DNA from: Candidatus Bipolaricaulia bacterium
Lineage (GTDB): Bacteria > Bipolaricaulota > Bipolaricaulia > JBHIAT01
Length of the DNA stretch: 22,526 nt
Assembly: GCA_046758705.1 (NCBI GenBank)
Contig: JBHIAT010000043.1
Coordinates: 1 to 22,526, forward strand
Direction of reading: 5' to 3'
Program-made: the position numbers and the translations under genes
Notes under the pieces: generated by a model
Told to the model about the DNA's origin: nothing
The model's database searches: none
What the model saw: the letters and a program-made list of their open reading frames with translations, nothing else
Shown: one piece after another, positions 1 to 22,526 of the stretch
Layout: the number at the start of each line of letters is the position of its first letter
Numbering within the stretch: position 1 is the stretch's first letter

Positions 1-473
1 TTGCCATCAGCGTGGCGAGTCAGCACCAAGTCTTTGATCTTGGCACCGTCAGGCAGGCCACGATGCCAGCGAACCTTGATATCACCAGCATGTTGAATTC
101 TCAGCCGGTGGTTCTGGGTCAGGCTGGTACCATCACCGAAACGGAACTCCAGCGAGCGGAAGCGCGCCAGCGGTTTGAATCGTGGCCGACCCCGCTTGCC
201 CTTGACGAACTCTCGATACACCTTATCCAAACGGCGAAGCACCTGCTGGCAAGCGGAAAAGTTGAGCCGGCCGATCGTGGGATCTTCCCGGCGAATCGAT
301 TTAAGGTCTTGAGCCTGATTCAAATACCCGATGGGCTTTCGGTGGCTCTTCCAACACAGCAGTCGATGCTCCAGAGCAGCGTTGTAGAGCCGTCTACCCG
401 CCTGCAAAAGTTGTTTCAGTTTTCGCTGTTGGGTGTTCGTCGGGTAAAGTCGGTATTGATACGCCCGCTTCAA
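1..473 (-). CDS. tnpB: IS200/IS605-family TnpB RNA-guided endonuclease, N-terminal part (runs off window start; not in ORF track)
   Basis: Manual translation from TTG at 473: MKRAYQYRLYPTNTQQRKLKQLLQAGRRLYNAALEHR...LNFSACQQVLRRLDKVYREF...GRPRFK...GDIKVRWHRGLPDGAKIKDLVLTRHADGK. Typical TnpB N-terminus (YxYRLYP, RxLYNxAL, QQVLRRLDK, PRFK); no stops to the window edge. Confidence 0.93.
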   Translation of the reverse strand, partial: MKRAYQYRLYPTNTQQRKLKQLLQAGRRLYNAALEHRLLCWKSHRKPIGYLNQAQDLKSIRREDPTIGRLNFSACQQVLRRLDKVYREFVKGKRGRPRFKPLARFRSLEFRFGDGTSLTQNHRLRIQHAGDIKVRWHRGLPDGAKIKDLVLTRHADG

Positions 474-479
474 TTGAAC

Positions 480-953
480 TTAAACTCCCTTTTCCTTCTG
501 AGCCTCGTCCCCAATATATCTGTGGATTGTCACAGAAGACAACGACACCTGTCCTACTGTGGCGATGAAGTCAGTCCGGGTCCAAAGCCGACCTTTGATC
601 TGTTTCTCCTTGTCGAGATGAGGGAATCACGGGCGAAGCCTGTGGGCCGTCGATCCCTTAACCGGTTGGGTGAACCAAGCCGGAGCGTATCCAGGTGGGG
701 CGGAAACGAACAGGGGGACGGGACCAGGCATGACTTGCACATCCACAACCACAACCACAACCTCGATTTCGTTCCGGTAAACGATTGTTTGGAATTGGGA
801 AAGCTTCCGCAACGTATCTTTAACTTGAACTTGACCAAGGAGAACTGGCTTGCGATATTTAGATTTAGGTATCCACACCCGAGGATAGTTGATATGGTTG
901 ATAGGGTAGACTACATAGCGAGTCTTGTTGACCTTGATGAGGTAAGCAGACAC
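480..953 (-). pseudogene. tnpA: Degenerate IS200-type Y1 HUH transposase TnpA
   Basis: Translation ...KTRYVVYPINHINYPRVWIPKSKYRKPVLLG...VMPGPVPLFVSAPPGYAPAWFTQPVKGSTAHRLRP*FPHL...GRLWTRTDFIATVGQVS...TIHRYI. Matches the TnpA pattern (VWIPKYRK, MPDHVHLFVSAPP, KG, FPHL, LW, RYI), but HVH is changed to PVP, there is an in-frame TGA at 627-629, and several small insertions. Confidence 0.88.
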
Positions 954-988
954 AATCGGGGAGGTGAGAACCAAGCGCTGACGCGCTG

Positions 989-1034
989 CGGTCAATTCCC
1001 CTCGCCCCCTGAACGGGGCGAGTCCCCTTAACCG
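989..1034 (-). repeat. IS200/IS605 left-end subterminal hairpin
   Basis: CTCGCCCC(1001-1008)-CTGAAC-GGGGCGAG(1015-1022) perfect 8-bp stem; outer imperfect arms CGGTCAA(989-995)/TTAACCG(1028-1034); upstream of tnpA. Confidence 0.8.
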
Positions 1035-1040
1035 TTTTCT

Positions 1041-2192
1041 ATGGAGATGCTAACTTCAAGAGAGAGAGTTAACAGAGCTTTGCGGCATGAAGAACCAGAC
1101 CGCCCCCCATTGGATTTAGGCAGTACTGTTAATACCACCATCTCGAAAATTGCTTATGATAAATTGAGAAAGCATCTGGGAGTATCTTTAGATCGCGAGC
1201 CTCAGACGATATCGAAACCCTTCCAGATCGTAGACGTGGATGAGGAAATTCTAGAAAGCCTCCATGTGGATACGAGAGCCGTTTGGGGAAATCCTCCCGA
1301 TGAGGATCGGTCGAGACAGCCTTCCGCGGACATCTATATAGATGAGTGGGGGATAAAATATAGAGCCGCAAAGGTAGGGGATCAGGTGCTTTATTACGAT
1401 GCTATAGAACACCCTTTGTCGGATATGACTACCGTGCGCGAGATCGAGAAATACCACTGGCCCAACCCCTATGATCCAGGAAGGACCCACGGACTTGGAG
1501 AAATAGCAAAGCACCTAAAAGAGAACACAGATTATGCATTAGTTGGGCACATGGGAGATACCAGCATCTTCGAAACATGCTGGTTCTTGAGAGGGATGGG
1601 ACAATTCTTCAAAGATCTGATTAAGAATAAAAAGATGGCAGAATCACTGCTGAACCAGGTGTACGAAATACAAAGTGCAAAAATGGAGAGATATCTTGAC
1701 GAGGTCGGGAAATATCTGGATGTTGTGGCCATTGGCGACGACGTCGCTGGACAGCTTGGTCCCCTGATCTCTCCCGACCTATATCGTGAAATGGTCAAGC
1801 CTTATCACAGGAGATACTTTGAACTGATCAAGAACAAGACCCGAGCAAAACTTCATCTGCACAGTTGTGGAACTGTTCAGCATTTTCTGGACGATTTTAT
1901 CGAAATCGGAGTCGATATAATCAATCCCGTGCAGGTCACTGCCCAAGGCATGGACCCTAGAATGTTGAAGGAGAGATACGGCAGTCGCATTGTATTTTGG
2001 GGTGGAATTGACTCCCAGTATCTTCTCCCACAGGGAACCCCGAAAGAGGTCGCCCAAGAGGTCAAGAACATGGTCGAAATATTGGGACAGGATGGAGGAT
2101 ATGTGATCGGAGCGGTGCACAATATTCAGCCAGATGTCCCCCCTGAGAATATCGTCGCTTTATTCGATACCGCAGCCGAGATAAGATACTGA
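1041..2192 (+). CDS. Uroporphyrinogen decarboxylase (URO-D)/MtaA-CmuA methyltransferase-like family protein
   Basis: MTSRERV...HEEPDRPP N-terminus, DEWG, LRGM, GDD, HLHSCG (HxC), DIINPVQ, FWGGID, C-terminal GAVHNIQPDVPPENI. Confidence 0.88.
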   Translation: MEMLTSRERVNRALRHEEPDRPPLDLGSTVNTTISKIAYDKLRKHLGVSLDREPQTISKPFQIVDVDEEILESLHVDTRAVWGNPPDEDRSRQPSADIYIDEWGIKYRAAKVGDQVLYYDAIEHPLSDMTTVREIEKYHWPNPYDPGRTHGLGEIAKHLKENTDYALVGHMGDTSIFETCWFLRGMGQFFKDLIKNKKMAESLLNQVYEIQSAKMERYLDEVGKYLDVVAIGDDVAGQLGPLISPDLYREMVKPYHRRYFELIKNKTRAKLHLHSCGTVQHFLDDFIEIGVDIINPVQVTAQGMDPRMLKERYGSRIVFWGGIDSQYLLPQGTPKEVAQEVKNMVEILGQDGGYVIGAVHNIQPDVPPENIVALFDTAAEIRY

Positions 2193-2278
2193 GGAGCACT
2201 TAAGATTTACGATTGAGGTCAATTAGGACATAGCTCTGAGGAGGAGGAAATCCCATGAACCGAACGTCACTCTCTTGG
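2188..2278 (+). repeat. Direct repeat copy 1 (degenerate copy of 2781-2869)
   Basis: ACTGAGGAGCA.TTAAG.TTTA.GATTGAGGTCAATTAGG...CTGAGGAGGAAATCCCATGAACCGAACG shared with 2781-2869. Confidence 0.9.
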
Positions 2279-2316
2279 CGAGATACTCAGGAACCGAACA
2301 CGGAGAGGTAGCGATC

Positions 2317-2688
2317 GTGAGACGCAAGATCATGATGATCGATATTGACGGCGTCGTCTGTGAACACGTGGACAATGAACACCCCGAGAAGATGGCCACA
2401 GCCCAGCCATTTCCTGAAGCAATCGCCAAGATTAACGAGTGGTACAATCAAGGGCATTACATCTGTTTTCTCACCGCACGCACCGATGAACATCGCACCA
2501 TCACCGAAGGCTGGCTCAGGCGTCACAGGGTCAAACATCATCAGATCATCTTCAACAAGCCGCGAGCTGCGCAGGGTGAGGAGTACCACTACATTGACGA
2601 CCGACCCATCCGAGCCACGACGTATAAAGGAAAGTTCACGGACTTCGTCAGGAAGCACAAAGAGATTTTCGTGTTCGAGGACGACTGA
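2317..2688 (+). CDS. Small cap-less HAD-superfamily phosphatase (EcbF/BcbF-like)
   Basis: DIDGV motif I, FLTAR motif II, NKPR, YIDD motif IV. Start moved to GTG 2317 after a GGAGAGG RBS (ORF track start 2275). Confidence 0.85.
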   Translation: MRRKIMMIDIDGVVCEHVDNEHPEKMATAQPFPEAIAKINEWYNQGHYICFLTARTDEHRTITEGWLRRHRVKHHQIIFNKPRAAQGEEYHYIDDRPIRATTYKGKFTDFVRKHKEIFVFEDD

Positions 2689-2780
2689 GAGCTGAGCTGG
2701 AGGCCTGCTCCCCTTTTTGAGTATAGTCTTAAGATACCATCAGGCCACACAAATGAAGTCTTTCTCCGCTTTAAGACCGG

Positions 2781-2869
2781 ACTGAGGAGCATCTTAAGGT
2801 TTATGATTGAGGTCAATTAGGGTATAATTCTGAGGAGGAAATCCCATGAACCGAACGGCGCTTTCTGGG
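2781..2869 (+). repeat. Direct repeat copy 2, containing a putative promoter (TTTATG-17-TATAAT), RBS and start of the HEAT gene
   Basis: TATAAT at 2823-2828 lies 17 bp after TTTATG; GAGGAGG RBS; ATG 2846. Confidence 0.8.
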
Positions 2870-3142
2870 GTGTTCGCAGCGTTCGTCCTTTTAACTGGCG
2901 TTGTCGCGGTCCATGCAGCCCAAGATCAACAGATCAGCCAGCTTATCGAGGCACTACAGGATGCAGAACCCAGCGTACGCTGGCAGGCGGCCATTACGCT
3001 GGGAGAGATCGGCCCGGATGCCCGGGACGCGATTCCCGCCCTGATCGAAGCGTTACGAGACGAGGACAGCCGTGTGCGGCAGGCCGCTGCCGAGGTGCTT
3101 GAAACGATCCAAGAAGAGTTAGTTAACTGTAACGAAACCTGA
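2846..3142 (+). CDS. Small secreted HEAT-repeat (PBS lyase-like) protein
   Basis: Sec signal peptide (MNRTALSGVFAAFVLLTGVVAVHA); repeats LIEALQDAEPSVRWQAAITLGEIG and LIEALRDEDSRVRQAAAEVLETI; strong RBS. Confidence 0.85.
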   Translation: MNRTALSGVFAAFVLLTGVVAVHAAQDQQISQLIEALQDAEPSVRWQAAITLGEIGPDARDAIPALIEALRDEDSRVRQAAAEVLETIQEELVNCNET

Positions 3143-3145
3143 GGG

Positions 3146-3847
3146 TTACATCATGCCGTACTTTTCGAACGCTTCCTTCGCGCTCATCCCGGACTCGAGG
3201 GCACGCTTGACGGTCTTCTCACCACGTACTTTTTCGAGGGCGCGGGCGAAGATCTCCTCCTCGGCTTCGCGAGGCATGACGCAAACACCGTCGATGTCGC
3301 CAAAGACGATATCGCCCGGGTTGACCCGGGTACCCGCAATCTCAATCGGCGTGCGAAAGTCGATGACCTTGCCGCGTGGCGCTTGGTCCTGAGCGTAAGG
3401 TCCATAGGAGAAGGTCGGGAATCCCAGCGCCAGGATCCCCTTAGTATCCCGTGAGTAACCGTCCAGCACCGCACCCACAGCCCCGAGTTTCATCGCCCGC
3501 GTGCTCATCAACTCGCCCCACAGGGCGTAACGGGGAGATGCACCGGTGCATACGTAGACCTCGTTGGGTTTGAGGTCATCCAGGGCCTCGAACATCAGCC
3601 CGAACGGCTTATCCATGATCGGGTTCGGGTGATCACGATCGGACGTGACCGATTCAAAGCAGTCCGCCTCCAGCACCGTCATCGCTCGACCGATCGTGAC
3701 CATACCTGGATCGAGCGGCCGGATGGATGGTGGCAAGAATTGGTGATGAAGCCCGAGCTGATCCATGATGTCACCGACGACAGCAGTGAATAATTCCCGG
3801 CTTGCCAGTGAGAAAAGCTGGTCTTCAGTCGTCCAGAATGTAGCCAT
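3146..3847 (-). CDS. RraA-family / HMG-CHA aldolase-like protein
   Basis: TAVVGDIMD, GRAMTV, ALWGELMS, GAVLDGYSRD, VNPGDIVFGDIDGVCVMP motifs. Confidence 0.9.
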   Translation of the reverse strand: MATFWTTEDQLFSLASRELFTAVVGDIMDQLGLHHQFLPPSIRPLDPGMVTIGRAMTVLEADCFESVTSDRDHPNPIMDKPFGLMFEALDDLKPNEVYVCTGASPRYALWGELMSTRAMKLGAVGAVLDGYSRDTKGILALGFPTFSYGPYAQDQAPRGKVIDFRTPIEIAGTRVNPGDIVFGDIDGVCVMPREAEEEIFARALEKVRGEKTVKRALESGMSAKEAFEKYGMM

Positions 3848-3924
3848 TTCCTGTTATTTTATCATAAATCACGATCATTGTTAAAGTATCACCACTAAGT
3901 TAACAGATCCTGTCCATAGGGGGG

Positions 3925-3954
3925 TTGACAAACGCGGTCTTTCCAGCTTATAAT
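3925..3954 (+). promoter_or_regulatory. Consensus sigma70-type promoter
   Basis: TTGACA (3925-3930) - 18 bp - TATAAT (3949-3954), intergenic, upstream of the ABC operon. Confidence 0.85.
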
Positions 3955-3959
3955 GTGTG

Positions 3960-4250
3960 CACTTAGCTCTGGGGACTATTGGTTGATCATCGGGCAAGTT
4001 CCAGGGGGGGTAATTGCCCATGAGCCACCCTAAATTTTTCCACAGCTATCCTAGCTGTGTCCGATGCTGCCGTTCTACTCATGCTACAGCCCTGTGGCTC
4101 CACTTCCATGCTCTCTCCACTCGTACCATACCGTTGGCTTCCAGAGCTATATTGTTGAAGCTGTAACAAGGGGGTGGTCACCAGAAGTAACCTACAGATA
4201 CCTGGGGGATAGTCAATGATCCCCAAACCCTCAAAGTCTAAGGAGGATAG
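3960..4250 (+). ncRNA. Candidate structured leader RNA / ncRNA of unrecognised family
   Basis: 20-position helix 3964-3983/4130-4149 (4 G-U pairs, 2 mismatches) enclosing stems 3992-3997/4014-4019, 4022-4028/4094-4100 and 4041-4048/4052-4059; begins right after the -10 box. Confidence 0.55.
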
Positions 4251-4252
4251 AG

Positions 4253-5566
4253 ATGTATCAGAAAGGCATATCTCGGCGTAAATTCCTTAAAGGCATGGCT
4301 GGGGGGGCTGCTGCGTTAGCGGCTCTATCCTCTGGGATGCCCGTATGGGCACAAAGGATCGGGTTGCAATTCGTGGTTTGGTCCTACTCGATAGAGACAA
4401 TTCAGGACAATATAGTAAGGTTCCAACAGCGATATCCAGGCCTGACCGTTTCGCTGAGTGACTTTGGATGGACCCAATATCGGCCAACGATGGTGAGCCG
4501 ATTCATGGGTCACACCGCCACAGATGTCCTGTATAACGGTGGAGACTGGTTGCCTGAGTTTGCGTTGGCCGGGTGGGTTGTCCCGTTAGAAAGGTACTTC
4601 CCCCAGGTCTTGGATTATAAAGATGAAATCGCTGGCTATGCGCTCTCCGAAATGACATATAATGGTGAACTCTACGGACTTCCCTACTACGCAGATTTGC
4701 ACACATTCATGTACAACGAACGGATCCTTGAGGAACATGGGTTCACCAAACCGCCCGAGACCTGGGAAGACGTAAGAGACTACTCCCTGAAGCTCAAAGC
4801 GGATGGGATAAAGTACCCAATCATGTACGAAGTAGCGGAGGATCTACCCAACTTTCTCGACACATTCTGGTCCATGGTTTACGGGCGAGGCGAGCGGCCG
4901 TTTGATGGGGATCTCAATCCCGTATTTAACAATCGCAACCACGCTGCCTACAAACAACTCCAATTTTATGCAGACAGCATCAACAAATGGGAGATAGCGA
5001 CCTTTTTGCCCCATGAATCGAAGGTTGCCCCGGCAATGGGCACCGGGCAACACGCGTTCACATTCATGTTCAACTATATGTTGGCCCAGTTGAACAACCC
5101 TGGAGTAAACCCCCTGGCCGGTGAATTTAGATTGGGCCTCATGCCAGGGAAGGCGCATCGCTGTCTCGGATTTGCCAAATTTTACTGCATGACCCAGATG
5201 GCCGCTGCGCGAGGCAAAGAGGTGAGGGACGCAGCCTGGAAATTCATCGAATACTTTGGCGGTAAGACCGATGGCGAGTATAGGGTGGCCAAGCAGTGGG
5301 CGTTGGAGAAAGGGCTGGGTTTTGCTCAGCTTCCCCTTTACGACGACCCGGACGTCCGTGCCGCGTGGAAGTCGTGGATCGATATGAGCGTGTACAAGCA
5401 GCAGGCCGAGTTGGCCTGGGCTCCGGTGAGGACCGAGTGGTATGGAGTTTGGAGCCCATTTATGCGGGCTCAAATGGTGCAAACCCTAGCCGGTGAGATT
5501 TCAGTAGGAAGAGCGCTAAACAACGCGGCACGAAGATGGGACGAGCTTAAGGAGGAATTTTCATAA
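4253..5566 (+). CDS. Carbohydrate-type (CUT1) ABC transporter solute-binding protein, Tat-exported
   Basis: SRRKFLK twin-arginine signal, VWA|Q cleavage site, YNGELYGLPYY, YNERILEEHG..PPETWED, AAWKFIEY; AGGAGG RBS. Confidence 0.92.
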   Translation: MYQKGISRRKFLKGMAGGAAALAALSSGMPVWAQRIGLQFVVWSYSIETIQDNIVRFQQRYPGLTVSLSDFGWTQYRPTMVSRFMGHTATDVLYNGGDWLPEFALAGWVVPLERYFPQVLDYKDEIAGYALSEMTYNGELYGLPYYADLHTFMYNERILEEHGFTKPPETWEDVRDYSLKLKADGIKYPIMYEVAEDLPNFLDTFWSMVYGRGERPFDGDLNPVFNNRNHAAYKQLQFYADSINKWEIATFLPHESKVAPAMGTGQHAFTFMFNYMLAQLNNPGVNPLAGEFRLGLMPGKAHRCLGFAKFYCMTQMAAARGKEVRDAAWKFIEYFGGKTDGEYRVAKQWALEKGLGFAQLPLYDDPDVRAAWKSWIDMSVYKQQAELAWAPVRTEWYGVWSPFMRAQMVQTLAGEISVGRALNNAARRWDELKEEFS

Positions 5567-5591
5567 AGTGGCGAGTTGGCCATTGAGATCG

Positions 5592-5628
5592 AGAGCTGGG
5601 CACCTCTATAAACTGCCCCCTCTTTTTT
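5592..5628 (+). terminator. Possible weak intrinsic terminator or stability hairpin between SBP and permeases
   Basis: AGAG..GGGCA / TGCCC.CTCT imperfect stem followed by a T run. Confidence 0.35.
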
Positions 5629-5658
5629 AACCCGTGAGTGAGATGAAAGTAGGTTAAC

Positions 5659-6552
5659 GTGTTCGCCCAGCTCAGGAGATCCCAACTTGCTTATTGGATG
5701 GTCCTACCGGCGCTGGGTTTGATCATTTTTTTCACGTTATATCCGTTTGGCCACGCCCTCTGGAGTAGCTTTCACCGAATTCATCCGATCTTTCCCCTCA
5801 AATTTGTAGGGTTTAAAAACTACGCTAAAGTGTTTGATAGCTATTACTTTACAAAGTCTTTGGCCAATACCTCAATATTCATTGCTATCACCGTTCCGAT
5901 CATCGTGGTGCTCTCCATTGCGATCGCCCGGTTACTAAACGAGAAATTTTTCGGTCGAGCCATCCTAAGGCCGGTGGTGCTCATACCCTGGGTCATACCC
6001 GGTGCGATTACCGGACTGATCTGGCAATGGGTCTTTAACGGCAGCTATGGTGCGCTGAATGCCGCTCTCTATAAAATGGGACTGATCAGTGAGTATATAC
6101 CCTGGCTGACACAGGCTCAAACCGCCAAAATGGGGGTCATGATCGCTTTCATATGGGCTCAGCTCCCGTTTCCCATCATCCTCATGATGGCGGCCCTGGT
6201 CGCCATATCCCCGGATCTGTATGATGCTGCGAAGGTCGATGGAGCGAACGCATCCCAAAGCTTCAGATTTATTACCTGGCCGCATATCAGAACGATGGCG
6301 GTCATCGTCGTCATATATGAAACCTTAACGGGATTTACCACCTACAACATCCCCTATGCCATGACCGGTGGGGGACCGGGGACGGCAACCACCATGATCA
6401 GTTACTACATATGGTCAGAGTCCTTTATCCAAACGAAATTTGGGCAGGGGGCGGCACTGGCTGCTTTGATCGCGGGGATATCCCTGATCTTTATATTCGC
6501 GGTATTAAAGGCGATCCCCAACCGAATCATGCTTGAAAAGGGTGAAGGATAG
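5659..6552 (+). CDS. ABC sugar permease (MalF/UgpA-like)
   Basis: FVGFKNY, EAA-loop DLYDAAKVDGA..FRFITWP, MTGGGPG; multiple TM helices. Confidence 0.93.
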   Translation: MFAQLRRSQLAYWMVLPALGLIIFFTLYPFGHALWSSFHRIHPIFPLKFVGFKNYAKVFDSYYFTKSLANTSIFIAITVPIIVVLSIAIARLLNEKFFGRAILRPVVLIPWVIPGAITGLIWQWVFNGSYGALNAALYKMGLISEYIPWLTQAQTAKMGVMIAFIWAQLPFPIILMMAALVAISPDLYDAAKVDGANASQSFRFITWPHIRTMAVIVVIYETLTGFTTYNIPYAMTGGGPGTATTMISYYIWSESFIQTKFGQGAALAALIAGISLIFIFAVLKAIPNRIMLEKGEG

Positions 6553-6563
6553 GGGATAGAGAT

Positions 6564-7451
6564 ATGAGACCGAAATGGAAAAGCATTGGGATCTATATCA
6601 GTGCCTTATTGGTTTTTATCTTCGCAATCGGGCCGTTTGTCATGGTCTTGATCGGGAGTATCGCGCCGGAATCGGCTCTCCTGTTTGTGCCTCCAAATTG
6701 GTTCAGTAAAGGATTTACCATCGCCAATTACAAATATATCTTTACCGGTGAAATCCCTCAGGGATACGTAGAACGGGGGGCGTCCAGAAGTATGATATCT
6801 CAGGAAGCTTTACGGATTCCTCGCGCGCTGTTGAACAGTTTTGCCATCGCCGCAGGGACCATGCTCATCAACTTGATCTTTGGCAGCATGGCGGCGTTCG
6901 CTTACGCCCGGTTGAAATTCAAAGGACGGAACACTTCCTTTCTATTTGTCATGCTGAGCCGGCTCATCCCCATTATTGCTCTGGCTCTTCCCTACTATCT
7001 TATCGTTCAAAGACTTGGGCTGCTTGATACATACGGGGCTTTGATCCTCATTCATTCGGTGTTGACGTTACCGTTTACCATTTTGATATTGACCGTTTAC
7101 TTTAGGACCGTCCCTCCAGATCTTGAAGATCAAGCTTTGACCGATGGATGTAGCAAATTCCAGATGTTTGTTAGGGTCATCATCCCCCTGTCATTGCCCA
7201 GTTTGGTGGCAGCCGGTCTGTTTTCCTTTATGCTTTCCTACAGTGAATTCCTGTTCGGTTTGTTGATATCGGGCACCATACACTCCAAACCGATATCCGT
7301 CATTCTGACTTCACTTTCGGCCAATCCAGACGTCTCTATGAGTTTGATGAACTCCAGCATCATTATTGCCATCATCCCGTCCATCATCCTGGCGGTCATT
7401 GTGTGGCGGTTCGTCATTCAAGGGCTCATTTTGGGGGCACTCAAAGGATGA
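6564..7451 (+). CDS. ABC sugar permease (MalG/UgpE-like)
   Basis: LLNSF, AAFAYARLKFKG, YFRTVPPDLEDQALTDGCS (EAA loop), C-terminal GALKG. Confidence 0.93.
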   Translation: MRPKWKSIGIYISALLVFIFAIGPFVMVLIGSIAPESALLFVPPNWFSKGFTIANYKYIFTGEIPQGYVERGASRSMISQEALRIPRALLNSFAIAAGTMLINLIFGSMAAFAYARLKFKGRNTSFLFVMLSRLIPIIALALPYYLIVQRLGLLDTYGALILIHSVLTLPFTILILTVYFRTVPPDLEDQALTDGCSKFQMFVRVIIPLSLPSLVAAGLFSFMLSYSEFLFGLLISGTIHSKPISVILTSLSANPDVSMSLMNSSIIIAIIPSIILAVIVWRFVIQGLILGALKG

Positions 7452-7469
7452 CAGGAAAGTAATGCAGTC

Positions 7470-7490
7470 GAGTTATCGCGTCGATAACTC
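7470..7490. repeat. Perfect 9-bp inverted repeat in the permease-ALDH spacer
   Basis: GAGTTATCG-CGT-CGATAACTC. Confidence 0.6.
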
Positions 7491-7521
7491 CGATGCCAAC
7501 AAAATTCCGGGAGGTCAAATC

Positions 7522-8994
7522 GTGAAAAAAGAAGTGATGGAGATGTTCGTTGACGGACAGTGGATCGAAAGTGAAACCGGTGAAACGTTTGAGAGCATCA
7601 GTCCTGCCACCGGAGAGACGATTGCGACCTTGCCGTTGGGATCACAGAGAGATGCACAAAAAGCCGTGCAGGCGGCTCGAAGAGATCAACCGGAGTTGGC
7701 AAAAATGACCGCTTTTGAACGAGGCGAGTTATGCCATCGCATTGCCGAGGAAATTGAAAACGAACGTGACAGTTTAACCTGCTGGTTGGCCATGGATCAA
7801 GGCAAGCCCTATAAGACCGAGGCACGTTTGGAGGTCGATCAGACCATCAGGCATTTCAAGGAGGCTGCAGAGGACGTAACACGTCTGGAAACACCGGTCC
7901 TCCAATCTAGGGATCCCCATAAGCGCATCTTTTTAATCCGTCAACCGCGGGGAGTTTATGGGGTGATCACCCCATGGAATTTCCCGTTGGCGATTCCCGT
8001 CGAATATCTCAGTGCGGCGTTGGCCACCGGCAACGCAGTCGTTTGGAACCCAGCTTCAACCACGTCGGCGATTGCCGTTAAGCTGGCCGAATGCCTGGAA
8101 AGAGCACTGCAACGTGACGGGGTCCCCCCAGGCGTATTTAACCTGGTGACCGGTAAAGGCTCCGTGGTCGGAGACACGCTGGTGACCAGCGAAGGAGTCG
8201 ACGCCATCGGCCTGACCGGAAGTCCGGAGGTGGGTGAGCAAGTTGCTCGGCGTGCCGGCTTGAAGAATTTACTGTTGGAACTGGGGGGCAACGGTCCGGT
8301 GATCGTGCTCGACGATGCCGATGTCGAAGAGGCAGCCAAAGCCATCGCCTTCGGCGCCTTCTATTGCGCCGGGCAGGTCTGCGTCGCCAGCGAACGGATC
8401 CTGGTCCATGAGGCCGTCTACGATGAATTCATCGACCATCTGGTGGAAGAGACCTGCAAGGTCAAACTCGGGCCGTCATTGGACGAGGAGACCACCATGG
8501 GCCCCCTGAACAACTCGGAGGTGGCCGATAAGATGGACCGGCACATTCAAGACGCTGTGGAAAAGGGAGCCAAGGTGATCTATGGCGGCGAGCGCGCCCC
8601 CGGTTTTCCGACCGACCTCTACTACCAACCGACCGTTTTGGTCGATGTTCCCAGAGATTCCTTGGTGAACCGGGAGGAGACCTTCGGCCCGATTGCACCG
8701 GTGATGACGTTCAAGAGCTATGAGGAGGCCCTGGAGATCACCAACGAGATCGACCTGGGTCTTCTGGCATCTGTCTTCACCAGCAGCCTGAAAAACGCCT
8801 TCTACTTCTCCGAGAAGATTCAGACCGGCGCGGTCAACATCAACGAGACAAGCGACTACTGGGAAATTCACACGCCCGTCGGGGGATACTCCGGCAAGAA
8901 GAGCGGTATCGGTCGGATCGGAGGTCGCTGGACGATCGAGGAGATGACCCAGCTTAAGACCATCAGCATGGATATCGCCAAGGTCAAGGGTTAA
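7522..8994 (+). CDS. NAD(P)-dependent aldehyde dehydrogenase
   Basis: ITPWNFP, LTGSPEVG, LELGGNGP, catalytic Cys in AGQVCVA, EETFGP. Start moved to GTG 7522 after a GGAGGT RBS. Confidence 0.95.
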   Translation: MKKEVMEMFVDGQWIESETGETFESISPATGETIATLPLGSQRDAQKAVQAARRDQPELAKMTAFERGELCHRIAEEIENERDSLTCWLAMDQGKPYKTEARLEVDQTIRHFKEAAEDVTRLETPVLQSRDPHKRIFLIRQPRGVYGVITPWNFPLAIPVEYLSAALATGNAVVWNPASTTSAIAVKLAECLERALQRDGVPPGVFNLVTGKGSVVGDTLVTSEGVDAIGLTGSPEVGEQVARRAGLKNLLLELGGNGPVIVLDDADVEEAAKAIAFGAFYCAGQVCVASERILVHEAVYDEFIDHLVEETCKVKLGPSLDEETTMGPLNNSEVADKMDRHIQDAVEKGAKVIYGGERAPGFPTDLYYQPTVLVDVPRDSLVNREETFGPIAPVMTFKSYEEALEITNEIDLGLLASVFTSSLKNAFYFSEKIQTGAVNINETSDYWEIHTPVGGYSGKKSGIGRIGGRWTIEEMTQLKTISMDIAKVKG

Positions 8995-9043
8995 TTAATC
9001 CAGGACAGGGAATAAACACTTAAAACTTTAACAGGAGGGACAA

Positions 9044-10720
9044 GTGACCGAAACACGATCGATTTCGATCGCAATTTGTCAGTTCGGATACCCCACAGCG
9101 GAGTTCCCGTTTTATCACGTCAAGGTATGCATGAAGCTAGAGGATACCGATCTTAAGGTGGATAACATCGTCGCGAATGGCGATAAAATTCGTGATTTTC
9201 AGGTTTTTAACGATGGAAAAGAATCCTACAAAAAGATTGCCGAGGCAAACGCCAAAACCGAGATCGTAGCCCGGGTGAACTGGGAGAACGATCGATCCTA
9301 TGATCTGAAAATTGTGGGTGAGCCGTCCTCCACTGGGGATTCGATAGAGTTAGAGGGGATTACGGCTCATGCCCCTTCCTATGGAGGCTACTGGGACAAG
9401 GCCTGGAAACACTATGCCGGTGCGGTCCTCACAGAAACGGCCGGAATCTCCAGAGATAAGGAGCCGGTTCACCTCACCTTAAGTTGCTACGAGGACCGCA
9501 TCGACAGCGCGGACGAGATCAGGGTGGTAGGCATAGACCCGGAGACAGGCGCTGCCGAGGAGGTTCCGTGTCAGGTCTACGGATTCGACCGGTGGAACGT
9601 CTCCGAGCTGGTAGAGAAGGAATCGTACCGATACCAGCCGACGGTGACCCTGGAGTTGGCGTTTCTCGCCGATGTCTCGGCCGACGCTCAGAAGGTGTAC
9701 CTCATCTTCTATGGCAACCCCCAAGCGGCAGCACCGACGTATGAGACCGATCTGAAGGTCATCCCAGGATCCCATCAACTGGAGCTGGAGATAGAAAACG
9801 ATGACTACCGGATGAAGTTGCACGATAAGAGCGGATTTATTGACGAGATCACGATAAAGCAGGGAGTCCATGCCCAACTCGATCACCACCTGGAGCCACC
9901 GGGCACGATCCATTGGAATCCAGGTTGTTACGCCCCTCCACGGGCATGGAGCCATGCTTCGGATTGGAATCCTCCCGATCACTTCACCGAGACTGCAGGC
10001 CCGATATTCCTGATGAGACAGTACTGGGGAAAGCTGCCTTTCGAGATCGATGAGATATCCGCTTCGGTCACCTACCTGTTCTACGCGCATAACCCCTATA
10101 TGGTCATATCGACGACTTTGAAGATCGATGCGGCCATAACCGTTCAGGCGTTACGCAACGGCGAGTTTGTTTTCAAAAAGGATCAGTTCGATGAATTTAT
10201 TTGGAAGGACAACACCGGGGAAGTCGGTCGATTGAAGCTGGCCGAAGCCCGTCCGCATCCCGGCCAAGCGGTCAGAATCGCTCCGAATGTGCCCTGGTTG
10301 GCATTGCTCAATCGCGAGGGAGGCTATGGCTTTGGAGGAATCTCATTGTCGTACGTGAACGAACGGTTGAACGAAGGGTTGGTCAGAATCACACAACCAC
10401 ACTTTTACATAGAAATAGGCCCCTGGGTCTACTGGTGTCGACCGTTGATCAACACCTTTATAACCAATAACCCGCAGAGAATGGTGAGAGTACCAGAGGG
10501 ATGTCTCTATCTGGAAAGGAACGCATATTTGCCTTTTCAGCTCAACCCGGATAATGAATATGCGGCCCTCGACAGGTATCAGAAGATGCTCTCACATCCG
10601 CTAGAGGTGGTAGAGATCTTCATGGACACCGCTCAACGGGTTCCAGAAAAGTGGGTTCAGGGCATCATATCCGAAGCGTTTGAAGAGCTCCCTCCGGAGG
10701 AGGTCTTTCAATCAGATTAA
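9044..10720 (+). CDS. Uncharacterised 558-aa protein, predicted beta-rich
   Basis: Long ORF with AGGAGG RBS, inside the operon; segments EPVHL..EIRVV..EVPCQVY..LAFLADV..YLIFYGNP..IENDDYRMKL; no catalytic motif recognised. Confidence 0.8.
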   Translation: MTETRSISIAICQFGYPTAEFPFYHVKVCMKLEDTDLKVDNIVANGDKIRDFQVFNDGKESYKKIAEANAKTEIVARVNWENDRSYDLKIVGEPSSTGDSIELEGITAHAPSYGGYWDKAWKHYAGAVLTETAGISRDKEPVHLTLSCYEDRIDSADEIRVVGIDPETGAAEEVPCQVYGFDRWNVSELVEKESYRYQPTVTLELAFLADVSADAQKVYLIFYGNPQAAAPTYETDLKVIPGSHQLELEIENDDYRMKLHDKSGFIDEITIKQGVHAQLDHHLEPPGTIHWNPGCYAPPRAWSHASDWNPPDHFTETAGPIFLMRQYWGKLPFEIDEISASVTYLFYAHNPYMVISTTLKIDAAITVQALRNGEFVFKKDQFDEFIWKDNTGEVGRLKLAEARPHPGQAVRIAPNVPWLALLNREGGYGFGGISLSYVNERLNEGLVRITQPHFYIEIGPWVYWCRPLINTFITNNPQRMVRVPEGCLYLERNAYLPFQLNPDNEYAALDRYQKMLSHPLEVVEIFMDTAQRVPEKWVQGIISEAFEELPPEEVFQSD

Positions 10721-10764
10721 TCACCGGTAAACAATCGAATTAACAGTATCTCGAAGGGGGGCTT

Positions 10765-11640
10765 ATGAGAAACGATTTTACCTACTACGATCTCAATCTG
10801 GGCAGAATGAGCAAAGATATTGGTCTTCTATTTCCCAATTGGGACGGTAAAGAGACCTTGGCCGTGCTCTCTCCCCACGATGACGACGCCCTACTGGGGG
10901 CCGGTTATGCGATGCTGGCCGCGCTTTCTGAAGGTGCCGAAGTCTACATCTTCATCTTCTGCAATGGCTGCGCAGGATATAGCACGATTGAGGAGAAGGA
11001 CTCGATCGTGGAAATCAGAAAAGAGGAGACCCGGGAGGCCTATGTCCGCTTAGGCATCGACGAGGATCACATCCTTCGCCTGGATTATGACGACTTCAGC
11101 GTCGCTCCCTATCTCGGCTGGCACCTGCCGGGAGGAACGGAAGGCACGCTTGCACAATCCCTCCCCAAACTCAGAGAGATCGATACCACTCGATTGCTCA
11201 TTCCCAACGGATATAGAGAACATTTGGATCACACTGCCGTGCATCAGGTCGGCGCTTTCGACGGACCTCAAGTTGGAGATCCCATTTTAGTCGATTGGGG
11301 TGAAACGGAGCCGATCACGAGCTTTTTGGAGTATGCGGTATGGGGTGATTTTTCTCCCGAAGACGCTTTAACCTCCGGTCGAAAAACCACATTAAGGGGA
11401 AATCGAGTCGTAGAGGCCAACAGCGCGATTGAACAACGAATTCGTGACACAATTCAGCGATTCCAATCACAACAGGATATCATCGAAGGCTTGATCGCCC
11501 ATCGTGAGCAAAGGCGATTTCAGAGCGGCCATATCGAGATATATCTGGATTTTGATCCTCGACCCAGCCTGAACTATTCGCCCTACAAGGAGCATTTGGA
11601 AAGCTTCAAAAGGGAGGGGTGGTTAAGAGATGCGCTTTGA
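10765..11640 (+). CDS. PIG-L/LmbE-family N-acetyl sugar deacetylase
   Basis: LSPHDDDALLG metal motif, RKEETREAY..LG, EHLDH. Confidence 0.9.
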   Translation: MRNDFTYYDLNLGRMSKDIGLLFPNWDGKETLAVLSPHDDDALLGAGYAMLAALSEGAEVYIFIFCNGCAGYSTIEEKDSIVEIRKEETREAYVRLGIDEDHILRLDYDDFSVAPYLGWHLPGGTEGTLAQSLPKLREIDTTRLLIPNGYREHLDHTAVHQVGAFDGPQVGDPILVDWGETEPITSFLEYAVWGDFSPEDALTSGRKTTLRGNRVVEANSAIEQRIRDTIQRFQSQQDIIEGLIAHREQRRFQSGHIEIYLDFDPRPSLNYSPYKEHLESFKREGWLRDAL

Positions 11641-11809
11641 ATTCGAACTTTCAGAATTTATTAACTTCCGCGATCAAGAGGCGTGCAAACGAGTCAGGGC
11701 CATTAACAAGGAAGAGATCACAGATCATCCAAACGATCAGTTTAAGATCAGGGTGATCGAGAAACCGGCCAATTGGGGAGGTCTGTTACGGTGGAATTGC
11801 AGGGATTGA
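11630..11809 (+). pseudogene. Truncated N-terminal remnant of a NagB/glucosamine-6-P isomerase-like gene (59 aa; below ORF track cut-off)
   Basis: MRFEFELSEFINFRDQEACKRVRAINKEEITDHPNDQFKIRVIEKP..., overlapping the deacetylase stop with a GGAGG RBS. From memory it resembles the FRD..RVR.I..E.I..HPN..FKIRVI N-terminus of NagB-like proteins; similarity ends near 11765. Confidence 0.6.
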
Positions 11810-11820
11810 GGGGTGATAGA

Positions 11821-12585
11821 ATGCTGTTAGAAGAGATGAGCTGGAGGGACGCAAAGGAAGCTTTTCAAAGAACGGACATCGTGCTCGTTCCAACAGGAAG
11901 CACCGAACAGCACGGTCCGCACTGTCCACTTGGCACAGATTTCATGATCGCGCAAGGGATCGCACGGGTAGCGGCTAACGCTCACCAGGTCGTGTGCGTT
12001 CCCACCACCTGCATCACGGTCTCCCCCCATCATCGTCAGTTCCCCGGAACGCTGTGGGTTCAACCCGACACCTTTCGGTCCTATATGACCGACGTGACCC
12101 TAAGCTTAAACTACCACGGTGTAAACAAGATCGTCTTCGTCAACGGACACGGAGGGAACGGGGCCGCGCTCGCCGAGGTCGCGTATAGGCTGCGCCACGA
12201 GCATGACGTCTATGCGGTCACGTGGAACTGGTTTCCAGCGATCGAAGATGTCGTCTTCGAAAACTTCGACCAGTCGGTAAATCACGCCGATGGACCGGAG
12301 ACGTCGATGATGCTGTTTATCAACGAGGATCTGGTGCAGGAAGAGTATCTTGAAGAAGCGGCACGCGGCGCTTCTCCAAGCTGGGGCCAGTTCGTGGCCG
12401 GGGCTGAGGTCTCCTCGGACACCATCGACTTCTCCGAGAGTGGTGCGGCAGGGTCGCCACCGACAGCGGCTTCAAAAGAGAAAGGCGAAATTCTGTTCGC
12501 CGCTGCTGTGGAAAAGCTTGGCGAACTGATCGCCTGGTTAAGGGAGCAGGATCTCTCGGAATTGCGCGTCAAGCCACCCAAGTGA
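11821..12585 (+). CDS. Creatininase/creatinine amidohydrolase family protein
   Basis: LEEMSW, PTGSTEQHGPHCPLGTD, NGHGGN, HADGPETS; start moved to ATG 11821. Confidence 0.93.
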   Translation: MLLEEMSWRDAKEAFQRTDIVLVPTGSTEQHGPHCPLGTDFMIAQGIARVAANAHQVVCVPTTCITVSPHHRQFPGTLWVQPDTFRSYMTDVTLSLNYHGVNKIVFVNGHGGNGAALAEVAYRLRHEHDVYAVTWNWFPAIEDVVFENFDQSVNHADGPETSMMLFINEDLVQEEYLEEAARGASPSWGQFVAGAEVSSDTIDFSESGAAGSPPTAASKEKGEILFAAAVEKLGELIAWLREQDLSELRVKPPK

Positions 12586-12679
12586 GGGTTCAGGTGGTCA
12601 CGATCGAGATCGAGTCGATCGGCGTTCTGGTGAATCGGGTCATTCAAGTTTAAGATCTGAGCAGCAGGAGGCTTACCCA

Positions 12680-13804
12680 GTGAAACTCGAAATTTTTGAG
12701 ATGGAGCGATTGCAGTCCAAATGGGAGAACCGGGTCCAATACAATCTTTCCGAAAGCGGGATTCACCCTCTCTCCCTAAAAGAGCTGCTCAGCGAAGATG
12801 AGGTTGACGAACTGCTCTCGTTACGTCTGGGCTACAATCAGACGAACGGGACCGAAGCGCTAAGAGAAAAGATCAGCCACCTCTATCCGGGCACGGATGC
12901 CGATAACATCCTGGTGACAAACGGTTCCGCAGAAGCCAATTTTATCTCAATCTGGAGCCAGATAGAGCCCGGGGATGAACTGATCTTTATGGTGCCGAAC
13001 TACATGCAGATTTGGGGACTTGCCCGTTCCTTGGCCGCTGTCGTTAAGCCATTCCATCTGAGACAGGAACTGAACTGGGCCCCAGATCTTGAAGAGCTGA
13101 AACAGCTGATCTCGTCTCGGACCAAGATGATCGTCCTCTGTAATCCGAATAACCCGACCGGCGCCACCTTGAGCGAGAAGTCCATGGAGGAGATCGTTCG
13201 GCTGGCCGAGAACGTGGGTGCCTGGATCTTATGCGACGAAGTCTATCGCGGTGCAGAATTAACCGGTGAGGAAACGCCAACCTTCTGGGGTTGCTATGAG
13301 AAGGTGATCGTCAGCCATGGACTCTCCAAAGCCTATAGCCTTCCCGGTTTGAGAATTGGCTGGTCGATTGGACCCAAAAAACTTATCGAAACAAGCTGGG
13401 CGTATCATGATTATTTAACCATCGCTCCAGGGATTATGAGTGACCGGCTGGCCCGCTTGGCCCTGGAGCCAGAGATGCGACGAAAAATCTTGGCCCGCAG
13501 CCGAAAAATCTTGACCGCAAATTTAAATTCGCTCAAGGCATGGCTCAACAGATACCCTGACCTATTCGAGCTGGTTCCTCCGCGTGCCGGAGCCATCGCT
13601 TTCATACGCTACAATTTGGAGATTAACTCCACGCAACTGGTCATGAAACTGCTTCATGAAAAAAGCGTTTTGGTGGTGCCCGGTAATTGTTTCGGCCTGG
13701 ATCACTTCATCCGTCTTGGCTACGGTGTAGAAAAGGATTATCTGTTAGCCGGTTTAGGGCTCATCGATGAGACGTTGCGAGAATTGAGCGACCACGCCAG
13801 GTAG
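12680..13804 (+). CDS. PLP-dependent aminotransferase class I/II
   Basis: YNLSES, VTNGSAEAN, NPNNPTG, DEVY, SKAYSLPGLRIGW (PLP Lys), FIRLGYG. Confidence 0.93.
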   Translation: MKLEIFEMERLQSKWENRVQYNLSESGIHPLSLKELLSEDEVDELLSLRLGYNQTNGTEALREKISHLYPGTDADNILVTNGSAEANFISIWSQIEPGDELIFMVPNYMQIWGLARSLAAVVKPFHLRQELNWAPDLEELKQLISSRTKMIVLCNPNNPTGATLSEKSMEEIVRLAENVGAWILCDEVYRGAELTGEETPTFWGCYEKVIVSHGLSKAYSLPGLRIGWSIGPKKLIETSWAYHDYLTIAPGIMSDRLARLALEPEMRRKILARSRKILTANLNSLKAWLNRYPDLFELVPPRAGAIAFIRYNLEINSTQLVMKLLHEKSVLVVPGNCFGLDHFIRLGYGVEKDYLLAGLGLIDETLRELSDHAR

Positions 13805-13884
13805 TCAGGTTGGCGGCTTCGTGGTTGACTGTTGCTTTGGAAGCTGCGATCTGCTAAGTTGAGTCGAACGAAGGGTGAAACATC

Positions 13885-15513
13885 ATGGAAACCAGATGGA
13901 AGCTAGAGAAGCCTGCAAACGAGGCGGATCGAATTCCGACTTACGCCCCCGGGACGCCCGAACGGGAGCGTCTCCTGGGGCAGATTGAAGCCCTCAAGTC
14001 CCAGACCGAGGAGATCCCCGTCATCGTCGGCGGCCGGGCGGTCCAGACTGGCGAACTCTTCGAAGTCCGCTGTCCCCACGATCACCAACGGGTCCTGGCA
14101 CACGCTCATCTGGCCACGGAAACGGAGCTTAACCAGGCCATCGACGTGGCGCTGGAGGCTCAACAGGCGTGGACAGCCCTCGATGGCTACCAGCGCGCTG
14201 CCGTCTTCCACCGGGCGGCAGATCTCCTGGCCGGATCCCGTCGCATCGAGAACATCGCCGCCATCATGGTAAACCAGTCCAAGACGCCCTTCGAGGCTGA
14301 GATCGACCTGGCTGAGCTGGTCGATTTTTGGCGTTTTAATGCCTATTACATGCAGTTCTTGTACGAACAGCAGCCCGACCAGGGGCCTAACGAACTCAAC
14401 CGCTTCGACTGGCGCCCCCTCGAGGGGTTCGTGCTTGCCGTTCCACCTTTCAACTTCTACTCCATCGGGGGCAACCTGCCCACCGCCCCTGCCCTGGTGG
14501 GCAACGTGGTCCTCTGGAAGCCGTCACGCTTGGTGCTCTTGGCCAATTACCGCATCATGCAAGTGCTCCAGGAAGCGGGTCTCCCCGACGGCGTGATCCA
14601 GTTCGTACCGTTTTCCAGCCGGTACAGCGATGTGATGCTCGGACATCCTGCCTTCGCCGGCCTGCACTTCACGGGGAGCTACGAGACGCTGGTGCACCTG
14701 TGGCAGCGTATCGGCGAGCATCTCAGCGATTACAGAAATTTCCCCCGCATCGTGGGTGAGACCGGCGGCAAAGATTTTATCTTTGTGCATCGGTCGGCGG
14801 ACGTCGAGACGGTTGCTGCCAACGTCATCCGGGGGGCGTTTGAGTATCAGGGCCAGAAGTGCTCCGCCGCCTCACGGATGTACGTGCCCGACAACCTGTG
14901 GGAGCCCCTCAAGGTGCGGCTAAACGAGGAGTTGCCCAAGCTCAACGTTGGCCCCGTCGACGACCTGAGCGTCGCCATCGGAGCCATCATCAGCGATGAG
15001 GCTTTCCAGAAGATCATCTCATATATCGAGCACGCCAAACAGCACCCTAAAGAGTACGAGATCGTCTACGGAGGCGACTACGACGATGCCCAAGGCTGGT
15101 TCGTCACACCCACGGTCGTGGTCACAAAGGACCCGCGCAGCAAGCTCATGGTTGAGGAGATCTTCGGACCGGTGCTGACCGTCTACGTCTATCTCGACGA
15201 AGCGTATGAGGAGACGCTGAGGTTGTGCGACGCATCGACGGTTTACGGGCTCACCGGTGCGATCTTCGCCCAGGATCGAGAGGCGATTGAGCAGGCCAAG
15301 CGCGTTCTGCGTTATGCAGCCGGCAACTTCTACATCAATGACAAGCCGACGGGGGCGATCGTAGGGAGACAGCCGTTCGGAGGCGCACGTCACTCGGGGA
15401 CGAACGACAAGGCAGGATCCTGGCTCAACGTGGCCCGCTGGCTCAGCCCGCGGGCGATCAAGGAGACGCCGATCCCGCCGCGCGACTGGCACCGTCCCTA
15501 CATGAAGGAGTGA
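13885..15513 (+). CDS. pruA: 1-pyrroline-5-carboxylate (L-glutamate gamma-semialdehyde) dehydrogenase
   Basis: YAPGTPER, QSKTPFEAEID, DFWRFN, RPLEGFV, PFNF, FPRIVGETGGKDF, AFEYQGQKCSA, FYINDKPTGAIVGRQPFGG.R.SGTNDKAG. Confidence 0.95.
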   Translation: METRWKLEKPANEADRIPTYAPGTPERERLLGQIEALKSQTEEIPVIVGGRAVQTGELFEVRCPHDHQRVLAHAHLATETELNQAIDVALEAQQAWTALDGYQRAAVFHRAADLLAGSRRIENIAAIMVNQSKTPFEAEIDLAELVDFWRFNAYYMQFLYEQQPDQGPNELNRFDWRPLEGFVLAVPPFNFYSIGGNLPTAPALVGNVVLWKPSRLVLLANYRIMQVLQEAGLPDGVIQFVPFSSRYSDVMLGHPAFAGLHFTGSYETLVHLWQRIGEHLSDYRNFPRIVGETGGKDFIFVHRSADVETVAANVIRGAFEYQGQKCSAASRMYVPDNLWEPLKVRLNEELPKLNVGPVDDLSVAIGAIISDEAFQKIISYIEHAKQHPKEYEIVYGGDYDDAQGWFVTPTVVVTKDPRSKLMVEEIFGPVLTVYVYLDEAYEETLRLCDASTVYGLTGAIFAQDREAIEQAKRVLRYAAGNFYINDKPTGAIVGRQPFGGARHSGTNDKAGSWLNVARWLSPRAIKETPIPPRDWHRPYMKE

Positions 15514-15519
15514 AGTACT

Positions 15520-17448
15520 ATAAGAAAGAAATTATCAGCGAACAATGAGTGGGTCGCTGGAGTTCTGGTTCTGGTCGTCGTTATTATCGTTGTGGTATCG
15601 CTTATCATTCCAAAGGGATCATCTGAAGGGCAGGCCATCGCTCAGGCGCCGGAAGCACTTGTCGCACCGCCTGATGTGGTGGCCACGTTTAACAAGGGCG
15701 GCTGCGCCGGTTGCCACACCATTCCCGGCATCCCCGGCGCCAACGGCCGAGTGGGACCAAATCTGTCGAACCTGGGTGTCGAAGCGGCCGGTCGTCGCCC
15801 CGGCTTCACCGCCGAGGAGTACATCCGCGAATCCATTCTGGATCCCAACGCGTTCATCGCCTCCAACTGTCCCACCGGCGACTGTCCCGCCGGCGTTATG
15901 CTGCAGAACTTTGCTCAGACGTTGAGTCCAGACGAATTGGAGAAGATCGTGAGCTATCTGTCCGTGTTGGGCACCGACCAAGCTGTAGCGTTGTCTGCCG
16001 AAGCCCCTGTCCCTGTGGTGCTGGACGCCAGTTTGCCGACGGAATCGGTGTTGGAGCCTTTCATGCCGCTGCCCAAGAGTCCGGCCAGCGATGCCCAGAT
16101 CGCACTCGGCAGGTTCCTGTTCTTCGACAGTCGCCTATCGGGCAATAACTCACTGAGCTGTGCCAGTTGCCATCAGCCGGACAACGCCTTCACCGACGGC
16201 GCCGTCATGAGCCAAGGCTATCCTTCCACTCAGTACTTCCGAAACATCCCCACGTTGCTCAACACCGTCTATGCCGAACGACTGTACTGGGATGGTCGCA
16301 TGGATGGGGCCGATATGCCGACACTGGTGCGAGATCACATCACCGAGGCGCACTTCATGAGCATGGATGGTCGGCTGATGGTAGAACGTCTGAACCAGGT
16401 GCCAGCCTATGTGGAGCTGTTTGGAGAGGCGTTCGGCAGCGAGCCCAGCTTCGGCAACGTGTTGAAGGCGATTACCGCCTATGTACAGTCACTCAACTCG
16501 CCGTCCACGGCCTATGATCGCTACCTGACCGGCGACACGACCGCCCTTTCCGCCGACGCCCGGGCCGGGCTGGCGCTCTTCAACGGAAGGGCCAATTGCA
16601 GCAGTTGCCACAGCGGACCTCTGCTCAGCGATTACAACTACTATAACATCGGTGTAACCACAGACCCGGCGATGTTTAACGATCCAGAACGGCATCTCAC
16701 CTTCCGCCGCTTCTTCCGCACACTGGGCGTATCTGACTATCGCCGTTTGCAGGAGGACGTGGGCCAGTTTGCCCTTACGATGGACCCGGCCGACCGGGGC
16801 AAGTTCCGCACACCCAGCCTGCGAGAGGTGGGCCGCACGGTACCCTATATGCACAACGGCAGGCTGACCACGTTGGAAGACGTGATACGCTTCTACAATC
16901 AGGGTGGCGGCCCCGGTCAGAACGCCGGGCTGAAGCCCTTGGGCCTGACCGATAACGAAATTGCTCAATTGGTGGCTTTCCTGGAGAGCCTGAGCAGTGA
17001 GCCAGTGCCGGTGGAAGCCCCGGTGCTACCCGATTATCAACTCCTGGCCCTGGGTGCCGCTCCACCGGAGCCGTCTGAGGAGCCGGTCGCCGCCCAGCCG
17101 ACCGTACAGGCCCCAGAGGCGCTGGTCGCACCGCCCGATGTGGCAGTGGCCTTCACCCAGGCCGGCTGTATCGCTTGCCACGTCATTCCCAGCGTCCCCG
17201 GCGCCACCGGCCAAGTGGGACCGGATCTGTCCAATCTGGGTGCTGAAGCGGCCGATCGTCGACCCGACCACACCGCCGAGGAGTACATCCGCGAGTCGAT
17301 TCTGGATCCCAATGCATTCATCACTCCTAATTGTCCCTTCGGCGACTGCCCCGCTGGCGTCATGCCAGCGATCTACGCCCAGACGTTGAGTCCAGATGAT
17401 CTGGAGAAGATGGTGAACTATCTGTCTGCTTTGGGCACCGGGAGGTGA
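15520..17448 (+). CDS. Membrane-anchored tetraheme protein: cytochrome c + MauG/CCP-family diheme domain + cytochrome c (IdrP-like fusion)
   Basis: Four CxxCH (CAGCH, CASCH, CSSCH, CIACH); LGRFLFFDSRLS, RNIPTLLN, YWDGR, FRTPSLR..PYMHNG..FYN. The frame is open upstream of GTG 15592 to ATA 15520, giving RKKLS..WVAGVLVLVVVIIVVVSLII (TM anchor) 9 nt after AAGGAG; start position uncertain. Confidence 0.88.
   Translation: MRKKLSANNEWVAGVLVLVVVIIVVVSLIIPKGSSEGQAIAQAPEALVAPPDVVATFNKGGCAGCHTIPGIPGANGRVGPNLSNLGVEAAGRRPGFTAEEYIRESILDPNAFIASNCPTGDCPAGVMLQNFAQTLSPDELEKIVSYLSVLGTDQAVALSAEAPVPVVLDASLPTESVLEPFMPLPKSPASDAQIALGRFLFFDSRLSGNNSLSCASCHQPDNAFTDGAVMSQGYPSTQYFRNIPTLLNTVYAERLYWDGRMDGADMPTLVRDHITEAHFMSMDGRLMVERLNQVPAYVELFGEAFGSEPSFGNVLKAITAYVQSLNSPSTAYDRYLTGDTTALSADARAGLALFNGRANCSSCHSGPLLSDYNYYNIGVTTDPAMFNDPERHLTFRRFFRTLGVSDYRRLQEDVGQFALTMDPADRGKFRTPSLREVGRTVPYMHNGRLTTLEDVIRFYNQGGGPGQNAGLKPLGLTDNEIAQLVAFLESLSSEPVPVEAPVLPDYQLLALGAAPPEPSEEPVAAQPTVQAPEALVAPPDVAVAFTQAGCIACHVIPSVPGATGQVGPDLSNLGAEAADRRPDHTAEEYIRESILDPNAFITPNCPFGDCPAGVMPAIYAQTLSPDDLEKMVNYLSALGTGR
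15643..15976 (+). repeat. Intragenic duplication copy 1 (cytochrome c domain)
   Basis: 334 bp, colinear with 17107-17440; about 82/111 aa identical by hand count. Confidence 0.92.
17107..17440 (+). repeat. Intragenic duplication copy 2 (cytochrome c domain)
   Basis: QAPEALVAPPDV...CIACH...TAEEYIRESILDPNAFI..NCP.GDCPAGVM...LSALGT, mirroring 15643-15976. Confidence 0.92.
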
Positions 17449-17453
17449 CGAAC

Positions 17454-18608
17454 ATGCTGAACCGCTTTGTATTCTTTGCGACCATGGGTCTGATCCTGGC
17501 CGCAGCTTTGACCCTGGTGTTGACGAGCCAACCGTCCGCCTCTATCCAGAGCGAGCGTGATTTTCCACCTCTGGCGCCCTTGCCGCCGGTGCCTGTCCCG
17601 CCTGACAATCCCATCACACCGGAAAAGGTGGAGCTGGGCCGGTTGCTCTACTTTGACCCGCGTATGTCAGCCGATGGCTCCCTCAGTTGCAACAGCTGCC
17701 ACTCCGTCAGCACAGGCTGGGCTGCTCCCACGGCCATCTCGTTCGCCGGTCCGGGGACCAGCCACTGGCGCAACGCCATGACGATCCTCAATGTAGGGTA
17801 TTACACCAAGCTGAACTGGGACGGCGCTAGGAAAAGCATCGAACAGCAAAACGCCGGCGCCTGGGGCGGCGCTGTGGCCGGCAATCTAGACTCGGCTCTG
17901 GCCGAAGAGCGCCTCGCCCAGATCCCCGAGTACGTGGAGCGGTTTCGCCAGGTCTTCGGCACCGAATATCCGCTGTGGGATGATGCCCTGAAGGCTGTGG
18001 CCACCTATCAGCGTACCATCGTTAGCCGAAACGTGCCCTTCGATGCCTACCTAAACGGCGATGAAACCGCCATCTCCGATGTGGCCAAGCGCGGTTTTGA
18101 GCTGTTTCAGGGTAAGGCTAACTGCATCGCATGTCACAACGGCGCTTTGACCAGCGACGACAGCTATCACGCACTGGGCGTCCCGATGAACCCGGACTTC
18201 CTCAACAGTCCGCTCAAGCAGATCACTTTCCGTTATGAGCAATGGGCCAAGGGTGCTCCGGAACAGATTTACCGGACCGCCACCGAGGATTTAGGCTTGT
18301 ACTATGTAACCAAGCAGGATTCCGATATAGGAAAATTCCGAACGCCCAGCCTGCGGGATCTGTGCTATACGGCACCCTATATGCACAACGGTGTCTTCAG
18401 CACGCTGGAGGAGGTGGTGGCGTTCTACAACGCCGGTGACGGTGACCACCCCAACAAGAGTCCGTTGATTCAGCCGCTGGGCTTGACCGCTGACGAGCAG
18501 GGGGACCTGGTGGAGTTTCTTAACAGCCTGTGTGGTGATCCTGTGACCGATGAAGCGCCGAAACTGCCGCCTTATGGCGTCTTCCCGGTACCCGAAGGAG
18601 GCGAGTAA
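17454..18608 (+). CDS. Diheme cytochrome c peroxidase/MauG-family protein (IdrP-like)
   Basis: Signal/TM segment, PPDNPITPEKVELGRLLYFDPRMS, CNSCH, WDGAR, CIACH, FRTPSLRDL..TAPYMHNG..FYN; ATG 17454 after GGAGGT. Confidence 0.92.
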   Translation: MLNRFVFFATMGLILAAALTLVLTSQPSASIQSERDFPPLAPLPPVPVPPDNPITPEKVELGRLLYFDPRMSADGSLSCNSCHSVSTGWAAPTAISFAGPGTSHWRNAMTILNVGYYTKLNWDGARKSIEQQNAGAWGGAVAGNLDSALAEERLAQIPEYVERFRQVFGTEYPLWDDALKAVATYQRTIVSRNVPFDAYLNGDETAISDVAKRGFELFQGKANCIACHNGALTSDDSYHALGVPMNPDFLNSPLKQITFRYEQWAKGAPEQIYRTATEDLGLYYVTKQDSDIGKFRTPSLRDLCYTAPYMHNGVFSTLEEVVAFYNAGDGDHPNKSPLIQPLGLTADEQGDLVEFLNSLCGDPVTDEAPKLPPYGVFPVPEGGE

Positions 18609-18609
18609 C

Positions 18610-19209
18610 ATGACCGAACAGAACCCGATCCACCAACCTGAGGACGAAACCTGCGGTGCCACCCGTCCGAGCTTCCAGGTCAACCGGCGCCGGTTCCTGT
18701 TCGGTGCCGGTGCCACCGTGACTTTGCTGACCATGCCTGGCTGGATGCGCCGTTTGGGAATGCCTGCCCAGGTAAACGCCCAGATCGCCGAGTACTCTCG
18801 TAAGTGGATCGGCAAGCTCAGCGAACTGAAGCTGGGCGAAGCGGTCGCCTTCAATTATCCCTGGGATCACCCCAACGCCACCAACTTTCTGATTAAGCTG
18901 AGCCAGCCGGCCGGCGGCGGTGTGGGACCAGAGGACGATGTGGTCGCTTTTAACAGCTTCTGCACTCACCAGGGCGGCCCGCTGGCCGGCAAATTCAACG
19001 GCGAAGTGGGCATGGTCGGCCCCTGTCCCCTGCACTGGACGACCTTTGACCTGACGCGCCACGGGATGGTGGTCAGCGGCCACGCCACCCTGGGCTTGCC
19101 GCAGATCATCTTGGAGACGGATGGCGACGATATTTACGCCACCGGTGTGCTGGGACTGATCTTTGGCTACCACAACAACCGAGTCGACCCGACGAGCTTA
19201 GGAGGCTGA
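18610..19209 (+). CDS. Rieske [2Fe-2S] small subunit, AioB/IdrB-like, Tat-exported
   Basis: NRRRFLFG Tat motif; FNYP, GGGVGPEDDVVAF, CTHQG...CPLH, HATLGLPQI.LE, IYATGVLGLIFG; ATG 18610 after AAGGAG. Confidence 0.93.
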   Translation: MTEQNPIHQPEDETCGATRPSFQVNRRRFLFGAGATVTLLTMPGWMRRLGMPAQVNAQIAEYSRKWIGKLSELKLGEAVAFNYPWDHPNATNFLIKLSQPAGGGVGPEDDVVAFNSFCTHQGGPLAGKFNGEVGMVGPCPLHWTTFDLTRHGMVVSGHATLGLPQIILETDGDDIYATGVLGLIFGYHNNRVDPTSLGG

Positions 19210-19212
19210 ACC

Positions 19213-21864
19213 ATGCCATTGGATTACACACCCCAAGATAGCGTGCCACTGCCACCCCAAGACGCGAACGTCCATACCACCGCTTGCGATTACTGCATTG
19301 TGGGCTGCGGCTACAAGGTCTACACCTGGCCGATCGGTCGTGAGGGCGGCCCCAGAGCAGAGGAGAACGCCCTGGGCGCTGACTTCCCCGGCGGGACGTT
19401 GAGACCCTGGATCAGCCCTAACCAGCACAACATTGTAAACATCGACGGCAAGGATCACCACGTGGTGGTCGTGCCCGACTTTGAAACGCGAGTGGTCAAC
19501 CGCTTTGGCGACCACTCGATTCGCGGTGGCACATTGGCACTGAAATGCTATAACCCCAACACGCCAACGCGCGATCGTCTGCTCTATCCGCAGATTCGCG
19601 TCAATGGCAAGCTCACCCGCGTAGACTGGGACACGGCACTCGAGATCATGGCTGCAGTGAGCCAGCACGTGCTCAGCAACCACGGCGAATCGGCCTGGGC
19701 CATGAAGACCTATTCGTACGAGTTCTTCGAAAACACCTATGCTATTACTAAGCTGGCGTTCGGGTCGATCAAAACACCCGCGTTCGCGCCCCACGACAAA
19801 CCGGGTGCGGGCAATGACACCGCTGGCGTAGACGACTCAGGCATCATCACCTTCAGCGCCAGCTACGAGGATTGGGGCTCAGCCGATGTCATCTTCATCT
19901 CCGGTACCGATCCGTTTGAGACCAAAACGATTGTCTTTACCGAGTGGATGATGAAGAGCGGCGCCAAACTGATCATGGTGCTGCCCCGTCGCACTGCGGG
20001 CGTCGCCTTCGCCGAAGCCACCGGTGGCCTGTTCCTGCAGATCGTCCCCGGCACTGACGCTCTACTGCACATGGCCATCAGCCGCATCATTCTGGAAAAC
20101 GGCTGGGAGGATCGGGAGTTCATCGAAACGTGGGTCGCCAACAACTGGGAGATTGGTGCCGGTATGGGCCGGGGCACCCGCAACACGCCCTGGCAATGGC
20201 GGACCACCTGGGGCAAGATCGGCGCCCTCGGCTTCGAGGACTACAAGGCGTGGCTGCTGAACTACGAACCGGCGTCTTTGGAGTTTGCCTCCCGGGAAAC
20301 GGGTATCCCGGCCGAAAAGATCCGTCAGGCAGCTGAGATGCTGACCGGCGGTGGCCGAGGCGAGCACCCCAAGGCCAGCTTCGGCTTCGAGAAGGGCAAC
20401 TACTGGAGCAACAACTACCTGAACACCGCCAGCTTCGCCGCCATGGGCCTGCTCTGCGGTGCCGGCAACCGCCCCGGTCAAGTGATCTCCCGCCTAGGCG
20501 GCCATCAGCGGGGTTGGATCGGCGCTGCCAGCTATCCTCGGGACAAATCGCCGGAGAAGCTGCCGGGACGGCGCAAGATCGAGATGGATCTGGATCGCTG
20601 GGTGGAGGCCGGCAACGTGCGCTTCGCCTGGGTGATCGGTACTACGTGGACCGGGGCCATGGCCGCCAGCCAGGAGCTGGCCCGTCGCATGCGGGAGATG
20701 ACAGCTGAGAACCCCCACCAGATTACCCGCCTGGACAAGCAGCACATCATTGACACGCTGATCAAACGGGTCGACAGCAGCGGCATGGTGATGGTGGACT
20801 CGGACATCTACCCGGTGGAACCGGTGGGCACCGAGCTTTCCGACATCGTGCTCCCTGCCGCTGCCTGGGGCGAGCACGATGCGGCACGTTGCAACGGCGA
20901 ACGCCGTCTGCGCCTGTACTCTAAGTTCTACGACCCACCCGGTGAGGTTAAACCCGACTGGTGGGCCATCAGTCGCTTTGCCCAGAAGATGGGCTTTGAA
21001 GACTACGACTGGGAAACCGATAACGACGTCTTCGAGGAAGCAGCGCGCTTCAGCCGCGGCGGCGTGCTGGATTACTTCGCGCTGGTGTGGAAGGCCAGGA
21101 AGGACGGCATCCCAGGCCACGAAGCCTTGCGTGCCCTGGGTACCACCGGTATCCAGACCCCCATCCGTTACGAAAACGGTCAGCTGATCAGCACCAAACG
21201 CCTGCACGATTCTACGCTCACGCTTGATTCGCCGCAGGGCCCCACCATCCACAGTAAATGGCTGACCCAGTTCAAAACCCACAGCGGCAAGGCATTGCTG
21301 ATCAAGAGCCCCTGGGAGCTGTTCAGCGACTTCTACGAGCGCATCCAGCCGGATCGCAGCAAAGGCGAGTTTTGGGTGACCAACGGCCGCATCAACGAAA
21401 TCTGGCAGTCGGGGTTCGACGACGTACGCAAGCCCTACGTTGAAAACCGCTGGCCTGCCACCTTCGTCGAAATCAACCCGGATAACGCCGCCGAATACGA
21501 CATCGAAAGCGGCGACTGGGTGCGCGTCTGGAACGATGACGTGTTGATCCAGACCGGCGGGTTCAACCGCGTTGAGAGCGACGCGATCAGCTTCACCTGG
21601 CTGGTGGAAAATAGTCACATCCGCATCGGCAGGGGCGAAGTCGAAGCGGTCGCCATCGTCACCGACGCCGTACCCCCCAGGTTGCTTTTCAGTTACTTCT
21701 TGCACCCCGGCAGTCCGGCCAACAGCCTGGTGCATCGGGTGCCCGATCCCATCACCAATCGCTACCGCTTCAAGCTGGGCAAGGGCAAGATCGAGCGCCT
21801 GGGTGAATCTCCCTTCAAGCACGACTTTACCCTGATGAGCTTCAAGCCGAGGGATGTGACGTAG
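19213..21864 (+). CDS. Molybdopterin (DMSO reductase family) large subunit, AioA/IdrA-like; candidate iodate reductase
   Basis: CDYCIVGCGYK with downstream HSIRGG ([3Fe-4S] C-x2-C-x3-C...S pattern), DRLLYP, FENT, EKGNYWSNNY, RLGGHQRG, NGERRLRLY, NGRINEIWQS; no own signal peptide; GGAGG RBS. Confidence 0.93.
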   Translation: MPLDYTPQDSVPLPPQDANVHTTACDYCIVGCGYKVYTWPIGREGGPRAEENALGADFPGGTLRPWISPNQHNIVNIDGKDHHVVVVPDFETRVVNRFGDHSIRGGTLALKCYNPNTPTRDRLLYPQIRVNGKLTRVDWDTALEIMAAVSQHVLSNHGESAWAMKTYSYEFFENTYAITKLAFGSIKTPAFAPHDKPGAGNDTAGVDDSGIITFSASYEDWGSADVIFISGTDPFETKTIVFTEWMMKSGAKLIMVLPRRTAGVAFAEATGGLFLQIVPGTDALLHMAISRIILENGWEDREFIETWVANNWEIGAGMGRGTRNTPWQWRTTWGKIGALGFEDYKAWLLNYEPASLEFASRETGIPAEKIRQAAEMLTGGGRGEHPKASFGFEKGNYWSNNYLNTASFAAMGLLCGAGNRPGQVISRLGGHQRGWIGAASYPRDKSPEKLPGRRKIEMDLDRWVEAGNVRFAWVIGTTWTGAMAASQELARRMREMTAENPHQITRLDKQHIIDTLIKRVDSSGMVMVDSDIYPVEPVGTELSDIVLPAAAWGEHDAARCNGERRLRLYSKFYDPPGEVKPDWWAISRFAQKMGFEDYDWETDNDVFEEAARFSRGGVLDYFALVWKARKDGIPGHEALRALGTTGIQTPIRYENGQLISTKRLHDSTLTLDSPQGPTIHSKWLTQFKTHSGKALLIKSPWELFSDFYERIQPDRSKGEFWVTNGRINEIWQSGFDDVRKPYVENRWPATFVEINPDNAAEYDIESGDWVRVWNDDVLIQTGGFNRVESDAISFTWLVENSHIRIGRGEVEAVAIVTDAVPPRLLFSYFLHPGSPANSLVHRVPDPITNRYRFKLGKGKIERLGESPFKHDFTLMSFKPRDVT

Positions 21865-21870
21865 CCAGGG

Positions 21871-22526
21871 ATGGAACTGGAGAAATTAGAGGGGTACCAG
21901 CGGTTCGTGACCAACGATCTCGTCGCAGAACTCGAAAAATATTTCCCAGAGGGGAGCTCAACCTTGTGTGGGATCGTCGGCGGCCGGCGGCCGTCGAGTT
22001 ACTCTCTGAGCCCATCGCTGTGGAACACCGCCTATCGAATCCTGAAGATCGATGCCGTCTACATCGCCTTCGATGTTTCGGTCGAACCGGATCACAACAA
22101 TCTGATCGCGTTCATCGACCGGCTCGTCGGCGACGATCGGTTCCGGGTGCTGTCGATCACCGATCCCTACAAACAGACGGTCCTCCAGCACCTAAACACA
22201 CGGGGGGAGGTCGACGGAGTTGCCCGACAGATCGGGGCGGTCAACACCATCATCAGGACCGAGGCCGGATTGTGTGGCTACAACACCGACGGGGTCGGGA
22301 TGGCCCGTAATCTCTCCTCAGTCATCGATCTGAAGGAGGGACGCGTGTTACAGCTCGGTGCCGGCGGGGCGGGACGGGCGATCGCCCACGGTCTGACAGA
22401 GCGGATGGGAAATGGGGTTTACTACCTACTTAACCGCACCGTCAGCCGGGCCAAGGAGCTGGCTGCCTCCTTGGAACGGGCCGACCATCGACTCGAAATC
22501 CGTCCGCTGGGTGGGGCGGCCGATCG
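21871..22526 (+). CDS. aroE: Shikimate dehydrogenase family protein, partial (runs off window end; not in ORF track)
   Basis: Manual translation: MELEKLEG...SYSLSPSLWN...YIAFDV...SITDPYKQ...IGAVNTI...GYNTDGVG...LGAGGAGRAI...NRTVSRAKEL. Confidence 0.88.
   Translation, partial: MELEKLEGYQRFVTNDLVAELEKYFPEGSSTLCGIVGGRRPSSYSLSPSLWNTAYRILKIDAVYIAFDVSVEPDHNNLIAFIDRLVGDDRFRVLSITDPYKQTVLQHLNTRGEVDGVARQIGAVNTIIRTEAGLCGYNTDGVGMARNLSSVIDLKEGRVLQLGAGGAGRAIAHGLTERMGNGVYYLLNRTVSRAKELAASLERADHRLEIRPLGGAAD

Follow-up and report, generated by a model that had tools for sequence, protein, structure and literature searches.

A cluster of four genes encoding two cytochrome c peroxidase-like proteins, a Rieske subunit and a molybdopterin enzyme raises the question of whether its products reduce iodate, oxidize arsenite or act on some other oxyanion, and of how it came to lie in its present genome. 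The window analyzed here is a stretch of DNA of 22,526 nt, and the features under discussion are collected in Table 1. A first-pass annotation made from the sequence alone had described four tightly packed genes, and the coordinates bear this out: all four are co-directional, with intergenic gaps of 5, 1 and 3 nt when the ATG codons at 17454 and 18610 are taken as starts (GTG 17445, with an overlap of 4 nt, and ATG 18550, with an overlap of 59 nt, are other possible starts). Profile matches also agree with its statement that the window holds neither aioXSR nor ars genes, and pst genes are likewise absent from its whole length. What the rest of the window does encode is an ABC transporter, aldehyde dehydrogenases, an aminotransferase, PruA and a partial AroE-like protein. 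A promoter scan returned no promoter-like sites and two terminator-like sites, the latter below the shuffle mean of 8.5. DNA matches to the window came from the runs of one study only, and no matching RNA runs were listed.

Table 1. Positions of the cluster genes, their internal features and the flanking genes in the window.
Feature	Position	Strand	Remarks
pruA (context)	13885..15513	+	TIGR01236 790 bits; 6 nt upstream of cluster
Shine-Dalgarno-like AAGGAG	15505..15510	+	Read from sequence; 9 nt before ATA 15520
idrP2-type gene, predicted membrane-anchored four-heme protein	15520..17448	+	CCP_MauG 144 bits plus Cytochrom_C and Cytochrome_CBB3 stretches
Predicted N-terminal membrane helix of first gene: WVAGVLVLVVVIIVVVSLII	15550..15609	+	By inspection of frame from 15514
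N-terminal mono-heme cytochrome c domain, repeat copy 1	15631..15930	+	Direct repeat family D1
Di-heme cytochrome c peroxidase core of first gene	16042..17061	+
C-terminal mono-heme cytochrome c domain, repeat copy 2	17095..17394	+	79% DNA identity to copy 1
idrP1-type di-heme cytochrome c peroxidase, 384 aa, hydrophobic N-terminal signal	17454..18608	+	CCP_MauG 140 bits
idrB, Tat-signal Rieske [2Fe-2S] small subunit, 199 aa	18610..19209	+	Rieske domain; TIGR02694 103.7 bits
idrA, molybdopterin catalytic subunit, 883 aa, N-terminal 3Fe-4S motif	19213..21864	+
Partial shikimate-dehydrogenase-like gene (context)	21871..22524	+	6 nt downstream of idrA; contig end

The identity of the cluster turns on its molybdopterin subunit. 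The protein contains Rieske_3 (3Fe-4S; PF18465, 116 bits), Molybdopterin (PF00384) and Molydop_binding (PF01568) domains, and the three cysteines of its 3Fe-4S motif, C25-x2-C28-x3-C32, are all invariant in our alignment (A1). It is 58% identical to IdrA of Denitromonas iodatirespirans IR-12 (locus L132) and 57% identical to the plasmid copy of Azonexus hydrophilus NCP973 (L147), both of which are shown iodate respirers according to PMC8692401 and PMC13455634, respectively. Its identity to annotated plasmid AioA is 29–31%, and it scores 288.8 bits against solved AioA. Phylogeny, the check proposed in the first-pass annotation, placed the protein inside the IdrA clade and outside AioA in two separate trees. 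With LG+G4 and 71 rows it falls in a 51-row clade together with the Denitromonas and Azonexus proteins (SH-aLRT 89), and with LG+C20 PMSF and 47 rows it falls in a 31-row clade with the same two (SH-aLRT 95). The AioA proteins of Thermus, Ralstonia and Cytobacillus lie beyond a branch of support 99 in both trees, all supports being SH-aLRT values from quick searches. Within the IdrA clade the protein belongs to a 14-row subclade of Actinomycetota, Chloroflexota and Planctomycetota MAGs (support 100 in both trees). It also carries the IdrA state at 17/17 discriminating columns and the AioA state at none, for example D195 in place of N and R433 in place of E; each of these columns is conserved within the 30 IdrA-clade rows and within the 9 AioA rows but with a different residue, and the two groups used to choose them were themselves taken from the same tree. 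The earlier view of the enzyme as iodate reductase-like and not a true arsenite oxidase is thus upheld by the identities, both trees and the discriminating columns. It is less divergent than that annotation implied: IdrA homologues share 50–80% identity according to PMC8692401, which also gives an IdrA HMM cut-off of 640 bits, and 58% identity to the Denitromonas protein is within that range.

The other two regular members of the cluster fit the same assignment. The gene directly upstream of idrA encodes a Rieske protein with a twin-arginine motif (RRRFLF) and the pair CTH...CPLH; it exceeds the TIGR02694 cut-off of 95.65 bits and is 54% identical to Denitromonas IdrB. The idrP1-type product is 53% identical to the second peroxidase of the Denitromonas locus, and its best solved match is a Shewanella-type cytochrome c551 peroxidase (3o5c, 163.8 bits), as compared with at most 59.5 bits for MauG. 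For the core of the first gene, which is 50% identical to the first Denitromonas peroxidase, the corresponding values are 157 bits for solved di-heme peroxidases and 75 bits for MauG. A MauG/MbnH identity was considered for both peroxidases and rejected, their scores being well under the cut-offs of TIGR03791 (208 and 227 bits, cut-off 443.85) and TIGR04039 (208 and 218 bits, cut-off 362.85), with solved peroxidases at 157–164 bits versus 57–75 bits for MauG. By these scores both proteins are closer relatives of bona fide bacterial cytochrome c peroxidases than of MauG.

Where the first-pass annotation went astray was gene order. It had taken the peroxidase-peroxidase-B-A arrangement as a rearrangement that combined an arsenite oxidase-like B-A order with peroxidases moved upstream. 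However, this is the physical order in Denitromonas and, read with its deposited annotation, in Azonexus, so the peroxidases lie upstream in the validated references too. The survey of homologous loci that it had suggested found the same order in 70/88 IdrA-clade loci; 13 have too little upstream DNA and 5 are truly different. The name idrABP1P2 is nomenclature and not a physical map. According to PMC10989891, Pseudomonas sp. SCT and Denitromonas IR-12 share the idrP2, P1, B, A order, which 'seems characteristic among iodate reductases'. The cluster in the window is a standard-order idrP2-idrP1-idrB-idrA cluster. Compared with the characterized clusters of Denitromonas IR-12, Pseudomonas sp. 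SCT and Azonexus NCP973, it is alike in the four protein families, their order and orientation, the 3Fe-4S motif of IdrA, the Tat signal of IdrB and the clade of the Mo subunit. It differs from them in host, theirs being proteobacterial, and in the make-up of its first peroxidase, which adds a membrane helix and two cytochrome c domains. The Denitromonas and Azonexus loci have a small cytochrome c gene after idrA; the window has none. On the Azonexus plasmid, moaA, a regulator and mobile-element genes accompany the cluster, while none of these was seen beside the cluster in the window, where the contig stops 660 nt past idrA.

The suggestion of a non-proteobacterial host is supported, the genome being Bipolaricaulota-class-like and its source a hydrothermal-vent community. 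The pruA gene is 71–77% identical to orthologues in seven genomes of the same class, and its junction with the cluster is spanned by contigs from three samples without differences. Because this host-type gene lies just 6 nt upstream, the cluster is tied to the host genome. None of 40 sampled genomes of class relatives carries an idr gene. No insertion site could be defined around pruA, five same-class genomes sharing no neighbor except pruA itself. The idr stretch has a GC content of 0.606, the genome as a whole 0.571, and by tetranucleotide distance the stretch ranks in the top 3.4% of 6.3-kb pieces; this composition hints at transfer, though not decisively. Five genes for cytochrome b are also present in the genome, as are genes for cytochrome c assembly, TatC, two MoeA and one MobA-like protein. 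We consider it likely that the locus is an iodate reductase cluster acquired laterally by a Bipolaricaulota-class bacterium of a hydrothermal-vent community. Observed directly are the domains that each of the four genes encodes, the sequence in which the genes follow one another, the clade into which the Mo subunit falls and the contiguity of the cluster with a host-type gene. An idr cluster as such is an already known kind of locus; what is specific here is the host, the four-heme first protein and its non-canonical start.

The first gene had been called a MauG/CCP-family peroxidase. The family assignment stands, but the product is not a plain di-heme enzyme: cytochrome c stretches flank the CCP_MauG match at both ends, one of them scoring as a SoxX-like cytochrome c domain (79.4 bits, cut-off 61), and there are four CXXCH motifs (starting at 15703, 16159, 16597 and 17167) laid out as cytochrome c, di-heme core, cytochrome c. 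The solved chain 9qdt_A (417 aa) aligns from its residue 116–122 and thus has an N-terminal extension of its own. The two mono-heme copies are 73% identical in protein sequence, and the C-terminal domain is closest to its own N-terminal counterpart (73% versus 42–53% to the other domains compared). This cytochrome c-peroxidase-cytochrome c architecture is the product of an internal duplication. The same layout occurs in 53/120 homologue clusters from metagenomes; among the 88 loci, a C-terminal cytochrome c domain is found only in the window and in L070 (Caldilineaceae). The MAG clusters L066–L079 (Actinomycetota, Chloroflexota and Planctomycetota), whose IdrA proteins are 69–79% identical to that of the window, also have an N-terminal cytochrome c fusion on the first peroxidase. 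In seven planctomycete loci, unlike the window, cytochrome c and both peroxidases form a single five-heme reading frame. Membrane-anchored tri-heme cytochrome c peroxidases are known from E. coli (YhjA) and Aggregatibacter (quinol peroxidase). These resemble the window protein, in architecture only, in having an N-terminal anchor, an extra c-heme domain and a di-heme core; the window protein adds a C-terminal heme domain and belongs to an idr cluster.

The beginning of this gene bears on whether the system is intact. The start originally placed at 15520 lies in an open frame, but the codon there is ATA and not a canonical start. No ATG, GTG or TTG precedes the membrane helix in the frame, which is open from 15514, and the first such codon, GTG 15592, falls inside the predicted helix; the product would be 642 aa from ATA 15520 and 618 aa from GTG 15592. 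Of the Sec signals expected on both peroxidases of an iodate reductase, a candidate is visible in the hydrophobic N-terminus of the second protein; in the first, such a stretch depends on a start at the non-canonical ATA 15520. If that codon is unused, the first protein would lack an export signal and be unable to receive heme. The cluster could accordingly be read as decaying, with the start codon lost, the partner protein unexported and the system impaired. Besides the missing canonical start, this reading can point to the homologues P0272 and P0273, which begin MK(S/F)SAND followed by a similar helix and whose methionine aligns with a lysine codon (AAG 15526) in the window, and to the gene caller, which chose a start further downstream (a 590-aa protein, P0271). 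We nonetheless find decay quite improbable, as the frame remains intact across 644 codons with all four heme motifs whole, a strong AAGGAG lies 9 nt ahead of ATA 15520, the letters of the start region are identical in contigs from three samples, and the remaining three genes are full length relative to their homologues.

Two further readings concern the substrate. That the cluster encodes an arsenite oxidase, AioBA, with the c-heme proteins as electron acceptors, might seem to follow from matches above cut-off to both TIGR02693 (438.7 bits for IdrA, cut-off 359.05) and TIGR02694, and from the names arsenite oxidase or arsenate reductase (azurin) that JGI and NCBI give to homologues. AioBA of Alcaligenes faecalis, Rhizobium NT-26 and Thermus thermophilus HB8 indeed shares with the window a Rieske protein followed by a 3Fe-4S Mo subunit in B-A order, and AioA and IdrA have 115 conserved columns in common, at 112 of which the window protein agrees. 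However, the IdrA of Azonexus hydrophilus NCP973, a proven respirer of iodate, bears the same label, and for this reason neither the label nor the TIGR matches discriminate. At 29–31% identity, outside AioA in both trees and with 0/17 AioA-type residues, the protein belongs to a separate clade. Moreover, its surroundings lack ars, pst and aioXSR genes, unlike the AioA loci examined (L146, L148 and L149), which have ars or pst genes and no peroxidase genes (0/3). Arsenite oxidation is thus highly improbable. A less remote alternative, although still unlikely, is that the enzyme is of the IdrA clade by descent but uses another oxidant (e.g. chlorate, bromate, selenate or nitrate-like oxyanions) or is of broad specificity. 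Its subclade forms a fully supported branch apart, with a heme-partner architecture of its own, and several intermediate lineages (P0122–P0133) lie between IdrA and AioA. Moreover, the nearest validated enzymes are only 57–58% identical, so that iodate is a predicted substrate. On the other hand, all 17 IdrA-specific conserved columns are present, and the peroxidase pair, which the literature links to iodate chemistry, has been retained. In addition, Denitromonas, Azonexus and an alphaproteobacterial branch (Roseovarius and Aliiroseovarius) bracket the window's branch in the 47-row tree. Congeners of that alphaproteobacterial branch have been tested, according to the abstract of PMC11445184.

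If the cluster is an iodate reductase, its operation may be sketched by analogy. As in Denitromonas, Pseudomonas SCT and Azonexus, the folded IdrAB pair would be exported across the membrane via the Tat signal of IdrB. As in the characterized systems, a quinol:cytochrome c oxidoreductase would supply electrons, which would travel by way of c-type heme, the Rieske center and the 3Fe-4S cluster to the Mo center, where iodate would be converted to hypoiodous acid and onward to iodide. Hydrogen peroxide or another by-product oxidant would be cleared by both di-heme peroxidases. In the window's lineage we infer that the first peroxidase would be held to the membrane by its N-terminal helix. A 240-aa Chlor_dismutase-family gene is present on contig C134 of the genome, but a role as chlorite or hypoiodite dismutase was not adopted, as the family also matches control genomes such as Bacillus.

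The two added mono-heme domains may form a built-in electron entry that replaces the separate small cytochrome c gene. A heme gene follows idrA within 150 nt in 0/9 fused loci versus 16/69 unfused ones, these rows not being phylogenetically independent; a complementary spread of fused and separate cytochromes c was set aside, this contrast being too weak. The match between the downstream cytochrome c of Azonexus and the window's domain is marginal (E 2e-4 over 34 residues). As a tentative proposal, with the balance of probability against it, this branch of idr clusters would have merged its soluble electron carrier with the heme partner, and the tethered protein would wire the oxidoreductase directly to IdrAB as well as to a peroxidase site of its own. 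Within that proposal, and held just as loosely, the planctomycete counterpart would be the cytochrome c-peroxidase-peroxidase fusion. Were it true, a self-contained module would have let iodate respiration enter lineages whose cell envelopes differ greatly, among them a hydrothermal-vent lineage of Bipolaricaulota, a phylum otherwise interpreted as living by fermentation or acetogenesis.

No paper treating Bipolaricaulota together with iodate was found in our literature search, and no description of fused heme partners was found in the available parts of the idr papers. With this locus, iodate reductase genes are now known from a Bipolaricaulota-like genome and from a hydrothermal-vent community as well. 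It is also another iodate reductase labeled arsenite oxidase by pipelines, and such naming skews what metagenomes seem to say about how arsenic and iodine are cycled. The fused heme partners offer a testable handle on the electron route to IdrAB and on whether both 'peroxidases' merely detoxify.

The four genes of the idr-type cluster lie on a contig (C43) of 22,526 bases, all of it covered by the window, in a genome bin of 3.70 Mb (319 contigs, 93.9% complete, 4.7% contaminated). The families proposed in the first-pass annotation, namely a peroxidase pair, a Rieske subunit and an AioA-family Mo subunit, were backed by Pfam and NCBIfam, and the tight spacing it described (gaps of 5, 1 and 3 nt) holds with ATG starts for the second and third genes. 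Its observation that aioXSR and ars genes are absent from the window was also borne out by these family models, the remaining genes being catabolic and transport genes. No CCP_MauG gene beyond these two was found in the whole genome, and the Mo subunit is its sole AioA-family gene. Both peroxidases are nearer to true bacterial cytochrome c peroxidases than to MauG. Elsewhere on the contig (1041-2192), a 383-aa protein has weak matches to MtaA/CmuA-type methyltransferases (73-74 bits; cut-offs 235-244).

Coordinates and family evidence for the genes of the idr-type cluster
Feature	Position	Strand	Evidence
idr gene 1 (CCP_MauG di-haem protein)	15520/15592-17448	+	Pfam, 144 bits
idr gene 2 (CCP_MauG di-haem protein)	17454-18608, ATG start 17454	+	Pfam, 140 bits
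Rieske gene	18610-19209, ATG start 18610	+	TIGR02694, 103.7 bits (cut-off 95.65); RRRFLF twin-arginine motif
Mo subunit gene, 883 aa	19213-21864	+	Rieske_3 3Fe-4S domain, 116 bits; Molybdopterin, Molydop_binding; TIGR02693, 438.7 bits (cut-off 359)

The Mo subunit shares 58% identity with IdrA of Denitromonas and 57% with the Azonexus copy, whereas its identity to plasmid-encoded AioA is 29-31% and its match to the solved NT-26 AioA scores 288.8 bits; the plasmid search returned no record with an identity between 31% and 50%. Deletion of idrA in Denitromonas abolished growth on iodate (available text of PMC8692401), and growth and transcript data show Denitromonas and Azonexus to be iodate respirers (available text of PMC13455634). 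In both of our trees (LG+G4 with 71 rows and LG+C20 PMSF with 47 rows, each from a quick search), the window groups with MAG sequences from Actinomycetota, Chloroflexota and Planctomycetota in a subclade that has full support and is itself nested in the Denitromonas and Azonexus clade with SH-aLRT values of 89 and 95, respectively. The AioA proteins of Thermus HB8, Ralstonia pickettii and Cytobacillus firmus lie beyond a branch with a support of 99, and six single representatives (P0122, P0123, P0125, P0127, P0132 and P0133) form a ladder between the IdrA and AioA families. In the LG+C20 PMSF tree, the Denitromonas group and the window's group pair together to the exclusion of an alphaproteobacterial branch around Parasulfitobacter (L012), which includes Roseovarius and Aliiroseovarius species. 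Iodate reduction with idr induction is described for other Roseovarius and Aliiroseovarius species in the available text of PMC11445184, and we infer that the tested species belong to this branch.

Comparison of 30 IdrA-clade rows with 9 AioA rows gave 17 alignment columns conserved within each set but differing between the two (for example S168/Y169 versus D/H, D195 versus N and R433 versus E); the window carries the IdrA state at every one. This test is not fully independent because the row groups derive from the same tree. Curated arsenite-oxidase models do not separate IdrA from AioA, and the validated Azonexus IdrA is deposited as 'arsenate reductase (azurin) large subunit'. Several proteins of 1,100-2,100 aa (P0137, P0159, P0160, P0165, P0167-P0169, P0189, P0193 and others) match the Mo subunit only over its first ~440 residues, with 34-39% identity. 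Each is apparently a large protein of several domains whose N-terminal half is AioA/IdrA-like.

The peroxidase-peroxidase-Rieske-Mo order of the cluster had been taken at first pass for a rearrangement, a claim that did not survive comparison with other loci. IdrA-like loci were collected from named genomes and plasmids and the four window proteins were mapped onto each, giving 88 loci with the window counted in (L009 and L111 are one and the same contig). The complete order was found in 70 of them, including Denitromonas iodatirespirans IR-12 (L132) and the Azonexus hydrophilus NCP973 plasmid, whose deposited annotation runs cytochrome c peroxidase twice, small subunit, large subunit, c-type cytochrome and moaA. 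The upstream DNA is too short to judge the order in 13 loci, and five deviate: L096, L097 and L114 have a single peroxidase immediately 5' of the Mo gene and lack the Rieske gene, L110 has a Mo gene without neighbours of the cluster, and L127 is ordered peroxidase-Rieske-Mo-peroxidase. The available text of PMC10989891 likewise gives idrP2,P1,B,A as common to Pseudomonas sp. SCT and Denitromonas IR-12 and as seemingly characteristic of iodate reductases. Because the validated loci and this paper show the P2,P1,B,A order, idrABP1P2 is a nomenclature and not a map.

Among the less regular loci, the Dehalococcoidia MAGs L095, L096, L097 and L114 have a peroxidase-to-Mo gap of ~36-40 nt with no Rieske gene between, so that the Mo subunit would lack the Tat-bearing protein with which it is usually paired. 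L092 has Rieske-Mo with the peroxidase pair ~4 kb downstream. L084, from a record labelled Methanobacteriota archaeon MAG, carries peroxidase-Rieske-Mo genes with a Mo subunit 68% identical to the window's, which points either to an idr cluster in an archaeon or to an error in binning.

The first gene has four CXXCH motifs and encodes a di-haem peroxidase core flanked on both sides by a mono-haem cytochrome c domain, the C-terminal one scoring above the SoxX cut-off. The two added domains share 73% protein identity and 79% DNA identity over 300 nt, and the C-terminal domain is nearest to the window's own N-terminal domain (other domains compared reach only 42-53%), which points to an internal duplication in the window's lineage. 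The N-terminal fusion is present in 12 of the 88 loci, all in the window's subclade, and the C-terminal one only in the window and L070. In seven planctomycete loci (L071-L074, L076, L077 and L079), a single five-haem frame of 875-942 aa, with five CXXCH motifs, joins a cytochrome c domain to both peroxidases, and in the L072 fusion (L072:2718-5366) Pfam gives two CCP_MauG stretches. The best 120 homologue clusters have four CXXCH motifs in 53 cases, not every one with the window's domain order, five in 50, three in 15 and two in 2; judged by such motif counts, metagenomes commonly encode fused haem layouts. An Acidimicrobiia MAG is the closest named relative; the frame of its first peroxidase continues upstream of the cytochrome c domain for ~295 hydrophobic residues (L066:1946-2830), a stretch that could be a membrane domain of several helices or simply open frame.

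The first gene's frame, open from 15514, codes for RKKLSANNE and then for a hydrophobic helix of 20 residues; this N-terminus matches the MK(S/F)SAND... of homologues P0272 and P0273. Direct reading of this frame over 15514-15600 revealed no ATG, GTG or TTG 5' of the membrane helix, the earliest being a GTG at 15592 within it. AAGGAG lies 9 nt upstream of an ATA at 15520, the homologues' Met aligns with AAG at 15526, and the start-region letters are identical in three samples. Unless translation initiates at this ATA, the export signal of the protein has been lost; from the sequence, ATA 15520 behind AAGGAG is the likely start.

By analogy with published models (available text of PMC8692401 and PMC13455634), IdrAB would be exported via Tat and receive electrons through a c-type haem, the Rieske and then the 3Fe-4S clusters; iodate would be reduced at the Mo centre and the oxidant by-product cleared by the peroxidases. 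The putatively tethered four-haem protein might also act as electron entry, whereas in Denitromonas and Azonexus, which have a small cytochrome c gene immediately 3' of idrA, its separate product would do so instead. Such a gene follows idrA in none of the nine fused loci with enough downstream DNA versus 16 of 69 unfused loci, a comparison of non-independent loci that weakly backs an electron-entry role for the fused domains. Judging by gene content, the genome has what an IdrAB-type enzyme would need: TatC, two MoeA, a MobA-like gene and cytochrome c assembly genes, together with five cytochrome b genes and one haem-copper oxidase.

The best named matches of RpoB (contig C8) are Candidatus Bipolaricaulota MAGs (69-71% identity), and the 40 nearest genomes (1.1-2.3 Mb each) are related no more closely than at the level of class. 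The Mo subunit has no match at E 1e-50 in any of these 40; its nearest relatives are from an Acidimicrobiia MAG (79%) and an Actinomycetota MAG (77%). In seven of the 40, pruA, which stops 6 nt 5' of the first idr gene, has orthologues of 71-77% identity. In one hydrothermal-vent metagenome study, contigs assembled from three samples, two of them possibly the bin's own source, span the pruA-idr junction with zero differences. The contig, ranking 91 of 160, has a composition typical for this bin, the idr stretch being a mild outlier. The bridged junction, host-type pruA and typical contig composition thus indicate that the cluster is genuinely linked to host-type DNA, and it was most likely gained by transfer.

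Clusters outside Proteobacteria have been published for Planctomycetaceae, Rokubacteria and NC10 (PMC8692401) and for SAR324 (PMC13455634), and Chloroflexi and Planctomycetaceae proteins are among the best matches in PMC10989891, each as given in the available text. Our literature search found no paper joining Bipolaricaulota with iodate and, in the text available, no description of a duplicated cytochrome c fusion, one paper using 'fusion' otherwise; new here are the Bipolaricaulota-like host, the vent setting and this duplicated fusion. In the vent study's sequencing runs (X1-X4), many short contigs, 90-95% alike, stack on conserved parts of idrA within 19200-22200, for instance to a depth of 47 over 20122-20422 in X4, which also includes a close relative of the entire stretch. 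Multiple idrA-bearing populations seem to be present in these samples.

Follow-up and report, generated by a model that had tools for sequence, protein, structure and literature searches.

A c-CCP-c tetraheme fusion at the IdrP2 position of an iodate-reductase-type operon in a Bipolaricaulota-like genome

The first gene of a tight four-gene operon encodes a fusion protein in which a diheme peroxidase domain of the CCP_MauG family sits between two class-I cytochrome c domains (c-CCP-c). Judged by synteny and by its place in the peroxidase tree, this protein is the promoter-proximal, IdrP2-position peroxidase of an iodate-reductase-type (Idr-like) operon; P2 and P1 are named here by position, following PMC10149662 and PMC10989891. 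It is rather likely an Idr-like anchored peroxidase subunit whose two cytochrome modules serve as built-in carriers, replacing a soluble c551-type cytochrome. Architecture and gene content together are best read to mean that the tethered cytochromes stand in for a soluble carrier of the c551 type, whose gene lies beside idrA in Proteobacteria. The window is the whole stretch of DNA analysed, 22,526 nucleotides long, and all features described below lie on its forward (+) strand.

Gene frame, domains and repeat copies

The frame of the fusion spans 15520-17448 and gives 642 residues when translated from 15520. It opens right behind the TGA (15511-15513) of an upstream aldehyde dehydrogenase gene and ends in the TGA at 17446-17448. 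On reading the sequence, no ATG, GTG or TTG was seen between the in-frame TGA at 15511-15513 and the hydrophobic helix, and the first canonical start, GTG 15592, would cut the helix. This leaves ATA (15520-15522), a probable non-canonical start codon, as the one start that would keep the anchor helix. Homologue alignment points to the same place, since the nearest homologues begin MK(S/F)SAND... and align there with the window's IRKKLSANN. A Shine-Dalgarno-like AAGGAG can be read at 15505-15510, 9 nt before the ATA and within the final codons of the upstream gene, and the ATA is identical in contigs from three samples. The automatic gene call (P0002) differs from this frame, being 590 aa long and without the helix. 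Because an ATA start is unusual, neither the anchor nor even the efficient translation of the fusion is certain. A first reading of this DNA, made from the sequence only, had begun the frame at 15520; the anchor is indeed in frame from there, although the codon at that position is ATA.

The hydrophobic helix (aa 12-31, 15553-15612), visible in the translation and predicted by AF2 at residues 10-29, would be a membrane anchor or an uncleaved signal. All 26 family members have such a hydrophobic helix at the N-terminus, which leads into a stalk rich in A, E and P and 16-119 aa long. Behind the helix, a class-I cytochrome c domain comes first, then the diheme CCP_MauG domain and, after a linker of Ala, Pro and Glu, the second cytochrome c domain; Pfam places Cytochrom_C at residues 57-148, CCP_MauG at 192-340 and Cytochrome_CBB3 at 546-635. 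There are four heme motifs: CAGCH (aa 62), CASCH (aa 214), CSSCH (aa 360) and CIACH (aa 550). Each cytochrome domain also has a cysteine pair, CPTGDC (aa 117) or CPFGDC (aa 605), with the Met of a GVM motif (M127, M615) five residues after it. Translation and Pfam therefore bear out the domain order, the four hemes and the CPxGDC pairs that the sequence-only reading had described.

The N-terminal class-I cytochrome c domain (15661-15975; Pfam Cytochrom_C, NCBIfam SoxX-like) has its CAGCH at 15703-15717, its cysteine pair at 15868-15885 and its Met at 15898-15900; the two heme-motif cysteines, the His, the Met and both cysteines of the pair are invariant in alignment A1. The spacer between this domain and the CCP domain is fixed at 15-18 aa (26/26 family members). 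The C-terminal class-I cytochrome c domain (17128-17445; Pfam Cytochrome_CBB3, AF2, Foldseek) has CIACH at 17167-17181, the cysteine pair at 17332-17349 and the Met at 17362-17364. It is preceded by an Ala/Pro/Glu-rich flexible linker (17038-17127; AF2 pLDDT below 50, residues 503-533), and across 26 family members the linker at this place measures 25-74 aa. The AF2 model of the C-terminal domain reaches pLDDT 88.3 and pTM 0.80, and Foldseek places it near Kustd1711, SoxX, the caa3 cytochrome c domain (1w2l, 2yev_B), SorU and c551, so that the flanking cytochrome is by prediction a class-I electron-transfer fold. The flanking domains also pass the NCBIfam SoxX model TIGR04485 (79.2 bits against a cut-off of 61, in two stretches). 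SoxA (TIGR04484) had no match in the host MAG G000, which is 93.9% complete, and the flanking domains are SoxX-like in fold only. The full-length AF2 model, built on a 26-row alignment, is poor (pLDDT 63.5, pTM 0.38, with residues 207-284 of the CCP part below 50) and hence uninformative on domain docking.

The fusion gene contains a repeat (family D1 of the repeat search), with copy 1 at 15631-15930 and copy 2 at 17095-17394, 79% identical in nucleotides over 300 nt. At the protein level the copies share 83/116 residues (72%, E 2e-62, BLASTP); aligned globally, they are 74% identical across 111 residues. Of 100 codons compared, 51 are identical, 21 differ synonymously and 28 non-synonymously, and the longest identical run is 24 nt. 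In the other 24 aligned family members, the N- and C-terminal domains are only 47-62% identical; besides the window, high identity occurs only in its closest relative. The colinear duplication noticed earlier is thus real for these copies (79% in nucleotides, 72-74% in amino acids), but it is not how the layout arose. On a possible gene conversion between the two copies, the trees point in different directions: an 83-row tree places the C-terminal copies of the window and of P0003 among the N-type domains, and a smaller tree groups them with the C-type domains (support 68). For a related grouping the AU test returned p = 0.38, and at the only six diagnostic columns the window's C-terminal copy is N-like at two and C-like at two.

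Peroxidase family, operon and host

The diheme CCP_MauG peroxidase domain (16027-17037) scores 144.1 bits against PF03150, where the cut-off is 25.6, and with its two CXXCH motifs (aa 214, 360) it belongs to the CCP_MauG superfamily. Its main sites are CASCH (16159-16173), CSSCH (16597-16611), Trp257 (16288-16290) and Tyr459 (16894-16896). The best PDB match is MacA (4aal, E 9e-45). Since the window's RFYN aligns to MacA's KIMG, Tyr459 takes the place of a Met that we take to be the sixth ligand of the electron-transfer heme in canonical bacterial cytochrome c peroxidases (bCCPs), and the fusion lacks this Met ligand. The distal His is also missing. Its position is filled by Tyr234, which aligns with a MacA His that differs between 4aal and 4aao (H vs G); this His, which lies in the loop that follows the first heme motif, is presumably the distal His of the bis-His resting state. 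Among first peroxidases, the residue at this position is Y in 41/43 and F in 2/43. The inter-heme Trp of the WDGR motif is retained (W257 in YWDGR), and the same position is W in 40/43 first peroxidases and R in the other three, with R, S or H in some members of alignment A1.

The Tyr has a counterpart in MauG. In the second peroxidase, the stretch PYMHNG...FYN aligns without gaps to MauG 277-295, with FYN corresponding to F293-Y294-N295; the fusion has the same FYN motif with Y459, and in the alignment MbnH carries a Tyr at the same place. This Tyr is present in 42/43 first and 46/46 second peroxidases, including those of Denitromonas and Azonexus. As far as alignment can tell, in both peroxidases of the window a Tyr of the MauG type stands where the canonical enzymes have their Met ligand. 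MauG and MbnH are the top NCBIfam matches of the fusion's peroxidase domain, but the scores miss both family cut-offs (210.2 vs 443.85 bits for MauG, TIGR03791; 207.9 vs 362.85 for MbnH, TIGR04039). With the Tyr at the MauG Tyr294 position and no distal His, the domain is not a canonical bCCP. The broader placement in the peroxidase family and the Rieske/molybdopterin context were confirmed by Pfam and NCBIfam.

The operon consists of the fusion gene followed by those for the second peroxidase, the Rieske subunit and the molybdopterin (Mo) subunit, which overlap or are 1-3 nt apart. A scan of 13500-22526 revealed no promoter-like site, and no terminator within the operon. The second diheme peroxidase (17445-18608; 387 aa; PF03150, 140 bits) occupies the IdrP1 position beside the Rieske gene and starts with a GTG that shares bases with the stop codon of the fusion (GTGA). 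Its identity with the second Denitromonas peroxidase is 53%, and the FYN Tyr is present. Next comes a Rieske [2Fe-2S] small subunit of the AioB/IdrB type with the Tat motif RRRFLF (18550-19209; TIGR02694, 103.7 bits, cut-off 95.65), for which ATG 18610 is the likely real start. The IdrA-like molybdopterin large subunit, with a 3Fe-4S Rieske_3 domain, lies at 19213-21864 (Pfam, NCBIfam). It is 58% identical to Denitromonas IdrA and 57.2%, over 99% of the length, to the homologue of Azonexus hydrophilus NCP973, compared to 29.7% for a Paracoccus AioA encoded beside ars genes and 30.7% for a Ralstonia homologue. A tree places it as the sister of the IdrA clade of Proteobacteria. Its motifs are of the Idr type (HDK..ND, GGHQRG and an 8-aa insertion), where the Aio-type side of the contrast is what we take to be the catalytic residues of AioA. 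Going by these sequence comparisons, the Mo subunit belongs to IdrA and not to AioA.

The gene order of the whole operon matches that of the idr (iodate reductase) cluster in the proven iodate reducer Denitromonas iodatirespirans IR-12, whose CCP-CCP-Rieske-Mo proteins are 49, 53, 53 and 58% identical to the four window proteins, and it is also syntenic with the cluster of Azonexus NCP973. The 43 first CCP domains, including those of the window and Denitromonas, form one clade (support 1.0) as against the 46 second ones. Among 80 fetched loci, 47 have a related CCP gene adjoining a Rieske and/or Mo gene, and 22 hold distant single CCPs (31-42% identity) without such neighbours; of the remainder, nine end too early and two have an unclear layout (L053, L057). 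In PMC8692401, idrABP1P2 synteny is what sets Idr apart from Aio, and in PMC10149662, IdrA, IdrP1 and IdrP2 co-migrate in an active gel band. Iodate reduction has been shown only for the proteobacterial enzymes, which are 57-58% identical, so iodate is a putative substrate for this clade.

The sequence-only reading had called for modelling of the complex, and with the second peroxidase as partner the fusion's CCP domain scored 0.85, compared to 0.01 for the best of three controls. A score of 0.85 was reached by 116/157 solved complexes and by 2/215 mismatched pairs; between runs at least 94% of the contacts agree, with a pLDDT of 86 or more for the partner. There are solved homodimers of related peroxidases, so the model may have passed only because of that likeness. 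The two domains are thus a predicted heterodimer that may only mirror related homodimers.

The host MAG appears to be Bipolaricaulota-like, and horizontal transfer from a Chloroflexota-like donor is the probable origin of the cluster. Four class relatives do not conserve the order of genes around the upstream dehydrogenase, and no clean insertion boundaries were found. The host has an Omp85/BamA-like gene (112 bits). In this organism the tethering can therefore not be put down to the lack of a periplasm, and an explanation by a monoderm host was dropped.

Recurrence, electron carriers and rival readings

The sequence-only reading knew of no other c-CCP-c architecture, but it is not singular. 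A domain-architecture search found the layout in other clusters, too: it recurs in public metagenomes, in 25 other protein clusters at 90% identity and in 10 of the 80 fetched loci, nearly all labelled Chloroflexota. No description of the architecture was found in the literature searched. A census of the 120 best protein clusters plus the query counted c-CCP-CCP (53), c-CCP-c (27, two being the window's own), CCP-CCP (23), c-CCP (11), c-c-CCP (4), CCP-c (2) and CCP (1). The second c module is either C-terminal or far N-terminal among these layouts, and anchored c-c proteins without a CCP domain exist as well. The c-CCP-CCP form, or c-P2-P1, occurs in Planctomycetota-labelled genomes. By domain content, c-CCP-c is a recurrent family and part of a modular series of c-CCP, c-c-CCP, c-CCP-c and c-CCP-CCP.

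The gene content around the Mo gene bears on the role of the added modules. The window holds six CXXCH-coding patterns, four in the fusion and two in the second peroxidase gene, compared to a mean of 1.37 in the shuffled window (0/100 shuffles reach six); this pattern scan found no cytochrome in the 22.5 kb besides the two peroxidase genes. A free monoheme c-type cytochrome gene directly follows idrA in Denitromonas (locus L050, 12494-12805) and in Azonexus (locus L082, 7718-8035). A CXXCH ORF within 1.5 kb after the Mo gene was found in 0/17 loci with a fused c domain and in 8/15 without one; the Azonexus plasmid has one after its Mo gene, too. The remaining 7/15 loci lack both, so the complementarity is partial. 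The replacement of a soluble cytochrome by tethered carriers, as proposed in the sequence-only reading, fits this contrast, although it is still something we infer. The complementarity of fused domains and free cytochromes is also confounded by phylogeny. The idea that the fused domains are orthologues of the free c551-type cytochrome beside idrA was rejected, with only 10/30 residues identical around the heme motif. Elsewhere, the host genome encodes five cytochrome b homologues, and four more of its membrane or multiheme proteins carry the c module as a tethered part, one of these being encoded just downstream of a heme-copper oxidase gene.

In the fusion, a MauG/BthA-type diheme domain is extended by a membrane anchor, an N-terminal cytochrome on a short spacer and a second cytochrome on a long flexible tail. 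In the proposed mechanism, the two modules would act as built-in one-electron carriers, taking electrons from a membrane quinol:cytochrome c oxidoreductase and handing them on to the peroxidase pair at its six-coordinate (His/Tyr) heme. The C-terminal module, swinging on its tail, would probably supply the reductase's Rieske centre as well.

That all this stems from an assembly or annotation artefact, with a cytochrome copy misjoined or the frame not one gene, is hardly conceivable. Both copies do share runs of identity (the longest being the 24 nt above), contigs of two runs break close to the copies, and the automatic gene call is unlike the frame 15520-17448. However, the copies differ at 21% of bases, and contigs from two further samples of the same study match the fusion with 0 differences; one of these, a 1723-nt contig (15656-17378), runs from within copy 1 to within copy 2. 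Together with the recurrence in 25 other clusters and 10 loci of other genomes, this upholds the earlier view that neither copy is an artefact of assembly. A weightier rival, if still an unlikely one, is a self-contained cytochrome c peroxidase, in which both c modules re-reduce only their own diheme centre while the Rieske/Mo enzyme uses another carrier. The short fixed spacer of the N-terminal module in all 26 members and the common one-module c-CCP forms (11 clusters) would suit such an enzyme. YhjA, anchored and with an added N-terminal heme domain for which a like re-reducing role is proposed, is a precedent (PMC10301912, PMC6405878), and other tethered c domains of the genome could serve the reductase. 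This would leave the second module, on a long variable tail or placed far N-terminally, without a reason; the window encodes no other cytochrome, and free cytochrome genes stand beside idrA only where no c domain is fused.

The direction of electron flow could also be the reverse. In an arsenite-oxidase-like oxidase, a substrate would give up its electrons at Mo, from where they would run through the Rieske centre and the tethered cytochromes to the peroxidases (H2O2) or to a terminal oxidase. The Mo and Rieske subunits do pass the NCBIfam arsenite-oxidase cut-offs (438.7 vs 359 and 103.7 vs 95.65), AioAB reduces a c-type cytochrome (the solved complex 8ed4 is among the weak fold matches), and a like c domain is encoded beside the genome's heme-copper oxidase. 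Such an oxidase is nevertheless improbable, with the Mo subunit about 30% identical to AioA-type proteins against 57-58% to IdrA of iodate reducers, with active-site motifs of the Idr and not the Aio type, and with no ars or aio regulatory genes within the window; peroxidase genes next to the reductase mark Idr rather than Aio in PMC8692401. Quite improbable, too, is a MauG-like maturation or oxidation enzyme whose bis-Fe(IV) state would oxidise a protein or a small molecule, say a residue of the reductase or an iodine species, rather than just remove H2O2, with the cytochromes resetting the hemes. The near-universal Tyr (42/43 and 46/46), the lack of a His at MacA's distal position and the top matches to MauG and MbnH speak for it, and the function of IdrP1/P2 is called unclear in PMC10149662. 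Yet the scores fall far under the cut-offs (210 vs 444 and 208 vs 363), tethered one-electron donors fit a reductive peroxidase cycle, and BthA, with the same Tyr ligand, is still a catalytic H2O2 reducer in PMC6405878.

The reading of the cytochrome modules as built-in carriers can be carried further, tentatively and into less likely ground, to Idr-type enzymes as one wired assembly, with the P2:P1 heterodimer integral to the Mo reductase. The natural fusions c-P2-c (window) and c-P2-P1 (Planctomycetota-labelled) may show it. The P2:P1 pair, with MauG/BthA-type (His/Tyr) diheme centres, would then be a catalytic partner rather than a bystander detoxifier, the swinging cytochrome would share electrons between the Rieske centre and the peroxidase hemes, and a peroxide or hypoiodous intermediate from Mo would be consumed at the site of its release.

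The fusions matter since electron entry into iodate reductase has so far been a model only. They offer Rosetta-stone evidence that the first peroxidase works with a class-I cytochrome c; that the two peroxidases belong together is suggested by the 53 c-CCP-CCP clusters and a heterodimer model past its controls. As such evidence they also indicate that both peroxidases are Tyr-ligated and MauG/BthA-type. Among the carriers of idr-type clusters there are now also MAGs labelled Chloroflexota and, from a hydrothermal vent sample, a Bipolaricaulota-like genome. With donor and enzyme on one polypeptide, the fusion would be a handy object for spectroscopy and for intramolecular electron-transfer kinetics.

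Comparison with known systems

The closest relatives are the IdrP2/IdrP1 systems of Pseudomonas sp. SCT, Denitromonas iodatirespirans IR-12, Azoarcus sp. DN11 and Azonexus hydrophilus NCP973, with which the window shares its operon order. The CCP domain is in the same orthologous clade as the first peroxidase of Denitromonas (49% identical) and shares with it the FYN Tyr and two CXXCH motifs. IdrP subunits are soluble, and in PMC10149662 they are diheme proteins of about 40 kDa with Sec signals, whereas the fusion, at 642 aa, combines four CXXCH motifs with an anchor helix and two added c domains and is thus a variant of the IdrP subunit. Unlike the proteobacterial idr clusters, the window has no free cytochrome gene after the Mo gene, and its host and donor lineage lie outside the Proteobacteria.

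The triheme YhjA of E. coli is, like the fusion, a membrane-anchored diheme peroxidase with an extra N-terminal electron-input heme domain (PMC10301912). When the added domains are compared by layout, YhjA has one extra heme and none C-terminal, while the fusion adds a C-terminal heme domain. YhjA also groups with canonical bCCPs in a published network (PMC6405878), whereas the fusion has a Tyr at the Met-ligand position. With MauG, MbnH and BthA the fusion shares the Tyr and, like them, it has no distal His, but it scores under the MauG and MbnH cut-offs, its context is Idr-like and not mau or mbn, and it has two extra cytochrome domains where these proteins have none. The fusing of a cognate class-I cytochrome to its enzyme is a feature of caa3 subunit II, of cytochrome-c-tethered copper nitrite reductase and of the C1-C2-NirS of Chloroflexi, for which two added c domains are reported in PMC8756737. 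Among the folds nearest to the fusion's own c domain is that of caa3 (1w2l, 2yev_B). None of these three is a peroxidase, and none has a carrier on both sides of its catalytic domain, as the c-CCP-c fusion does.

The fusion gene and its repeated cytochrome domains

The upstream aldehyde dehydrogenase gene ends in a TGA at 15511-15513, right behind which the reading frame of the fusion opens; the frame closes at 17446-17448 and, translated from 15520, encodes 642 residues. A basic stretch and a 20-residue hydrophobic helix (aa 12-31) come first. They are followed by an N-terminal cytochrome c domain, with CAGCH at aa 62 and Met127 within GVM, and by a diheme CCP_MauG domain, whose two motifs are CASCH at aa 214 and CSSCH at aa 360. 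A stretch rich in Ala, Pro, and Glu then leads to a C-terminal cytochrome c domain (CIACH at aa 550; Met615). In both cytochrome c domains, a CPxGDC cysteine pair lies five residues ahead of the Met. The four-heme c-CCP-c protein described in the sequence-only reading is real, since the domain order, the heme motifs, and the cysteine pairs can all be read in the translation. The CXXCH-coding pattern occurs at six sites in the window, four in the fusion and two in the next gene, and none of 100 shuffles reaches six.

There is no canonical start (ATG, GTG, or TTG) between the in-frame TGA and the helix. Translation from the earliest one in the frame, GTG 15592, would cut into the helix, and the automatic call stored for this gene (P0002, 590 aa) starts downstream of the helix, which is dropped. 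The start codon is probably ATA 15520, 9 nt after AAGGAG (15505-15510) and 6 nt after the in-frame stop of the upstream gene. The N-terminus read from this ATA (...RKKLSANN...) can be aligned with those of the two closest homologues, which begin MK(S/F)SAND..., and the codon is identical in contigs of three samples.

The two cytochrome c domains form a direct repeat (15631-15930 and 17095-17394) with 79% nucleotide identity and 83 of 116 residues in common. Among 100 codons compared, 51 are the same in both copies, 21 show synonymous differences, and 28 show non-synonymous ones, so the copies are well diverged. Contigs from two further samples match the region without a difference, and one of them extends from copy 1 into copy 2. 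All runs come from one study, and the window itself may derive from the run that spans everything; the match speaks against misassembly but is not fully independent proof. The observation of the fusion stands. A fourth sample (run X4) holds a related strain over 15863-17673, at 95-99% identity; 21 base differences are listed for the gene.

The earlier claim of a duplication holds for the repeat itself, but the layout is older than the similarity of its copies. The two domains are 74% identical within the window protein and 71% in its closest relative (P0003), compared to 47-62% in the remaining 24 family members that were aligned. C-terminal domains fall mostly into one group, which also takes in the outer N-terminal domain of c-c-CCP proteins, so the second module has been placed at either end. 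The N copy may also have partly overwritten the C copy in the window.

An Idr-type operon and its host

The four genes of the operon are packed for coupled translation. The stop of the fusion overlaps the start of the second gene (GTGA at 17445-17448), which codes for a 387-aa diheme peroxidase (17445-18608, forward strand) and ends one base ahead of ATG 18610 of an AioB-type Rieske protein carrying a Tat motif. This Rieske gene in turn ends three bases ahead of ATG 19213 of an AioA-type molybdopterin (Mo) subunit with a 3Fe-4S domain. In a locus scan of one genome per species, 174 relatives were confirmed and 80 loci kept, and in 47 of these 80 a Rieske and/or Mo gene adjoins the related peroxidase. 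The others are distant single peroxidases without such neighbours (22 loci, 31-42% identity), loci that end too early to tell (9), and unclear cases (2). The order peroxidase-peroxidase-Rieske-Mo is found under the labels Chloroflexota, Planctomycetota, Methylomirabilota, Rokuibacteriota, and Betaproteobacteria. The proven iodate reducer Denitromonas iodatirespirans IR-12 has the same order, and its four proteins share 49, 53, 53, and 58% identity with their counterparts in the window. Passages of Reyes-Umana et al. (PMC8692401) use this synteny to separate Idr from Aio.

The Mo subunit shares 57.2% identity, across 99% of its length, with a plasmid homologue of Azonexus hydrophilus NCP973, a strain that appears in a list of iodate reducers (PMC13455634). 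Its identity is 29.7% to a Paracoccus AioA (beside ars genes) and 30.7% to a Ralstonia homologue. With these last two as the outgroup, a FastTree of 35 Mo sequences puts the window within a clade labelled Chloroflexota and Planctomycetota, apparently sister to the proteobacterial IdrA clade. Its motifs are of the Idr type (HDK...ND, GGHQRG, and an 8-residue insertion), and the Aio-type letters HNRPAYNSE and GGHQEG are not present at the two compared motifs, which we take to be the AioA substrate site. In the peroxidase-domain tree, 43 “first” peroxidases, including those of the window and Denitromonas, form one clade (support 1.0), separate from 46 “second” ones; these labels follow the best BLAST match and agree with gene position except at one locus (L034). 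The protein accessions of Azoarcus DN11 run A, B, P1, P2 and the gene listing of “M. iodofontis” P2, P1, B, A, as given in parts of PMC10149662 and PMC10989891. By position, therefore, the fusion corresponds to IdrP2 and the 387-aa protein to IdrP1. In five alphaproteobacterial loci (L051, L052, L054, L055, and L056) the order differs: Rieske, Mo, a diheme cytochrome ORF (in all but L052), and one peroxidase. The Mo subunit there shares about 46% identity and falls outside the other peroxidase-linked clade.

The host MAG (3.7 Mb in 319 contigs, 93.9% complete, 4.7% contaminated), in which the window is a whole contig, has an RpoB whose nearest named relatives are Candidatus Bipolaricaulota/Acetothermia (57-70% identity) and which makes the MAG look Bipolaricaulota-like, and the upstream dehydrogenase has orthologues of 71-79% identity in 10 of 60 genomes of the class. 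No IdrA-like Mo subunit was found in 120 other class genomes (E <= 1e-40), leaving the host alone among 121, and no peroxidase domain was found in 30. Near 13.5 kb, the GC content of the window also steps up from ~0.51 to ~0.60. The operon was therefore probably acquired, and its closest relatives are in Chloroflexota-labelled MAGs. The host is larger than nearly all of its class relatives (1.1-2.3 Mb, with one at 3.7 Mb), and its RpoB is 1293 aa compared to about 1110 aa. Away from the idr-like cluster, it carries a chlorite-dismutase-family gene (contig C134, 9017-9571; 192 bits), which may be a heme-synthesis enzyme of that family and not Cld.

Spread of the c-CCP-c layout

The layouts of related proteins were read by domain-by-domain BLAST in the query and the best 120 90%-identity clusters (1377 matches among 8000 scored candidates). 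There were 53 of c-CCP-CCP, 27 of c-CCP-c (two being the window's own readings), 23 of CCP-CCP, 11 of c-CCP, four of c-c-CCP, two of CCP-c (fragments), and one of CCP. The c-CCP-c layout is thus not confined to the window. Its 25 other clusters have proteins 56-70% identical to that of the window, and the four heme motifs, the two Met, the two cysteine pairs, and F458-Y459 are retained in every one. Among the 80 loci, the layout is in a single frame in eight, split over two frames in L009, and cut by the contig start in L016; the labels are Caldilineaceae, Chloroflexota, Anaerolineae, “Chloroflexia,” and one Krumholzibacteriota bin. When 1.84 billion representatives at 50% identity were searched by profile, 4786 proteins matched (E <= 1e-30), and P0056 is the only full-length representative among the 150 matches listed. 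By these searches, c-CCP-c is a narrow, uncultured family and not a widespread one. In the literature searched, no description of the architecture was found, and the word “Chloroflexota” is absent from the listed papers on iodate/idrA. The fusion is an Idr-type peroxidase subunit with tethered cytochromes, undescribed in that literature. Planctomycetota-labelled and some other genomes have both peroxidases in one protein of ~860 aa behind one N-terminal cytochrome c; this c-CCP-CCP layout is the commonest among the best 120 clusters (proteins P0005-P0086; loci L008, L020, L029, L031, and L071).

A possible electron relay and its peroxidases

Modelled alone (42 aligned sequences), the C-terminal cytochrome c domain gives a confident fold, with a pLDDT of 88.3 and a pTM of 0.80. 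Its nearest solved folds are the Kustd1711 diheme cytochrome (TM 0.63), SoxX, the caa3 oxidase cytochrome c domain, SorU, and c551, all of them class-I electron carriers or tethered carrier domains. The domains pass the SoxX model (79 vs 61 bits), and SoxA has no match in the host genome (93.9% complete). Both cysteines of the CPxGDC pair are present in 36 of 42 domains and both missing in the other six, a pattern that fits a disulfide. In 26 family members, the linker from the anchor to the N-terminal domain is 16-119 aa and that from CCP to the C-terminal domain 25-74 aa; the linker between the N-terminal domain and CCP is always 15-18 aa.

In Denitromonas (L050, 12494-12805) and Azonexus (L082, 7718-8035), a gene for a small c551-like monoheme cytochrome directly follows idrA, and the Denitromonas model, as outlined in PMC8692401, has cytochrome c551 as the donor to IdrAB. 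Similar ORFs occur in L043 and L046. Of the loci with a fused c domain, 0 of 17 have a CXXCH ORF within 1.5 kb after the Mo gene, versus 8 of 15 loci without one; the loci are related, so these counts do not amount to a statistical test. Beyond the six CXXCH sites of the two peroxidase genes, the window has no further cytochrome. The host genome codes for cytochrome c maturation proteins, five cytochrome b homologues, and one heme-copper oxidase, and four other host proteins have at their end a c domain of this kind that is tethered to membrane or multiheme parts (contigs C35, 15117-15437; C65, 17458-17829; C80, 7400-7843; and C88, 10657-11025). The one on C80 is just downstream of the heme-copper oxidase gene. 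Four proteins (P0283, P0284, P0288, and P0290) are anchored and have two such modules without a peroxidase, with N-termini like those of the c-CCP-c family. Together, the free cytochrome beside idrA, the locus counts, the genome's cytochromes, and these anchored proteins lead us to read the modules as built-in carriers. The N-terminal module would be held close to its peroxidase, and the C-terminal one would be a swinging arm able to reach the partner peroxidase and probably the Rieske subunit too. A role of the fusion as a tethered electron relay is plausible. Chloroflexota envelopes are the basis for another idea, a missing periplasm as the reason for tethering; this could apply only to the donor lineage and is dismissed for the host because an Omp85-like gene is present.

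Pairing of the two peroxidases is supported by the 53 c-CCP-CCP fusions, by activity gels described in PMC10149662, in which they co-migrate with IdrA, and by a complex model. The pair scores 0.85 compared to 0.01 for the best of three controls. This mark is attained by 116 of 157 solved complexes but only 2 of 215 mismatched pairs, though the pass may reflect only likeness to solved homodimers of related peroxidases. At least 94% of contacts agree between runs, and the partner pLDDT is at least 86.

The best solved matches of the fusion CCP domain are MacA and other bCCPs (E 9e-45). Two hallmarks of canonical bCCPs are missing: Tyr234 takes the place of the MacA His that distinguishes entries 4aal and 4aao, and Tyr459 that of a MacA Met. 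Other idr-type peroxidases (window 17445-18608; L050 7001-9104; L082 2113-4381) also lack the canonical distal His. In the second peroxidase, PYMHNG...FYN aligns ungapped to MauG residues 277-295 and puts its Tyr on MauG Tyr294, which a reference cited in PMC6405878 names in its title as the axial heme ligand; MbnH has a Tyr there too. The fusion FYN (Tyr459) falls in the same column. All 46 second peroxidases and 42 of the 43 first ones have this MauG-type Tyr, including both from Denitromonas and from Azonexus, and scores against NCBIfam MauG and MbnH are far below the cut-offs. Passages of the Idr literature name both proteins simply cytochrome c peroxidases. The Tyr is compatible with a peroxidase role, since BthA has this ligand as well and is able both to form bis-Fe(IV) and to reduce H2O2 catalytically (PMC6405878).
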